Virus record (IMG/VR): IMGVR_UViG_3300047444_000783
Location: 32,001-96,000 of that record
Strand: one strand, 5' to 3'
Origin: a virus
DNA: 64,000 bases
How positions within the stretch are numbered: position 1 is the first letter of the stretch; each line of letters starts with the position of its first letter. The position numbers and the translations under genes are program-made. Positions 1-64,000 of this stretch are shown one piece after another. The notes beneath the pieces are model-generated. The model saw only the letters and a program-made list of their open reading frames with translations, was not told where the DNA came from and did no database searches.

Positions 1-3000
1 TCTTGACCTTCGCGTCCGGATCCACCGGCCCCGGCGCTGGCGTCACGCTCGGATCGACTGCCGAATTCGCTTCGTCCTCGCCTTCGGTACTCTCGTCGGC
101 CGACAGATTGCCGGAGTCATCCTCGACGTCGATCGCCTTGATGTGATCCTCGTTCCCATCCTCGAGGAACATCTTGATCAGCCGTTCCTGATCGCCTCCG
201 ACCGGCACACGTGCGATCGCGCGGTAGAGATCCATGAAGATCAGTTGCGTATTGTCGCCCTGGTCGGACTGCTTCACCTGCTGGATGATCTCGTGGAGTT
301 TGGATCCTTCACGGCCGAGCAGCTTGCGGTAACGAATTGGGTTGTAGACCGCCAGATCGGCTGCGAGTTTGCGCGCGACCGTCAACAGGTTGATCGGGAT
401 CCAGCCGTTCGCCGCCGCTTCCTTGAAGTTCCGCGTGATCCAGTCGTCAATGTCAGCGATACGTGCGGCTTCGAAACTGGTCTCAGGCGACGGATTGAGA
501 ACGTGCTCGACGTACTGCGCCGTAGGCCGCTGCAGGGCGAACGCGCTCGTCGGCCGCATGTCGATATAGCGGCGGAAGATTGGCCGCAGGTCGTTCATGT
601 TCTTATAGCCAATAAAATTCACGCGGATCTTTGGCACGCCAGTCGTGCCGGCTTCTTCCGTCTGGCCGACGATCCCGAAGTTATTGACGAACTGCCCTGC
701 GTCGTTGATGCCGCGGTCCCTCCACTCATCGGGCGCAACATACTGCAGCATGTTGTAGATCTCGATCGGATTATTTGGCGTCGGCGTGGCCGTCAATCCC
801 CAGACGTTCTGGCCCTTACGCCCGGACTTGCGTTCGTGAATATAGCGGGTCTTGTACAGCATGTCGGCCGCGCGCTGCGAGTACGAGGCCGCGTGCAGCC
901 ATTCCGACATGTCCATGTACTGGACTGGTGCGTTTTTGTAGTTATGTAACTCGTCCCCAATGATGGAATCGATGCCCGTATCCTCGAAGAAGATTGCGTT
1001 CGTCTTCTTCATGTCCTGGATCGCCGCAAGTTTGCCGCGCATCTTGCGGATCTGCTCCTGGATCACGGTCTCCATCTTCCGGTTCGCCTGGGCACCCGTC
1101 TTCTCCTTCATCTGGCGTAGACGGTCCTCGTACTGCCGGATGTCTTCCTCGAAGTAGTCTTCAGCCGCGCGCAGCGGGATTTCCTTCATCCCCTCGTACG
1201 TCGCAATGATGTAGTCGGGGCTGGACATCGCCACCTGATGGAGCATCCGGTTGCGATTCTTCGAGTTCATTTCGCTCAGGTTGAGGATCTGGGCGGTCGG
1301 GAACAACTCTCCTATCTCATACGCCCAGTTGCCAGCGACCTTGGCTGGCACGACAAGCAGCGGTTTATTGATCAGCCCGCGCTGACGAGCAATCGCGATC
1401 ATCGTGATCGCCTGGCTGGTCTTTCCGGCGCCTACGCCGTGTGCATTAATTCCCGAGCGTGTGCGTAATAATTGCTCAGTCGCCTCCCACTGGTGTTTAT
1501 GAATAGCCAGCGGCTTGCCCTTGAAATTAGCAGCCAACCCTTCGATGGCCTGCTCCTTGCCTTCGAATGATGGATGGCGGAACGATCGGAACATCCGGTT
1601 GTACGTCGGCACCAGATGATCCACGCGGTCGAGGTTCGCCTTGAACCAGTCCTTAAAGACGTCGCCGAGTTGGTCCTGGATCGCCTGCTCGTGGAGGTCG
1701 AACACGGTCTTTGTCTTCTGCTTGCCGTTATAGTCGTACTCGCCGGTGCCGACGACCGTCGTCGCGCGCTTGTGGTTCAGGTACTGCTCGACCTGCTTGG
1801 CGTCGAACTCGTGATCACCTATTTCTCCGGTCTTTGCGTTCGTCACGACGCTCCGCTTGAACGTACCTTTGCCGCCGACCTTCCACATGTGCCGGTTGTT
1901 CTCTGGCACGTACTCGAGTTCGGCGTTCAGGCCGGCCGACTTCAGCCAATTCAGGACCGTCCCCTGGTCCATGAACGAACTGAACGGGTCTGCCGGTAAC
2001 TCATTGACCGTCGCCTGTGGAGGGAGCGCCGCCTCGAGTTCCTTCATCTGGCTGTCAAGTGCTGGTAAGATACCCTGATCGAATTTCGATGGGTCCGCCT
2101 GGACCTGCTGGATCATCGCCTCCGTCTGATCGATCTTCGGCCAGATCGGACCATACAGATACTCCTCGTTGATATCGATCGTCGGCTTGCCATCGGCGGA
2201 GAGCGCGCTGATGCTAAACCCAGGCCGACCGACCAGGAGTTCGTCGATCTGGCCGGTCCCGCGGTATCGCTGCTCGATCTCCCCACGGTTTAGCTCGCCA
2301 GTCTTTTCGTAAACAAACTTAGCGACGTCCTCGATATCCTTCGGGTCGTACTTCCGGTCCGGCGGAATCGGCTTCCAGATCGTGTTAGTCGTGAAGACCG
2401 CCGACGGCTTACCGTTCCGATCGGTCAGTCCAGCCAGCGACCAGATCCGCGGATCCGCAAAGCTGAGCGGATTGTTCTCGGTCCCGCCCCCGACCAGCAG
2501 ATATAGGTTGTTGTCGTACCCCGGCGGCGGGGCCATCTTCCCTTTGTTCTTGCCCGACTGGATAGCGAACTGAGTCCGGTAGTTCTGGATCGCCTGGAGC
2601 AACTGTGGCCGGATCTTGTCGGCCGCCTTCGTGTCGTCTTTACGGAGCGAGTCGTAGAGTTTGTCCGTCAGCTCCATCATGCGGACAGACTGAATCACAC
2701 GCTGGTGAGCGTTCGGTGCCAGCCCCTTCGGGAACGCCGGGTACATGTTCCCATCGCCTGACGCGTAATTGATCTGGTCTTTCTTCGAATCGTAGATCAG
2801 TGTCCCGTGGCGCGTGCCTTCCGGCGCCTTGCCTACCGGCTGTTCGGTTTCCGCAAAACCGGCGACCGACGCCTTAGTCTCCCGCGGTACCCACTTGATA
2901 TCGTCGCCGAGACTCCCGCTCATGAACTCTTCGATCGGCTTCGTCGGCCGGACGCCAATGCGGGTCACCTGGCGCACACCGTAGCCGGCTTCCGGCTTAC

Positions 3001-6000
3001 CCCACATCTGCTCCGGGTTCTTCAGGTAGTAATCGTTCAAGCGGGCAGGCGGCTGTCCGGACTTGGAAAACTGATCTGTCTCGCGCGCATTAATCCATTC
3101 GCCGGTCTTTGGCTCCTCGGTGATCTTGAATTCGAATTCAACGCCAGCGGCCTTAGTAACAGCCTGAATCGCCTTGATCGCCTCAATCTCTTCGGGCGTA
3201 CGCTTCCGCAGAAAGACCGCGTCGACGGACCCGCCGTACTGGGTGTTCTTCTGAAACTCGCCGGCTGGCGTTCGGTAGGCGCCAAGGAACTCCGCTTTCT
3301 CGCTGATCAGCTTGCGGATCTCCGGACTCAGCTTATCCATCGTGCCGGTCGACGTCAGGAAGGACACGACACCGTTTGGCTTTGCCAGATCCAGCGACTT
3401 CATGAAGAAGAAGTCGTGTAGCGTACTGATGTTCTTATAGGCTTCGGCGTCCTTGGAATATTGAAGTTGACCGCGCGAAGCACTGAACGGCACGTTCGAG
3501 AAGATGACGTCGAACAACTGCTTCGTGATGAATTCTTCGAACGGCTTGTTCTGAACGTTCGCCTGTGGGTACAGAAGCGCCGCGATCTTCGCGGCCGTCG
3601 GGTCGATCTCGACCATCGTGATCTTTGTGCCGGCCGGAGCGAAGCCCGCGTAGTTGCCGATGCCGGCAGCCGGTTCGAGCATGCTCGCGCCGTCGAGTGG
3701 ATAGCCCATGGCCTGTAGCTTGTTCCAGTGCCACTGCACCATCTTGTACGACGTGTAGTGCTCAAACAGCACGCCCTCTTCGGCCGACTGCAGTCCACCG
3801 TGGCCGGTGTACTGGCGCAGGATATCCTGCTCTTCGGGCGTCAGTGGGTCGCCCGGCTTCTTCGTCGCCGCGAGATCGGTCGCGCGCGCGTTGATATCCC
3901 GCCGTTGCTGCGGTGTCAGCACAACCGGTTCTTTGCCGATTAGGGTAAAACGTTCTCGGGCTGATCGTTCAACGCGTTCTGATTTAGCTGGCTGCGTAGC
4001 TGGTCGCTCGGCAGGCTGCCCGCCAGGTATTCCTTCGTTAGATCCGAGATCAGATTCGCCCGGCCGTACTCCTCCACCACCGCCGGCGGCAGGCTGTTGT
4101 CCACGAAGTCCGCCGCCATCTCCTCCGCCTGCTGAACCCGGTCCATCTCGTTCAACGGGATGTTCGTCAGGTCCGTGTCCCCCGATAGATCCGGTAGATC
4201 CTGTGGCATTGTCTTCCTCCCCTATAGCTTCAGGATGATCCTTAAACCACTGAGAAATCAAGTCAAATTGACTGCGAAGGTACGGACGGATGGCTTCACC
4301 GATGTCATCGATCATCCGCTCGGCCCAGGCACCGAACTCGCGCGCGCCGGCTTCGAAGTAATAGCCGCCGAGTTTGAACATGTCGGCCAGCATCTCCGGG
4401 TCGAATCCGACGTTCAGTTGCTTGAACTTATCGCGCAGCCGCTTGCGAGCCGCGTCCGCATCGTCCTCGGTAAAGAACTTGTTGCCCTGTCCGAAACCTT
4501 TCTTCGGTTCAGCCTCTGGTTCTGGCGGAGGCGGGATGTGTGGGCCACCGACTGGCGGAGGCGGAAGAGTCGGAGCAGGTCGCGTCTGAGTGGCGCCGCC
4601 CTTGCCGCTTTCAACGAAATCCTTCGCGGCCTTCCGATCCTTAAAAGGACCGTCTGTAATCATTCCATTTTCGGTACCGACAACCCACTTACCCTTATTC
4701 TGCCCAATCGGCGACTTGTAGACGACTCTCTTACCTGCGAAAATCTCGCCAGTTACGGACTTCTCGACACCCTTCTCGTCCTTGTACGGCAGTTCGATCT
4801 CATCCCATCCGCGCTCGGCAGGAGGCCCCTCGACAGGTTTCGGTGCCGCGGGCTTGGTTGTCGCAGGCGCTTCGACTGCTGCTCTTGTTACCCGGCTGGC
4901 TGGGATCCATTTGCTCAACTGCCCATTATCAAGGGCGATCTTGACGTCATTGCCGATGACCTGATAGACAAGGCCTGTACCCTCGTCTGCCGTGACGCGA
5001 TCTCCCCCCTTGAATGGGTTCGCCGTCTCGGCTTTCTCCGGCTTCGTCTCGGGCGGCGCCTCAACCGGCGCAGGAACTTCAGGTTTCGTCTCAGCCGCGG
5101 CGGGTTTCGCCTCGCTGTCGGTGTAGCCGTACAGTCGCAGCGTCTTGATGTATGCTGGCGATTTATCGATCGTGGATCCGTCGGCAAGCACGACCTGCTC
5201 GCCCCGGATGCTGACGACGTCCTGGCCATTCAGTTTGAATACTTTCTTGGGCTTCTGTAACTCTGGAAGTTCTGTCTTTTGTGACTCCGCCGGAGTCGTC
5301 GGGTCGGCGGCCTGCGGTGGCTTCGCCTCTTCCGGTGTCGCCTTCGTTGGCTTCGCGCCAGACTTCCCGTTCCACGCGGTCTCCCCATGGCGCACGAAGT
5401 AGATGCCGCCGGGGATCCGCTTGAAGTCCTTCAGGCCGTCGACGTCCTGAATCTTCCAGGTCCCGTCCTGATCACGCGACAGCCGGTGGACCGAACCTGG
5501 TTCCGTGTCGTCGCCGAATCCGGTGATCGTCTTATCGTCGGTCTTGAGGTCCTGGCCAACCCCAGCCTTGATCCATCCTTCGATCGTCTTGATCGATCGG
5601 CGATTGACGACGATCACGCGGCGACTGTCGGGGTTGTGGTCCAACTCCGCCATCTCGCTATAGACTTCCGGTAGGAGTCGGGCCTTGTACTGGTTGAAAC
5701 TTTCGCCGGGAGTCGACGAATGCTCGGACTGCCCTTCGAATTTCTCGTCTGGGCGGTTGATGATCTGATCGTTGATCTGATCGATGACGTCCGAACTCTT
5801 CTGTCCCTCGAGCGGACCGTACGCGATATCGCGGAGGTTCGGTGTCGTACGGACTGGCGTACCGGTCTCGCCAGCAAGCGCCTTGGCCGTCTGCTGGGTG
5901 CGCGTCAGGTCGGCCGCCGCGATTGAGTCGACGCCGCCCTTTTCCGCAAACTTCTTACCCAACTCCTGGACGTCCAACAATCCGTGGAGCGTCAGCGGGA

Positions 6001-8224
6001 GATTGACGGATCCGCGGATCCGGTCGTCGCGCTCATCCTGGGGCTTATCTGGCGTCGATACGATCTCGTCACCATGCGCGATGTGGCCTGGCGGAATCTC
6101 GTCCAGCCCGAGATGGTTACGCGCCATCTGATCGGTGATGTTCGGATGTGCTCGCCGGTCTGGAAAGTCGATCGGATGATCGCCCGTACGGCGGTCCGAG
6201 ACGGTCGTGTCTGCCGGAGTTTCTACCGGCGCCTCCGGAGTCGACTCCGGCATCGGCATGCCTGGGCCGCCGGCTGCTGCACCCACCTGCTGATCTGGCC
6301 CGGCGAATGCCTGCGGCCCTTTCGAGGCTGCCTTGACGCGCGCGACCTTGTCCTTAATCGACTGACGCTCGACCTGTTCGACCCCGCCCTGCTCGCCGAT
6401 CGCCTGATCAACGAGTTTGTCGGCCATGGCCTTCGCGCTCTCAGGGTCGAACGTATCCGGGCGCCGACCGTACAGGACTTCCGAAACCTCGGCCTTCAGG
6501 TCATTGATTGCCTGGATCTTTCGCGCTGTCCCGATCCCGCCGATCGTTTCAGCCACGGCATGGAAAATCGAGGCCGCCCCCATCGTGGTCGCGATACGCT
6601 CGAGGCGCGACTGATGGTATCCAACCTCCTGGTCCTTCTCGCCCGTATCTTCCTTCGGTTCGATCAGGCCGACGGTGAAGGCCGTGCCGAGCGTATGTTC
6701 AAGGCGCGTCAGAATATTCGCGGCAATCCCGGTCTCGGCCGTTCCGTACAGTGGGGCAAGTAATCGCGAGATCTTCGCCCATGGCGCGCCCATCGCGACC
6801 AGCCCGGTAATCGTATTCGTCGCCGCCTGCCATTTATCGGCGGGGGCGGCCAATCCAAGTTGCTGTAGGCGCTCTTCGGCGCCGGGCAGAAGTTTGAAGT
6901 TCTTATCGACGATCGGAATATGGAGGGTACCGGTCGCGGCATCGGCCATGCCGAGTGTTGCGGCAGACAGCCCGGCCTCGGCTCCGCGGACCGTCCGGCG
7001 ATACATGTCCTTCGCGACTTCCGTCCACGGGCTGGGTTCGGTAATCTGTCCTGGCGTCGCGAGATCGCGGGTCGCTAGGCGCTCGTACGACTCAACCTGC
7101 TGGCGAAGTTCTTCCGGGTCCTGCTGGAGTGGCGGACGGATTGGCCCGGCCATCGTTTCCGGTGGCATCCCGCCGCGCTGCGCCTGACTCTCGTGCAGGT
7201 TCTGCGCGAACGCGTCAGCGTTATCCGGGTTATCGAATTTACCAAGATGCTCGCCCGTCTGGTGGTAGTAGTCGATCGCCGGCTGCATCCACTTGCGCCA
7301 TGCCTGCTGCTTCTGCACGTCCGACATGCCGGGCGTGATCTTCGGCTGCATCCCGTCGGTCAGTCGCTTCCCGTTGACGACAGTCGGGATCAGGACTTCC
7401 TGGCCATTCTCTTCGAACGAGGCTGAACTTGTCGTCGAGACCGAACCGTCCGGATTCTTAAGGACCGGCCGGTTATACAACTCCTTGACTGTCCCGGGCG
7501 TGACCAGGCCTTTCGGCGCTAGCGGCTGACCCTGAGCGATCTTCTGCAGGTCGCGCGGCGTCAACTCCGGATAGCCGGAGTCGTGGTAGATCTGCAGGTT
7601 CTTCGTGCTCTGTGTGATCTGCGATCCGTCGTCCAGGACCAGCGCGTTGCCGTACGTACCGGCGATCGCGCGAGCGCCCGTCGATGGGAGCGGCGGCAAT
7701 GCCAACTGTGGCTTAGCCAAGACTGGAGGCGGTGTCGTCAGCGGCGTATTCGGAGGAACGACCGGCTGATTGATGCCCGTTACCGCCGGCGGCTTCGGAG
7801 CGGGCGGCACATTCTGGCTGGCCTGATAAGCCTTCTCGGATGCGACCGCCCCCTTGGCGGCCGACGCGATGGCGGCTGGTGCTCCGTACAGGTTGACCGT
7901 CGGGTGCAGGAGCGCACCCTTCACGATATCGAAGGTGCTTGGTTCGACGATCGGCGCGATCGGAGGCTTCGGCTGTGGCGGCTCGTACGTGTAGTACGTC
8001 TTCCAGAGCGAGGTCTTGGTGTCGGAGTCCGTTGGGAGCGCACGGATGTACGTCTCAAGTTGCGTTCGGTCCAGCGCCTTCTGGGCGAATACGCGCTGGA
8101 CGTCCTGCACCTTGTCGGGTGGCAATCCGGTAGTAAGCGAATCCAGACTCGCCTGGCGCTCCGTCTTTTCGACCGGCCCTAATGGCTGCGGTATTTGCGG
8201 TGGAGACTCAAGTGGTTCTGCCAT
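1..8224 (-). CDS. Giant polyvalent virion/ejection protein, DarB-like (N6-adenine DNA methyltransferase + SF2/SNF2-like helicase + extra domains); 3' end outside the window, >2740 aa
   Basis: ATG at 8224 with GGGGA upstream (MAEPLESPPQIPQ...). Hand translation shows LRQYTGHGG, MLEPAAGIG, VEIDP and FSNVPF (3485-3496) MTase motifs, Walker A HGVGAGKT (~1418-1441) and DELH (944-955). The track has no ORF in this frame, consistent with no stop before the window edge; the long + ORFs here are its in-register antisense shadows. Confidence 0.9.
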   Translation of the reverse strand, partial: MAEPLESPPQIPQPLGPVEKTERQASLDSLTTGLPPDKVQDVQRVFAQKALDRTQLETYIRALPTDSDTKTSLWKTYYTYEPPQPKPPIAPIVEPSTFDIVKGALLHPTVNLYGAPAAIASAAKGAVASEKAYQASQNVPPAPKPPAVTGINQPVVPPNTPLTTPPPVLAKPQLALPPLPSTGARAIAGTYGNALVLDDGSQITQSTKNLQIYHDSGYPELTPRDLQKIAQGQPLAPKGLVTPGTVKELYNRPVLKNPDGSVSTTSSASFEENGQEVLIPTVVNGKRLTDGMQPKITPGMSDVQKQQAWRKWMQPAIDYYHQTGEHLGKFDNPDNADAFAQNLHESQAQRGGMPPETMAGPIRPPLQQDPEELRQQVESYERLATRDLATPGQITEPSPWTEVAKDMYRRTVRGAEAGLSAATLGMADAATGTLHIPIVDKNFKLLPGAEERLQQLGLAAPADKWQAATNTITGLVAMGAPWAKISRLLAPLYGTAETGIAANILTRLEHTLGTAFTVGLIEPKEDTGEKDQEVGYHQSRLERIATTMGAASIFHAVAETIGGIGTARKIQAINDLKAEVSEVLYGRRPDTFDPESAKAMADKLVDQAIGEQGGVEQVERQSIKDKVARVKAASKGPQAFAGPDQQVGAAAGGPGMPMPESTPEAPVETPADTTVSDRRTGDHPIDFPDRRAHPNITDQMARNHLGLDEIPPGHIAHGDEIVSTPDKPQDERDDRIRGSVNLPLTLHGLLDVQELGKKFAEKGGVDSIAAADLTRTQQTAKALAGETGTPVRTTPNLRDIAYGPLEGQKSSDVIDQINDQIINRPDEKFEGQSEHSSTPGESFNQYKARLLPEVYSEMAELDHNPDSRRVIVVNRRSIKTIEGWIKAGVGQDLKTDDKTITGFGDDTEPGSVHRLSRDQDGTWKIQDVDGLKDFKRIPGGIYFVRHGETAWNGKSGAKPTKATPEEAKPPQAADPTTPAESQKTELPELQKPKKVFKLNGQDVVSIRGEQVVLADGSTIDKSPAYIKTLRLYGYTDSEAKPAAAETKPEVPAPVEAPPETKPEKAETANPFKGGDRVTADEGTGLVYQVIGNDVKIALDNGQLSKWIPASRVTRAAVEAPATTKPAAPKPVEGPPAERGWDEIELPYKDEKGVEKSVTGEIFAGKRVVYKSPIGQNKGKWVVGTENGMITDGPFKDRKAAKDFVESGKGGATQTRPAPTLPPPPVGGPHIPPPPEPEAEPKKGFGQGNKFFTEDDADAARKRLRDKFKQLNVGFDPEMLADMFKLGGYYFEAGAREFGAWAERMIDDIGEAIRPYLRSQFDLISQWFKDHPEAIGEEDNATGSTGSIGGHGPDEHPVERDGPGSAGGGDGGGLRGQQPAAGGGGGVRPGESDLGSNEGIPGGQPAERPATQPAKSERVERSARERFTLIGKEPVVLTPQQRRDINARATDLAATKKPGDPLTPEEQDILRQYTGHGGLQSAEEGVLFEHYTSYKMVQWHWNKLQAMGYPLDGASMLEPAAGIGNYAGFAPAGTKITMVEIDPTAAKIAALLYPQANVQNKPFEEFITKQLFDVIFSNVPFSASRGQLQYSKDAEAYKNISTLHDFFFMKSLDLAKPNGVVSFLTSTGTMDKLSPEIRKLISEKAEFLGAYRTPAGEFQKNTQYGGSVDAVFLRKRTPEEIEAIKAIQAVTKAAGVEFEFKITEEPKTGEWINARETDQFSKSGQPPARLNDYYLKNPEQMWGKPEAGYGVRQVTRIGVRPTKPIEEFMSGSLGDDIKWVPRETKASVAGFAETEQPVGKAPEGTRHGTLIYDSKKDQINYASGDGNMYPAFPKGLAPNAHQRVIQSVRMMELTDKLYDSLRKDDTKAADKIRPQLLQAIQNYRTQFAIQSGKNKGKMAPPPGYDNNLYLLVGGGTENNPLSFADPRIWSLAGLTDRNGKPSAVFTTNTIWKPIPPDRKYDPKDIEDVAKFVYEKTGELNRGEIEQRYRGTGQIDELLVGRPGFSISALSADGKPTIDINEEYLYGPIWPKIDQTEAMIQQVQADPSKFDQGILPALDSQMKELEAALPPQATVNELPADPFSSFMDQGTVLNWLKSAGLNAELEYVPENNRHMWKVGGKGTFKRSVVTNAKTGEIGDHEFDAKQVEQYLNHKRATTVVGTGEYDYNGKQKTKTVFDLHEQAIQDQLGDVFKDWFKANLDRVDHLVPTYNRMFRSFRHPSFEGKEQAIEGLAANFKGKPLAIHKHQWEATEQLLRTRSGINAHGVGAGKTSQAITMIAIARQRGLINKPLLVVPAKVAGNWAYEIGELFPTAQILNLSEMNSKNRNRMLHQVAMSSPDYIIATYEGMKEIPLRAAEDYFEEDIRQYEDRLRQMKEKTGAQANRKMETVIQEQIRKMRGKLAAIQDMKKTNAIFFEDTGIDSIIGDELHNYKNAPVQYMDMSEWLHAASYSQRAADMLYKTRYIHERKSGRKGQNVWGLTATPTPNNPIEIYNMLQYVAPDEWRDRGINDAGQFVNNFGIVGQTEEAGTTGVPKIRVNFIGYKNMNDLRPIFRRYIDMRPTSAFALQRPTAQYVEHVLNPSPETSFEAARIADIDDWITRNFKEAAANGWIPINLLTVARKLAADLAVYNPIRYRKLLGREGSKLHEIIQQVKQSDQGDNTQLIFMDLYRAIARVPVGGDQERLIKMFLEDGNEDHIKAIDVEDDSGNLSADESTEGEDEANSAVDPSVTPAPGPVDPDAKVK
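3940..4209 (-). CDS. Small acidic protein (89 aa) nested out-of-frame inside the giant gene
   Basis: Strong SD GGGGAGGA 5 nt before ATG. Codons in this frame end mostly in G/C, while the host frame here has many A/T-ending Gly/Pro linker codons. Confidence 0.6.
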   Translation of the reverse strand: MPQDLPDLSGDTDLTNIPLNEMDRVQQAEEMAADFVDNSLPPAVVEEYGRANLISDLTKEYLAGSLPSDQLRSQLNQNALNDQPENVLP

Positions 8225-8233
8225 CGGTCCCCA

Positions 8234-9838
8234 TTAGAACTTTGGAGCGGTCTGGCTGTTGACGTAGTCCGACAGCTTCTTGTGATCCTCCGGCGTCATA
8301 TCCGCGCCGTGATTAAGGAGATCAATCAGCGTCTCAAGCGATACGGCCGGGTCATGGGCCGAGTGCGCGCCGATCAGGCGGCTTGCGCTATAGCCATCAA
8401 TGGGCGGTCCTGGTAAATCTTTACCTGTTGGACCCTTAACCGGCGGTCCTGGAATCTTCTCCTGATAGCGTGACGGGATGAATTCCCCGCCGGGAGTTCG
8501 AATAGGAGTCTTTTCCATTGCACCGGTCCGCTCGTTCTTCGTGTAAATAAAACTCTGCTTCGTTACCGGATCGATTCCCGGGGTAGTCGAGAACATCGGC
8601 TGCGGCGGATGCGCGTGCGCCTGGTACTCATCCATCAGCGCCTTACCGGTCAGCCCCTTGTCCTTCAGTGACTGGTAGTAGCCCATCCGGACCTGCTCGT
8701 CGGCGTTGAGAGAGTTCGGATCCTTCTTTGCCTTATCCTCGAGCGATTCGATATGGCCGGCAATCCGACTCACCTGCTCGGGCGTGCGCTTCTCCTTCGG
8801 AGTCGAATATGCGGCTGTCAGTATGGCTTCGTCGCTGACTGGCGTGTCGAATTCGCCGGTCTCTGGATTCAACTTCTTGCCATCTTTGACATCCCGCTCG
8901 TTGTACTTTTCGCTTCCGAATAGAACGTCATGGAACCGCTTCTGCCAGGATTCCAGCCGCCCCTTTGGAATCATTCCCGCATTCTCGTACTGCTGCACCG
9001 AGTCCATCACGTGCGCGAAGTCCGGACCGAGCGTGGAGTACGCCTGTCTCAGGGTCTTAACTTCCGGATGCTGAGCGAGCATCCCCTCGACCGCCTGCAG
9101 CGCCGTATCCGCGTGCGCGCCAGCTACCGCCTGAACATACCTCTGCTCAAGCTGTGGGTTACGAACGCCCGCGCCAGGAGTCGTTGATCCTCCAGGAATA
9201 TGCGTAACCGTCTTGTTGATCGCTTCCTGTGCCAATTGCTCCGGCCGCGGCAAAAATTCATTACTCAGTGGCGTCGCCGGAGTAGCTGGGGTGGACGGCT
9301 GTGCCATCGGCCCCAGACCAGTCGGCGCTGCCGGTGTCGCCGCCGGTGCTGCAGGGGCAGCCGGGGCTGGCGGCGTCATGTGACTTAGGTCGCCACCAAA
9401 CGTCTGGCTACCAGGAGACATCGGCGGCAGCGGTGGAGATGGCAGCCGCTCCGGTATCGCGTTCGAGTCACCGCCTGACGCGCCGCCCTGATCGCCCGCG
9501 CGAGGCGGGATCGCATCGGCCGGCCCGGTCACATCGCCTTTCTTCTTGCCGCCAAACATATTCTTGAAGAAGTTGACGACCGAGCTGCCCTGCTGATCCT
9601 GGACCTTCGGAGGCTTCGGTAGGCCGGCGATCCCTTCATTCAGATGGCCGAGTAAGGTCGCCTGGAGTGTCGGGTCGCCCTGGAACTTGTCGATCGAGTC
9701 CGCCAGCATCTTCATGTCCTGAATCTTCTGCTGGTGCTGCTCCATCGCCTGCTGTGCGCCCTGCAGGCGCGCATTGAAGAATCCCTTCATGAATTCTCCG
9801 GCGGCCGTCCCGATTCCTGCTGCTGCCTCACCTGCCAT
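8234..9838 (-). CDS. Probable internal virion / DNA ejection protein (534 aa)
   Basis: Gly/Ala/Gln-rich N-terminus and Pro-rich linkers; lies between the pilot-like gene and the giant gene; SD AGGAG. Confidence 0.6.
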   Translation of the reverse strand: MAGEAAAGIGTAAGEFMKGFFNARLQGAQQAMEQHQQKIQDMKMLADSIDKFQGDPTLQATLLGHLNEGIAGLPKPPKVQDQQGSSVVNFFKNMFGGKKKGDVTGPADAIPPRAGDQGGASGGDSNAIPERLPSPPLPPMSPGSQTFGGDLSHMTPPAPAAPAAPAATPAAPTGLGPMAQPSTPATPATPLSNEFLPRPEQLAQEAINKTVTHIPGGSTTPGAGVRNPQLEQRYVQAVAGAHADTALQAVEGMLAQHPEVKTLRQAYSTLGPDFAHVMDSVQQYENAGMIPKGRLESWQKRFHDVLFGSEKYNERDVKDGKKLNPETGEFDTPVSDEAILTAAYSTPKEKRTPEQVSRIAGHIESLEDKAKKDPNSLNADEQVRMGYYQSLKDKGLTGKALMDEYQAHAHPPQPMFSTTPGIDPVTKQSFIYTKNERTGAMEKTPIRTPGGEFIPSRYQEKIPGPPVKGPTGKDLPGPPIDGYSASRLIGAHSAHDPAVSLETLIDLLNHGADMTPEDHKKLSDYVNSQTAPKF

Positions 9839-9866
9839 TTTTAAATGCTCCTAAGTTGTCGCCGGC

Positions 9867-10391
9867 TTACGCCGGCTTAGCCTTAAAGATATTGCCGAAT
9901 AGGGTCCCGAATCCGCCGGCAAGGCTGCCGATACCGCTTGTCCATGCACTCAACTGCTGGGCCGCCAGTTGGGCCAATTGTCCGCTAACGGTCGTCTGCC
10001 CCTGCGTCGCGCCAAGCGCTCCCTGCGTTTCTCCGAGTCCGAGGCCGGTCAGCGACTGCAGGGCGTTATTAATATTGTTCTGGTACAGGCCGCTGATCGT
10101 CTGCGCCTGACTCTGTGCCAGTTGCGTCCGGGCGGCCGGAACGTATCCGCCGGCGGGTGCCGTATCCTGCAACTGCCGGTTGGCGTTCGAAAACTGCTGC
10201 TTCGTGAACTCGGCGGCCGGCGCGACTGCCGCGTACGCCTGCGGTCCGCCTTTGATGATCGCGCTGTAGTAGTCCTGCGACTGCTTGAGTGCGGGCGCGG
10301 CCCCGCTGCTCAGGTTCCCGTAGAGGCTGCTGAAGTTATTGGCCGCCTGTCCTGCAATTTGCTGAGACTGTTTGGCCGCGCCCTTACCCAT
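9867..10391 (-). CDS. Probable small ejection/pilot protein (174 aa)
   Basis: MGKG start, Gln/Ala/Gly-rich, glycine-zipper-like C-terminus (GIGSLAGGFGTLFG); typical podoviral position. Confidence 0.6.
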   Translation of the reverse strand: MGKGAAKQSQQIAGQAANNFSSLYGNLSSGAAPALKQSQDYYSAIIKGGPQAYAAVAPAAEFTKQQFSNANRQLQDTAPAGGYVPAARTQLAQSQAQTISGLYQNNINNALQSLTGLGLGETQGALGATQGQTTVSGQLAQLAAQQLSAWTSGIGSLAGGFGTLFGNIFKAKPA

Positions 10392-10392
10392 A

Positions 10393-10962
10393 TTACAGAC
10401 CCTCCGCCTCGAGGCGTGCTTCGAACTGGCCGCGAGTGAGCGTGCAGATCTTTGCTGCTACGGTCTCGCCATCATAACTGACGAACCCCGGTATCTCCGC
10501 CAGATAGTTGAACCCCAAGCGCTTGCAATACCGAATGGCCAGCCGGTTGACGCTCGGCGTAATCCCGTAGATCATCGTCATCTCGACGAGCGCGAACCAC
10601 TGGGAGAGGCAGATGTCGCCGAAGACCTTCGTCAGCGGCGCGCTCCAATAGTCCCGGAAAAAGCAGAAAGACCCGATCCCTTTCCGGAGCGTGTCGCAGT
10701 CTTCGATGTTCGTCAGCCAGGCTAGCCCGACATACCGGCCGTTCGTCTGGTCGAGAAAGATACTGGTCACCGCGTCGTGCTCGGCGAAGTGGACGAACTC
10801 ATCTTCGGTAACCTGCTTGTTATGGAACAGCATGCGGTCCAACTGCTCGGCGCACAGGCGCCGATAGATCAGCCGGAGGACGTCTTTGGGCAGGTTGTCC
10901 TTCTCCCGGTAGTACGGGATGACGGCCGGAACGAACTGGGTGGGCCTCAGTACTGTACTCAT
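10393..10962 (-). CDS. GNAT-fold acetyltransferase-like protein (189 aa)
   Basis: YVGLAWL...GITPSVNRLAIRYCKRLGF motif. Start moved to ATG 10962 because the longer track call overlaps a real + strand gene. Confidence 0.7.
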   Translation of the reverse strand: MSTVLRPTQFVPAVIPYYREKDNLPKDVLRLIYRRLCAEQLDRMLFHNKQVTEDEFVHFAEHDAVTSIFLDQTNGRYVGLAWLTNIEDCDTLRKGIGSFCFFRDYWSAPLTKVFGDICLSQWFALVEMTMIYGITPSVNRLAIRYCKRLGFNYLAEIPGFVSYDGETVAAKICTLTRGQFEARLEAEGL

Positions 10963-11029
10963 TGCGTTTATTATCCGATGGCTGGCAAGCGGTTGACGGT
11001 ACCCATAGGATAAGACAGAGGAGATTATT

Positions 11030-11356
11030 ATGCCTGTCGTCCCCGGAGCGACCGTCACAGCCACGGTCTCGAATACCGCGTACCCGTTGATCGCCGCTGG
11101 TACCCATAAGCTGGTCAAGACGCTGTATATCCAGCCCAAGTACAACAACACGGGCGTCGGATTCGTCGGAGACTCGACGCTCAACCCGTCGTCCGATACG
11201 GGAATCGATAAGCAGTTCGCGATTCCGGCCGCCAACGCCCTGCAGGACTATCAGATCACGGAGGCCGAAGCGCCGAACGGCATCGACCTTGGGAACTTCT
11301 ATGTCGCCTCGACCGTCGGTGGAGACAAGTTCTACTGGTCGTACGACGAGCGTTAA
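11030..11356 (+). CDS. Small beta-rich protein (108 aa), lone inverted gene
   Basis: SD GAGGAG before ATG, high GC3, LYIQPKYNNTGVGFVG motif; stop overlaps the convergent gene's stop (TTAA). Confidence 0.8.
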   Translation: MPVVPGATVTATVSNTAYPLIAAGTHKLVKTLYIQPKYNNTGVGFVGDSTLNPSSDTGIDKQFAIPAANALQDYQITEAEAPNGIDLGNFYVASTVGGDKFYWSYDER

Positions 11357-12522
11357 GTCGGGGCCGAGTATCCGATAATCAATCCCTGGTTGTTGAACGA
11401 GATCGATCCTGGAGACCCACCGCCGGTGAGCGCTGCAAGTCCGAGCGTCGTACCCGTGATCGTCGGGAAAGCGACGCCGGAGTCCAGGAGAAGCGCGCCG
11501 CCGCCGCCTACCGCTATATTGCCGAATCCAATCGCCCCGCTCTCGTACGGGATGTTGCCATCCGCATCGGGGAACGTGTAAGAACGGTCTGCCGAATTCG
11601 AATGGAAGAGTTGGCCGGAAAACGATCCGCCGGAAAACCAGAAGAGCGTCCCTTGCAATAGCGCGACCGCCTTATTGAACTCGAAGCACGAGACCGCGGA
11701 CGCGCCGCTCCGCATCAACAAGAATCTGAAGCGCGACCCCTCATTGCCGCCCGTCGGCACATCCCACAGAACGTCCATCGCGCCCGCGTCTTTGACCTGG
11801 CCCGCCGAGTTATGTAGCTGGAAGTTCTCGCGGACCGCGAAGTTTGTGGCGGCAGCCGCACTCGTCAGGTGAACGAGGTTCAAGGCCGTCGTCGGCGTAT
11901 TCGTTGCCGAGTCCGATACGCTCTGGATCGCCCCACCGACCGTTATCCAACTCGTTCCAGTCCACAGGTATTCCGTCTGTATCAGATTATCGGTCTGGAA
12001 GAACTTAAACCCCGAATCGTCCACGCCAAGATCGGCCGGTCGGTTGGCGATCGCGTCAATCATCTGGCCGGAATGGTATTTCCAGATCTGGATGTTCGAC
12101 GCGTTCAACTCATTGATATACGTGACGGTCCGATCGAGTTCCCAGAGTGCTGAACCAACACCATAACTACCGGCGTCCGGACGGTCCGCGTGATCCGACT
12201 CGAGGAATACCGGGCTGCCCTGGCCGAGCAATGGAGACAGGAGCGGAGCCGTACCGCCGATCAGTAGCTGCTGCTGGATGGCCGGAGGGCTAAAGTTAGC
12301 GTTCGCGTACTCGAGAGTCACGAGGTCGGCCGGATCCTTCGGGTCGGCCGCCCCGACAGCGCGGTGACCGTTCAGGTTCAGGTCGTTGCCGAGCGGGACA
12401 TTCCCGCGTCGACCGCTGAGCGCGTCCACCTGATCGTAGAGATAGCGGAGCGCCCGGTTGAGATCATCCCAGTCGTCGTTGCGAACCTGAATGTATAGAC
12501 CGGTCCCTTCGTTCTTGCTCAT
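11353..12522 (-). CDS. Tail-associated/fibre-like structural protein (389 aa)
   Basis: N-terminal helix plus LNLNGHRAVGAADP..DLVTLEY fibre-type motif, beta-rich remainder; tail gene context. Confidence 0.55.
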   Translation of the reverse strand: MSKNEGTGLYIQVRNDDWDDLNRALRYLYDQVDALSGRRGNVPLGNDLNLNGHRAVGAADPKDPADLVTLEYANANFSPPAIQQQLLIGGTAPLLSPLLGQGSPVFLESDHADRPDAGSYGVGSALWELDRTVTYINELNASNIQIWKYHSGQMIDAIANRPADLGVDDSGFKFFQTDNLIQTEYLWTGTSWITVGGAIQSVSDSATNTPTTALNLVHLTSAAAATNFAVRENFQLHNSAGQVKDAGAMDVLWDVPTGGNEGSRFRFLLMRSGASAVSCFEFNKAVALLQGTLFWFSGGSFSGQLFHSNSADRSYTFPDADGNIPYESGAIGFGNIAVGGGGALLLDSGVAFPTITGTTLGLAALTGGGSPGSISFNNQGLIIGYSAPT

Positions 12523-14186
12523 TGAAACAATGGAAGCCAGTAGGTTGCCCCGTTTAGCGACAATTCGAGATATTTCACAACTACCTGCGCTGTCGCTGGC
12601 CCGCTCCCGCCGCCTTTCGTTGTCGTCGTGACCGGCGTGCCTGCCGATCCAGCGCCAACGCCTTCGGTCGTACCGATGCCGACGTAGCCACTGAGCGGGG
12701 TCGGGGTATTGCCGGCGGCCTGGATTCCGTTTATGACGCTCAACAACCCACCGTTCGTCAGGTTAAGTCTGTCCGCACCGGACGGGACTCCGGAGGCTGT
12801 TACGCGGAGCGCGAAACTGGCGTCGCCTTTTTCCGTCAGCAGCCACCCGTTGGTTGTTTCTCCAAGGAAGATGCCTTCCGCTCCCGTCGCCCCCGATCGG
12901 ACATCCAATATTCCGTAGGCGCCGGACACCAGATTAAGGCCAAGGCGCGTCCCCGTATAGATGCCGCCATCTGAGGTCTGGACCTTATTGCCGAATTGGC
13001 TAGTCCTCGTTCCACCATCGGTTATCTGGTCGGAACTGTTGCTCAGTACGAGGTTGAATGACACCTGTGTGTCCAACGCGCCGGCCGTGACGACAAGGCC
13101 GTGCACATTGCCGGTGCAGGTATTGTTTCTGAACTGGTTCTGGCTGAAAGTCGCGACCGACCCGTCTCCGAGAACGCCGTACCGCTGGTTGCCGATACAG
13201 ATGTTGTTGGCCACGAGATTGCCAAGGAGCGTCCCAACGTCTGAACCGTCGAGCGTGATGCCATCGCCGTTCCCGCCAGATCCGGTGTTGGCAATGCTTT
13301 GGTTGTTTACGATAAGGTTGTAGTTCGTGGCCTGAGATGTCGTCGGTTTGACGATGATCCCCTGCCCGAAATTCGCCGAAACGATGTTATTGGAAACCGT
13401 GTTGTCGTTTGCGTCCGCTCCCGGAACGGCCGCGATCAGGATTCCCCAGCAGTCGGTTGAGCCGGCATGGCGCGCGCCATTCGACCGCACCTGGTTCGCG
13501 TTGATCAGGTTGCGCGAACCGTTGACGTCGATTCCATTGGATCCGTTTCCGTAGACTTCATTGGCTTCGACAATGCAGTCCGTGCTTCCGATGCCAAGGA
13601 AAATTCCGTCTTCCTTGTTATTTCTGATCCTACAGCCGCGGATGATCCAGCGGGCAGCAAACCCGCCAGTATTGATGCCCGCCTCACCCCAGTTTTCGAC
13701 TACGAGGTTTTCGAGTGTGACGTCGGAGACGCTACCTGAGTTGATCCCGGAATACCCGATACTCGAGGCGTTCGGTCCGCGGATTGTCAGGTCCGAGACG
13801 TGTGTCAACGCGTCGGCGATGTTGAGGCCAATGACCCCCAGGTTGGGGAAGCTGAGAATCGTTGCGCCCGGACCGCTGCCAATTATCTTGAGTGGCCGAC
13901 CGTTCGTCGTTAGCCCGGTCAGACACTTATAGGTACCGGCCGGAAGAATGAGCGTGCCGGCCGTGCTTATCTGGTTGATGGCCGCCTGAATGGCCGTCGT
14001 CGAGTCCGAAGTTCCGGATATGTCGGCGCCGAAATCGACAGCGTTAAAGATCTCCTGACCGAGCAGCGAGTGGATGCCGATCTTATCCAGCGCGGCCGAT
14101 GACCCGTCCGCAAGGATAACCGTGTCCTGGCCAAACCCAAGCTGCAGGTCCTGCTTATACGATGGTCCAAAGATAAAACTTTCCAT
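12519..14186 (-). CDS. Tailspike 1, right-handed beta-helix (pectate-lyase-like), 555 aa
   Basis: DFGA...DSTTAIQAAIN...LILPAGTY motif followed by Asn/Gly beta-helix repeats. Confidence 0.85.
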   Translation of the reverse strand: MESFIFGPSYKQDLQLGFGQDTVILADGSSAALDKIGIHSLLGQEIFNAVDFGADISGTSDSTTAIQAAINQISTAGTLILPAGTYKCLTGLTTNGRPLKIIGSGPGATILSFPNLGVIGLNIADALTHVSDLTIRGPNASSIGYSGINSGSVSDVTLENLVVENWGEAGINTGGFAARWIIRGCRIRNNKEDGIFLGIGSTDCIVEANEVYGNGSNGIDVNGSRNLINANQVRSNGARHAGSTDCWGILIAAVPGADANDNTVSNNIVSANFGQGIIVKPTTSQATNYNLIVNNQSIANTGSGGNGDGITLDGSDVGTLLGNLVANNICIGNQRYGVLGDGSVATFSQNQFRNNTCTGNVHGLVVTAGALDTQVSFNLVLSNSSDQITDGGTRTSQFGNKVQTSDGGIYTGTRLGLNLVSGAYGILDVRSGATGAEGIFLGETTNGWLLTEKGDASFALRVTASGVPSGADRLNLTNGGLLSVINGIQAAGNTPTPLSGYVGIGTTEGVGAGSAGTPVTTTTKGGGSGPATAQVVVKYLELSLNGATYWLPLFQ

Positions 14187-17100
14187 CTATCGCTGCCTCG
14201 TTGCTGGCAAGTACTCCTGATCTGCCAATGGCGCGCGCTGGTAACCGCGCTCGCCCGCCATCGGATACCACTCGACGTCCGACTGATTCAAGAACACCTT
14301 GAACCCGCTCGTGCTCGTGATGACGAAACGGAAGGTCTTGCCCTTCAGCCCTGGCGGAAGAATCAACTCGTACTTGATCCAGCCGCTCGCCGACTGAATC
14401 AAGATGGGCGGGCTGGTGTACCGCAAGGATTCATCGACCGATATCTGAACGATGATCGTGCTCGGCGTCTGCGCGGCAATCCACAGCCGACGGATGTATT
14501 TCCAGCGCGTGTACCCGAAATCCAGATCGATCGTGTCGTACCGCGTCATCTGCAGCGGATCCGCCAGGAATTCGAACTGATGCGAGTAATAGCGGAACGG
14601 GCTGGCGCTCGAGAAGATCAGCCGCGTCAGTTTGCCGATTGTGTCGGCAAGCAGCGAGAACGGGACGATCTGTCGGCCGATCGTGGTTATCTGGAGCGTC
14701 TGGGTCGTCTGGTTATCGACCTGGACCTCAACGCTTGTCACATCCTGAGTGTCGATCTCGATCTGCAATTGCCGGAGTCGCTTGTCTCCTGCGTACCCGA
14801 GGTTGTCCCAGTCGGTCGGCAGCTTGGTGACCGGCGACCGGAGCGGGATGTAAAAGAAAGTGATTTTGTAGAACTTTACGGCCTGGCTGCCGTTCGTGCC
14901 CTGCACGCCAAGGCTGACGTTGCGGCACTGTGTGTCGTCCGACAGCGGGAAATAGACCGGGCCGCGCGCGCTGTTCGTCAGGCCGACGCTCTGGGCAGGT
15001 GCCTGGCCGTTATCGAAGCCGGCAAAGAATGGGATGGTCTGCCCCTGCAGGTCGCAGTCGATTACGATCTCGGTAATCTGCTTGGTCACGCTCTGCCCGC
15101 CGAAATCCAGATACGGGGTCGTGAAGCGGATGTTGATCGGAACCCCCTGATCGGTGTTCCCGTTGTTACGCTGATATACCAGACCGTCAGAACTCCCGCT
15201 GTAGAGTTGGCCGATGTCGTCCAAGCGCACATATGACGTGGCCGGCCGGTCCGTCGGTTCCCACCGGCTCAGGTCGAAGTCGAACGTGATCTCCTGGCGG
15301 ACGGTATTCTCGTCCGTGTAGGCGTACCAGATCTTCGAACCGTGGTACTCCATAGCCTCCGTGCCTTTATAGAACACGGCGATCGGCGCCATCGATCCGT
15401 CCGGACTGCCAAAGCCGACACCGTCGAATAGCGGCTGGATCGGCAGCGTCATTTTTTCCGAGAACCCGCTTCCGGGTAGCGCGTAGATTCCTCCGGCTGC
15501 CCGGTAATAGATACGGCCGCGACCGCGGCAGATCGCGTTGCCGAAGAGTCCGACCTCGCTGCCGGTCGGAATCAACTGGAACGAGTCCGGCGCCGATCCG
15601 ATCAGGCGGTCGACTGTCGCCTGGCTGAAGACAAATAACTGATCGTCAAGCCCGAACGGCCGGACAATCGGATCCCCGGAACGGGAGCGGGCCACGTAAT
15701 TATTAGCCAGAAAGATCTCGGGCGTAAATCGCTCGGAGTACCAAATGCGGTCCTTGTGGCGGCTGTCGTTCGACCATAGCCGGCCGTTAAAGACCTCCAT
15801 CGTCACCGGGTCAAACGCGTTCGCGCCGACCCGCGCTTCGGCCACGCGGACGACCGCCGAAAGAGTCGCCGAGACGCTCAGCCGGACGTAATAGGCGTCG
15901 ATGCCGTTAACGCTCGAGATCGCCCAGTCGCTCGGTATATCAAACTCGACCGTCCCGCTCAGCCCGAGCGTCGCCCCAATGTTATCGGTCCCATCGATCT
16001 GGTCCTGTACCGCATACCAGGACGAACCATTCCAGTATTGAACTGTTAATACACTTTGGTTCGTGTTCGCGCCGGCCATGATGACAAGGATCTGACGGAA
16101 TAGCTGGTCCGCTCCAATCACCAGCCAACCCCCGCCGCCGAGGTTCGGCAGACTCGAGAGGTCGGCGTATGTTGTCGTGTTATCGTCGCTGACGGCTGCC
16201 GTGACGTCCGTGTACGTGCCGCCAGAGTTGGCGGTCTTCTGGGCGCTCGTGCACGTCTGGCTTGCCAACTGCTCGAGGTTCGCCAGTTCGATCTGGGTTA
16301 GATCTGGAACGTTCCCCTGATTCTGATCGGCTGTGCTGTCCGTAATCGTCGTCGTGCCCGTCCAGGCCGCCACCACCTTCTCAGCCGCGAACGAGAATAC
16401 GCTTGTCAGACCGCCTTTCCGGTATAACTCGATGTGCGTTGCCTGCAGATCTCGCGGATTCCGCACGGTCACCGTCGCATTCGTCGCGTCGACCTCGACC
16501 TGCGAAGTCATGACCGGGCTGAAGGGGCTAGTCATGCCCGTCAGATTGTTCCGGTACCGGTAGATCCATTCGTAGTTATTCGCATTCAGCCCGTTACCGG
16601 ACTGCATGATCAGGTCGTCCATCCCCAGATTTACGGCCCCGCTGTCATTCGTCTGGATCTGAATCCGGATGCCTGCGACATTCGACCAGTTGGTTGTAGC
16701 GGTCCCCACGCGAACGAACTCCGATTTCCGGATGAAGATCTGCAGCCACTGCGACGTTCCGGTCGGCAAGTTGGCCGGCTGGAGTGTCGCAGCCAGCGCC
16801 TTGTTGGCCGCCGCTATCTGAGATGGATCAAGGGAATTATTGATCGCCAGTAATTGACTCTGCGACAGCTTCCCGTTCAGTTGTCCCGGGAATTGGAGTT
16901 GCAGCGCCGCCAGGCTGACCGTGCTGGAGAATGCCTGTGGCGCCGTCTGAATTCCTTGGGCCGCCGCGTTGGAGACATCGGCGACGATCGACTTCCAGTA
17001 ATAGTTATGCGCGAAATCATTGACCAGCGGGTCGACATCGAACATTAACCGGACTTCCGTTATGTTGGCTGCCACGTCAACCCGGAGCGCGATCGAGATG

Positions 17101-17771
17101 AAATCGTTATCGTCACTGTCGCCGGCGACCGTGAACTTCCCGAGATCGAACGGCGCGATCATCGTCATGTAGCCGGTTGTCGATTTGGCGACCGCGAGGC
17201 TGCCGGCATACGTTCCCTGGAACGGGTCGGTCGATGATGATGTTACCGTCGCAGCGAACGTCGGCCAGGCCGCCTGGATTGACGTGTTGTCCGGATATTC
17301 GAACAGATCGATCGTCTTGGAAGTGATGGCCGTCTCTACCGCGCTCGCCATCGCCATCGGCCCGGCGATCCCAAAGCCGGTGACATTCACCCCGTCATCT
17401 TTAACGCGCCGCAGCGAATCCCATACGATCTCGAACGGAGTGACCGACAGATCCGGGCCACCGTCACGCATCGTCAGCGGGTTACCCGAGAATCCGTGCT
17501 CGATCTCAACCCAGTTGCGGAAGAGTTTCGTGCCGGCCCCCTGGTAGGTATGAGGAGTTCCCTGGACGGTGATCCGGCCCAACGAATGGACGGGGCCGAT
17601 GTTCGTGCCATTGACCCGCGCGGTCCCCCCGCGACTCATCAGGAAGCCGCTCTTGTCGGCCGTCATGTTGAGCAGGTTCGGCAGGTAGCCGTCCGGCAAC
17701 ACGTCTCCCGGGCGACTGATCAGGAGTCCCTTGTTCTCGAGGTCCAGCGTAAATGATTGCGGTTCTGGCAT
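14187..17771 (-). CDS. Tail nozzle / tail tubular protein B-like (1194 aa)
   Basis: N-terminal NM...GFLMSRGG, central FNGRLW...RIWYS, C-terminal TPYLDFG...K; size and position fit a podoviral nozzle. Confidence 0.7.
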   Translation of the reverse strand: MPEPQSFTLDLENKGLLISRPGDVLPDGYLPNLLNMTADKSGFLMSRGGTARVNGTNIGPVHSLGRITVQGTPHTYQGAGTKLFRNWVEIEHGFSGNPLTMRDGGPDLSVTPFEIVWDSLRRVKDDGVNVTGFGIAGPMAMASAVETAITSKTIDLFEYPDNTSIQAAWPTFAATVTSSSTDPFQGTYAGSLAVAKSTTGYMTMIAPFDLGKFTVAGDSDDNDFISIALRVDVAANITEVRLMFDVDPLVNDFAHNYYWKSIVADVSNAAAQGIQTAPQAFSSTVSLAALQLQFPGQLNGKLSQSQLLAINNSLDPSQIAAANKALAATLQPANLPTGTSQWLQIFIRKSEFVRVGTATTNWSNVAGIRIQIQTNDSGAVNLGMDDLIMQSGNGLNANNYEWIYRYRNNLTGMTSPFSPVMTSQVEVDATNATVTVRNPRDLQATHIELYRKGGLTSVFSFAAEKVVAAWTGTTTITDSTADQNQGNVPDLTQIELANLEQLASQTCTSAQKTANSGGTYTDVTAAVSDDNTTTYADLSSLPNLGGGGWLVIGADQLFRQILVIMAGANTNQSVLTVQYWNGSSWYAVQDQIDGTDNIGATLGLSGTVEFDIPSDWAISSVNGIDAYYVRLSVSATLSAVVRVAEARVGANAFDPVTMEVFNGRLWSNDSRHKDRIWYSERFTPEIFLANNYVARSRSGDPIVRPFGLDDQLFVFSQATVDRLIGSAPDSFQLIPTGSEVGLFGNAICRGRGRIYYRAAGGIYALPGSGFSEKMTLPIQPLFDGVGFGSPDGSMAPIAVFYKGTEAMEYHGSKIWYAYTDENTVRQEITFDFDLSRWEPTDRPATSYVRLDDIGQLYSGSSDGLVYQRNNGNTDQGVPINIRFTTPYLDFGGQSVTKQITEIVIDCDLQGQTIPFFAGFDNGQAPAQSVGLTNSARGPVYFPLSDDTQCRNVSLGVQGTNGSQAVKFYKITFFYIPLRSPVTKLPTDWDNLGYAGDKRLRQLQIEIDTQDVTSVEVQVDNQTTQTLQITTIGRQIVPFSLLADTIGKLTRLIFSSASPFRYYSHQFEFLADPLQMTRYDTIDLDFGYTRWKYIRRLWIAAQTPSTIIVQISVDESLRYTSPPILIQSASGWIKYELILPPGLKGKTFRFVITSTSGFKVFLNQSDVEWYPMAGERGYQRAPLADQEYLPATRQR

Positions 17772-17772
17772 A

Positions 17773-19554
17773 TTAAGTTGCGTAAATTCTCATGGCTACA
17801 ACTCGGTATACCCCGGTCGCCGGAGTTTGCGGGCTAGCGCTCGGATTTACCCAGGTAACATTGAGTATGTCGGTCCCGGCCCGGACTCCAGCAATGCCCA
17901 CGGCGCCAGCACTTCCCGGCGGCGTGTTGATTATTATCGTGTCGTCCGAACTAAGGCCTGGCACACTGTACGTCTGCTCCGCTACCTGAAAAGGACCTAC
18001 GGCGCTTGATATAAGAGTCGGGTTAAAGATTTGGACGTAGTTGATCTGCGCTGCAGTGACAGCGCCTTCCGAGCTGATCCATAGTGGTCCCCGTATCTTG
18101 GTAATGATATTGGCATTGTCGGCGATCTGAACTATGTCGTGGGCATCCGTACCGATGACCTTGTTTTGCAATGCACCGGTGCTGTCGCGCGCGCCCAGAT
18201 ATGTATTCTTTGGCAGCATCAACTGCTCGGTCAGAACCAACCCCTGCGGAATTCCAATCCCGACATTGTCGTTGAGATAGATGCCTCGCAGCGAACCAGG
18301 AGTGATATCCAGTGGCGTGTTGACGGTAAGCGCATTTATCCCGAGGAACACCTGGCCGTATCCAGCACCGATCCTGATACCGACAGTGCTGCCGCCGAGG
18401 CTGAACATCTGGTTGCCGTCGATCATCGCCTGATCGCCGTTTCCGTTGCCTTCAAGAAGGATGCCGATCGATGACGAACCAAGATTAAGCAGATTGCCGA
18501 TGATCTTCAGGTCGGACGTCCATTGCGCGGCAGCAGTAGCGAACCAGATGTGGGTGCCGTTGTACCCATGGACCGGGTCGCTCGTCATAAAGTTATTGGC
18601 GATAATGATCCCGCCGAGAGTCCCGGCCGTCCTGTTGAACTTAACGATCGCCGTCTTCTGCGCCTCGCAGAAGTTGTCGATAAAGGTAACCTGGCTGCTG
18701 TTTCCCGACGTGTTCCAATTAACGGCGAGCGCGATATCCCATGTCTGGAATTGGTTCGCCGTAACCTTTAAGCCGCCGCCGGCGATCAATTCGATCGCGT
18801 AATTACCTGTCAGGGCGACGTCTGACGAGAACCCGTTCCCGTGAATCAGATTGTTGCCTTCGTCTCCGCTCCCGGTGTTATTCAGCCGGACTCCACGGAA
18901 TCGCGAATTCTGGAACTGGTTGTTCAGGATTCGCATGCCGCTGACCTGCCCGGACTCGATAGCAACGTATTGGCTTTCAAACACGTTATGGGCAATCACG
19001 GACTGCTGATTAGTTCCGGTAATTGGCACTCCGTTGCCAGTCAGGGCGATCGCGGCGCCGGAACTCTGGTTGCCAGTGCTGTTAAAGATCGCATCGCGAA
19101 TCTGAAATGAACCCGTCGTCGCAACGCTGAATACGGTGGCCGTGCTTGTCGTCTGCCGAAAGACGCTGACGCCGCGACCGTCGCAGATAACATTCAGCGC
19201 GGCCTGAGCGTTGAACGCAGGCGATGCGCTGATCATGAACGTCGTAGCTCCGACGATCAGTACGACCGGGCGGTCGATCAGGGCCGTCGTCGTGAAAGCG
19301 TAGTTCCCGACCAGCCCCCGGCAGTCGACGACTCCGCCGGTCGATGGCAGCGCCTGGACAGCCGCCGAGATCTGGACTCCCGCCTCGGTACCCGTAAAGT
19401 CAGCCGCACTGACGTATGCCGGCCCGAGCAGCTTATGGATCCCAAACTTATTCAACGTCGAGACAGTCCCGTCCGCGATCGTCACCGGGGCACTTCCGAA
19501 CCCGATCGCTATATCCTCCGCGTAGGACTGTCCGAAGATGAAGGTCTCGCTCAT
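17773..19554 (-). CDS. Tailspike 2, beta-helix (593 aa)
   Basis: Shared N-terminal anchor, ALPSTGGVVDCRG, beta-helix repeats. Confidence 0.8.
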   Translation of the reverse strand: MSETFIFGQSYAEDIAIGFGSAPVTIADGTVSTLNKFGIHKLLGPAYVSAADFTGTEAGVQISAAVQALPSTGGVVDCRGLVGNYAFTTTALIDRPVVLIVGATTFMISASPAFNAQAALNVICDGRGVSVFRQTTSTATVFSVATTGSFQIRDAIFNSTGNQSSGAAIALTGNGVPITGTNQQSVIAHNVFESQYVAIESGQVSGMRILNNQFQNSRFRGVRLNNTGSGDEGNNLIHGNGFSSDVALTGNYAIELIAGGGLKVTANQFQTWDIALAVNWNTSGNSSQVTFIDNFCEAQKTAIVKFNRTAGTLGGIIIANNFMTSDPVHGYNGTHIWFATAAAQWTSDLKIIGNLLNLGSSSIGILLEGNGNGDQAMIDGNQMFSLGGSTVGIRIGAGYGQVFLGINALTVNTPLDITPGSLRGIYLNDNVGIGIPQGLVLTEQLMLPKNTYLGARDSTGALQNKVIGTDAHDIVQIADNANIITKIRGPLWISSEGAVTAAQINYVQIFNPTLISSAVGPFQVAEQTYSVPGLSSDDTIIINTPPGSAGAVGIAGVRAGTDILNVTWVNPSASPQTPATGVYRVVAMRIYAT

Positions 19555-19973
19555 CCCATCCTTCTCATCGCTTGATTGGCTGGCTGCGTTTTCTGGATCT
19601 TCTCAAGCAGGTTTGCCGTCACCCGCTGCATGACCGCCAGATTCTCCCGGTCGCTGAAGTTGGAGTTCATGGTGATATTCATGCTCTCATCGACGTCCAG
19701 GGCGATCCGCCGGTCCTTGTTCCTGGATAGTCTGTTATGAATATCGAGTTGCAGGAGGTACAGCCAGGACATCGCCAGCGGCCAATTGGCCATCGGGTAG
19801 AACCAGAACAGCACGGCCGCCGCGATCGCTCCCCAGACGGACATGCAGCGTACGCACGTCCAGAGGTAGATGGGGAATCGCTCGCGCAGTCGCGCGGTAA
19901 GTCGGTCCATCGTGAACAACTCGGTAATCCGCCAGGCGGACAGAACAGCAAAGATAATGTGAACAATCTGCAT
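19551..19973 (-). CDS. DUF1360-like membrane protein (140 aa)
   Basis: LSAWRITELFTMD...R...LWTCVRCMSVW motif and hydrophobic helices. Confidence 0.7.
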   Translation of the reverse strand: MQIVHIIFAVLSAWRITELFTMDRLTARLRERFPIYLWTCVRCMSVWGAIAAAVLFWFYPMANWPLAMSWLYLLQLDIHNRLSRNKDRRIALDVDESMNITMNSNFSDRENLAVMQRVTANLLEKIQKTQPANQAMRRMG

Positions 19974-22319
19974 TCAAACGGTCCTCCCAAATTCTCTAAA
20001 TTCAACCCCAGGTGTTATAAGGCAGATGGTGAGTGTGTTGCCAGGTGTCGCCGCGTAATCGGCGCTACCGGCGAGAAACAGCGGGGTAAAGCTGGCGCCA
20101 CAAGATTGGCCATTTTTAATCGTTGGACTACCCGAGAACTCTATGTAAATCATCGCGCCTTGCTGCCAGCCGGTGTGCTCAATGCAATGAATCGGGGTGT
20201 TGCCAGCGATGACAAATACGATCCCGCCGGTGCCCAGCGTCGTGTTGTTCGCGGCCGTAACCGGAGTTATATCCAGAGAGAACTGGACCCGCGCGCGACC
20301 GACCGTCAGCCCGCCGTTGAGCGTCGAATGGTTGCCGACAACAAGTCCGTCCTGAATGGTTAAATCCCCGAATTCAGCCTGGGTTATTCTGGTCGCCCCG
20401 TTGAAAGTCCCATCGGTGTACCCGCCATACGCAGTCCCGTTCAGCGAGATGTTTTCCGCTCCATTCACGATGTTATGGGCGAGTGTCGTGATCGTGTTTA
20501 CGTACTGAGTTTCCAGCCAGTTGACCGGAGTCCCAAGGTCTCTAATATGGTTGTTTGTTACGATCAGGGCGAGATATGCGCTGACAATAATTGTCGAACT
20601 TGCGCCCCCGGTGTTGATGTCCCGCAATTCGCAGTTTGTGATATTCAGCCGACGTCCACCACCGGCCCCCGTATTACCGTGGATCACAGTCCCGGTATAC
20701 TGCGTGCCGCTGATGATCACTCCATCGATGTCATAACTTCCGGACGGCCCGGTCGCACCAGCCCCGTCAACTCGAATAGCCTTATCCGGATGTCCGTTGT
20801 TGTTGATGATCTGACCGCCTTTTAAAATCAGGTCCGAGTTGAAGGCATAGACATCGTAAGGCTGGGCAACGGCAGCGTTCCGGACATTATCGATAAAACT
20901 GAACCCCGACAGAGTGACGCTCGAAGCATTGCAAATGAGCGCCTGTCCCTGGTAGGAGTTGGCGATAAAGTTAGAGATGGTTATGTTCGTCGCGTTCAGA
21001 GTTGAGATGCCGAATTCTTGAGGCTGAACAGTGAGATTCGTTCCATCGCCGACAACGTTTGAGATTGCCACGCTGTCGATGTCGCCAGGATTGGCACCGT
21101 TAAATTGAATAATTCCTGCGCCGCCATGATTCGAGCGGATATCGCTGATGACAGACTTGTACAGATGGTCGGCGGTGACGCAAAGATTTCCACCGAAGCA
21201 GTCGAGATCTGCGATCGTCAGACCTTGCGGTGCGAGCGAGGAACCGCCGGTTCGCGTGACATACACACAGTTTACGACCCCGCCCCCGTTGTTGATCCAG
21301 TCGCACTGGTTGTGAATGATCTTTGTCCCGGCCGTATCCACGGTCGCCGTCGATTCGACGAGCACGCCAATGCTGGACAGGAACCAATTGTTTTCAATGC
21401 TGGTTAAGTTCCCTCTTACTCGGATCGCGGCATGTGCCGCATCCTGGCCACTGGAAGTGATCATCATGTGTTTAACGGCTGACGGGCAGGCCCAGTTGAA
21501 CATCTGGATCAGATCGACGTTTTGATCGCTGAATAGGGTCGTGGTCCCCCTACCCTCCCCGACTAGCGTCAGACAGGCATTGATCACCCCGACTGGCACG
21601 CCTCTACCGACGTCTCCAGGGCACCCGTTGTAATGACAGGTCGACACGGCCTGGGTGATGTAGTACGTGCTTGCCGGAAACTTGACGATCCCGGCCGGAG
21701 CAATCTCGAGGGTATTGCTGACAGACCCGGCGACCACGAAGTCTACGGCCGCCTGGATCGGCGCCCAGTCGTCGGTCACGCCATCACCAACCGCGCCGAA
21801 CCACTGTGGATAGATGCAGGCGGCTACCCCGGCCGCTACCGGGGCGGTCGTGCCAGCGAAGATCTTATAGAGGCCGGCAATGATCTGGCCGGCGAACGAG
21901 AGCGTTACGCTGGACGTCGACAGGATGGACCCGGGCGCGAACGAGATCGATACGTTGAGCGGAACTGTCGTATTGACCGCAACGGTTGTCGTCCCGACGC
22001 CGAGGTACAGATGCACCGGCTTGGTCGACGACAGTCCGGTAAACGGGTTAGTTGACCATGTTTGAGCACCATGTAAGGACCGCGCATCGACGACCCCGCC
22101 GGTCGATGGCAGGGCCGCGATCGCCGCCGCGATCTTGAGCGAGGCATCGGCCCCCGCGAAATCCGCGGCGCTCAGGTACGCCGGACCGAGCAGCGAATGG
22201 ATCCCGATCAGGTTCAACGTCTCGGTCGACCCGTCCGGCAGCGTAACGCCGGCGATCGGGCCATGGCCGAACGCCAGGTCCTCCTCGAAGTTGGATCCGA
22301 ATATAAATGTCTCTGCCAT
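19974..22319 (-). CDS. Tailspike 3, beta-helix (781 aa)
   Basis: Shared anchor; PQWFGAVGDGVTDDWAPIQAA motif; beta-helix repeats. Confidence 0.85.
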   Translation of the reverse strand: MAETFIFGSNFEEDLAFGHGPIAGVTLPDGSTETLNLIGIHSLLGPAYLSAADFAGADASLKIAAAIAALPSTGGVVDARSLHGAQTWSTNPFTGLSSTKPVHLYLGVGTTTVAVNTTVPLNVSISFAPGSILSTSSVTLSFAGQIIAGLYKIFAGTTAPVAAGVAACIYPQWFGAVGDGVTDDWAPIQAAVDFVVAGSVSNTLEIAPAGIVKFPASTYYITQAVSTCHYNGCPGDVGRGVPVGVINACLTLVGEGRGTTTLFSDQNVDLIQMFNWACPSAVKHMMITSSGQDAAHAAIRVRGNLTSIENNWFLSSIGVLVESTATVDTAGTKIIHNQCDWINNGGGVVNCVYVTRTGGSSLAPQGLTIADLDCFGGNLCVTADHLYKSVISDIRSNHGGAGIIQFNGANPGDIDSVAISNVVGDGTNLTVQPQEFGISTLNATNITISNFIANSYQGQALICNASSVTLSGFSFIDNVRNAAVAQPYDVYAFNSDLILKGGQIINNNGHPDKAIRVDGAGATGPSGSYDIDGVIISGTQYTGTVIHGNTGAGGGRRLNITNCELRDINTGGASSTIIVSAYLALIVTNNHIRDLGTPVNWLETQYVNTITTLAHNIVNGAENISLNGTAYGGYTDGTFNGATRITQAEFGDLTIQDGLVVGNHSTLNGGLTVGRARVQFSLDITPVTAANNTTLGTGGIVFVIAGNTPIHCIEHTGWQQGAMIYIEFSGSPTIKNGQSCGASFTPLFLAGSADYAATPGNTLTICLITPGVEFREFGRTV

Positions 22320-23413
22320 TATTGAGGCGTCCCCTGCGGTTGCGAAACCTTGTCGTGCACGGCGCTGATCAGCCGGCGGAATAGCTGGACCCCGAAATCG
22401 AATCTCAGCTTGCAGTATTTGGCGCGCGGCAGATCCTGCCCCTCGCCCTGCTTGTTCAGCATCACCATCAGCGTCCAGAACTTAATGTACGGGAGCACGA
22501 AGTCCGGCACGCGCATCAGATCGTCCAGCCTCGACACGTCATCGATCAGCCGCGTCCCCAGGATCTCGAAGTTCGTCAGACCGGTCAGCATCTGACGGAT
22601 GGTCCCCGCGTACGGCCGGCCGTGAGGGAGGACCCCGTTGATTGCCGGGACCCCAATGGAATACCGGAATAAACCGCCCCCGCCGCCGCCTGGCAGCGTC
22701 GCCGAGTAAAAGGTAGTATCGGCCGTCCAGGCCGCGCTCGCGCCTGTAACGGTCACTGTGGCGTTCGCCGTCAACGTTACCTGGTGGGTTGTGTTGAATC
22801 CGCTGATCGTTGTGATCAGCGCCCCGCCGGCCGGCCCGGCTCCGGCAACCGCGATCCGTTTCCCGATATCGTCAGTCGTGAAGGTCGCGCTCGCGCTGTT
22901 GAGTACGTTCGTTGTCGCGTTGATCGCCGCGTCGGTCACGTTCGTCGTCGCGTGCATCATGTACCGAAGGGTCCCGAGGTTACCGACCGTTCGGTAGCCT
23001 GTTCCGGTCATCACACTCGTCGGCGCCCGGTCCATTTCGAATGTCTTGGTCGACAGTTGATCCTGGTGATACTGCCGCGGGACCCCCGGGAGCGTCCGCC
23101 ACTTCGGATTATCGCGATCCAGATTCAGCCGGGTTGTCCGGTAAGTCGCTTTGTTGTTGAAGGCGATCCGGTCCAACTGCATCGTGAAGTACGGGTCCGC
23201 GTAGATCCGCTGGTTTGTCACGCTCTGGACCGCCGCAATCACCTTAATCAACTGTGTTTGCAGCACGAACTCCTTCGCCGCCGCATTCAGGTACCCAATG
23301 ATCTCATCGGGCGACCACAGTCCTGTCGACCAGTCGATGCCTCCACGATTGGAGTAATCCTCCTGCACGAGTACAGCGAGTTGTGAAAGTACGGTCGCGA
23401 CGGTTGTGCTCAT
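22319..23413 (-). CDS. Head-tail adaptor/ring protein with inserted beta domain (364 aa)
   Basis: WSPDEIIGYLNAA N-terminal adaptor motif and helical C-terminus; insertion DAAINAT...FTTDDIGKRIAVAGAG. Confidence 0.65.
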   Translation of the reverse strand: MSTTVATVLSQLAVLVQEDYSNRGGIDWSTGLWSPDEIIGYLNAAAKEFVLQTQLIKVIAAVQSVTNQRIYADPYFTMQLDRIAFNNKATYRTTRLNLDRDNPKWRTLPGVPRQYHQDQLSTKTFEMDRAPTSVMTGTGYRTVGNLGTLRYMMHATTNVTDAAINATTNVLNSASATFTTDDIGKRIAVAGAGPAGGALITTISGFNTTHQVTLTANATVTVTGASAAWTADTTFYSATLPGGGGGGLFRYSIGVPAINGVLPHGRPYAGTIRQMLTGLTNFEILGTRLIDDVSRLDDLMRVPDFVLPYIKFWTLMVMLNKQGEGQDLPRAKYCKLRFDFGVQLFRRLISAVHDKVSQPQGTPQ

Positions 23414-24069
23414 CAGCTTCTATCGACTGTCGAATACTCGTTGCCCGTATCCGCGTTCGGATCACGACTCCAGATCGTGAACTCGGCTGCGAATGTCCTC
23501 TGCGCTTTGTGGCCGGCGATCAAGCGATACTGATCATAGGCTTCCATCGCCTGCTGCAACTCAGCCCCGCTCTCCTTGAACCGCGCCATGTGATACACGT
23601 ACATGGTCAACGCCTCGATGTACTCCGCCTCTAGATCGATCACCGTGTTCTCATCGATCGCCCCGGGTTCGTCGAGAGTCGTAAGCGTCACGTTGTACGC
23701 GCCGGTCGGAGTCCGGTCGCAGAACCAGCGGTCGAGGCCGCATGGCGCCCACTTCGTCAGGATCCCGGTCAGGCCGTCCCATAGTGGGTTCGCCCGGTCA
23801 AAATTCTCGATCGAACTCTTTTCGATCTTCTGATTCGAGACCTGAATATTGATGATCGCGATCGCCCCCTCTGGGGTTGACTGGGCCTTCGCTCCGATCA
23901 TCGCGTACGTACGTTCGCTCGTCAGTTGCGAGGCCATCAGCGTGAACTCGAGAAACCCCTCGTTCAGCAAGACCAGCAACTCCGAGCGGGACCAGAAGAT
24001 CGGGGTCGCCTCCTCTTCAGCGAGACGGTCCAGCACCTGGTCGAGAATCTGTCCGGCGGTCGCGCTCAT
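23413..24069 (-). CDS. Head-tail adaptor/ring protein (218 aa)
   Basis: TAGQILDQVLDRL...FWSRSELLVLLNEG motif; C-terminal ALTMYVYHMARFKE. Confidence 0.7.
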   Translation of the reverse strand: MSATAGQILDQVLDRLAEEEATPIFWSRSELLVLLNEGFLEFTLMASQLTSERTYAMIGAKAQSTPEGAIAIINIQVSNQKIEKSSIENFDRANPLWDGLTGILTKWAPCGLDRWFCDRTPTGAYNVTLTTLDEPGAIDENTVIDLEAEYIEALTMYVYHMARFKESGAELQQAMEAYDQYRLIAGHKAQRTFAAEFTIWSRDPNADTGNEYSTVDRS

Positions 24070-25229
24070 ACGTTATACGAGTCATAGTCGACGTTAAACC
24101 AGTCCTGGCCGCCGCCCGGGCCGACGCGGTACCGTTTGTACTGGTAGACCAACTGCATGATCGCCGTACTATCGTCCTCATTCTTCATGAAGTTGATATC
24201 CCGCTCCGCTTCCTCGATGTACGCCTTACCGAGCGCCGGGTCGTAATAGATTCCGCCGGCGAGCGCCTTGTGGCCGGGCCAGCGCGCGGCCTCCGCCTTC
24301 GCCAGCTTGATCAGCACGTCCGACCGGATCCCGTTCGGCAGGATATCGAAGTCCTCGGCGAGCGGCGGAAAGGAGCGCACATAGATGTAGGGGAAGGCTG
24401 CGCTCGAGGTTGGCCGCGGCCACATTTCATAGAGCGGGCTGCCGGCCGGGTCCGTCTCGTGGAAGGCCAAGCGCCATGGCATGCTCACGACGTTCCGACG
24501 CGGGTCCATCCCGTCGAGTAAGGTCTTGGGCGTCGCGATATCGAACGCGTACTGCCGGTCCTGGTTGACCATCGTCAGTAGTTCTTTGACGTCCTGGCCG
24601 AGCGATATATAGACAAGCGTGACCTCGTAACTGTAACCGGTGAGCGCCGCGTACGGCCACGGTACGTTGATCAGCATCCGCGTATCCGACGTGAAGCCCG
24701 TGCAGGTGACGAACGGAGTTAACGCGTTGATCCTAAACTGTCGGCCGGCCATCGAGCTGCCGCCGACCTGGACTCCCGCCGAGTGAGTGAGGGTCGTGCG
24801 TGCACGGAAACTGCTGGAGTTCAGATCGACCGAGATGACGAACACCGCCTCTTCCCCGGCGTTCCGGCCGTCGAGGACCAGCCATCGGCCTGGCGCAATC
24901 CCGCTCATCGATACCGGCTTGAGGTCGATAACTCCGGTCGTTATCGTGCCCTCCAGTAGCGTCGTGTCCACGACGTCGTTGAACGGCCACACGGTATTCG
25001 TTCCCGTGACTACACTTGAAAGCGGAGTAACTGTAACCAGCCCAGCGGTATACGTATTCGGTACAGGGAGGATGTTGTACTTGACGAGGCCGGACCAGGC
25101 GCGCCGCGCCATGATCATCCGCAGGCTGTCGTTGATATCCCGGCGGGCGAACGACCGGTCGTACAGCGGGAATTTTTGCATGACCGAGTCGGTCATCTGC
25201 TGAAAGTTTTCGTATTGCGGTGTCGGCAT
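24066..25229 (-). CDS. Head-tail adaptor/ring protein with insertion (387 aa)
   Basis: ARRDINDSLRMIMARRAW...YEMWPRP adaptor-like pattern. Confidence 0.6.
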   Translation of the reverse strand: MPTPQYENFQQMTDSVMQKFPLYDRSFARRDINDSLRMIMARRAWSGLVKYNILPVPNTYTAGLVTVTPLSSVVTGTNTVWPFNDVVDTTLLEGTITTGVIDLKPVSMSGIAPGRWLVLDGRNAGEEAVFVISVDLNSSSFRARTTLTHSAGVQVGGSSMAGRQFRINALTPFVTCTGFTSDTRMLINVPWPYAALTGYSYEVTLVYISLGQDVKELLTMVNQDRQYAFDIATPKTLLDGMDPRRNVVSMPWRLAFHETDPAGSPLYEMWPRPTSSAAFPYIYVRSFPPLAEDFDILPNGIRSDVLIKLAKAEAARWPGHKALAGGIYYDPALGKAYIEEAERDINFMKNEDDSTAIMQLVYQYKRYRVGPGGGQDWFNVDYDSYNV

Positions 25230-25279
25230 ACCATCTTCATTTTAGAGGGTATGTAAAGGCGGGTCTGGCTAGAGGATGG

Positions 25280-25903
25280 TTACTTTTGAACGCACTCGCT
25301 GTCCGGCAGGCACCAGACTGTCCAGCCATGCTTCTGCGCGAAGCGGCAGAACCGGACGCCCATCGAACGCTCAGTCTCGTCGTAGTTGAAGATCCACCGG
25401 GTATCGTTTAAGGACTGAAGGACTTCGGTCTTGATCAACATGCAGCCGACGGCAACCGCCGCACACTCAAAAACGCCGGTCTTCGGATGGTCGTACCAGA
25501 CCAATTCGCCAATATCTTGATCCGTATCGAGATAGGACTGGATCGCGCCAATGGGATCAGAAATCTTCGGTTCTCGCCAGACCAGCGGATCACCATTATC
25601 CCGGTGAACAAGCGCGCCGACAATCGGCTTATCGCATTCCAGCAGTCTGGCCAGGATATCGCGAGGAGTCGTAATGTCGTCGTCCAGGAAGAATAGATGC
25701 GTGGCCTTTAACTCCAGCGCCTTGCGGATTGCCAGATCTCGAGCACCGCGTATCGCGTGTTTCGGCCCGAGCACGAACGACGCGGTTAGGTATATGTCAT
25801 TGTGCTCGTCTTCGTGTATTTCTTTGAGCATCCCGATCCGATTGGAATAAACGTCCGGCTCTATCGCGTGGTAAATCGGTTCGGCGATCAGGACTTTATT
25901 CAA
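25280..25903 (-). CDS. GT-A (GT2-like) glycosyltransferase (207 aa)
   Basis: RDLAIRKAL...ATHLFFLDDD, KPIVGA, AVGCMLIK; TTG start. Confidence 0.8.
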   Translation of the reverse strand: MNKVLIAEPIYHAIEPDVYSNRIGMLKEIHEDEHNDIYLTASFVLGPKHAIRGARDLAIRKALELKATHLFFLDDDITTPRDILARLLECDKPIVGALVHRDNGDPLVWREPKISDPIGAIQSYLDTDQDIGELVWYDHPKTGVFECAAVAVGCMLIKTEVLQSLNDTRWIFNYDETERSMGVRFCRFAQKHGWTVWCLPDSECVQK

Positions 25904-26079
25904 AACTCACTCGCTTTCCAGCATTCGGTGCTGCAATATTCCATCATCCATGCCGCCCACCAGTGGTGGCCGGACTTAAACGGCAGGCCGCCCCAGTACC
26001 AGCGACCGCACGCAATGCAGGGCTGAAACGGGAACCATCCGAAGTAACGCCTGTACCAATATCGCCATCCGGTAATCAT
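25900..26079 (-). CDS. Trp-rich zinc-finger microprotein (59 aa; below track cut-off)
   Basis: MITGWRYWYRRYFGWFPFQPCIACGRWYWGG...EYCSTECWKASEF; fills the gap with 4-nt overlaps at both ends. Confidence 0.65.
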   Translation of the reverse strand: MITGWRYWYRRYFGWFPFQPCIACGRWYWGGLPFKSGHHWWAAWMMEYCSTECWKASEF

Positions 26080-26414
26080 GTGTGTCGCTCACACGTCCGG
26101 CCAGCCACGCACGCGCACGTGCGGAATGTCTCGAGCGTCATCAGCCCGTTGACGAACTTGGCCGCCATCAGCCTCAGCGCCTCGGCCGGCACTTCGTCCT
26201 CATTGAAGACGAGGTTGACCTGGAAGTACGTTCCGTCAGACCGAAGCGCCGCAAGTTTGATGTTCGTCGCGAAGGTCGGCGGATAGTGCGTCCCATCCTC
26301 CATCGTGTGGCCGTACTCGTCGACGGCCGGACCGTACATTTTCAACATGTGCCAGCCGGGCGACTCGACGACCTCCCGGACTTTCGGATGCAGTTCAGGC
26401 TTCTCGGATGACAT
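26076..26414 (-). CDS. Hypothetical protein (112 aa)
   Basis: Coupled ORF with protein-like composition; C-terminal CxC...C..H. Confidence 0.65.
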   Translation of the reverse strand: MSSEKPELHPKVREVVESPGWHMLKMYGPAVDEYGHTMEDGTHYPPTFATNIKLAALRSDGTYFQVNLVFNEDEVPAEALRLMAAKFVNGLMTLETFRTCACVAGRTCERHT

Positions 26415-27444
26415 TGCAGATCCTTTCTACTTCAGCGTCGGTTAACGCGCTGGAGAGCGGGAGGCATAGGCCGCGCTCGCTGATGGAACGCGCGGCCCGT
26501 CCAGCGAATCCTCTTGGCATTGGGAAGAACGGTCGGCACTCTATATTTTCGCGGTCACACGCATCGATCGCCGCATCCCTATTCGCAGGTATACCCGCAA
26601 ATAGCCAAGGTGCACACTCCTCGGTTGGTTCGATGCGCGGATACGTCCAGCGCCCGACTCCCGCATCTCGGTAGCGCTTCAAGATCTCACGGCGCCGCCT
26701 GAGCATCTTCGGCATTCGCTCCAACTGAGCGCACAGCACGGCAGCCTGGAGGTCCGTCATGCGCGCGTTCAGCCCATCCAGTACCGGCACGTAACTCTTA
26801 TCGGCGATCCCGTGGTTGACGATCAACCGCATGCGTGTGTACATCTCCTCGCTGTTGCAGAGGATTGCCCCTCCTTCGCCGGCGGTCACGATTTTATTCG
26901 CGTAGAATGAAACGACGGAAACGCTGCAATAGAAACTGCCGGGGTATCCGCTTCCGGCAGGTCGGCTTTCATAAGAACCGCCGAACGATTCCGCGGCGTC
27001 CTCAATCATCTCGCATCGTACGGACGATCGGAGGTCTAAGTCTGCGGCAACAACTTTCCCGTAGCAAGGCGCGACTACCGCATAGTCAAACGTGCAGCCT
27101 TTCGGCGTATAAGCCTGCCAAGTCGCCGGGTATGCGTCCTGGTGCCAAACATCGCCGCCGGTCAGCCGGATAGCGTTATGGACGGCCGCGAAGGTCATTG
27201 CGGGTGCCGCGACCAGGCGGTGCGGTTTGATGTTCGTATCCAGCAGGGCTACCATCAGCGCCATCGTCCCGCTCGAGCAGCAGATCGCGTACTTCCGCCC
27301 GGTGATTGCCTTCAGGCGCTCCTCCGCCTCGGCGACGAACTTCCCCTGCGTGATCCAGCCGGAGCGCATGACCTCGTTGACGTTCAGGCGCTCGGCGCGA
27401 CCGATGTCCGGGCGGGCGATCGGGATGCGCGACTTAGCCGCCAT
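26395..27444 (-). CDS. DegT/DnrJ/EryC1/StrS sugar aminotransferase (perosamine-synthase-like)
   Basis: SGWITQG, SSGTMAL, IEDAAES, SFYANKIVTAGEGG (PLP lysine), NARMTDLQAA, LCLP. Confidence 0.93.
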   Translation of the reverse strand: MAAKSRIPIARPDIGRAERLNVNEVMRSGWITQGKFVAEAEERLKAITGRKYAICCSSGTMALMVALLDTNIKPHRLVAAPAMTFAAVHNAIRLTGGDVWHQDAYPATWQAYTPKGCTFDYAVVAPCYGKVVAADLDLRSSVRCEMIEDAAESFGGSYESRPAGSGYPGSFYCSVSVVSFYANKIVTAGEGGAILCNSEEMYTRMRLIVNHGIADKSYVPVLDGLNARMTDLQAAVLCAQLERMPKMLRRRREILKRYRDAGVGRWTYPRIEPTEECAPWLFAGIPANRDAAIDACDRENIECRPFFPMPRGFAGRAARSISERGLCLPLSSALTDAEVERICNVIREA

Positions 27445-27634
27445 ACGTCATCTCCGTGATATCTGGGTCACCTATCGGGATGATCTGGTTCTCGTCCGGG
27501 CAGATAAAGCCGCTGCTCGGCGGGTGGACGATAAACGCCCGTACGCCCCCACCTTCCTTCGGTTCCAGATTTATGCCGACATAGGACAGGCATTTCGTAC
27601 ATTGAAATTGCGGGATAACGTAGACGCTGATCAT
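27434..27634 (-). CDS. Hypothetical Cys-containing protein (66 aa)
   Basis: ATG overlapping the GT stop (ATGA); CTKC...HP....C. Confidence 0.55.
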   Translation of the reverse strand: MISVYVIPQFQCTKCLSYVGINLEPKEGGGVRAFIVHPPSSGFICPDENQIIPIGDPDITEMTYGG

Positions 27635-28665
27635 ACGCCAATCACCTTCTTCCACCGGTCTCTCAGGACGGACCAGGAATGATCCCGCTCGACGATGGCG
27701 CGGTTGGCCTCCGAGATCGTGCTCATATCGTTCTCGGCACACCAGCGGATCTTTTCCGCCAGATCGTCGATGTCGACCTTGTGCGCCAGACAGTGCGGAT
27801 TGACCGTTCCCGCATGCTGGTGTTCGGCGGCCTTCACGCATAGTTGATACCCGGGCGTCCAGAACTCGTTCATCGGCTCGGCATCCGTTGTGATGACCGG
27901 CAGACCGCTAGCCATCCCCTCGAGGCCGACAAGCGAGTGACCGTCGTAATGCGACGGATAGATCAGGACGTCTCCCTCGTCGTAGAGTTCGGCGCGCGTA
28001 TCGCGGGACCCGTAATCGATCTTGACGTTCGACGGCAGGTTCCCATCGAACTCCGGACAGATCCGGCTAAAGACTTCCTGGCAGCGAACAAGCAGCGTCG
28101 CGCCTGGGACGTCCGCCTTGATGAATCCGCGGATGGTCTCACGCGTCCCCTTGCGGCCGTTCATTCCGCCGGATCCTGCATTGTGAATGAAGATCTTTGC
28201 CGGTCCCGATCGCTGGATAAACGGGAACTCGTCCAGGTCGACCGGGTAGGGCAGGAAGATCTTGTTGTCTCGCGGTACCTCCTGGAACGCCTTATACGAT
28301 GGGCAGACATACAGGTCGACGTTCTGATAGGCCGGCAGGTTCGGATTGAACGACTCCCACATGACGATCAGAATCGTCCGCATTCCCAACTCTTTCGCCG
28401 TCTTGAACGTCCGATCGCCGAAACCGGTCTCGATCGAGACCAGCGTGTCGATCTTGTCCGTCGACTGCCAGGCCTCGAGGTCCTGGGGCGCGATCTCCCA
28501 CTGCTGCAGGTAGAACTCCTCGCCGTTTGCCCATTCGAGTGAGTACGGCCAGTCCGGACCGTCCGGGATCACGAGTTGACGGTTGATCCCCAGTTGCTGA
28601 CGGAGATCGTGGGCCATCGTGCCCAGCCCGCGCTTGGAAAGATATGAGACGATTCCGACTGTCAT
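27631..28665 (-). CDS. GT-B (GT4-like) glycosyltransferase (344 aa)
   Basis: RKG, DVLIYPSHYDGHSLVGLEGMASGLPVITTD motif. Confidence 0.9.
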   Translation of the reverse strand: MTVGIVSYLSKRGLGTMAHDLRQQLGINRQLVIPDGPDWPYSLEWANGEEFYLQQWEIAPQDLEAWQSTDKIDTLVSIETGFGDRTFKTAKELGMRTILIVMWESFNPNLPAYQNVDLYVCPSYKAFQEVPRDNKIFLPYPVDLDEFPFIQRSGPAKIFIHNAGSGGMNGRKGTRETIRGFIKADVPGATLLVRCQEVFSRICPEFDGNLPSNVKIDYGSRDTRAELYDEGDVLIYPSHYDGHSLVGLEGMASGLPVITTDAEPMNEFWTPGYQLCVKAAEHQHAGTVNPHCLAHKVDIDDLAEKIRWCAENDMSTISEANRAIVERDHSWSVLRDRWKKVIGV

Positions 28666-28877
28666 ACGCGCTCAGGCCACGACCACTGGCAAGGCCCGGT
28701 TCCGAAAACAGCCCAGTCCTGGTGCTGACCTTTAGGTCCAAATACGAAAAGCTGAACCTTGCCTTCTACGGTAGGGTCCAACTCTCTGATGATTGCCGGC
28801 GACGTCGTTGGCGCGTACTTACCGTCCGCGCTGCCGGGGTGATGATAGATCACGATTCGTCCTACGCTTGGTTTCAT
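28662..28877 (-). CDS. Conserved-type small phage protein (71 aa)
   Basis: MKPSVGRIVIYH...PAII...WSWPERV pattern; SD GGAGG. Confidence 0.75.
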   Translation of the reverse strand: MKPSVGRIVIYHHPGSADGKYAPTTSPAIIRELDPTVEGKVQLFVFGPKGQHQDWAVFGTGPCQWSWPERV

Positions 28878-28887
28878 CGGTCCTCCG

Positions 28888-28915
28888 AAAAATAAGGCCG
28901 ACCGCCGGCCGGCCT
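28888..28915 (-). terminator. Intrinsic terminator-like hairpin
   Basis: AGGCCGGCC-GGC-GGTCGGCCT followed by TATTTTT on the minus strand. Confidence 0.6.
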
Positions 28916-28976
28916 AGAATAAGCGTCATAAACAGTACGGAAACCGGCCGCACTCCGGACCGCCTGACTCTAACGT

Positions 28977-29903
28977 TCAGGCTGGAAATTGTTGCACCTG
29001 CAAATCGGCTGGCCACTCGGACGGATCGCCGCCATTCTTATCTTCAAGCGAGACCAGCCGGTAGCAATTCGGTGCGAATTCCATGGGCCGGGACCCTAGT
29101 TGTTTAACAAATACCGGGACGCCGGCCGCACGACACTGACGGACGATCGAGCGCGCCCACCCGATATCAAATACCCGTGCGCCTGGACCACTCTCGCCGC
29201 CGACGATCACCCATCCGATCGCATTGTCGCTCTTGTCGGAGACCATGCAGCTAGTGTCCTCCGAGCACCATTCGCCGCGTAGCGCGTCCATCGAATGGCC
29301 CATGATCTCGAAGTTCGTGAAATCGACCGGGCCGAGCGCCGGTTCGTAACTGACGAATCGGACGGCCGCAGGCGTCTGTATCAGACTCGGGATACGCTCG
29401 TTCGCCGTCTTCTGGTCTTCGACGGACGTTCCCAACCAGACGTTCGGCAGATCCGCGCCATAGCCTTCACGCAGTGTGAGGCCGTCGAGCATCCATTCCT
29501 GCAGGATCGCCGCCATTCGCTGTGGCCGTTTCGTCAACACCTGAAACGTATGCCAGTGGGCGCGCGCCATCACGGAAAAGACCGCGCGGATGAAATCCTC
29601 CGGCACGTCCTTATGAAACAGATCCGACTGGCTGTTGACGAAGATGCGCCGCGGCTTCTTCCAATGCAGCGGGATCTCCAGTCGATCCTCGAGGGTCCGG
29701 ACGGCGCCCGTCCAGTTCAGCCGTCCGTTCAGGCTATAGACTAATCCGGAGTACGCACGGTTGACCTTCTCGTTCGGATTGTGGCCCATCCGCCAGCCGT
29801 CGCGGATCGCGTAGCAGTTATCGCAACCGGCGCTCACCTTCTGACAGCCGACGACCGGGTTCCAAGTCGCTGAAGTCCATGAAATATTGGAATGCTCAGA
29901 CAT
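28977..29903 (-). CDS. DUF5131 / phage Gp37-Gp68 family radical-SAM-like protein
   Basis: ISWT.ATWNPVVGCQKVSAGCDNCYA, IFVNSQSDLFH, FQVLTKRP, WVIVGGESG, VFVKQLG. Confidence 0.92.
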   Translation of the reverse strand: MSEHSNISWTSATWNPVVGCQKVSAGCDNCYAIRDGWRMGHNPNEKVNRAYSGLVYSLNGRLNWTGAVRTLEDRLEIPLHWKKPRRIFVNSQSDLFHKDVPEDFIRAVFSVMARAHWHTFQVLTKRPQRMAAILQEWMLDGLTLREGYGADLPNVWLGTSVEDQKTANERIPSLIQTPAAVRFVSYEPALGPVDFTNFEIMGHSMDALRGEWCSEDTSCMVSDKSDNAIGWVIVGGESGPGARVFDIGWARSIVRQCRAAGVPVFVKQLGSRPMEFAPNCYRLVSLEDKNGGDPSEWPADLQVQQFPA

Positions 29904-30311
29904 TTATCTTAAGAACTCCTCCTCAACTTCATCGCCTTCATTCGTCACGGTCTCCGGGAGTTGGTACCCATCCGGCAGGCTGAGCAGCATCAGCGGCCGA
30001 GCATACATCCCCTCGACGGCGGCTTTCATCGCCTCTTCGGTGCACGGGTGGAGGCGGAAGACCGCGCCAGGGCCAACGTACTCGGAGCGCGCTTCCGTTT
30101 TCGGTCGGCGCACCTTCGAACCTTTCGGCCGCCAAACATGGTCCACATACTGTGGTTCCGGTAATTCGTATTCGCGCTCCGGAAGTTCCGGCGTATCGAC
30201 TCGGAACAGGCAGGCGGTGCCGAACGTCTCCGTCGTCACGTAGCCGGCCGCTTTCGAATGTCCATAAATCTCCACGATCGCGAAGCCTTTAAAACTCGAC
30301 TGTTCGTCCAT
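29904..30311 (-). CDS. Hypothetical phage protein (135 aa)
   Basis: SD GGAGG before ATG 30311; AIVEIYGH...AGYV pattern. Confidence 0.7.
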   Translation of the reverse strand: MDEQSSFKGFAIVEIYGHSKAAGYVTTETFGTACLFRVDTPELPEREYELPEPQYVDHVWRPKGSKVRRPKTEARSEYVGPGAVFRLHPCTEEAMKAAVEGMYARPLMLLSLPDGYQLPETVTNEGDEVEEEFLR

Positions 30312-30319
30312 CGGTCCTC

Positions 30320-30754
30320 CTAGTAAGTCTCCACCCATTTCAACTCTCGCTGCATGTATTCAGGCCTGTCCGGTACCGGTTCGAACTCCAGATCGAGCGC
30401 GATCGCCTTCGCCGCATCGTTATCCACCTGAATGACGATTAGCCGGTACCGGTTACGGATTGCCAGATCGACGGCGAAGCGACTCATGAATCGTCCGATG
30501 CCGAGGCCGCGACGGTCGGGCTTCACGCAGACGTAGGCGGTGACACAGTTCTTATCGATCTCGATCAGCGTGCCGTATGCAATGGCGCCCTGATCGATCC
30601 GGGCCACCCATTCGCTTATGTGCTCCAACCACCAAGAGTCAGTCTCGCCAATCGAGGCCATGATCTCTCTACGTTCTATCGTCTCCAGTAGCCGGTCGGT
30701 CACAACCACCAGATCGTTCTCGATCTGCATGGTCCCCAACTGTCGGCCGGTCAT
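30320..30754 (-). CDS. GNAT N-acetyltransferase (144 aa)
   Basis: VCVKPDRRGLGIG acetyl-CoA motif A; DN..A...LEF. Confidence 0.8.
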   Translation of the reverse strand: MTGRQLGTMQIENDLVVVTDRLLETIERREIMASIGETDSWWLEHISEWVARIDQGAIAYGTLIEIDKNCVTAYVCVKPDRRGLGIGRFMSRFAVDLAIRNRYRLIVIQVDNDAAKAIALDLEFEPVPDRPEYMQRELKWVETY

Positions 30755-31260
30755 GCGGGCCTCCTCGCAATGATGATTGCGCACACGTGTAGCCGCCGCT
30801 TCTCCAGGATCTCGAGGCCGAGGAGTTCCAGTACGTATGCCAGTTCGTCCATGTCGAATACCTGATAATGATGGTCCAAGGTGTTTGTTGATTCGCCGAA
30901 GAGTACACGGTTTAACGTTCGGAAGTCGATATCGCGGGCGCAGTAGCGGTCGATAATCGCGTGGATATCCGGCACCTGGATCCGGATTCGCCCGCCAGGC
31001 GCAAGGTATTTAATCCACAGCTTAAGCGCGTCATGCCATCGAGTCAGGGCGCTCTCCCGATACGGAACGTGCTCCAGAATGTCGTTCGCTTCAATCTCAT
31101 CGACGGTCCCGAACTCGACGCCCGGGAATGGGAACTCAACACTCCCGACGATATCAGGATGGACGTCCGCGTCGTAATCAACGTTAATCCAGCGGATGGA
31201 TGCGGTTGTCGGCCGGACGTCCCGCCCGCAGCCAAGATTGAGGCCAAGTTTTTGACTCAT
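30751..31260 (-). CDS. Class I SAM methyltransferase (169 aa)
   Basis: LNLGCG, WINVD, ILEH, LAPGGRIRIQVPD. Confidence 0.88.
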   Translation of the reverse strand: MSQKLGLNLGCGRDVRPTTASIRWINVDYDADVHPDIVGSVEFPFPGVEFGTVDEIEANDILEHVPYRESALTRWHDALKLWIKYLAPGGRIRIQVPDIHAIIDRYCARDIDFRTLNRVLFGESTNTLDHHYQVFDMDELAYVLELLGLEILEKRRLHVCAIIIARRPA

Positions 31261-31463
31261 CGGGATTGCCTTCCGTATTTAAACGCCGGCGGCCCGGTCG
31301 CGATCGTTCGCCCGGAGTCCGTGTTGCCGAGGTCCGCTTCTCGCGGCTTCTTCTTGCGCCCACGCGTTTCAGGCTTGCCTTTTTCTTTGCGGTCCAGAAT
31401 TCTGGAGAACGCGCCTTCAAAGCCGACGCTACGCTTCATGCTTAAACCAACCTTACGTTTCAT
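31257..31463 (-). CDS. Small basic hypothetical protein (68 aa)
   Basis: Exactly bridges its neighbours with ATGA overlaps; Lys/Arg-rich. Confidence 0.5.
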   Translation of the reverse strand: MKRKVGLSMKRSVGFEGAFSRILDRKEKGKPETRGRKKKPREADLGNTDSGRTIATGPPAFKYGRQSR

Positions 31464-32956
31464 ACGTTTTTCAACTTCCAGTCAATGCGCGCGAAATCTT
31501 CCTCGAGGAAGAGAATGCGTCCGCCCGGGCGGAGCACGCGCTTCAACTCCGCCTCCACCTTATTTAAGATCGCGGCAAACGAGGACAGGCAGGCGATCGC
31601 GACCACGAGGTCAAACGCCCCATCTTGGAACGGCAGCGATGTGGCATGCGCTACCAGGAATTCGAGGTCGGGTAGCGATTCACGCGCCTTATCCACCAAC
31701 TCTGGTATAAAGTCGGTACCGATGTAGCTTTTCGCAAGACGTGAAATCGGCCAACTCATTCGCCCCCATCCGCAGCCAACCTCAAGCACGTCCTTATCCC
31801 GCGCGTGCTCCTGCAGGATCGACATATGCTCTGCCGTGAATTCGTTGATCCGCGCCTGCGGGGTCGTCAGGAACGTCGACGCGTGAGCGCCGTGCTGCTT
31901 CACCCGCGTAGACCAGAACTCGAATGTCGATCTGGCCTCCAGGCCGGAGGCCTCGGTCCAGACGGATGGCGGCAAACCTTCCTCGCCGTACATGATCGGA
32001 TCGCGAATCAGATCGCGGAAAGGCTTCGGCATGCACGATTGCTCAGATCCTAATGTGAATATCGGCTGGTAATGCTGCCTCATGAAAGTATTGATCGCGT
32101 CCAAGCTAAGACCTTTCTTCGGCAACTGCTCGAGTCCGCCGTGATTCTGCACGTACTTACGTACGCCGTCGATTCCGCCGACCGACTCCCACCAGGCGTT
32201 CCCCTCGTCGCGTACTTTCTTGACCTCCGCGTCGTACTCCGGGTAGTCGTTCGACAGCACCTGATCTTCCTTCAGATTGAGCAACTTCACCGGAACCTTC
32301 GAATACATCGCGAATCGCCAGTCCGAGTACGCCGAGGCTTCCTGAATGTAGGCGCCCCATCCAGAGATCAAGCACCGGTCATCCGGCCCGGCACCGGGCG
32401 CACGCGGGAACTTCTCGAATAGCAGGCCGCGTTCTCTTATCATGGCCATGTTAATCAGGACTCCGGTGCCGAGGCAGGCCGGGTTGAAGTAGAGCGTATG
32501 CTCACCGAACGGATACTTTGGCATCGCCGCGTACCAATCCACAGCCTTTAGCCCGGGAGGGCGCAGGCAAGTGCCACTCACTGCGCCGATTGGGTTATAT
32601 TTGCCCATCGTGCTTGTCATCACGTCCATCAGGTCCGCCAGCCAGTTATCCGGCAGGATCGTATCGTTATCACATTTGACAACATACGGAGCGCCCGCAT
32701 GCCTACGGAAGAACCAGTTCATGGCTGGAGCGAGGCCGACGTTTTTCGGACTAAAGTGGATATGCGGGCCTATCGCATTCCGCTGTTGACGCCAGGAGAT
32801 TTCCTCCTTTAGCCACTCGACTGTCCCGTCGGTAGATCCGTTGTCCCAGATCACCAATTCGATCGGCAGGCCCGGGCTGTAGCAGATAGATTCAAGCGCC
32901 TGCTTCGAGTACTCCAGCCGGTTGTAAGTCACAAACAGAACCGGTATCGGATTCAT
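31460..32956 (-). CDS. GT2 glycosyltransferase - SAM methyltransferase fusion
   Basis: N-term VTYNRL, WDNGSTDGT, KCDND; C-term VLEVGCGWG, LPFQDGAFD, RVLRPGG. Confidence 0.9.
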   Translation of the reverse strand: MNPIPVLFVTYNRLEYSKQALESICYSPGLPIELVIWDNGSTDGTVEWLKEEISWRQQRNAIGPHIHFSPKNVGLAPAMNWFFRRHAGAPYVVKCDNDTILPDNWLADLMDVMTSTMGKYNPIGAVSGTCLRPPGLKAVDWYAAMPKYPFGEHTLYFNPACLGTGVLINMAMIRERGLLFEKFPRAPGAGPDDRCLISGWGAYIQEASAYSDWRFAMYSKVPVKLLNLKEDQVLSNDYPEYDAEVKKVRDEGNAWWESVGGIDGVRKYVQNHGGLEQLPKKGLSLDAINTFMRQHYQPIFTLGSEQSCMPKPFRDLIRDPIMYGEEGLPPSVWTEASGLEARSTFEFWSTRVKQHGAHASTFLTTPQARINEFTAEHMSILQEHARDKDVLEVGCGWGRMSWPISRLAKSYIGTDFIPELVDKARESLPDLEFLVAHATSLPFQDGAFDLVVAIACLSSFAAILNKVEAELKRVLRPGGRILFLEEDFARIDWKLKNV

Positions 32957-33942
32957 TCCCACCCCCACACTGTCTGCTTGATCTCTCGCGCCTGGACGGC
33001 CGCGGCCGGAAGATCGTACTGACTGACGCGCTTCATCGCCCGGTCACGGCAATCCTTATAGAAGTCGTCATCCCCCAGGAGTTGGCTAACCAACATGCGG
33101 ATTCCGTCCGGATCGTATAGATCATCCAAATATAGATCAGGAAATAATTCCCGCTGTATATCCAATTCGACGTTCCCGACGCACGGGATCCCGAGCGCCG
33201 CGAATGCAATCTGGTCCCGGCCGGCAGCCGCCGCCGGCATCGGGTGCACGGCAATGTAGGCGCCGGAGATCGCGGCTAGCCATTCATACCAGCCGCTGTG
33301 TGGGATTTCCTTTGCGATCCGCGTGTCGCACAGATACGGCATCTCGCGATTCTGCTCCTCGTAGCCGGTCGACCGGTCGTGATGCCAGAGCGGGTATCCC
33401 ATGCCTTTACAGGCGAGCAGCCCGGTAAGACCGTTCGCACGGCTGTTGTAACTGGATCCGCAGAGGATCGCTCGCTGCTTCTCCGCCGGATCGATCGACA
33501 GCCTGTGCAGTCCACCCAGGTCCAGACAGGTGCGCCACCGTATGGCCGTCCCTTTGCGGCAAAACTGCCCCCATAGCCGAACATCCCGCTCGTTGTGCGT
33601 CAAGAACAGGTGAACCTTGCCAAGTAGTTCGATGAAATCCCTCTGTTCTTCCCACGACCGACCCATCGGCCACGAGGTCTCGGCTTCCTGGAAGAGCACG
33701 ACACGCTTGCCGGCATCGGCTAGACGGTGAGCGACGTCCATCCACCGCGATTCGAAAGACTCTCTGATCTTGAACATTGTGACAAAGATCGCATCGAACT
33801 CCATCAGGCGGTCGTACGCGAGCGGGCTAATATGCTCGGTCGCCCCGAACGCGCGCGCGGCAATCTGATCGTTGCAGTTGGGGCTGCACATCCGATCGAT
33901 CGGGGCGGTCGTCAGGCGGACGCTCGTGCTACACCACTTCAT
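32953..33942 (-). CDS. GT-B-like glycosyltransferase (329 aa)
   Basis: C-terminal AYIAVHPM...GR...AALGIPCVG...LFP donor-binding pattern. Confidence 0.7.
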   Translation of the reverse strand: MKWCSTSVRLTTAPIDRMCSPNCNDQIAARAFGATEHISPLAYDRLMEFDAIFVTMFKIRESFESRWMDVAHRLADAGKRVVLFQEAETSWPMGRSWEEQRDFIELLGKVHLFLTHNERDVRLWGQFCRKGTAIRWRTCLDLGGLHRLSIDPAEKQRAILCGSSYNSRANGLTGLLACKGMGYPLWHHDRSTGYEEQNREMPYLCDTRIAKEIPHSGWYEWLAAISGAYIAVHPMPAAAAGRDQIAFAALGIPCVGNVELDIQRELFPDLYLDDLYDPDGIRMLVSQLLGDDDFYKDCRDRAMKRVSQYDLPAAAVQAREIKQTVWGWE

Positions 33943-34349
33943 GCTTCTCTCTTTGTGAATTTAGCAGACCGCCACATTTCAGCCGCGCTCAGCATCTCGC
34001 CAACGCCGACCTCCTCCGTGGAGTACGAATACGTCAGCTTGACTTTCACGATTCGCGTCTGGACGCACAACGCATGGAACGGCAGTTCTCCGGAACTCGG
34101 TTCGGACATAAACCAGGTGGCCCGCGCAAGCGCGGCCTCGTAGTTGAGCAACTGGAGTTCATCGGCGATACGGCTATAGGTGAGCGTCTTGATGCCGATC
34201 GGACTCTCCGGGAAATAAACTCGACGCCATTGGCCGTCAAGAATCATGCCGCAGTGGACTTCAGGCGAAATGTAACTAGTGCGGGCCTCAACAATATAGA
34301 GATCCTGCGCCCCAGATGCGGCGCCGTAGGTTTTGCCTTCGTTTGTCAT
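33939..34349 (-). CDS. Hypothetical protein (136 aa)
   Basis: Coupled ORF (ATGA overlaps). Confidence 0.65.
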   Translation of the reverse strand: MTNEGKTYGAASGAQDLYIVEARTSYISPEVHCGMILDGQWRRVYFPESPIGIKTLTYSRIADELQLLNYEAALARATWFMSEPSSGELPFHALCVQTRIVKVKLTYSYSTEEVGVGEMLSAAEMWRSAKFTKREA

Positions 34350-34780
34350 AAATCTAAATTCTCCGCATTCGGGTCCGAAATGATTGACTGCATGAGTTCC
34401 TTAACTTCATCAACCGCCTTCAGGCCGGACGTCTCATTGGGCGAGAAGTGAATGATGTACGTGCGATTCTCGCCGGTCACGCCGATCACGAGGATGGTCT
34501 CGACGCCGAGCGTCGGGCCGAGCATGCCCTTCAGGAGCGCCCCCAGCGCGTCCCGGTCGGCCTCGAGCGCGAGGTCCAAGGCGGGCCGCGGTTCAATCAG
34601 CCGGTTCATCGCCGTGTCGATCGACTCGTCCCGCTTCTTCATATCCATCGCCTGCAGGATGTACGACATCATCAGGAATCCGCCGGGAATCAACTGGGGC
34701 TTATCCTTGTGATAGTCGTTGATGAACTGGTGGCCCGCGTTGTTCAGGACAATCGCGAGTTCGGGCATCGTCAGAATCAT
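34346..34780 (-). CDS. Hypothetical protein (144 aa)
   Basis: Coupled ORF, good codon usage. Confidence 0.7.
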   Translation of the reverse strand: MILTMPELAIVLNNAGHQFINDYHKDKPQLIPGGFLMMSYILQAMDMKKRDESIDTAMNRLIEPRPALDLALEADRDALGALLKGMLGPTLGVETILVIGVTGENRTYIIHFSPNETSGLKAVDEVKELMQSIISDPNAENLDL

Positions 34781-35040
34781 TCAACTACCCAGCCGAGCGA
34801 GAGTCGTTCCCTTAATCGAGGCAGGTTTATGGGAATGCACCGAGTCTCCTCGATTTCCATCCGATGGAGTTTCGCCAGACAGATAAACGGCTCGCCCCAG
34901 GCGTTTGACACCATTCCGACTGGACATAGATGCTGCGCACATACGCGCAAGTCAAATTCGCTCGCGATCTCGCCGGTCGGTGGACTAACGGTTCTCTTTG
35001 GCATGCGCCGCTCCGCCCATTCCACTTGGTCTGGATTCAT
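34777..35040 (-). CDS. Hypothetical protein (87 aa)
   Basis: Coupled ORF. Confidence 0.6.
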   Translation of the reverse strand: MNPDQVEWAERRMPKRTVSPPTGEIASEFDLRVCAQHLCPVGMVSNAWGEPFICLAKLHRMEIEETRCIPINLPRLRERLSLGWVVE

Positions 35041-35963
35041 AACTTCTCCAACTCTTCGGTCATCCGCTGGATTCGCCGATCGTACGTATGCTCCCGATGG
35101 ACCAGCCGCTGTCCCTCGACCGCGATCGCGCGGCGCTCGGCCTCGCGCGGGAGGTAGTACTCGATCAGCTTATGCAGCCCCTCAAAGTCGTGCCACCATA
35201 CAAGATGTCGGTGATTCTCGAATTCATTCTCGAGGCCTGGCACGTACGCCGCCAGGAAGAATCCGCCGCACGCGAGCGTCAGATACACGCGGTCCGACCA
35301 GTAGCCAGGGACATTGTTGACGAAGTTATCGCCGATCACGATCTTGGACAGGTGGCAGACGGCCGCGAACTCGTTACCCCATAACTGGTGCCCAGGTTCG
35401 CCCCACTTCCGGAAGCCCTTATATCGTGCAAGTTCGTCGAACAGGCTTTGCCGGCGCTGCGTGTACGAACTCCCGATGAACGCCAGATCGACGCCGTATG
35501 TCGACAGACCGTAGCGTATCGGCCTGAAGTCCGCCCGCGGGAGACCGTGCAGGCCCGGCACACACCCCTGGTGGAGTTCGACGCGGTTGATCCCGTGGAA
35601 CGCATAGAACTTGTCGGCGTCCGTACCGTCCGTCTGAAAGGAGATATCGGCCTCGGTCGCCAGCGGCATGAACCATTCCCAGTTCTGCGGGTGCGCCATC
35701 CAGTCGAACGACCAGAGGGCGACCTTCATTCGCGTGTGCGCGCGCAGGCTTCGTAGATTTTCAGGTTGGACTTCCGGGGCCTTGGAGATCAGGAGATAGT
35801 CGGCACCGTACTTGTTCGCGATCTCGATGACCGGCTCTTCCTTGAACTCCCGGCGCCGCTGGATCCGCAGGCAGTGATGCCCATTGCGATCCAGCGCATC
35901 GGCGATCCAGTTTTCACAGTAGCCGAAATGTTGGAAGTCGCCATAATAAAGGAAGGTCGCCAT
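35037..35963 (-). CDS. CgeB-like GT-B glycosyltransferase (308 aa)
   Basis: DLAFIGS.Y..R, SKIVIG, YWSDRVYLTLACGGF, YYL...ER..IA..G...V...HTY..R. Confidence 0.88.
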   Translation of the reverse strand: MATFLYYGDFQHFGYCENWIADALDRNGHHCLRIQRRREFKEEPVIEIANKYGADYLLISKAPEVQPENLRSLRAHTRMKVALWSFDWMAHPQNWEWFMPLATEADISFQTDGTDADKFYAFHGINRVELHQGCVPGLHGLPRADFRPIRYGLSTYGVDLAFIGSSYTQRRQSLFDELARYKGFRKWGEPGHQLWGNEFAAVCHLSKIVIGDNFVNNVPGYWSDRVYLTLACGGFFLAAYVPGLENEFENHRHLVWWHDFEGLHKLIEYYLPREAERRAIAVEGQRLVHREHTYDRRIQRMTEELEKL

Positions 35964-35972
35964 CGAGCAATG

Positions 35973-36015
35973 GTTTTACGCGAAACCTATCGTAGAGTCA
36001 ATTTAATTTCTTAAA
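35973..36015 (-). promoter_or_regulatory. Candidate sigma70-type promoter for the glycan cluster (near-leaderless)
   Basis: AT-rich UP tract, TTGACT (36001-35996), 17 nt, TAAAAC (35978-35973), 9 nt, then ATG; no SD. Confidence 0.5.
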
Positions 36016-36032
36016 GCAGAATAAACGGGCGA

Positions 36033-36071
36033 GAAAATAGCCAGCGGTCGCGTTCTCACCTACCGCTGGCT
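36033..36071 (-). terminator. Intrinsic terminator ending the capsid operon
   Basis: 10-bp stem AGCCAGCGGT/ACCGCTGGCT followed by ATTTTCT. Confidence 0.7.
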
Positions 36072-36075
36072 GTCT

Positions 36076-36321
36076 TTAGTGGTTGTCTGCGTAGACGACG
36101 AGATTGCCGGTTAACGTACCACCGCTCTGAAGGGTAATCGTCTTTCCTGAGATCGTCACCCCTGACGATGCGTTGGTCGTTGGCGTGAATTCCGCGTTGA
36201 TAACCGCCGCGTATTCACTCACGAACGTATCACCATTGCCCCATGTCACGTTCGTAATCTCGATCGCCGTACGACCGAAAACGTCGACATACCGGTCCGC
36301 ATTTTCGACTGCTGCTGGCAT
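36076..36321 (-). CDS. Small virion protein (81 aa)
   Basis: Strong SD AAGGAG, beta-rich, follows capsid genes. Confidence 0.7.
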   Translation of the reverse strand: MPAAVENADRYVDVFGRTAIEITNVTWGNGDTFVSEYAAVINAEFTPTTNASSGVTISGKTITLQSGGTLTGNLVVYADNH

Positions 36322-36379
36322 AGATTGTTCTCCTTTCTTTTAAGAGTGTAAGAGCGGCCCGGTTGCCCGGGCCGGATTC

Positions 36380-36940
36380 TTACCAATCCATGTTCATTAA
36401 CAGCGCCGGGACCTGACCGGCGACACACGCACCGACGACGCGAGCCGCCGGAACGTTCGTGACCGTCGATCCGTCCGCGATAACGGCGAACTGGTTGTCC
36501 GTCGTCGACCCGATCAGGATGTTCGACTGGGCCGTGACGCCGGTACCGACGCACTGCGCGACTCCGCCTACCTGAACCCACGTATAGAACGCGACGAGCG
36601 GTAGCGTGATCGTGAACGGACCCATGACGCCCTGAACCTGCAGGGAACTCGTCGCACCCGTACCATCGTAGTCGGTTGCGAGAGTGATGACCGGCACGGT
36701 CGTGCCCGGTACTCCGCCTGGCGTAAACGTCAGTGCGTACAGCGGGGCGCCTGCGACAGGAACGACCGTCACGTCGATTTTCACGTACCGGATGACGATG
36801 TTTCCGTAGCGGACTTTACCGCCGATTGGGTTCTTCGGCGTCAGGTCGGCCTGGTTGTACCAACCCAATGGGCTGATCTGCGGCTGGGCAATCGCAATAT
36901 TGCCGTACGTTCCGCCGGGGACTAGACTTGGCTGTGTCAT
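36380..36940 (-). CDS. Capsid decoration/cement-like protein (186 aa)
   Basis: Directly after MCP; RYVK and YTWVQVGG motifs; SD GGGGAGG. Confidence 0.65.
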   Translation of the reverse strand: MTQPSLVPGGTYGNIAIAQPQISPLGWYNQADLTPKNPIGGKVRYGNIVIRYVKIDVTVVPVAGAPLYALTFTPGGVPGTTVPVITLATDYDGTGATSSLQVQGVMGPFTITLPLVAFYTWVQVGGVAQCVGTGVTAQSNILIGSTTDNQFAVIADGSTVTNVPAARVVGACVAGQVPALLMNMDW

Positions 36941-36955
36941 TGTTTTATCCTCCCC

Positions 36956-37942
36956 TTAGCTCAGCGTTGGGATGTTGGTAAGACGGAAGTTGTACCGTGG
37001 GTTCGCCACGATAATATTTCCGGCCCAGAGGTACTGACCACTTCGGTCATCCGAATTGTAGATTTCCTTGAAGCCGGTGAACCCAAACTGGTACCGCTTC
37101 AGGGTCGAAGTGAAGAACATCAGGTTCTCCTGCTTCGTGTTCATTCCGTACATGCTGCCGGCAGGGGAATACTGGTCGACAACAACCTGGGCGCCAATGA
37201 AATTGAACGAGCGGAAGCCGGCTTTCGCCACATCCGAGGACTCCTCGTTGAACCGCTGCATCGGCTGCAGTTTGTTGAAGAACCAGTTCCACGAGTTCTG
37301 ATCCGATACCAGCATGTCCACATGCTGCACACCGAACCAGCAACTACCCATCGCGAGTTCGACCGCCTTCAGGGAGAAGCCGCTCGAGAGCGATGCTACG
37401 TATCCGTTGGCACCCTGGTTGTTCGTGCCGTTCGATACGCCGAGGTCCGTGCGGGTGATACCGCCGACCGTCGTGAAGAGGGATCCGTTGTCGAACCACT
37501 GATTGAAGCCGTCGACGGATTTCGTGCTGCTGCTCGTACCGAGACCGTCCAAATACATGTCGGTCGCGATCAGCTTCGCCATCTTGCCAGCCGCGTTGGC
37601 CAATTTGCTGCCAACGAACGGGACGGCCTGCATCGGTCCGCGTGCCAGAACGTCGTCCGTGCCGTAGAGCGACACGTTGACGTAATAGAACTTCGGATCG
37701 ACAGCGAATGCTGTGTCAGTCTGAACGTAATCCGTATTGAAGGTTTCCCCGCGTCCGAACGGTCCGCCGTTCAACTCCGCGTAGCCGATGTTCTGGCGAA
37801 TTTTGATGCCACCATCGAACTGCTGGCCGTTGTTCGTGCGAATACGAACGAAGACGGGAGAACTCTTGTATACGACGTCCGCTACAGTGGGGATGATTTT
37901 GTCCTGAACTTTTCCGTTCAAGTCTTCCCACGTTAACGCCAT
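36956..37942 (-). CDS. Major capsid protein (328 aa)
   Basis: IIPTVADVVYKSSP...GG..I...I.Y podoviral-type MCP pattern, MYLDG.G; strong SD AAGGAG; follows the scaffold gene. Confidence 0.85.
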   Translation of the reverse strand: MALTWEDLNGKVQDKIIPTVADVVYKSSPVFVRIRTNNGQQFDGGIKIRQNIGYAELNGGPFGRGETFNTDYVQTDTAFAVDPKFYYVNVSLYGTDDVLARGPMQAVPFVGSKLANAAGKMAKLIATDMYLDGLGTSSSTKSVDGFNQWFDNGSLFTTVGGITRTDLGVSNGTNNQGANGYVASLSSGFSLKAVELAMGSCWFGVQHVDMLVSDQNSWNWFFNKLQPMQRFNEESSDVAKAGFRSFNFIGAQVVVDQYSPAGSMYGMNTKQENLMFFTSTLKRYQFGFTGFKEIYNSDDRSGQYLWAGNIIVANPRYNFRLTNIPTLS

Positions 37943-38068
37943 AACTTAGTCTCCTTTGAAAAATTTGGGTCTGTCCATGTGACCACTGTCGCTAAATCGA
38001 CGGTCTGACTGACCTTCCGGGCTGGCCGGCCTCGGTTACGGTCGCAAACTAAGTCGTGGCGTTGGTCG

Positions 38069-38950
38069 TTAAAATTTGCCCTCGTTGACAAGTTCCTGGC
38101 CGGCCGCAGCCGCCGCTTCCTGCCACGTGGCGTATCCTTTGTCACCCGTGCCGCCGCTCGTGCGGTTGCGCTCCTGCTCCAGCCGTAACTCGAGCGGTCC
38201 GCGTCCTGGCGCTCCTGGACCACCCGGTCCGCCGCCGCCTGGCACGTTCTGATTCGTGTTGTGCTTTTCAGCCCATTCCTTTTCCCACTGAGCGCGCTCG
38301 AGTTTCTTGAGTTCGTCCGCGTTCTTGGCCGTGTAGGCTTCGGATAGATCGAGGTTCTTACCGAGAGCCGCCTGATCGTTCGTGAACTTGATCAACTCGG
38401 TGATCTCGGCCTTCGTCATGCGCTTGCCGAACTTCTCGATGTGGCTGGCCTGGATTTCGTTGATCGTCAGGATCTGGTCGCCGATAAATCCAATCCCGTC
38501 CTGCCATTTCTTATTCAACTCGTCTGGCGTCACGACGCTCTTCAGCCGCTCCTGGAGACCAGTGATGCCGGCGCTGAGTTTCGCGATTTCCTTGGATACC
38601 GCATCCTCTTCAGCGGGCGTCCGCTCGCCACCGCGGCCCGATCCGCCAGCGGCTTCGAGTTCGGCGATTCGTGCCTGGGCTGCCGTGACCGCGTCATTCG
38701 CCTTCTTGACTTCGTCTTTCCATGCGGTGACAGCGGCATTCGATTTGTCGTAAAAGTCTTTGTTCTTGACGTCCCAATCGGCTTTCTCAGCCTTCAGGGC
38801 ATTCGCCTGGCGGGTGTAATCTTCGCGCGACATCCACAGATTCTGAACATCGGCCGGCGCGTCCTCGAGCGTGGCAATCAGGTTCGCTCGGTACTTCTCG
38901 TCCATCTGCGTCTTTTCAAGCTGCTCTTTGAGTTTCGGATTAATTGGCAT
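38069..38950 (-). CDS. Capsid scaffolding protein (293 aa)
   Basis: EDYTRQ motif, charged coiled coil, Gly/Pro tail; immediately upstream of MCP. Confidence 0.8.
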   Translation of the reverse strand: MPINPKLKEQLEKTQMDEKYRANLIATLEDAPADVQNLWMSREDYTRQANALKAEKADWDVKNKDFYDKSNAAVTAWKDEVKKANDAVTAAQARIAELEAAGGSGRGGERTPAEEDAVSKEIAKLSAGITGLQERLKSVVTPDELNKKWQDGIGFIGDQILTINEIQASHIEKFGKRMTKAEITELIKFTNDQAALGKNLDLSEAYTAKNADELKKLERAQWEKEWAEKHNTNQNVPGGGGPGGPGAPGRGPLELRLEQERNRTSGGTGDKGYATWQEAAAAAGQELVNEGKF

Positions 38951-39015
38951 GGTCCCTCGCTTCCGGATCCTTCGCGGCCATCTCTGGCTAAGCGCTACGG
39001 ACTAACGGCTACGCG

Positions 39016-39065
39016 TTTAATAAATTAAATTAACGTTTGACCGTCGTAAGGGAGGGTGTTAGGCT
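39016..39065 (+). promoter_or_regulatory. sigma70-type promoter for a + strand small RNA
   Basis: AT-rich UP tract, TTGACC (39037-39042), 17 nt, TG-n-TAGGCT (39060-39065). Confidence 0.65.
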
Positions 39066-39070
39066 GGGGT

Positions 39071-39154
39071 TCTACTATCGTTCCCTGGCCGATCGCTCCC
39101 ACGCGGTCGCCACTGAAAGCGGTCGGCCCGGCAAGGTCGGCCGCTTTTCTTTCT
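39071..39154 (+). ncRNA. Candidate ~85-nt small regulatory RNA
   Basis: Bounded by a promoter and an intrinsic terminator; internal hairpin CGATCGC-TCCCAC-GCGGTCG; no ORF with an RBS. Confidence 0.55.
39116..39154 (+). terminator. Intrinsic terminator (+ strand)
   Basis: GCGGTCGGCC-CGGCAA-GGTCGGCCGC followed by TTTTCTTT. Confidence 0.75.
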
Positions 39155-39177
39155 ACAACTTTAGGCTAATCGGTCTG

Positions 39178-39372
39178 TCAAGAGCGGTTCCAAATCTCTG
39201 TCAAATCCTGCTTGACGCTCAGGTATGTGGGTGTGATTTTGAGGCGTTGGAGTTGCGTGAACGACAGGATGTACGAGCCGTTCCCGACGATGATGCTCGT
39301 CAGACCGCCGGATGACGAGTTCGGGGTCGTGTCACCGAAATAGGTCTGACCGAAATAGAAGGCGCCGAACAT
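39178..39372 (-). CDS. Small protein with FG-repeat N-terminus (64 aa)
   Basis: MFGAFYFGQTYFG start; directly abuts the GT stop. Confidence 0.6.
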   Translation of the reverse strand: MFGAFYFGQTYFGDTTPNSSSGGLTSIIVGNGSYILSFTQLQRLKITPTYLSVKQDLTEIWNRS

Positions 39373-40101
39373 TTACATACACTCCGATGGGCACTCTCTG
39401 TGGGCGCGCCACTCATCCGCGTACGGCGCGTCCTCATATCCAATGACGTCCGGCACCCCTTCGGTGTAGTGGACGATCGCCGGGTCGAGATCGGGCGACG
39501 AATGGCCGGCCAGCCAGTTCCACTCCTCCGGCAGCCGTCCGATCTGGCTGTCATCCAACCAGCAGAACCGATGGAGGTCGCGGCCTGGCAGACTGTTCAG
39601 CGCCGTCAGCGTCAGCTTCTGGTGCGCCGGATGCTCGAGATTCCAGAGCATCACCGAACTCCAGTTCTTACGCGCGTACGGCAGTTGAGGGTCTCCGTCC
39701 TTCTTCGTAGGCGTCTGCGGTGTGTAATCGTGCTGGACTACCATCACCGCGTACTGTGGATGCGCCAGTTTGACCAACTCCGCAATCCCGCGACGGAAGA
39801 GCACGTCACCATCGGTAAAGAGCGCCCAGCCCTTGGCCGGCAGCATCTGTGGTATGAAAAACCGTGCGATCGCATGGTCGGTCGACATCGGCGCATCCGA
39901 TACGACATCCCAGAGGCGGCCGGACCGTAAAGCCTCGGCCTGCCGCATGACCGTCCGGCGCCAATAAAGGCTTGGGATCATCCGGTAGTAAAGCGGCTGC
40001 ACGTCGACCGGCAGTTGCGTGGTGTACAGCAGCGAGTCCTTCGCAACCCTCCAGGCTTCCCGCTCGTGCGCGCTGTATCCGATAAAGACCGGGAAACTCA
40101 T
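39373..40101 (-). CDS. GT-A (GT8-like) glycosyltransferase (242 aa)
   Basis: VFIGY...E, GWALFTDGD, YAVMVVQHDY, RKNWSSVML, LPEEWNWL, HYTEG.P. Confidence 0.88.
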   Translation of the reverse strand: MSFPVFIGYSAHEREAWRVAKDSLLYTTQLPVDVQPLYYRMIPSLYWRRTVMRQAEALRSGRLWDVVSDAPMSTDHAIARFFIPQMLPAKGWALFTDGDVLFRRGIAELVKLAHPQYAVMVVQHDYTPQTPTKKDGDPQLPYARKNWSSVMLWNLEHPAHQKLTLTALNSLPGRDLHRFCWLDDSQIGRLPEEWNWLAGHSSPDLDPAIVHYTEGVPDVIGYEDAPYADEWRAHRECPSECM

Positions 40102-40241
40102 TCCGTCGGCTTGGCTTTGAGTGCCGCCCGGGCTGCCTTTAATTCGCCGAGATGACCTGTCTTAGCCAGGATGTCCGATCGAAGCGCATTGATCAGGTCG
40201 TTCAATTTTGCGAGTTCAGCCTGCTTTTCGTCTGCTGTCAT
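40098..40241 (-). CDS. Small coiled-coil protein (47 aa)
   Basis: SD AAGGAG before ATG 40241 (MTADEKQAEL...). Confidence 0.55.
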   Translation of the reverse strand: MTADEKQAELAKLNDLINALRSDILAKTGHLGELKAARAALKAKPTE

Positions 40242-41595
40242 GCTTGTTCTCCTTCTTTGACTTTGGTGCGACAACGACATAAAGTTCGGCGCCGCGGGCG
40301 ATAATCTGTCCAATCTTGAAAAACTTCTCGAGTTTCTTCCGCCACCAGGCCGCGCCCTTCTGGATCAGGTGCGTATTCCGGCCGTCCGGCAGTGTCTTGG
40401 CCGCCGGTCCGGTATTGATGGTGAAGAATCCCAACTGCCGCACGCAGCGACACAGATCGTCGAGTACGTAGAATAGTTTGTCAGGTTCGACGTGCTCAAG
40501 GACGTCCGTACAAATAACGAGGTCTGCCGATCTGGGCGACTCCTGCTTTCCCGGGATCCCTGGATCGTATTCATAGATGGGAAAGGCTAGCGCCTTCTGC
40601 AGTTGCGACTTCCCGCATCCGTAGTCCAGGACCGAGACCGGCCGGTCACTCTTCTTGGCCAACAGTCCGACCAGTTTCTGTACGGTCTCGGCATGCTTCC
40701 CACCGCCTACCCCGTACGCCAGGTTGTCCCGATGGAGTTGCGCGTTCAATTCTGCGTATTCCGCCGAAATCAATTCTGGCTTGGCGAACCCGATAACCGC
40801 CGGTGTGGCCGGTGCTCCGGACTTCTGCTGGTAATCCTTGGCCATCGCCTGGACGAGGCCTTCACCATAGAACGTCGCCTTAACATCTGGCATCTGATCC
40901 AACTCGTGCCAGGTCTCCTGCGCGCAGTGCATCACCGAAGAATTTGTGAAATATTCCTTCCCTTTGTACTCCGTGATGGCCCAGTTCCTAGGTTGATTAG
41001 GATGAGCGGCGGCATGATTGCCAACGTCTTTGCGGAAACAGCCGTCCATGCCAAAGATATGAAGTTCAGTGAATCCCATAAAGCGGGCGATCGTAAGCGC
41101 CCTCAGCCCAACACTCGAACCGCCTGTGAGCGCCCACTCGCCAGCCGGCAGCACCCGATGCACGTCCTCGTGTGGCGAGAATACGTGCCACAGTTTGACA
41201 TTGGCGCCGTGCTCCATAAGGTGTTCGATGTATTTGGGATGGCACGTCGAGGACGGCAGGTATTCGACCTCGGCATGTGGAAGCCCAAGCAATTCAACTT
41301 TATGATCGCGCGGATCTACTTCGACATGCCAACTTGGGACGATCCCGCGCTCGAGTAAGAACTTGTGAGCGCCCGAACAGGAGATGATGAACGGGAAGCC
41401 CCGGACCTGTTCCCAGGTCTCGTTGAGAGATGGCCCGTAACAGACGATAGCTACAGGGTCCTGGCGCTTGTCGTAATTCGGCTGGATACGTCCAGGCACT
41501 CGCGCGGAATTAACGCGCACCTGTTCATCGCGTAGCCAGAGAGGTACCGCGTATTGGACGTCCTGCTTTTCGTTGATATCGAGTCGCTTGCTCAT
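40216..41595 (-). CDS. Maf/DUF115 (MptE-like) glycosyltransferase - SAM methyltransferase fusion (459 aa)
   Basis: N-term VAIVCYGPSL...GIVPSWHVEVDP...GGSSVG..AL..A..MGF..LHIFGMD; C-term SVLDYGCGK, DLVICTDVLEHV. Confidence 0.82.
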   Translation of the reverse strand: MSKRLDINEKQDVQYAVPLWLRDEQVRVNSARVPGRIQPNYDKRQDPVAIVCYGPSLNETWEQVRGFPFIISCSGAHKFLLERGIVPSWHVEVDPRDHKVELLGLPHAEVEYLPSSTCHPKYIEHLMEHGANVKLWHVFSPHEDVHRVLPAGEWALTGGSSVGLRALTIARFMGFTELHIFGMDGCFRKDVGNHAAAHPNQPRNWAITEYKGKEYFTNSSVMHCAQETWHELDQMPDVKATFYGEGLVQAMAKDYQQKSGAPATPAVIGFAKPELISAEYAELNAQLHRDNLAYGVGGGKHAETVQKLVGLLAKKSDRPVSVLDYGCGKSQLQKALAFPIYEYDPGIPGKQESPRSADLVICTDVLEHVEPDKLFYVLDDLCRCVRQLGFFTINTGPAAKTLPDGRNTHLIQKGAAWWRKKLEKFFKIGQIIARGAELYVVVAPKSKKENKHDSRRKAG

Positions 41596-42644
41596 GCGTT
41601 GAATACTCCAGGCCGCGCTGCCATTTTTTGTGGCGTGAAAGACGCCGGGACCAGTGTGCCTTTCGTCCAGAAGTTGCCCAAGTTTACCTGATTATTGTAT
41701 TCCGTCGTAATCCAACTTGCCGATCTGGCGATGTTTGATAAATGGACTTCGTCGATCAGCCCGTTCCATTCACGGCCCGCTGTCCCAGGATCACGCCCGA
41801 TCGTGGTGATGACCGTGCCTGAAACGATGGTCCCGTTTGCTGCGAACGTGCCGTCCGAGGCCGAATTTACATATACCACCAGTCCGGACACGCTGTCGTA
41901 GGTCATGGCGATATGAGTCAAAGTTCCCGTACTCACCGTGTGGCTGCCTGGATCAACAAGCACCGTCCCGGAATTCAGCGTCGTATTGACATAGCACGCC
42001 ATCTTACCCGTGCTCTTGACATGGAGGGCGGCGAAAATAGTATTCGCGGCGTCTTGACTGGTGAGCGGCGTATTGTAAGTAGCACTGAGCGTCGTGGGGT
42101 TAATCCAGCCACTCATCGTGATCGCGGCCGGCTGCGACACGGCAGTCTTATCCATGTATTGAGTGCTGGCGCTGGCAAAACTACCGGCATTACCGATCTG
42201 GCCGGATGCTGATGATGACACGCTATTGTGATTCGTCAGGGTGTTGCCGCCCTGTGATGCGTCGGTACCGGTCGATGGGTCGTGGTATACGCCGTAAAAA
42301 TTAGAATCCCAGACCGACGTGCTGCTGCCGTCTGTGGACACTGCGTTGTCGCCGACAGCCATGTAGACAGTAACTCCGTCCTGGGCCGTCGGCAGAAGAA
42401 CCCACATTTCAAAAGCGCCGGTCGCCGCGCTGTACGAAACCAGTTGGAAGGTGAGTGCAACAGTTAGGCCGGAATCTGCGTAAGGACGGATATCAAATCC
42501 GTCAGTGCGCGCTTTTCCGCCGTTCGCCACAGAGGCGAAATCGGCATCGCCAGCCAGGAAGGGGACCAGCGCCGGGAAATTGGTTTGAGCAGTCCCCGCC
42601 TGGCCTGTCTGGATCCGCACGCCCTTGTAGAAACCGAATGCCAT
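41592..42644 (-). CDS. DUF2341 + LamG/ConA-like lectin-domain protein (350 aa)
   Basis: TNFPALV, DGFDIR, VWDSNFYGVYH, TMSGWI, HIAMTYD, NGLIDEV....ARSASWI..EYNNQ. Confidence 0.85.
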   Translation of the reverse strand: MAFGFYKGVRIQTGQAGTAQTNFPALVPFLAGDADFASVANGGKARTDGFDIRPYADSGLTVALTFQLVSYSAATGAFEMWVLLPTAQDGVTVYMAVGDNAVSTDGSSTSVWDSNFYGVYHDPSTGTDASQGGNTLTNHNSVSSSASGQIGNAGSFASASTQYMDKTAVSQPAAITMSGWINPTTLSATYNTPLTSQDAANTIFAALHVKSTGKMACYVNTTLNSGTVLVDPGSHTVSTGTLTHIAMTYDSVSGLVVYVNSASDGTFAANGTIVSGTVITTIGRDPGTAGREWNGLIDEVHLSNIARSASWITTEYNNQVNLGNFWTKGTLVPASFTPQKMAARPGVFNA

Positions 42645-42648
42645 GAGG

Positions 42649-45051
42649 CTACCCGATGCGGAATAGCCGCATGTAACTGCCGCGCTGGATCACCATTGCC
42701 GCGGTCGTCGTGCTGGCCGCCGCCTGCAATTGGACAACCCCGTTCGTCGAGACGACGAATATACCCTCGTATGTCGCGAAAGTACTCAAGTACGTTACGG
42801 ACGCCGGCGCGTTCGACAGGGTCGTCGAACCGGAAGCGGAATCGCCCTTCCATGGTGCGAATACGCCGACGGCCGAGATCGTTGGAGCCGCCGCGGCTGC
42901 GCTCGTCGGCATGAAGATGTAGCCGCGGGTCTGCGCCATCGCCGGGAACGTCAGCCCGAACTTCGTCGGCGCCGAGGTCGTTCCGCGGTTGAACATGATA
43001 AGCGCTTCAATGCGGTATATCTTAGCGGCGTCCACCGAAAGACTCATCCCGCTGATATTCGTCAGTCCTGTCGCGGATATCGTCTGCACCGTGCTCACAA
43101 TCACCGTCCGGACCGTGTCCAGGACGGAAACCGTCTGCGAGATGACAGATACGGCCTGCGACAGGACGGACACCGCCTGCGACAAAACGGACACCTGCTG
43201 CGAGAGGACCGACACAGCCTGGCTTACGATCGATGCCGCATTTGACGCGGCATTAGCGACGGACAGCGCGTTTGAAGCCGCCGTCGAGACAACCGAGACC
43301 GCCTGACTGACGATCGAAGCGGCATTCGATGCGGCATTCGCTACCGACAGCGCATTCGACGCGGCCGTAGAGACGATGGAAACGGCCTGCGACACGATCG
43401 ACGCCGCATTTGACGCCGCGTTCGCTACCGACAGCGCATTTGACGCGGCCGTCGAGACGATCGATACTCCCTGCGAAAGCACTGAGATCTGCTGGGAATG
43501 AAGAGAAAGCGCCTGCGATATGATGCTGATCGCATTCGATGTGACGGTCGCGCTCCCGCTGCCGCCAGTTGCATCGGCAGCCCACGCCCAATCGTAGTCC
43601 GTATTCGTATTCTTCTTGAGGACCTGGCCTGTCAGCCCTCCGGCTAACGTGCTCATCCGCTGGCTGAGAACCGAGTGGGCCTGAGATAAGACCGAAACCT
43701 GCTGCGAGAGAACGGATACTTGCTGGGAGATAATCGAAGCTGCGTTGCTGACGACGTTGATCGCGGATCCACGATTCGAGATCTCATTCGACAGGGCGTT
43801 CGATACGATCGAAGCGGCATTCGATGCGGCATTCGCCACAGATAGTGCGTTCGAGGCTGCATTTGATACGATCGACGCGGCGTTCGACGCGGCGTTGGCG
43901 ACGGATAGCGCGTTTGAGGCCGCTGTCGATACGATGGAAACAGCGTTCGATACGACGTTGATCGCGGATCCGCGGTTCGAGATCTCATTCGACACGGTCT
44001 GCGAGAGAACGGAGTGGGCCTGCGAGAGGACCGAATGCGCCTGCGATAAGACCGATACCTGCTGAGACAGGATCGAGATGGCGTTGGACAGCGCGTTGGC
44101 TATCGAAATCCGATTGGACGTCTCATTCGACAGTGCGTTCGAAACGATCGATGCAGCGTTGGATGCAGCATTCGCGACCGACAGGGCATTCGAGGCCGCT
44201 GTGGATACGATGGAAACTGCTTGGCTGACGATCGATGCCGCGTTTGATGCGGCATTCGCCACTGACAGCGCGTTTGAGGCGGCCGTCGAAACGATCGAAA
44301 CCGCCTGACTGACGATCGATACGGCGTTTGAAATGACGTTGTCCGCCGAGACTCGATTAGATATCTCATTGGAAACCGCTTGCGAGATCAGCGAGACCTG
44401 CTGGGAGATCACCGAAATCGCGTTCGAGAGGACGTTGTCGGCAGATATCCTATTCGAGGTCTCGTTCGACAGGGCATTGGATACGACAGAAACGCCCTGC
44501 GACAGCACGGAGACAGCCTGGGATAGGATAGACACGGCATTCGAAAGCGTGTCGGCCTGGGCGATCCTGGCGGCCGTTTCGACCGACAGCGCCTGGCTGA
44601 CGACAGAAACCCCCTGGCTGATCGTGTTGTCGGCCGCGACCCGAGCAGCCGTCTCTACAGATAAGGCCTGCGATACGATGCTGACACCCTGCGAGAGGAC
44701 GTTGTCGGCCGCCGCTCGAACGCTGAGTTCGTTCGAAATCGCATCCTCGACGTCCGTGAGGACCTTGGCGGTTATCGAGTTATCGATGACGTCGCCGACC
44801 AGGATCGTGCGGGCGAACGTGCCTTCCTGCGCGCGGATGATCGTGAATATACCGCCAGACGTATCGGTAACCCGAACGATCTCGCTATTGGCCTTCGTCG
44901 GTGCCGTGTTGGCTGGAGCGATCGTACAGTTAAACGGGGCAGCCGGGAAGCTGGTCGGGTCGACAGGCGTGAGCGTTGTCCCGCTCGAGGCCGGCGACGG
45001 AGCCGTCCCTACAGTGCTTTGCCCTAAATTCGCATGATTGTCGAACGACAT
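42649..45051 (-). CDS. Serine-rich coiled-coil fibre protein (800 aa)
   Basis: Fibre anchor EIVRVT...TIIRAQEGT; ~500 aa of Ser-periodic repeats; GGLTGQVLKKNTNTDYD knob; beta-sandwich tip. Confidence 0.8.
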   Translation of the reverse strand: MSFDNHANLGQSTVGTAPSPASSGTTLTPVDPTSFPAAPFNCTIAPANTAPTKANSEIVRVTDTSGGIFTIIRAQEGTFARTILVGDVIDNSITAKVLTDVEDAISNELSVRAAADNVLSQGVSIVSQALSVETAARVAADNTISQGVSVVSQALSVETAARIAQADTLSNAVSILSQAVSVLSQGVSVVSNALSNETSNRISADNVLSNAISVISQQVSLISQAVSNEISNRVSADNVISNAVSIVSQAVSIVSTAASNALSVANAASNAASIVSQAVSIVSTAASNALSVANAASNAASIVSNALSNETSNRISIANALSNAISILSQQVSVLSQAHSVLSQAHSVLSQTVSNEISNRGSAINVVSNAVSIVSTAASNALSVANAASNAASIVSNAASNALSVANAASNAASIVSNALSNEISNRGSAINVVSNAASIISQQVSVLSQQVSVLSQAHSVLSQRMSTLAGGLTGQVLKKNTNTDYDWAWAADATGGSGSATVTSNAISIISQALSLHSQQISVLSQGVSIVSTAASNALSVANAASNAASIVSQAVSIVSTAASNALSVANAASNAASIVSQAVSVVSTAASNALSVANAASNAASIVSQAVSVLSQQVSVLSQAVSVLSQAVSVISQTVSVLDTVRTVIVSTVQTISATGLTNISGMSLSVDAAKIYRIEALIMFNRGTTSAPTKFGLTFPAMAQTRGYIFMPTSAAAAAPTISAVGVFAPWKGDSASGSTTLSNAPASVTYLSTFATYEGIFVVSTNGVVQLQAAASTTTAAMVIQRGSYMRLFRIG
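43100..44740 (-). repeat. Degenerate 7/11-residue coding repeats (SQAVSIV, SNALSVANAAS, SNExSNRxSA)
   Basis: Visible in both translation and DNA; boundaries approximate. Confidence 0.85.
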
Positions 45052-45552
45052 CTACGCGTGCACCTTTATTAACCCGTTTGTCTGGTCGAAGGAAATCGCG
45101 AAAGACTGGCCGTTTCCTATACTTACGCTAGCACCGCAGTCAATCCAGGAGATGAGCGGTCCGGCCGTCGGAGTCGAGTTGTAGACCACGAGATATCGGA
45201 ACGGTCCGACCGTCCCTCCCGAGGCGGTGAGCGAGATCGGCGCGAGGACCAATCGATACAGCCCGTTGGACTGTTTGGACGAAACGACAGTCAGCAGCCT
45301 CGAGGAACAATTGACGTACGAAATCTCTGAGATGTCAGACAGGACCGCATTCGTGTTGACCGGCGACGTGGCAGTTAGGGCAAACTTCAGAGCGTCGGCC
45401 GCGAGGTCGTGCACCTTGTTCGCCAGATCCGCCACAAACTGGTTGAACGCGTTGTACTTCCCAACCGGAGGACCGGGAGTCGTACCGCTCGATGGTATGT
45501 ATCCCCCGGGGAAATACCCCCCGGGGAATCCTGGGAGATGGCTTCTCGACAT
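45052..45552 (-). CDS. Fibre-associated structural protein, paralog of 52729-53148 (166 aa)
   Basis: FNQFVADLANKVHDL...LKFALT...GPFRYLVVYN..T...LI.WID.G; TAATG coupling. Confidence 0.75.
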   Translation of the reverse strand: MSRSHLPGFPGGYFPGGYIPSSGTTPGPPVGKYNAFNQFVADLANKVHDLAADALKFALTATSPVNTNAVLSDISEISYVNCSSRLLTVVSSKQSNGLYRLVLAPISLTASGGTVGPFRYLVVYNSTPTAGPLISWIDCGASVSIGNGQSFAISFDQTNGLIKVHA

Positions 45553-48176
45553 TAGTTCAAGGTCAGCGTGCAGGTTGTCCGGTTGCCGTTGACGTCGACC
45601 GTGCAACTAATCACGTTCTTCGTATCGGCCGGGTCGCGGAAAACAATCGTCGAGGTCCCGCTGCCGGACGTTTTACCTCCAAGGGCGGATGCGATTAACC
45701 TCATAGCCTGGCGAAGGGTTTCATCGGCCCCGCTCGCCCGATCTAGTAAAGCGTCGGCCGCGCTGTTGTTACCAGCCGTCGAGAGCGAATAGCCGGCCTT
45801 GTCGTTATTGGTTCCGACCTTTACCTGTCCGGTCGTCAGATCGACCTGCCCGACGCCGGTTCCCTGGCTGACCTTCATCGTGTCTCCGGCCTGGGCTGCA
45901 GTCTTTGCCTGATCGTAGGCGGCCGTCAGAGCGTAGCCCGTCTTGTCGTTGTTGGTCGTGACGGTGACCCCGCCAGAAGCCAGACGCGAGGAGATAGCCA
46001 CGTCGATATTGTCCTTCAGGAGTTTGCCGACCGAACTGGCGGTCGCGAAGTCGCTCGAGGCTAGCAGGTCCTGCCAGACGGTAGCCGCTACCTGTGCGGC
46101 CGTCGGTGCCGTCGCACCCGGGATCGCATCGTACGGCAAGATCGCGAACGTGCTCGTGTTGTCTGGATTCGTCACCCAGGTCGCGACCGTCGCAATCTTC
46201 GTGCTGCCGACGTATGAGGTAATGAACTTCGCCTGCCCGGCGCCGGTTCCGCCCGTGATCAGAAGAAGATCGTTGCTGTAAAAATTATCAGTTGCCGAGG
46301 CCGATGCGTCGAGAGTGATCGTCGTCGCGGCTCCCGCCTGCGCGGTATTGCTACGAACGGTCTGCAGTCCCGTGTCTGCGGCGAAGGTCGCGCGATCGAT
46401 CGCGCCGTCGGCGATCACGCTCGCGTTCACGCTATTGGCCGCGAGCGATGCGACCTTGACCTGACCGGTCACAAGATCAATCTGGCCGGCGGCCGTGCCC
46501 TGGCTGACCTTCATCGTATCGCCAGCCTGAGCTGCTGTCTTTGCCGGGTCGTAAGCCGAGGTTAGAGCATAACCAGTCTTGTCGAGGTTCGTCGCGACCG
46601 TGACGTTCCCGCTCGCCAAACGACTCGAGATCGCCGCGTCGATGTTGTCGTGCAGCAGCTTGCCGATCGAAGCAGACGTCGAGAAGTCCGCCGAAGCAAG
46701 TAGGTCCTGCCAGACGGCCGTTGAAATCTGGCCGACCGTTGGGGCGCTCGCTCCAGGTACGACGTCGAATGGAAGGATGGCGAACGTGCTCGTGTTGTCC
46801 GGGTTCGTCGCCCATGTGCCGACGGTCGCGATCTTGGTCGCGCCAACATAGGCCGTGATGAACTTCGCCTGCCCGGCGCCGGTCCCGCCCGTGATCAAGA
46901 TCATGTCGTTGACGTAGAAGCTATTCGTCGCCGAAGCCCCGGCATCGAGCGTGATCGTCGTGGCCGCGCCAGCCGCCGCCGTATTCGACCGGATTGTCTG
47001 CAGCCCAGTGTCGGCCGCGAAAGTCGCTCGATCGATCGCCCCGTCTGCGATCGCGGCGGCCGTCACGCTATTCGCCGCCAGAGATGCGACGGCGACCGCT
47101 CCGCTCGACAGGTTGATCTGGTTCGCGCCCGTTCCCGAGCTGACCTTCATGATGTCGCCGGCTTGCGACGCTGTCTTTGCCGGATCGTAAGCGCTCGTCA
47201 GAGCATAGCCCGTCTTATCCAGGTTGGTCGCTACCGTCACATTGCCGGACGCCATTCGGGAGGAGATTGCCGCATCGATGTCGTCATGCAGCAGCTTACC
47301 TATCGAAGCGGCTGTTGAGAAATCGCTCGAGGCGAGCAGATCCTGCCAGACTGCCGTCGAGATCTGGCCGACTGTCGGGACGCTCGCGCCCGGGACGGAG
47401 TCGAATGGGAGGATAGCGAATGTGCTTGCCGCGGCTGGGTTTGTGGCCCAGGTCGCGACGGTCGCGACTTTCGTGCTGCCGACATACCCCGTTATAAATC
47501 GCGCCTGCCCGGCGCCGGTCCCACCCGTAATGAGAATGATGTCATTGTTGTAGAAGTTGTTTGTTGCCGACGCTCCGGCGTCGAGCGTAATCGTTGTAGC
47601 GGCTCCCGCCGTCGCGGTATTCGAACGGATCGACTGAAGCCCCGTGTCGGCGTTAAGGGCTGCGCGGTTGATCGCACCAGCCGACGCGCTGACCGTATTC
47701 ACGCCCAATTGAGCGGTCGCCGTGTTGACGGCCGCGCCAACAATCTGCCGGACGTCCACCTGGGCGTTCGTGATGTACCCGGTTGCGCTCGCTCCGTAGA
47801 AGGCGTCGTAAACGGCCGGCGTCACGACATAGCAGGGCTTGAAGACGTACAGAGCGCCCGCAACGTGAACGTTGATCTCGAGCGTCCCGACCGTCGATGT
47901 ATCTGTCGCATCGAGGGTTATATAATAATTGCCAGCCTCTTTGAAGGTCGCCCCTCCCGAGTTTTTGGCCACCGGATCAGCGCTTGCCTTCGCCAGGCGG
48001 ATATCGCTCGCGTTGATCGTCAGCGCGTTCTTTTCGGTATTCCCGTCTGACGGATCCAGGAACGGACCGATCAGATGGGTCTGAGCGCCAGTCGATTGCC
48101 GCAAGAAACACTGAGACCATGCTGGCGTCGAGACGGCGCAGAACAAAAGAATCCAGAGTAGCCGCAGTCGTTTCAT
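45552..48176 (-). CDS. Signal-peptide-bearing repeat protein (874 aa)
   Basis: MKRLRLLWILLFCAVSTPAWS|Q Sec-type leader; LRQST...IGPF.D..DG domain; three 212-aa repeats; TLRQAMRL...GNR C-terminus. Confidence 0.8.
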   Translation of the reverse strand: MKRLRLLWILLFCAVSTPAWSQCFLRQSTGAQTHLIGPFLDPSDGNTEKNALTINASDIRLAKASADPVAKNSGGATFKEAGNYYITLDATDTSTVGTLEINVHVAGALYVFKPCYVVTPAVYDAFYGASATGYITNAQVDVRQIVGAAVNTATAQLGVNTVSASAGAINRAALNADTGLQSIRSNTATAGAATTITLDAGASATNNFYNNDIILITGGTGAGQARFITGYVGSTKVATVATWATNPAAASTFAILPFDSVPGASVPTVGQISTAVWQDLLASSDFSTAASIGKLLHDDIDAAISSRMASGNVTVATNLDKTGYALTSAYDPAKTASQAGDIMKVSSGTGANQINLSSGAVAVASLAANSVTAAAIADGAIDRATFAADTGLQTIRSNTAAAGAATTITLDAGASATNSFYVNDMILITGGTGAGQAKFITAYVGATKIATVGTWATNPDNTSTFAILPFDVVPGASAPTVGQISTAVWQDLLASADFSTSASIGKLLHDNIDAAISSRLASGNVTVATNLDKTGYALTSAYDPAKTAAQAGDTMKVSQGTAAGQIDLVTGQVKVASLAANSVNASVIADGAIDRATFAADTGLQTVRSNTAQAGAATTITLDASASATDNFYSNDLLLITGGTGAGQAKFITSYVGSTKIATVATWVTNPDNTSTFAILPYDAIPGATAPTAAQVAATVWQDLLASSDFATASSVGKLLKDNIDVAISSRLASGGVTVTTNNDKTGYALTAAYDQAKTAAQAGDTMKVSQGTGVGQVDLTTGQVKVGTNNDKAGYSLSTAGNNSAADALLDRASGADETLRQAMRLIASALGGKTSGSGTSTIVFRDPADTKNVISCTVDVNGNRTTCTLTLN
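45810..47670 (-). repeat. Three tandem ~636-bp (212-aa) diverged repeats
   Basis: TCCTGCCAGA at 46069, 46705 and 47341 (exact 636-bp spacing); boundaries approximate. Confidence 0.9.
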
Positions 48177-51100
48177 TGTCGGTGTCTCCTGAAGAGTTCC
48201 ATTAAAATAGGTGCGATCGGGTTGGTAGCTCCGGCTGGTTTAAACGTCGCGACGTTCGCCAGCCAAGGACCGCTGTTGGAAGTCCAGGTCGCGGTCGCGG
48301 TGCCGCTCGACATCGCTATCTCGTATTGATTCCGCGCATCCTGCATTTGATTGAATCCAGCGCCGATCACTTCGCCACCGTTAATGTTCGCGCCAAAACC
48401 GAGGACGAGGTCACCCGTTGTGGCCGTTGCCGATGCCGATAAGGACGTGCCCGTCCCGTTGTTCGTCCCGGTATGGTCCAGCGGCGCCGTCTTGTCCGCG
48501 CCAACCCACTCGCTGACGTTGACCGTCAGGTAGTAGGGCGTGCTGATACCAGCCGTGTTCACCGTGATCGTGTTGGCGCCACCGGTGATATTTTTCGCGT
48601 AGTTCACGCATCCGATGACCCCGGTAGTCCCGAGATTGAGAATCGCTGACGGGTAGCTGTTTAATTGGCTGTCGGTGATGCTGCACGATCCGCCGGCATT
48701 GCTCAGGACGCAAGAGGCGTCCGGGCAATAGGTGATGGTGATGATATTCAGGTTCCCTGTAGTCTCAGGGATCGTGAGAGTCTGGCTTAGCGTCCCTCCA
48801 GGGCCGAGAATGATGCTCGACTGCAATTGGACCAGGCAGATCTGGTTGATCACGCAACTCTGGATATACGCGCCGATGCTCCACGGCGTCGTCCGGGGGT
48901 TACCATCCGCGTCCGTCGTGAACGTTGCGGATAGATCTAAGCCGGTGCCTGCCGCAGGGCTGCCTGGGCGAATATGGAAGTTGCCGGCCGCCGCATTAAC
49001 AAAGAGCGGATCGGTCATGCCTTCCGCTGTGCCGCATGGGGTGACGCTGCCGGCGTTCAGGTTGTTGCTGCACGTCTGTCCCGCCGTAGCATCGTTAATC
49101 GCATGACCATCCATATAGAAAATGTTGTTTTTAGCAATGACGCCGCTAGGAAGACCAGAGCCAAAGTTGTCAAAGGAGAGCGCATAGCCGGAGTTATTGA
49201 AAAGCGTATTGTTGTAGATAAAGGCTGAAGTGACCGGAGTAGAAGAAACATCAATGCCGTTGAAGTTACCGTAAACAACGTTGTTATATGCGGAGTTTCC
49301 TGCCCCAAGGCTGATAAGGATTCCGACGCACGTATCGCCTGTCACCGTGTTGTTGCGGATTACGTTCGCATGGTTGGAATGGTAAAGAACGATCGACTGG
49401 CAATAGGTATTCGTGATTCGGTTGCCGTCTATTATCGTATTGTGAGAATCCGTCGTATCGTCGCCTACATAAACGGCATGGTCGAACGCTGAAGAATTCG
49501 CTCGCCCTGTATCGATGATGTCGTTGTTCAGAATTGAACTGTTGCTAAGATCTCCTTCAATGGCGCTCCCTTCACTGACGTTCGTTCCATCGCCACCCGC
49601 CTTGTAGACCGTCCCATTTTTGACCGTCACGTCAGTCAACGCACTCCCCGGAGGAGCTAGGACGCCACCGCACTGGGCAACGAAATGAGCGTTGCAGTCG
49701 ATATAGAAACCATCAATCGTGATGTGACTGTGGGTCAACAGAAACCCGTAGTGCGTGTTGGCTGGACGGATCTTGGCGGCGTTACGGTTCGCCGCTTGGA
49801 TGATCGTCGGCGCACCCATTGAACCAACTGGCGGATTGATGTCCTGTTCGTCGTAGTTTCCATCGCCGACGATGAGCGTGTTACCGCCGACAAGGCAGCC
49901 AACTCCTCCACCAATCGTCTGCCGCGCGTGCGCGTCATCGTTTACTGTCGCCAGCGCGCACGGGTGCGTATCGTCGCCGGTCGTCCGCACGTAGTAGGTC
50001 GTCGCATTCGCAATGAAAGCCCCGGCATCCCAGGCGCCCATGCTCGGACGTGGGTTACCATCGAAGTCCGTGCAAAACGTTCCACAGAGATTCGTGCCGA
50101 ACCCGGCGGCCGGGCTGCCTGGATTAACGTGGAAATCGCCAGATCCGGCGGCGGCGAAGAGTGGGTCAGTCATCCCTTCTGTTGGATTGCATCCTGGGGC
50201 TATATTGAAATTGTTGCTGCAGGTCTCGCCGGAGAAAGAGGTCATCCCATCAGTGTTGATGCCAACACCATTATTCATATAGCAGAGGTTGTTTTCGATG
50301 GTGTTCCCTACTTGAGTGCTTCCTGAAGAACTTCTATAGATGCAACCCCCAGTATTTCCATAGATGGTATTATTCGCGAATAAAACATTTGCAGGGTCGG
50401 CATAGAAATTTACCCCGTATCCCCCATTGGTCACACCGGTGATGGTTACGTTGTAAACTTGGGTACCGCTTGTGCAATTTGCTATGAAAATCCCAACGCG
50501 AGGACTGCCATTTATGGAGCTATTGCGCAGAATGTTATTGAGGCCAGCACCAGCGTCGCAGGAACCATTTCTGAACTGGACCGCCCCTTCTGCGATGTTG
50601 ACAAACGTGTTGCCGTCGATAGTGTTATCTGATTCCTGAATGTAATAGCCTAGACCTTCATAGTTGTTGTCGAGACCGGCGCAAAATCCTCCAATGTCGT
50701 GAATATAGTTATTGGTGAATTGGTCGAAGGTAGAACCGTGCGTTCCTGGCCCAAGGTTGTCTGTGACTTCAACCGCATTTGAAGTGCTGGAGCAGTTCGA
50801 ATTATCGATGTGTTGAAAATGATGTATCTCTGAATTGACGATATCGATGTGATCGCTGTGGTTCAACCGGAACCCGTCATTCGTTGCTGGCGTATTCGCC
50901 CCATCTTCCGCTATCCCGTCGAATCTGATGTAGGATCTGCTCAACATCCAAATGACGCCAACTCCGCCGGCTGGAAGATTGATCGTCGGCTTGATGACAG
51001 CCATCCGATTATTAACAGCCTTGATGGTGGTTGGGGCACCCATCGAGCCGGACGGAATCGTGTCCGGAATGAGGGTATCGTACGTTCCGTCGTTCAGCAT

Positions 51101-52726
51101 CAACGTGTCGCCGGCAAGTGCTGTCAAGCACGCAATCCCGCCCGCAACCGTCTTCTTCGCGTGCGCGTCGTCGTTCGTCGTCGCCGAGGCGCAGGACCCT
51201 GCGTCGGAGGCGGCGGTCGTGCGAACGTAGTACGTCGCTCCCGTATAACCGGCTGGAAACGAGCAGCCGCCGGTATTGACATGCAAACGATTTTGCACGT
51301 CGAAAGCCGACTGTCCGGCGACATCATTTAATCCGCCAACGGCTGCTCCATGGGGAAATGCGCCAGTTGACGCGTCCCACAACCTGGCAGTCGTCAATAT
51401 TCCATTGACATATTCATAAAGAACGTTAGCCCCAATATCAGATCCGCCCAATCCAGCGCCGTGAAGATTAGACGCTGCCGGGATCCAGGCATAGCATGTA
51501 CCGAGTCCTGTCGGAGCGGATGTGGATGCGTTCGTAATGTTCGCATTCGGCGGCGCTGGACTATAGTTGGTTCCATTGCCGCTGGCCACCGTGTAGTTCA
51601 GGGTCCAGGTCGTCGTGGCCGTTATCTCAAATCCAAAACTTGACGAGTTGTTAATCGAGAGGCACCCCGTGCAGAAGAATGAAGGCGACGGCGCCGGGTT
51701 CGTACCGGCCGGCGCATCTGCCACAATTCCAATGCTGGTTCCGCTGCCAAACACCGACACGTTCGAGACCTGGGTATTAAGTGCCCCTCGTGGATAGATC
51801 CCCGCTTGATTTGGGTTGATGACGACCGCGTTTTTGATCGTGGTATTGGTCGGGAATGTTCCAGGATTTCGCGAGGCCTCCGTAGCCCCGTAATAATCGT
51901 TCAGCGAAATGTTTCCCAACTCCTGGTTGCTGTCGGATGTGGCCGTCGCTTGAATATCGATCCCGTCATCATTATTCTCCGAGATGTTGTTTTCAAGGAT
52001 GTCGCCGCTTTCCGGGTACGGATTGAACGCCGCATCGCCACGCAACACGTTACTGGAGACGAAGCCACTGGGGATATCCGCATACAACCTGGAATTCGCG
52101 TAGTTCCTCCTGTACGTGTTGTTCGACCCATTCTTTGTGACCACCGCGCTCCGGTGAAAGTAATAAAACTCGTTCTCCTCGATCAGAGAGTTCGTGATCG
52201 CAATGAACAGCAAGTGCTCACAATTGCAATACCGGTTATTGTGGTCGAAAATGTTTCGTCGGACCGTGATGTGGTCCCCGGTATTGAACGCCAGTAGGTC
52301 ATCGAACAGCCCGACTCCTGGCTGATCCGCGCTTTGAAAGTGCAAGCCGAGCACGCTCCAGTAGGAGCAGTGAGTCGCGAACATCGCAAACGTCGAGTTC
52401 ATTGCAGTCGCGTCGATCAGCGCCTGCCGTTCGTTCTCTGCAACGATTGTCACGGGGTTGCCTGCCGTCCCGTTATGAGCCGTCCCACTACAGTCAGCCG
52501 AAAGGAACCCGCTATTGCTCCCGTTGTAAGTCCCGTTCCGAAGAGTCAGGGTGTCGCCTGCGGTGATGATTGGGACTGCGTGAGCAAACGTCTTCCATGG
52601 AGACCCTGAAGACGTGCCCGGATTGGCGTCAGAACCGGTGGGCGAGATCCAGTATGTCGTGGCCGAGACTGTCCCCGGCAGCGCGATTAAAAACAGGCAA
52701 AGTAGAAAGATGATTTTCTTAAACAC
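48173..52726 (-). CDS. Signal-peptide-bearing protein with three tandem beta-helix (DUF1565/pectin-lyase-like) modules (~1517 aa)
   Basis: GTG start after GGGGTAGGT: MFKKIIFLLCLFLIALPGTVSA|TTYWISPTGSD. Modules open with TYWISPTGSD / TYYVRTT / TYYVRTT; DPLF...FH..PGSPA...D.DGNPR endings; many Cys pairs. Confidence 0.85.
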   Translation of the reverse strand: MFKKIIFLLCLFLIALPGTVSATTYWISPTGSDANPGTSSGSPWKTFAHAVPIITAGDTLTLRNGTYNGSNSGFLSADCSGTAHNGTAGNPVTIVAENERQALIDATAMNSTFAMFATHCSYWSVLGLHFQSADQPGVGLFDDLLAFNTGDHITVRRNIFDHNNRYCNCEHLLFIAITNSLIEENEFYYFHRSAVVTKNGSNNTYRRNYANSRLYADIPSGFVSSNVLRGDAAFNPYPESGDILENNISENNDDGIDIQATATSDSNQELGNISLNDYYGATEASRNPGTFPTNTTIKNAVVINPNQAGIYPRGALNTQVSNVSVFGSGTSIGIVADAPAGTNPAPSPSFFCTGCLSINNSSSFGFEITATTTWTLNYTVASGNGTNYSPAPPNANITNASTSAPTGLGTCYAWIPAASNLHGAGLGGSDIGANVLYEYVNGILTTARLWDASTGAFPHGAAVGGLNDVAGQSAFDVQNRLHVNTGGCSFPAGYTGATYYVRTTAASDAGSCASATTNDDAHAKKTVAGGIACLTALAGDTLMLNDGTYDTLIPDTIPSGSMGAPTTIKAVNNRMAVIKPTINLPAGGVGVIWMLSRSYIRFDGIAEDGANTPATNDGFRLNHSDHIDIVNSEIHHFQHIDNSNCSSTSNAVEVTDNLGPGTHGSTFDQFTNNYIHDIGGFCAGLDNNYEGLGYYIQESDNTIDGNTFVNIAEGAVQFRNGSCDAGAGLNNILRNSSINGSPRVGIFIANCTSGTQVYNVTITGVTNGGYGVNFYADPANVLFANNTIYGNTGGCIYRSSSGSTQVGNTIENNLCYMNNGVGINTDGMTSFSGETCSNNFNIAPGCNPTEGMTDPLFAAAGSGDFHVNPGSPAAGFGTNLCGTFCTDFDGNPRPSMGAWDAGAFIANATTYYVRTTGDDTHPCALATVNDDAHARQTIGGGVGCLVGGNTLIVGDGNYDEQDINPPVGSMGAPTIIQAANRNAAKIRPANTHYGFLLTHSHITIDGFYIDCNAHFVAQCGGVLAPPGSALTDVTVKNGTVYKAGGDGTNVSEGSAIEGDLSNSSILNNDIIDTGRANSSAFDHAVYVGDDTTDSHNTIIDGNRITNTYCQSIVLYHSNHANVIRNNTVTGDTCVGILISLGAGNSAYNNVVYGNFNGIDVSSTPVTSAFIYNNTLFNNSGYALSFDNFGSGLPSGVIAKNNIFYMDGHAINDATAGQTCSNNLNAGSVTPCGTAEGMTDPLFVNAAAGNFHIRPGSPAAGTGLDLSATFTTDADGNPRTTPWSIGAYIQSCVINQICLVQLQSSIILGPGGTLSQTLTIPETTGNLNIITITYCPDASCVLSNAGGSCSITDSQLNSYPSAILNLGTTGVIGCVNYAKNITGGANTITVNTAGISTPYYLTVNVSEWVGADKTAPLDHTGTNNGTGTSLSASATATTGDLVLGFGANINGGEVIGAGFNQMQDARNQYEIAMSSGTATATWTSNSGPWLANVATFKPAGATNPIAPILMELFRRHRQ

Positions 52727-52728
52727 AC

Positions 52729-53148
52729 CTACCCCAATTGCAGTTGAATCAATCCGGTCGGGCCGTTGAACGTCAGCGGCCACGACTCAGACTCGTTAAG
52801 AAAGACGGATGCCCCGTAATCAAACCAGGCGATCAGCGGATGATTGCTCGGCGTCGCGTTATAAATCACGATGTACCGGTATGGGCCGACGGACCCGTGT
52901 GACGCCTGGAGCGCAAGATCCTTGCACACCAGTTTGTACAGGCCGGCGGTCTGAGTCGATGAGATGACCGTGATATCGCGCGCGCTGCAGTGCCTGTAGC
53001 GGACTTCGTGGATGCTCGAGAGTACCCGATTTAACGGGCTGGGCTGGGTATTGGTGAGCGCGACCTTAAGGTCGTCGGACCCGAGGTTGTGAACCCCATT
53101 GGCGAGATCCGCCACGAACTGCTGGAACAGATTGTAGACGGCCGTCAT
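52729..53148 (-). CDS. Fibre-associated structural protein (139 aa)
   Basis: FQQFVADLANGVHNL...LKVALTN...GPYRYIVIYNAT...LIAWFDYG. Confidence 0.8.
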   Translation of the reverse strand: MTAVYNLFQQFVADLANGVHNLGSDDLKVALTNTQPSPLNRVLSSIHEVRYRHCSARDITVISSTQTAGLYKLVCKDLALQASHGSVGPYRYIVIYNATPSNHPLIAWFDYGASVFLNESESWPLTFNGPTGLIQLQLG

Positions 53149-53160
53149 TCATCGTCATCC

Positions 53161-53787
53161 TCAGTACGTTACTGGAATCTTGCTCAACATCGAATCGTTC
53201 GGCGCTACCTGGGGCGGCGGAGACACGGCTTCCGTGTCTCCCTGGACAACTTTCGGGACTTCCTCACGCATGCGCGCGATAAAGCCCTGAATGAATGGCA
53301 TAAGCGTCGGATCTTCTTTTCCGATCGGCGGCAACTGCATTTCGATCTGCATTGCCGTATCCATTGCCCCGCCCGTCGATGGGGCGGCTGGCATCGATGG
53401 CGGCCCCGGAGGTGGCGATCCCCCGGGACCGACTGGGCCGGCTGCAGGGACGGGAGGACCGGCGCCCGCAGACGCTGCTGGAGGGGGTGGACCTCCAGCT
53501 AGACCCGCAAGAGCGGCCGGCAAGCCGCCCATGCGTGATTGCAATTCGACGTTGAGACGATCGACGTCCGGGCCGAGAGCCGGCACCTGGCGCGCGACCG
53601 TCGTGAGTAGCGGCTGCACCTGCTGAATCTTCTGAGTCAGATCCGGGTTGGTTGCGGCAGGTGGTGCTCCACCGCCGAGGCCGGCCAGGATAGAACTCAG
53701 ATCCAACGGTCCGCCGCCCGCAGGCTTCATCTGGGCCTGGACGTCCGGCGGTGGTGGAGGCGCTAGACCAACGTCAGGGATGGGCAT
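53161..53787 (-). CDS. Pro-rich head-associated protein (208 aa)
   Basis: Post-portal position, duplicated helical segment. Confidence 0.65.
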   Translation of the reverse strand: MPIPDVGLAPPPPPDVQAQMKPAGGGPLDLSSILAGLGGGAPPAATNPDLTQKIQQVQPLLTTVARQVPALGPDVDRLNVELQSRMGGLPAALAGLAGGPPPPAASAGAGPPVPAAGPVGPGGSPPPGPPSMPAAPSTGGAMDTAMQIEMQLPPIGKEDPTLMPFIQGFIARMREEVPKVVQGDTEAVSPPPQVAPNDSMLSKIPVTY

Positions 53788-53790
53788 GAA

Positions 53791-53985
53791 TTAGCGACCG
53801 CCGCCCTCCGGAATACCGGTCTCGCCGTACTTCGTGCGGACATTCAGACCGTCCGCGCCAGTCTGCAGCGGAGCGTGTGTCCCCGGAGAATCAAGGAACG
53901 GTGCGCGCGGTGCTTCGACCGTGCCCTCTTCGTGGCCCACGAATGCGCCACCGCTTGTCGGAAACTGTACTTTACCGTCAGCCAT
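53791..53985 (-). CDS. Small hypothetical protein (64 aa)
   Basis: SD AGGAGG. Confidence 0.7.
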   Translation of the reverse strand: MADGKVQFPTSGGAFVGHEEGTVEAPRAPFLDSPGTHAPLQTGADGLNVRTKYGETGIPEGGGR

Positions 53986-54008
53986 GAGAACCTCCTGAAT
54001 TAGTGAAC

Positions 54009-54221
54009 TTACCGACCGGCCGATCGGCCAGGCCGACGACCACTCTTTTTGGCGAAGCGATTGGCTGTGCTGTGGAGTCGCCCGACGGCTCTGCCGAGGC
54101 GCTTCGGATCCGCATGGATTTCGTCCGTGCGCATCAGATTCTGCACGTCATCCCGAGTCTGCCATTCGTCATGGTCGGGATCCAGTGATGACGGCATCGC
54201 CACATTGCCCTTCTTCGCCAT
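54009..54221 (-). CDS. Small basic hypothetical protein (70 aa)
   Basis: SD GAGG; WQTRDDVQNL.R..EI..DP.R pattern. Confidence 0.7.
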   Translation of the reverse strand: MAKKGNVAMPSSLDPDHDEWQTRDDVQNLMRTDEIHADPKRLGRAVGRLHSTANRFAKKSGRRPGRSAGR

Positions 54222-54253
54222 AGAACCTCTCAGACTTTAGAGTAAGCGGACTG

Positions 54254-56218
54254 TCAAGACGGCTTTAACAGACTCATCGGGTTGTCCGACCCCTTCCCTT
54301 TATGGGCTGGCGGGCCGCCGGCTGGAGAGGCGCTCCCGGGTGGAGGCGGCAACTCCGGCATGCCACCGGGCGCGCCACCGCCGGTCAGTGCCTGCCCAGC
54401 CTGGGCGGCCATCAGCCGCTGCGCCTGCTTGTCCTGCTCCTGGTCGAGTTCCTTCTCGACGTTGTCGTACAGGCTTTCCATGTCCATTTCCTTGTACAGG
54501 GTCTTGCGACTCATGTCGCCAGTCCGGCGCAAGGCCATGGCAATCATCTGGTTGTTCTGCTGGTTGACGTTCAGCATCGTCCCACCACCACCGATATCGA
54601 AGAAGAAGTTTTGCGCGTGATCCTCGGCTCGTCGCCCGGTCGGTACCATCGTGCTCGTGTTTGCATCGAATACGTCCTGGGAGGTCACACCCGCGCGCCC
54701 GTACATCCACATACGTCGCGACAGCGTGTAGAACTGCATCTCGTTCGGCACCATCTGGTCGCCGATATCCCGGACGCCGATCTCCATGTACCGGCCGCGC
54801 AGTCTCATGATCGTCTGCTGGGTTTCCTTCAGCCCCTGTAGGGTGTCGCCCGCTGGCGTGACTTTCTTACGCGCCAACCCATTGACGTCCAGAAGCCCTG
54901 AATCGTCGTCCATTTCGTTCTGGGCGTACATCCCCATGTTCGAAACGTAGTTCGGGAGCATCGGCGGATTCTGCCATGCCGGCGGTGACGGTGACATCGG
55001 GTTGTATCCGATCTTCGCGTTCGGCATGTTCGGATCCAGCGCATTCTTGATCGCGTCGGAGAACGCGCTATCCGGGAACAGGAATGGCGGGTTCACCGCC
55101 TTTTTAATCATATCGAGGGTCCCGGCCAGGACGGTGTTGACGATGTCCTGAAGCGGGATCTTCGACCGCAACTCGGATATTCCATGGAACTGCCACGGTA
55201 CCGGCTTCAGCCGGAGCGCGACGAACGGGAATTTCCCATGCCAGAAGAAGTTCGGACCGTCATACAGCGGATAGAGTTCGGTCCCTCCGGTGATGATCAG
55301 CCGGCCGCGAGGATAGAGCGGGGCGCCGGGCTTCACTTCGTAGTACCAGTTGGTTCCGGGCGTCCCCATCTTCACGATGTTCTGGCTGGTGTTGATCGAA
55401 TAATCCTTGATCCAGAATTCTCGATACCATGCCTGAGCAACCGCAGACTCCCCGAATTCTCGAGGACTGCCGACCCACCGCTGCATCTGCGGGCTGAGCA
55501 TGTCGAAGTTCATGGCGCCCGCCTGGCGTGGCCGTTGGAACGGCTTCGCGTAACGGGAGAGCGAATCGTCTGGCTGGACGAACGAACCGGGGCCAGGGAA
55601 GTTCCGACGGAACCAACTGATGTTCCGGACAGACTCGTATATGCAGCCTTCCCAGTCCTGCAGGTTATGCGCCGGGCCGATCGGGATCAGATCGTACGGG
55701 CTGAGCGGGTAAAGCTGGAAGTCGCCACGGCCGCCACATAGCTGCTTGTTCCAGGCGATCCGCAGGTATCCGGTCGTCAAATAGGCGTAAATGACGGCCA
55801 TCGACAGTTGGAAGTCGATGTCGTTCTTCACCCACCAGGATTTCGTGATCTTTGTCAGGAGTTCGGCCTGGTCGTCCCACGTATCCTCGTGGGCCTTGAC
55901 CTCGTAGATCGGCCGGATATCCGTCAGGATCGCGACCGTCTGCTCCATCGAACGCAGGAGGCGGTTATTGACCGGGCTGGCTTTGTAACTCGGGCGCCGG
56001 TTCGGCCACTGGTCGCCCATCAGGTAGACGATATCCTGTGGCAGGTTCTGGATTTCCTTCGAATCGCGCATCCATGCCGACCCCTCATCGAGCGCCGCAC
56101 GTAGCCACGCGCGGCGCCGGGCCGACTGCTGATCGGCAGTCAGATTCGGGTTGAAGTCCAGGAACTCGTAAGGGTGACCTTGGGCGCTAGGACCCGCCCA
56201 CGATTGAACGGTTGACAG
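54254..56218 (-). CDS. Portal protein (P22-like); probable CTG start at 56218 (track start 56071)
   Basis: YLMGDQW, NRL, GKFPFV, IPLQD.VN motifs; the open frame extends upstream through ARRRAWLRAALDEG to GGAGG-CCTT-CTG. Confidence 0.85.
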   Translation of the reverse strand: MSTVQSWAGPSAQGHPYEFLDFNPNLTADQQSARRRAWLRAALDEGSAWMRDSKEIQNLPQDIVYLMGDQWPNRRPSYKASPVNNRLLRSMEQTVAILTDIRPIYEVKAHEDTWDDQAELLTKITKSWWVKNDIDFQLSMAVIYAYLTTGYLRIAWNKQLCGGRGDFQLYPLSPYDLIPIGPAHNLQDWEGCIYESVRNISWFRRNFPGPGSFVQPDDSLSRYAKPFQRPRQAGAMNFDMLSPQMQRWVGSPREFGESAVAQAWYREFWIKDYSINTSQNIVKMGTPGTNWYYEVKPGAPLYPRGRLIITGGTELYPLYDGPNFFWHGKFPFVALRLKPVPWQFHGISELRSKIPLQDIVNTVLAGTLDMIKKAVNPPFLFPDSAFSDAIKNALDPNMPNAKIGYNPMSPSPPAWQNPPMLPNYVSNMGMYAQNEMDDDSGLLDVNGLARKKVTPAGDTLQGLKETQQTIMRLRGRYMEIGVRDIGDQMVPNEMQFYTLSRRMWMYGRAGVTSQDVFDANTSTMVPTGRRAEDHAQNFFFDIGGGGTMLNVNQQNNQMIAMALRRTGDMSRKTLYKEMDMESLYDNVEKELDQEQDKQAQRLMAAQAGQALTGGGAPGGMPELPPPPGSASPAGGPPAHKGKGSDNPMSLLKPS

Positions 56219-56549
56219 AAGGCCTCCGCGCCGGCTCGTCCGACAGGATGATTCGTTTTGCGACGTACGGTCGCGTGACTTCGATCAGCCGCCGGCAGAT
56301 CCGGCAGCGGAACGGGATTCGATCTTCGCCCGGTGTATGGTAATTTTCGGCCTCGTACATCGATTGCCGATTCCGATGGCCACACTTGGGGCTGGGGCAG
56401 ACGAATACGATGTAATCGGTGCCCGTGTCCTTCTTCTCCATCGCCCGCAGTTTGGACGGGTCGTCCTCGACCGGCACCCACCGCCGCATCGTCCCGCCGC
56501 CCTTGTTCACGATCTTTAGCGCGGTCGTCCGCAGAATGATCTCGCTCAT
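56187..56549 (-). CDS. Zn-ribbon protein (120 aa)
   Basis: CPSPKC and CRIC; SD GGAGG. Confidence 0.7.
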   Translation of the reverse strand: MSEIILRTTALKIVNKGGGTMRRWVPVEDDPSKLRAMEKKDTGTDYIVFVCPSPKCGHRNRQSMYEAENYHTPGEDRIPFRCRICRRLIEVTRPYVAKRIILSDEPARRPSVNRSIVGGS

Positions 56550-56893
56550 CGGCGGCCTCCCATGTCAAAGACCTTGCCGATCTTAGGCGTCTTCTTTCGG
56601 ATCTCGCCGCCGACGGCCTCGAGGTCGGGGTCATCATAGTCATGACGTACCCCGTACTCGCGAGCGATGAACTCCAGGTCTCCCTTTGAGGCTATTTTCA
56701 TCGGCTGCCCATCCGGGCGCACGTGCCGGGTTTCGAACGCTTCGAATACCTTGACGGAGATTTTCAGTCCTCCGAGTACCCGGAACATCTTCGCTCCACA
56801 GCACGACGGATCGTCGTCATGATTCTGCGAGGAGCAGACGGTGTTTGGCTGGATGGCCCCGCATGTTTCACATTCAAAATCGTGGATTATCAT
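56546..56893 (-). CDS. FmdB-like zinc-ribbon protein (115 aa)
   Basis: MIIHDFECETCG...CCGAKM.RV; ATGA coupling. Confidence 0.7.
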   Translation of the reverse strand: MIIHDFECETCGAIQPNTVCSSQNHDDDPSCCGAKMFRVLGGLKISVKVFEAFETRHVRPDGQPMKIASKGDLEFIAREYGVRHDYDDPDLEAVGGEIRKKTPKIGKVFDMGGRR

Positions 56894-57483
56894 GCGCGTT
56901 GCGGCGCCCTGTTGAAGTACGTTTCGATGTAGGCAGAGAATTCTTCCTGACACCATTCCTGCACGGTCTTGTCCGAGTACTCCGCGGCCTCGGCAAGGCC
57001 GCCCTCGAGCGCCCATTCCGGCAGGTCGATGACAACCTGCGTACCAGTCGGCTGGACGCCGCCCGGGCGCAGCGGCGCGCGCGAGCGAACGGTCGCGATC
57101 TGTGCGCGTAACGAACGGATTTCCGCTTCCTTGTCTTTGTTGTCCGTCACGTACGCGAAGATTGCCCCCTTCAGGTCCGGGCCGCCGGTAAGCACGGTCC
57201 CCGTGATTTCCTCGATCGCCTTCTTGGTCTCCGGGTCGATCACGATGTTCATGGCGGCGCGGGCAGCCGGATCCATCACGACCGGCGCATCAGGCGCCTT
57301 ATAGAAGTTCGGGTATTTCGTTCGCGCCTGTGCGCGCAACATGTTGAGTTCTTCCGTATCCTCAAACTTGTGGCCGGCGCGACAGTTCGTGAAGAACTGC
57401 CCCGGACGGTCCATCAACGGGTTGACTACCCCGTTATTCAGACAGATCGGGCACGGGTCTTTTGTTGTGATATCGGTCGACAT
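56890..57483 (-). CDS. Hypothetical protein with N-terminal Zn finger (197 aa)
   Basis: CPIC...C..GH; SD AGGAG. Confidence 0.75.
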   Translation of the reverse strand: MSTDITTKDPCPICLNNGVVNPLMDRPGQFFTNCRAGHKFEDTEELNMLRAQARTKYPNFYKAPDAPVVMDPAARAAMNIVIDPETKKAIEEITGTVLTGGPDLKGAIFAYVTDNKDKEAEIRSLRAQIATVRSRAPLRPGGVQPTGTQVVIDLPEWALEGGLAEAAEYSDKTVQEWCQEEFSAYIETYFNRAPQRA

Positions 57484-57492
57484 GTCTCTCTC

Positions 57493-58110
57493 CTATTCTG
57501 ATTTGGCCGTCAAGGGCAGGTCGGAGAATTCAAGGAAGACGACCGGCGGTTTGAATTTCCGGCCGATGTATTTGCACTGAACGCCTCCCAGTTGCGGAGA
57601 GGTCGCGAACGGATGCTCGTACCGGCCGCCCTTCATTCCGGTCAGGGACGGGCTGTCCAGGCGTAGCCCGCAGGCGGGGCAATTGAAGACACCGCCGACC
57701 ATCTGGAGACTCAGCCCGCGGTCGCTGATTTCCGAGCGGATCTGGTCGCGGACGTGCGCGATCTCGGCGATCATCTCAGCGCGGAGCGCGGAATCCATCT
57801 CCTTCGCAGTTCCAACTGCAAGGCCAACTGCAGCGTCTGCGTTGAAAGTTACGCCGTCGCCGACATACGAAACGCCTTCGTCCAGGCCAAGCCCCATTGC
57901 CGACATTTTCGCCATGTTCTCCTGGCTGGTCGGAACCTCAATGTCGGGCTTCGCTCCGGCGATGAACTTACGGGCGCCCGTCTCGTCCTGAACCCATTGG
58001 CCATCTTTCTCCTCCGGCAATTCGGTCCCCGGCAGTATCATCTCGGCGACTGGCGGGCCTCCCGCGGTCCCGCCTTCCTGACTGTGCTTCTCGTGATCTT
58101 TCTTCGGCAT
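57493..58110 (-). CDS. Hypothetical protein (205 aa)
   Basis: SD AAGGAG; CPAC...H...C. Confidence 0.75.
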   Translation of the reverse strand: MPKKDHEKHSQEGGTAGGPPVAEMILPGTELPEEKDGQWVQDETGARKFIAGAKPDIEVPTSQENMAKMSAMGLGLDEGVSYVGDGVTFNADAAVGLAVGTAKEMDSALRAEMIAEIAHVRDQIRSEISDRGLSLQMVGGVFNCPACGLRLDSPSLTGMKGGRYEHPFATSPQLGGVQCKYIGRKFKPPVVFLEFSDLPLTAKSE

Positions 58111-58119
58111 GGTCTCTCC

Positions 58120-60117
58120 TTAAAGGTGGTTGTATTCCGGAGTTCCGGAATTCTCCTGTTTGTCAAATAGTGAAAAGTCGGTGTTGTGGGCGCCGCGGCC
58201 GTCATCCGGGAGCGGCGCCTCGTCGAGCATCGTGAACAGGCGTGGATCGAGTTCCATCAGGCAGTAGCAGCAGATCATCGCGCCAAACAGCGCGTCGTCG
58301 TGCTCACCGCCTGCCGCCTCGAAACGGTCTGTCTGGTCCGGGTTTTCGTTGATGAATGCCTGGCATTCAGAATGGAGTCGAGAACTCCGGATCTCTACCG
58401 AATCGTCGATCAGGAGCGTGCGGAAGCGCGTGATCAGATCGTTCCGCGCTTTCTCGGTACCCGTGTCCCATCCCCAGAAGTTCGTAAACCGCGACTTCGC
58501 AGTCTTATCCTGCCGGCGCCACCGGTAGACCTTCGGGTACCGATGCACATGCAGGATGTTTCCGATGTGCTCGGTCATGTTGTTCGACTCGGGCGAAATC
58601 TCGCACGTGTTGTACATGTGCCCGAGCGCACAGACCATCTGAGCCAATTCCTTCGGGTTCGCGTACCCGCGGTACTCGACGCACTGGCGGATCCGTTCGC
58701 CCTTACGGCGGGGGACCCGAAAGAACTGGGCTGCCGAGAAGTCCAGTCCGGGAATACCCTTCGCCGGGTCGGATGCCCCGTAATAGATCTCCTTGGTTGT
58801 CGGCCATTCCCAGATCCAGAGCGGTGCCTGGTTGAGCATGCTCAACTGCTCGTTCGTCAACGGGCCGGTCGCGCTCGCGCTACGGGCGAAGTACCGGACG
58901 AGTAGTGGCTTATCTTCCTTGAAAATCAACTCGCCGGCCCATATCGGGTACCGGACGTCCCGGACTTCGATCTGCGCCAGTTTCTTTAACGGGAACGCCG
59001 GAATGCCCTTAGAGCGGAACGCCGATCGCGCAAACGACGGGTATTCCTGTTCAACCTTCTCGGCATCTCCTTCGGTCGCTTCGAACTGCTCGGCCTGCTC
59101 TCTCCGCCAGGCCATCTGTTCCTTCGAGATTTCGAACGCATATTGATCGCGGACCTTCGAGGCCAACTCGGTTTCTTCTTTGGTGAAGTAGAACTGCGAC
59201 TTCTCGACCTCCGAAGTGAACGGCTTCGAGTACGTCTTTTCCTTCCACCATCCGGCGAATACCGGTTTGAACTGCCCGCGCCCGCGCATGGCCGCATCCC
59301 ACATCTTGAGGAACGCGTACTTTTCGCCCGACCCCTTGGCTGTCCCCTCGACCACACAGATGACGTACGGGTTCTTCTTTGGCAGCGACGGCAGGATGTC
59401 CGACGTCAGAATCTCCGGGTGTGTCCAGAGACCGAACTCGGTCGCGTGCACGTTGTGGAGGGTGAAACCTCGAGAGGAACCGCTCGGCTTGTTCGCCGCG
59501 TCGACGAAGAATGCGCTATTCAGACCGGGGTTGCGCATCTGCTCTTCTTTGTCCTTGCGGTTGAATCGAAGGATACCGTCCCCGTGGTTATTGACCTCGA
59601 TCTCCGGGCGCATCCACCACGGCAAAAAGCTGTAGGCGAGCACGCTCATATTGAAGATCTGTTTGGAGCGCTTCATCTCGTCGGCGATCACGAGCGAGTT
59701 CGTCAGACGGTTACATGTCGTTTCCTGGAATAGCGCGCCCTGAACGAGCGTCGACCAGCGGATCTGGCGGGCCTTCAGCAGGAGGAACCACGGCGGAAGT
59801 CCGGCTTCCCAGGCGGCAACGAATTCGGCCCACAGGATCTCCTGGGTTTCGGTGAACGGGCTGACGGTCTGCAGGCGGGGCGCCTGCCAATCCTCACCCT
59901 TCGTGTTGATGACGAAGTAGTTTTCGAGGTAGTAGCGCTTGCACTGGTGGGTCCGGCCGGTCGCGCGCGCGAGTTCGATCTGGATCGCGCCGATCTCCTT
60001 CTCGGACAGCCGGGCGAGCGTCGCCCGTCGGTCGCCCTTGTTCTCGGCAAGACGGGCGTCCAGGAGTTCGATCAGATCCGAAACGTATGCGTCTCGGCGT
60101 GGGATCCGCTGTGCTAT
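58120..60117 (-). CDS. terL: Terminase large subunit; non-canonical (ATA/ACG) start, ~665 aa
   Basis: Walker A-like LLKARQIRWST lies upstream of the track start (59691); RGFT...HATE Walker B, VEGTA, ASDPAKG..DFS, HDD. The frame is open to TGA at 60151-60153 with no ATG/GTG/TTG. Confidence 0.9.
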   Translation of the reverse strand: MAQRIPRRDAYVSDLIELLDARLAENKGDRRATLARLSEKEIGAIQIELARATGRTHQCKRYYLENYFVINTKGEDWQAPRLQTVSPFTETQEILWAEFVAAWEAGLPPWFLLLKARQIRWSTLVQGALFQETTCNRLTNSLVIADEMKRSKQIFNMSVLAYSFLPWWMRPEIEVNNHGDGILRFNRKDKEEQMRNPGLNSAFFVDAANKPSGSSRGFTLHNVHATEFGLWTHPEILTSDILPSLPKKNPYVICVVEGTAKGSGEKYAFLKMWDAAMRGRGQFKPVFAGWWKEKTYSKPFTSEVEKSQFYFTKEETELASKVRDQYAFEISKEQMAWRREQAEQFEATEGDAEKVEQEYPSFARSAFRSKGIPAFPLKKLAQIEVRDVRYPIWAGELIFKEDKPLLVRYFARSASATGPLTNEQLSMLNQAPLWIWEWPTTKEIYYGASDPAKGIPGLDFSAAQFFRVPRRKGERIRQCVEYRGYANPKELAQMVCALGHMYNTCEISPESNNMTEHIGNILHVHRYPKVYRWRRQDKTAKSRFTNFWGWDTGTEKARNDLITRFRTLLIDDSVEIRSSRLHSECQAFINENPDQTDRFEAAGGEHDDALFGAMICCYCLMELDPRLFTMLDEAPLPDDGRGAHNTDFSLFDKQENSGTPEYNHL

Positions 60118-60177
60118 CGTTCCGCCCTTTAGGGGGGAAGGTCTTACATATCAGCCGGCGGCAACCGGCGTACGAAG

Positions 60178-60627
60178 CTATTGGGCTTCCAGGCGGTCAA
60201 TCAATGCGTACATTCTAAACAAGCCTTCTTCGAAGTGCTGCTCTCGCTCTGACTCTGGCGTCAACTCTGTCACGAGCATTTCCTCGCCGATATCAAACAT
60301 TTGACCGCGCTGGTACTCACAGTCAAACTTGGCTAGTGCCCCGACCATGACAGCCGCGTGACGTTCATTAGGTGCACGACGATCTTTGGCGGCAAGCCAT
60401 TGGGCGACCAGTCTTTCGGGGCGGTTATCTGGATAGACGCATGTCCAGTGGCTGTCGCCGGCCGCGAAATTACGAAATACGAAATCGCCAGTATGGATCT
60501 CGCGGTTGCATGTATGGCACGGATCACCATCAAACCCAGCCTCGATCTTGACCTTTTGACCCTTCCAGCCCGTCCACTTCCAGATCTCCCAACCTCGATA
60601 GATAATCGGCAGCGCTGGCGTGCTCAT
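60178..60627 (-). CDS. Hypothetical protein (149 aa)
   Basis: SD GGAGG; WTGWK, C..C...H..C. Confidence 0.7.
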   Translation of the reverse strand: MSTPALPIIYRGWEIWKWTGWKGQKVKIEAGFDGDPCHTCNREIHTGDFVFRNFAAGDSHWTCVYPDNRPERLVAQWLAAKDRRAPNERHAAVMVGALAKFDCEYQRGQMFDIGEEMLVTELTPESEREQHFEEGLFRMYALIDRLEAQ

Positions 60628-61145
60628 TCGGTCCTCCCGCGTTCTTTCAGGATCGTCTTCAGGCCGATCTCCTTCGCCATCGTCTCGAGGTCCATCGTAT
60701 CGGTATCGGTTAGAAATCCTTGTTTCTTCAGCAGTTCAAACTGCTCGCGCATATAGAGCGCCTCGTCACTGTTCGGGATGAACGAACCGCCGGTCGCAGT
60801 CAGCGGCGTCTGCGGATTCACCGGGAGCGCCGGCATCAGCCCGGGCATTGTCCCGGCGACCGACCGCCGCTCGATCTGAACGACCCGCACGATCAGCACT
60901 CCGCACACGTAGAGGAAGGCGGTGGCGACCAGCAGGAATATCGTGGCGACGAAGATCAGGAGCAGGGCCGAGAATGGCGCGCTCGGGACCGGCGATAGCC
61001 TGAGCACCCAATAGCGCTCGACCGGGGGGAAGGTTAGAACGATGATCAGTGCAAGCATCGCCAGGCGCACATACGGCCAGACGGCTCGACCAGTCCCCCA
61101 GACAACCGATCCCACGCGCGCGCCAGCTAACCAGAATTTATTCAA
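60624..61145 (-). CDS. Membrane protein (173 aa)
   Basis: Two hydrophobic segments; coupled ORF. Confidence 0.65.
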   Translation of the reverse strand: MNKFWLAGARVGSVVWGTGRAVWPYVRLAMLALIIVLTFPPVERYWVLRLSPVPSAPFSALLLIFVATIFLLVATAFLYVCGVLIVRVVQIERRSVAGTMPGLMPALPVNPQTPLTATGGSFIPNSDEALYMREQFELLKKQGFLTDTDTMDLETMAKEIGLKTILKERGRTE

Positions 61146-61341
61146 TGAAACCCCTTAGATGACAGTTCCGTATCTCTACGCCAACAACGCCAGCAGGAAC
61201 CACGATCATCGGAGAATGCTTAAAAATAAAGCGGCCTCGCGTCGATCCGGTGCGTTCAATTCTCACGCCGTCCAATATCTGTCCGTCGCTCATCACGTAA
61301 GATGGCGGGTCTGTAACATGCTGATATTTAACATCTGCCAT
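61138..61341 (-). CDS. Hypothetical protein (67 aa)
   Basis: TGATG coupling, SD AGGAG. Confidence 0.55.
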   Translation of the reverse strand: MADVKYQHVTDPPSYVMSDGQILDGVRIERTGSTRGRFIFKHSPMIVVPAGVVGVEIRNCHLRGFIE

Positions 61342-61946
61342 CAAAACATCTCCTCGTTTTCTTCCGTGACTTCCGTCGCCTGGGTTTCGATGATCTGACG
61401 AGAGGCCGGAATCGGGGCACCGCGCTGGCGCTCGTGAATCCGGTCGATCATATCCTCGTACGTCAGTTCGCCCGCTCGAGACCCGTCGTTGTTATTGATC
61501 TGCGTATTCATGTTGATCGCCACCTGCGTGCTTGCCGGCTTCTCGTTCAGCCCCAGGATCTTACTCGCCGCCTCGATTCCCATCGCAAGGGTTTCCGGGT
61601 CGATGATCTTTTCCGTGTGGATCTCGCCCGTCTTTGGGTCGATTCCGACGACAATCTTTTCGCCAGTCAGTAGCGCATCAATGGCTTCCTCGAGTTGGTT
61701 CTTGTCGAGTTTCTTGCGCAGCCGCTTTCTCAGCTTCTCGTTCTCGAGCGCGCTTTCAAACCGCGCGTCCCGCAACGCCATTTGCTGCTCGACCTCGCAG
61801 ATCGCGCGACCCCGCTTGACGCTCTCCTGGACGACCGCTGGCGTCACCTGGTCGATCGTCGCAACCTCAACGATCGTCATCTCGTGATCGCGCACCATCT
61901 TGTACCGGCGCACGTCCACCGACGCCTCGTCGATCTTGGCCGGCAA
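61341..61946 (-). CDS. Probable terminase small subunit
   Basis: N-terminal HTH-like segment, helical oligomerisation region, SKILGL...VAINMNTQINN tail; upstream of terL. Confidence 0.55.
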   Translation of the reverse strand: MPAKIDEASVDVRRYKMVRDHEMTIVEVATIDQVTPAVVQESVKRGRAICEVEQQMALRDARFESALENEKLRKRLRKKLDKNQLEEAIDALLTGEKIVVGIDPKTGEIHTEKIIDPETLAMGIEAASKILGLNEKPASTQVAINMNTQINNNDGSRAGELTYEDMIDRIHERQRGAPIPASRQIIETQATEVTEENEEMF

Positions 61947-61982
61947 GTTAGTCTCGTCTTTTCGCCGCGTACCCCACTCCTA

Positions 61983-62390
61983 TTACAACTTGGAGTTCTT
62001 CTTTAACTGTACATGGTACGCCAGTTCGATGAACCGACGTATTGAATCGGGAGACCGATCCTTAAGCCGCCTCGACTGCAGGTACGACCTAACCTGCACG
62101 ACGCTAACGCCAATCAGCCGGGCCGTCAACTCGACAGGTAACTCCTGATCGACTGACGTTATGAAAGCCCTTAGCCGGCCTGATCTACGCCGGCGTTCGG
62201 CAATGAACGTGTCGAGGTCGGAGACTTTAAACCGGACGGTACACCCCATCTTGACGTACGGCAGGTACCCGCGGCGCTGCCAATTCTTGACCGCGTGGAA
62301 CGTCACGTCCATATAGGCCGCCGCATGATGGACATCGAACAGGCGGGAGTCCATCATGACGATCTCCTCGAGAGACCCCTTCTCGATCAT
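61983..62390 (-). CDS. Excisionase/MerR-like HTH DNA-binding protein
   Basis: LFDVHHAAAYMDV...VKNW...G.LPYVKMG..VRF...DLD.FI. Confidence 0.8.
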   Translation of the reverse strand: MIEKGSLEEIVMMDSRLFDVHHAAAYMDVTFHAVKNWQRRGYLPYVKMGCTVRFKVSDLDTFIAERRRRSGRLRAFITSVDQELPVELTARLIGVSVVQVRSYLQSRRLKDRSPDSIRRFIELAYHVQLKKNSKL

Positions 62391-62647
62391 GCACGCTTCG
62401 CCGGCTGCTGCGCCATCTCAACCCGGATCTTCCGGCCGAGCACGGGACAATCCCGCATCTGCTCGATCGCTTTATCCGCGTCCACCCCGTCCTTCAGGGT
62501 GACGAAGCCGAAGCCGCGGGATACCGATTCCTCGTCCCGCATGATCTTGACGGCCGCGACCCCGAAGCCGTCCGATTCAAACGCGGCCTTGAGGTTGTCC
62601 TCTGTCGCGTCGTAATTAATATTTCCGATAAACAACTGCTTTCCCAC
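62387..62647 (-). CDS. RRM (RNP-1/RNP-2) RNA-binding protein (86 aa)
   Basis: RNP2 LFIGNI, RNP1 RGFGFVTL, A..AI..M....V.GRKIRVE.A; SD AGGAGG. Confidence 0.93.
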   Translation of the reverse strand: MGKQLFIGNINYDATEDNLKAAFESDGFGVAAVKIMRDEESVSRGFGFVTLKDGVDADKAIEQMRDCPVLGRKIRVEMAQQPAKRA

Positions 62648-62655
62648 TGGTCCTC

Positions 62656-62925
62656 CTAAGTTTTCTCAACCTTGTCTTCCCGTACCCGCTTGATATCCTT
62701 GAACGCGTTCAGGATCAGCCTCAACTCGCCCGTACCCGAATAATCTTCGATGTCGGCCAGCAAGACCGTGATCTGCTCGACGATCAGCCGCCCGGCGATC
62801 ACCCATTTCTGGACCTCGGATTCGTTCGCTGCGTTCGTCTTCGCCCAGGTCTCGCGCATCGCCTGGTACATGCGCATCAGTTGTAGCAGCCTGCCTTCGA
62901 ACTCCTGATCGTCCTTAATGGCCAT
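62656..62925 (-). CDS. Hypothetical helical protein (89 aa)
   Basis: ATG 62925 downstream of a promoter-like element; the track's GTG start lies within that promoter. Confidence 0.65.
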   Translation of the reverse strand: MAIKDDQEFEGRLLQLMRMYQAMRETWAKTNAANESEVQKWVIAGRLIVEQITVLLADIEDYSGTGELRLILNAFKDIKRVREDKVEKT

Positions 62926-62940
62926 GTCCGTTAGGTTTAT

Positions 62941-63000
62941 AGAATACTTCGGCCTAAATTGCACTTGAAATAATTAAACTTAGCGCGTATCGTGCTCGCC
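62941..63000. promoter_or_regulatory. Back-to-back sigma70-type promoters
   Basis: + strand: TTGAAA (62965)-17 nt-TATCGT (62988)-7 nt-ATG 63001 (leaderless). - strand: TTCAAG-17 nt-TATTCT. Confidence 0.6.
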
Positions 63001-63204
63001 ATGTCTGTCAAATACGACGAACCGAAAGCCGGCCAATGGGTACAGCCGGTGAGGAAGGGCTACAAGTTGTCCTGCTGCGATTGCGGACTCGTCCACCGTA
63101 TGGATTTCAGAATCCACGAGGGGCGCATCCAATTCCGCGTATTCCGGCACAATCGCGCGACCGGACAAATGCGTCGGCACATGAGGAAGAGGGGCGGGTT
63201 ATGA
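63001..63204 (+). CDS. Small phage Cys-motif protein (67 aa)
   Basis: W.QP...Y...CCDCGLVH...FR...R.NRAT pattern. Confidence 0.75.
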   Translation: MSVKYDEPKAGQWVQPVRKGYKLSCCDCGLVHRMDFRIHEGRIQFRVFRHNRATGQMRRHMRKRGGL

Positions 63205-63404
63205 GCGCAGAATTTAAGCCGACGAAGAAATATCAGATCTGGTACTACACCGGCGAAGGGTATTCGTTCGAGGAATTCGACACCCAGGAAGAGGTCGCCC
63301 GATATCTCGAAAGTGGCGTTACGTTTGGCCGATGGTTCGCCACGAGACTCCAGGAGTTCGACGTCTATCTCCGTGATTGGGTTCCACCGAAGGCGGCCGA
63401 GTGA
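63201..63404 (+). CDS. Hypothetical protein (67 aa)
   Basis: ATGA coupling, GAGGGG upstream. Confidence 0.65.
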   Translation: MSAEFKPTKKYQIWYYTGEGYSFEEFDTQEEVARYLESGVTFGRWFATRLQEFDVYLRDWVPPKAAE

Positions 63405-63946
63405 TTACGCGATCGCTCAAGCTGGGGCGCCGGGAACACGAGAGTCAGGCCGAGTGGCGGGAGGCCGCTTACTCCGATGACGAGATCTACCGGTACCGCC
63501 TGGATATAACGTTCGACCCGGAAAATCCACGGACGCTCGTGACGATCGGCCTCAACCCGTCGACCGCGACCGAGAACAAAGACGATCCGACGATCCGCGT
63601 ATGCAAGCGCATGGCAAAGGATCTGGACTGCGGGACCTACCGGATGCTCAACGCCTTCGCCTTCCGGTCGACCGACTACAAGGCGCTGTTCCGGAACCCG
63701 GATCCGATCGGGCCGGAGAATACCCTCGAGTACCTGCGATACTGGTGTGACGGCGCGACCGTCGTCGCCTGCTGGGGCGCTCACATTACTGAGCGGCCAT
63801 GGCGCCACTTCTACCGCGGGAGAGAGATCGCTGCGGCGATTCCAAACCTCCAGGCGTTGAAGGTTACGCAGAGCGGCCACCCGCATCATCCGCTTTATCT
63901 TCCGGTCGACATCCGCCTCCAGCCATTCGCTTATGCTATCGATTGA
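63401..63946 (+). CDS. DUF1643 family protein
   Basis: YRYRL, IGLNPSTA...DDPTIR, N.FA.RST, GPEN, CWG, P.HPLY. Confidence 0.9.
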   Translation: MITRSLKLGRREHESQAEWREAAYSDDEIYRYRLDITFDPENPRTLVTIGLNPSTATENKDDPTIRVCKRMAKDLDCGTYRMLNAFAFRSTDYKALFRNPDPIGPENTLEYLRYWCDGATVVACWGAHITERPWRHFYRGREIAAAIPNLQALKVTQSGHPHHPLYLPVDIRLQPFAYAID

Positions 63947-63980
63947 CCAGTCTGTCAGTATGAGAAACAGAGGTAGCACA

Positions 63981-64000
63981 ATGCGCGCGATCGTGACCGG
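63981..64000 (+). CDS. 5' fragment of next gene (MRAIVTG...)
   Basis: GAGG SD then ATG; truncated by the window. Confidence 0.45.

Follow-up and report, generated by a model that had tools for sequence, protein, structure and literature searches.

The large terminase and portal genes of an uncultivated phage clade probably start at near-cognate codons

Where do the large terminase (terL) and portal genes of a phage begin when their conserved coding sequence extends far above the first canonical start codon? The question is raised by a 64,000-nucleotide stretch of viral DNA (positions 32,001 to 96,000 of IMG/VR record IMGVR_UViG_3300047444_000783), which we call the window and to which coordinates refer unless otherwise stated. 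The record is a metagenome assembly of an uncultivated phage with a genome of 109.6 kb and a CheckV completeness of 100%. Among the 80 ORFs screened in this genome, terL and portal are the only genes without a canonical start, and they have the two largest open leaders of this kind (153 codons for terL; 38 codons past the stop of the upstream gene for portal). In nearly all other genes the upstream stop is followed, no more than a few codons later, by an ATG, GTG or TTG, and many genes carry the usual ribosome-binding site of this phage, AGGAG or GGAGG. No close relative was found among the GTDB genomes or GenBank phages scanned, and neither an exact-peptide scan with the portal nor an Rfam search of 54000-64000 returned a match. 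Start-site DNA came from separately assembled close relatives, two for terL (L003 and L022/G001) and three for portal; one of the relatives has a complete genome of 107 kb that carries terminal repeats.

The terL locus contains the following features:
58120..60117, minus strand: terL (large terminase) coding sequence as redefined here, about 666 aa, with an ATA start (homologs and family profile)
60115..60117, minus strand: proposed terL start codon ATA (AUA) (alignment with homolog start codons)
60118..60120, minus strand: ACG, an alternative terL start proposed earlier, less likely (Met of homolog P0008 only)
59749..59775, minus strand: TerL Walker A equivalent (invariant K..RQ..WST), encoded above the first canonical codon (homolog alignment and gp17 profile alignment)
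59689..59691, minus strand: GTG, first in-frame canonical terL codon, which cannot be the start (frame scan)

ATG, GTG and TTG are all absent from the terL frame (58120-60150, minus strand) before GTG 59691, which lies 142 codons below ATA 60117. The preliminary description had already placed 142 terL codons, including Walker A, above this GTG, and both the count and the coordinates proved correct. TerL homologs of 633-677 aa with 45-75% identity cover the whole N-terminus, and a motif invariant in the family (59749-59775; residues K126-T134 when the frame is counted from stop to stop) aligns with the Walker A of T4 gp17 when 32 homologs are combined into a profile. The family profile hits the Walker A region of T4 gp17 (E = 1e-8) and the nuclease domain of RB49 (E = 2.5e-6). 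The window TerL itself matches a PHROG terminase family; it has no match in Pfam and shares under 26% identity with all GenBank phages.

Distant terL relatives have an ATG or GTG 3-5 codons ahead of a conserved IPR(R/K)D motif, and at the corresponding position the window has ATA and the two close relatives, L003 and L022/G001, have ATC. In L022 an in-frame TAG stands two codons ahead of the ATC. ATA 60117 thus appears to be the start, in keeping with half of the earlier proposal of ACG or ATA (60120/60117). ACG is the less likely of the pair: its position is occupied in relatives by CCC or ACA, neither of which is near-cognate, and by Met in P0008 only. The first 15 codons after the proposed start have a pN of 0.15-0.26 against a pS of 0.73-0.86. 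Shine-Dalgarno-type sites ahead of the ATA are weak, consisting of AAAGGG or of a GGA only 3 nt away.

A ribosome-binding-site hairpin, put forward earlier for this leader, did not hold up as a distinct feature. The hairpin (about 60139-60120) is present in the predicted fold; shuffled versions of the region fold just as well (z = +0.55), and the form is not kept in L003 or L022. More generally, none of six start regions stood out from its shuffles (z between -0.98 and +0.55). A small local stem contains the GGA in 3/3 terL leaders, which we regard as chance. We also rejected A-to-I editing, which would turn AUA into AUI: it could not convert the AUC of the relatives to AUG, and a TadA-like context is lacking. 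Neither an upstream ATG-TAA mini-ORF (60148-60143) nor an out-of-frame ATG in L003 is conserved.

At the portal locus we propose:
54254..56218, minus strand: portal coding sequence as redefined here, 654 aa, with a CTG start (portal Pfam families in homologs; seven Met-initial homologs)
56216..56218, minus strand: proposed portal start codon CTG (CUG) (codon in relatives and pN/pS)
56223..56227, minus strand: portal Shine-Dalgarno sequence GGAGG, 4 nt ahead of the CTG (sequence; SD-like sites in relatives)

The first ATG of the portal frame (54254-56284, minus strand) is at 56071, and CTG 56218 lies 49 codons higher. The preliminary description had drawn attention to these 49 codons and to the arrangement GGAGG-CCTT-CTG at 56218; its coordinates were reproduced, and the 49 codons are conserved. 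Seven portal homologs have their initial Met exactly at the position of CTG 56218, where the relatives carry CTG (L002 and L003) or TTG (L102/L103), each time with an SD (AAGGA, AAGGAG or AGGAGG) 5-7 nt ahead. In L002, weak similarity runs on upstream of the CTG, so portal in this relative may start at a higher position, likewise without a canonical codon. The 21 codons after the CTG have a pN of 0.13-0.28 and a pS of 0.61-0.81. The window portal matches phrog_156 (portal; E = 1.9e-7), while its scores against PF23899 (22 bits) and PF16510 (20 bits) are both under the Pfam cut-offs; portal homologs carry Pfam P22_portal or SU10_portal, the close ones PF16510 or PF23899.

Comparing homolog N-termini and start codons, a check suggested in the preliminary description, set ATA/ATC against ATG/GTG for terL and CTG against Met/TTG for portal. 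The interval from the upstream in-frame stop to the conserved coding part contains no canonical start in terL of the window, L003 and L022, or in portal of the window, L002 and L003. Judged from these sequences, the starts of terL and portal must be non-canonical. Both leaders (15 codons in terL, 21 in portal) are under protein-level purifying selection, with pN/pS about 0.2-0.35 in a small sample of 3-4 sequences.

A third gene of the module had been described, with less assurance, in similar terms:
61341..61970, minus strand: candidate terS, with a start at ACG 61970 or TTG 61946 (synteny upstream of terL across the family)

Here AGGAG (61981-61977) is followed after 6 nt by ACG 61970, and TTG 61946 has no good SD ahead of it, much as previously noted; either codon may be the start. 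Window codons above TTG 61946 match the N-terminus of P0176 and L003. The region 61341-61979 gave no terminase match in Pfam or PHROG, and a TerS role for 61341-61970 is suggested only by its place above terL, which is the same throughout the family.

Several other explanations of the terL and portal leaders need to be weighed. Translation could begin where gene callers place it, at GTG 59691 or ATG 59676 for terL and at ATG 56071 for portal, leaving the upstream frame untranslated. The database entries for the window's own proteins were called in this way (P0001 at 518 aa), and about 10 portal homologs were called at the equivalent ATG; however, a TerL begun at the first canonical codon would be without its Walker A equivalent, which is invariant, and without some 140 conserved residues, the portal leader shows protein-level conservation with saturated synonymous change, and both proteins have full-length homologs, so that we consider this reading very improbable. 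A near-cognate start further down in terL, at CTG 60063, with the approximately 18 codons before it as a relic, is unlikely. This codon is itself near-cognate and corresponds to the MDARL Met at which most close TerL homologs are called. The 15 codons above it, however, are more constrained (pN 0.15-0.26) than the next 30 (pN 0.33-0.44), with synonymous change saturated, and an SD is absent in 3/3 DNAs. Distant homologs whose start is higher up have L, F or M at this position (the window has Leu), which marks it as an internal hydrophobic residue. A record of metagenomic origin might be suspected of errors in sequencing or assembly, or of representing a defective phage in decay, but two to three independent sites are involved, relatives assembled separately show the same codon classes at these sites, the genome is rated complete, and there are neither frameshifts nor internal stops. 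We give this explanation very little credence: the near-cognate starts are an inherited feature of the clade, not damage.

Recoding, in which the N-terminus would be supplied from an upstream ORF by frameshifting or by read-through of a stop, or through an alternative genetic code, is the least credible account of all. In the window an upstream ORF (60178-60735) does lie in the terL frame, with TAG and TGA between the two; in L003 and L022, by contrast, the upstream gene is out of the terL frame, there is no shared slippery site, the phage's 32 tRNAs include no suppressor, and gene ends are normal genome-wide under translation table 11. Finally, a dedicated phage factor such as the single tRNA(CAU) of the phage (L108:6796-6869) could read the weak codons efficiently, which would make them a switch and not a throttle. 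The acceptor end of tRNA(CAU) is initiator-like, with C1xA72 in this phage, U1.G72 in G001, and the formylation determinants A73, G2-C71 and C3-G70 in both; the tRNA gave no match to E. coli genomes. Nevertheless, its anticodon stem lacks the three initiator G-C pairs, 11:24 is C-G as in elongators, and the anticodon is still CAU, so its match to AUA or CUG would be no better. This role for tRNA(CAU) seems to us improbable.

In E. coli reporters, AUA, AUC, AUU and CUG yield 1-2% of the output of AUG, although these values may not hold in the phage host (Hecht et al., bioRxiv 10.1101/063800). Because AUA, AUC and CUG are so weak in the reporters, throttling of the packaging proteins, as the preliminary description had proposed, is a reasonable idea, and it draws further on the finding that no promoter-like sites in the packaging module rise above shuffle level and on the restriction of such starts to packaging genes. 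The comparison gave no sign that this throttling is coordinated: relatives mix start codons freely (GTG for terS, ATC for terL and CTG for portal in L003; ATG, ATC and TTG, respectively, in G001). The packaging genes would lie on a long late transcript beside genes needed at far higher copy number, and since no promoter of their own would separate them from these genes, weak codons would most likely set their low rate of synthesis. The ordinary initiator tRNA would presumably decode AUA and CUG as Met, and low translation probably keeps the packaging proteins scarce, with a need per virion of about 12 copies of portal or fewer of TerL. Timing could come into play as well, for example through relief as host IF3 declines.

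A second layer of control on terL is suggested by two further features:
39037..39153, plus strand: candidate sRNA gene, with RNA at about 39066-39153, -35 at 39037-42, -10 at 39060-65, seed at 39075-84 and terminator at 39119-39153 (fold z and G001 homolog)
60114..60123, minus strand: 10-mer of the terL start region complementary to the sRNA seed (complementarity)

The candidate sRNA has a promoter of the form TTGACC-17-TAGGCT and a terminator made up of a GC hairpin and a U run. In G001 we found a homolog whose promoter, internal hairpin and terminator are the same and whose seed is changed; the two RNAs share the same fold, with a free 5' seed, and fold z is -4.06 in the window and -3.6 in G001. 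Pairing between seed and terL start region in the window comprises 10/10 Watson-Crick pairs, the best match among 80 start regions. In G001 both seed and target differ from those of the window, and the seed forms 9 Watson-Crick pairs and 1 G-U pair with the terL start region of its own genome. Statistics based on run-length counts and shuffles gave p = 0.0056 for the window and p = 0.0015 for G001; a search for homologs by terminator pattern found them in the G001 lineage only, so the covariation comes from one relative. The candidate sRNA is likely to act as a second brake on terL by pairing at the start site. Transcribed from the opposite strand, it would form a duplex spanning the SD-like GGA, the start codon and the spacer between the two, and so would block 30S binding.

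Taken as a whole, we consider it fairly probable that terL and portal start at the near-cognate codons AUA and CUG, with likely low output and a likely sRNA layer on terL. A more elaborate scheme is tentative and, on balance, doubtful: terL would be under two-key, co-evolving control by a near-silent AUA or AUC and an sRNA whose seed tracks it, perhaps together with falling IF3 or the initiator-like tRNA(CAU), and this control would time or cap terminase and limit Avs sensing. Avs-type defence sensors recognise two phage proteins, TerL and portal (for Avs2 and TerL, see PMC13601566). If the scheme is true, scarcity of TerL and portal could limit such sensing and link expression level to immune evasion.

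For annotation, the consequence is that gene callers shorten TerL by about 150 residues and portal by 49 across an uncultivated clade. The N-termini of database entries P0001, P0055 and others are wrong, and such errors affect structure prediction, family building and terminase-based phylogeny. The locus would also serve as a clear example from nature of a phage late operon whose protein stoichiometry is governed by how strong the start codons are and not by promoters.

The window TerL resembles T4 gp17-type terminases (PDB 3ezk, 3cpe; RB49 3c6a) in its N-terminal ATPase, RQ-containing Walker A and C-terminal RNase H-like nuclease, but it is very distant from them, and an invariant Trp replaces the GK(T/S) lysine of Walker A. 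The E. coli genes infC, which encodes IF3, and pcnB have AUU start codons, and IF3 discriminates against such codons. The phage genes resemble these and the wider AUA/AUC/AUU/CUG class in having a single-mismatch codon where orthologs have AUG, with probable low output and, for portal, an SD ahead. They differ in being structural or packaging genes, in using AUA, AUC and CUG rather than AUU, and in showing no evident autoregulatory logic.

For the candidate sRNA, the closest parallels are the c4 RNA of P1/P7, acting on icd-ant, and the sar RNA of P22, acting on ant, which are antisense RNAs that occlude the ribosome-binding site. Like them, the candidate would be a short phage RNA that ends in an intrinsic terminator, keeps its seed free and pairs with the SD and start region of a phage mRNA. 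We found no description in the literature of an sRNA directed at a terminase start site; if real, the pairing described here would be a phage sRNA acting on just such a site. Whereas c4 and sar target an antirepressor, the target predicted from sequence here is the large terminase, and unlike them the candidate sRNA has its gene on the opposite strand, some 21 kb away from the target, with predicted pairing over only 10 bp.

The packaging module occupies the minus strand of a 109,586-base IMG/VR virus record, complete by CheckV, of which the window spans bases 32001-96000. An HTH gene and a terS candidate come first, then two small ORFs, terL, another four small ORFs and finally the portal gene, an order kept throughout a large family of uncultivated phages. 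No family member had a close match among 50,697 GenBank phages (identity <26%), and no prophage copy was found in the GTDB genomes searched. Promoter-like sites in the module did not exceed shuffle level, so the relative output of its genes is probably set at translation. terL and the next two genes (56890-60150) share one reading frame, with single stop codons between them and starts 3-4 codons later; packing is equally tight in a relative's locus, L003 (1312-4893).

When the frames and codons of terL, portal and the terS candidate were re-read, all coordinates in the preliminary description proved correct. The earliest ATG/GTG/TTG in the open terL frame 60150-58120 (-) is GTG 59691, which lies 142 codons after ATA 60117. 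Pfam gave no match for the terL protein; the profile built from 32 homologs hits the ATPase of T4 gp17, at its Walker A (E = 1e-8), as well as the nuclease of the RB49 terminase (E = 2.5e-6).

59749-59775, minus strand: Walker A equivalent, invariant motif K126-T134, upstream of the first GTG in terL

A TerL made from the canonical start would therefore be without its ATPase P-loop. In this family the motif reads K-A-R-Q-(I/L/V)-(G/R)-W-S-T, which differs from the usual Walker A in an invariant Trp at the lysine position of GK(T/S) and an invariant Lys six residues earlier.

Most of the 54 terL homologs have 633-677 residues and span 97-100% of a query beginning at 60120. In the alignment, distant homologs place their initial Met 3-5 residues ahead of a conserved IPR(R/K)D motif, where the window has T-I (ACG-ATA); their locus DNA has ATG in most cases and GTG in five. 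Start-region DNA came from two close relatives only. L003 (63% identity) has ATC in place of ATA, and L022, identical here to the complete 107-kb genome G001, reads TAG-ACA-ATC, an in-frame stop that leaves only ACA or ATC usable. The Ile codon (ATA, ATC, ATC) is the sole near-cognate codon common to all three, and of the two starts originally proposed, ACG and ATA, the latter is the more likely. Over the first 15 codons pS is 0.73-0.86 and pN 0.15-0.26, while the next 30 are looser (pN 0.33-0.44); the low pN against high pS argues that the leader codons are translated. A hairpin proposed to enclose the terL ribosome-binding site is present in the fold, but is no better than chance and its form is not conserved. 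An ATG-TAA start-stop mini-ORF (60143-60148, -) lies 26 nt before ATA, and an upstream ORF (60178-60735) occupies the terL frame with TAG and TGA between (60151-60180, -); neither is conserved in L003 or L022.

The portal protein has weak Pfam and PHROG portal matches; PF16510 or PF23899 is found in its close homologs. Its frame is open from 56284 and, as first described, extends 49 codons above the first ATG (56071) to CTG 56218, with GGAGG ahead of it at a 4-nt spacing. Seven of the closest homologs have their initial Met exactly at the CTG position, some ten are annotated from the counterpart of ATG 56071 and so truncated, and three are carried up to an earlier ATG and have Leu where the CTG lies. 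At the DNA level L002 and L003 have CTG at this site and L102/L103 have TTG, in each case with AAGGA, AAGGAG or AGGAGG 5-7 nt ahead, and the 21 codons that follow have pS 0.61-0.81 and pN 0.13-0.28. In L002, weak similarity to three extended homologs runs on upstream of CTG through a stretch that also has no canonical start codon, and the portal start there may be further upstream. The final 32 nt of the preceding small gene (56187-56549, -), which is conserved family-wide and has two zinc-ribbon-like CxxC pairs, overlap the portal start.

Starts of terL and portal at downstream canonical codons are excluded by the position of Walker A upstream of GTG and by the conserved leaders. Gene callers pick the Met of MDARL in most close terL homologs, a position at which distant homologs carry L, F or M and the window has CTG (Leu), with no usable SD; by alignment it is an internal hydrophobic residue, not the terL start. 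We consider initiation at CTG 60063 improbable. Sequence error or gene decay is unlikely, as relatives assembled separately show matching codon classes at these sites. Read-through or frameshifting from the upstream ORF is rejected, since in relatives that ORF and terL are in different frames and the 32 phage tRNAs include no suppressor. One of these tRNAs could, speculatively, act in start choice.

L108 (locus of the window's own genome) 6796-6869, minus strand; L115 1472-1543, plus strand: tRNA(CAU), acceptor end like bacterial initiators

The only tRNA(CAU) among the 32, it has an initiator-like acceptor end (A73, G2-C71 and C3-G70 here and in G001), with a mismatched or wobble 1:72 pair (C1xA72 here, U1.G72 in G001), but it is without the initiator's three G-C anticodon-stem pairs. 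That stem has U31.G39 and two G-C pairs only, 11:24 is C-G and T-loop position 55 is C; the tRNA may be a candidate initiator, an elongator Met or an Ile2 tRNA.

The terS candidate has no TerS family match and is argued by gene position alone. As first described, AGGAG lies 6 nt before ACG 61970, while TTG 61946 is without a good SD; the start region with AGGAG and ACG comes directly after an in-frame TAG. The sole close homolog, P0176 (71% identity), begins M-R-T-G-T-R-R-R-D and L003 begins GTG-R-K-G-Y-R-R-P-D; the window has TAG at their initial Met, then E-W-G-T-R-R-K-D. The window and L003 encode the conserved residues upstream of TTG with different codons, a hint of translation there, and ACG is the only near-cognate codon among the 11 available in the leader. 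In so small a sample, we give ACG and TTG roughly equal weight. A nucleotide motif just upstream of the terS candidate, TGGGG..GT.AC...AAAAGAC (61950-61976, -), recurs in the distant relatives' loci L012 (about 986-1010) and L018 (about 400-420), where a stop codon shows it to be non-coding; a regulatory or pac-related role is possible.

We screened starts genome-wide in 80 ORFs chosen by codon usage. terL (153 codons) and portal (38) have the two largest open leaders without a canonical start beyond the upstream gene. Nearly all other genes offer ATG/GTG/TTG no more than a few codons past the preceding stop, and AGGAG or GGAGG often stands in front of it; the host therefore initiates at normal codons led by an SD, and the non-canonical habit is confined to packaging genes. 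In E. coli reporters, four near-cognate codons (AUA, AUC, AUU and CUG) reach 1-2% of AUG, and ACG falls in the 0.1-1% class (bioRxiv 10.1101/063800). The simplest reading is that weak start codons would cap synthesis of packaging proteins needed at few to twelve copies per virion. The comparison does not show the coordination suggested earlier, because strong and weak codons combine independently in relatives (terS, terL and portal: GTG, ATC and CTG in L003; ATG, ATC and TTG in G001).

A predicted small RNA could add a further layer at terL.

39037-39153, plus strand: predicted sRNA gene, with TTGACC-17-TAGGCT, ~20-nt free 5' region, internal hairpin and strong terminator

Its fold has z = -4.06, and its 10-mer 39075-39084 is exactly complementary to terL mRNA 60123-60114, which spans GGA, ACG, AUA and the G after it. 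Of 80 start regions this one matches best, with ~18 such 10-mer sites expected genome-wide by chance. The syntenic RNA of G001 retains promoter, hairpin and terminator with a different seed, which forms 10 consecutive pairs (9 Watson-Crick, 1 G-U) with G001's own, different terL leader and stops directly before its ATC. Against shuffled RNA bodies, p = 0.0056 (window) and 0.0015 (G001), and the seed-target change is compensatory in this one relative; further homologs were not found in IMG/VR. By covering the start and the SD-like GGA, this pairing should prevent terL initiation; both the direction of the effect and its timing are inferred. The architecture of free seed, internal hairpin and terminator is conserved in G001 (L111 1391-1478, -), where the hairpin varies in sequence yet keeps pairing. 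The window's seed also matches over 9 bp at L109 5188-5198 (genome 5190-5198, +), between the SD and the ATG of an early gene for 74 aa (genome 5174-5395), which could be a second target or a chance match.

Near-cognate start codons are of a known kind. No published account of an sRNA with a seed co-varying with a terL start region was found. New here are the restriction of near-cognate starts to packaging genes, the apparent clade-wide fixation of an Ile-codon terL start, and a putative sRNA seed that co-varies with that start region.
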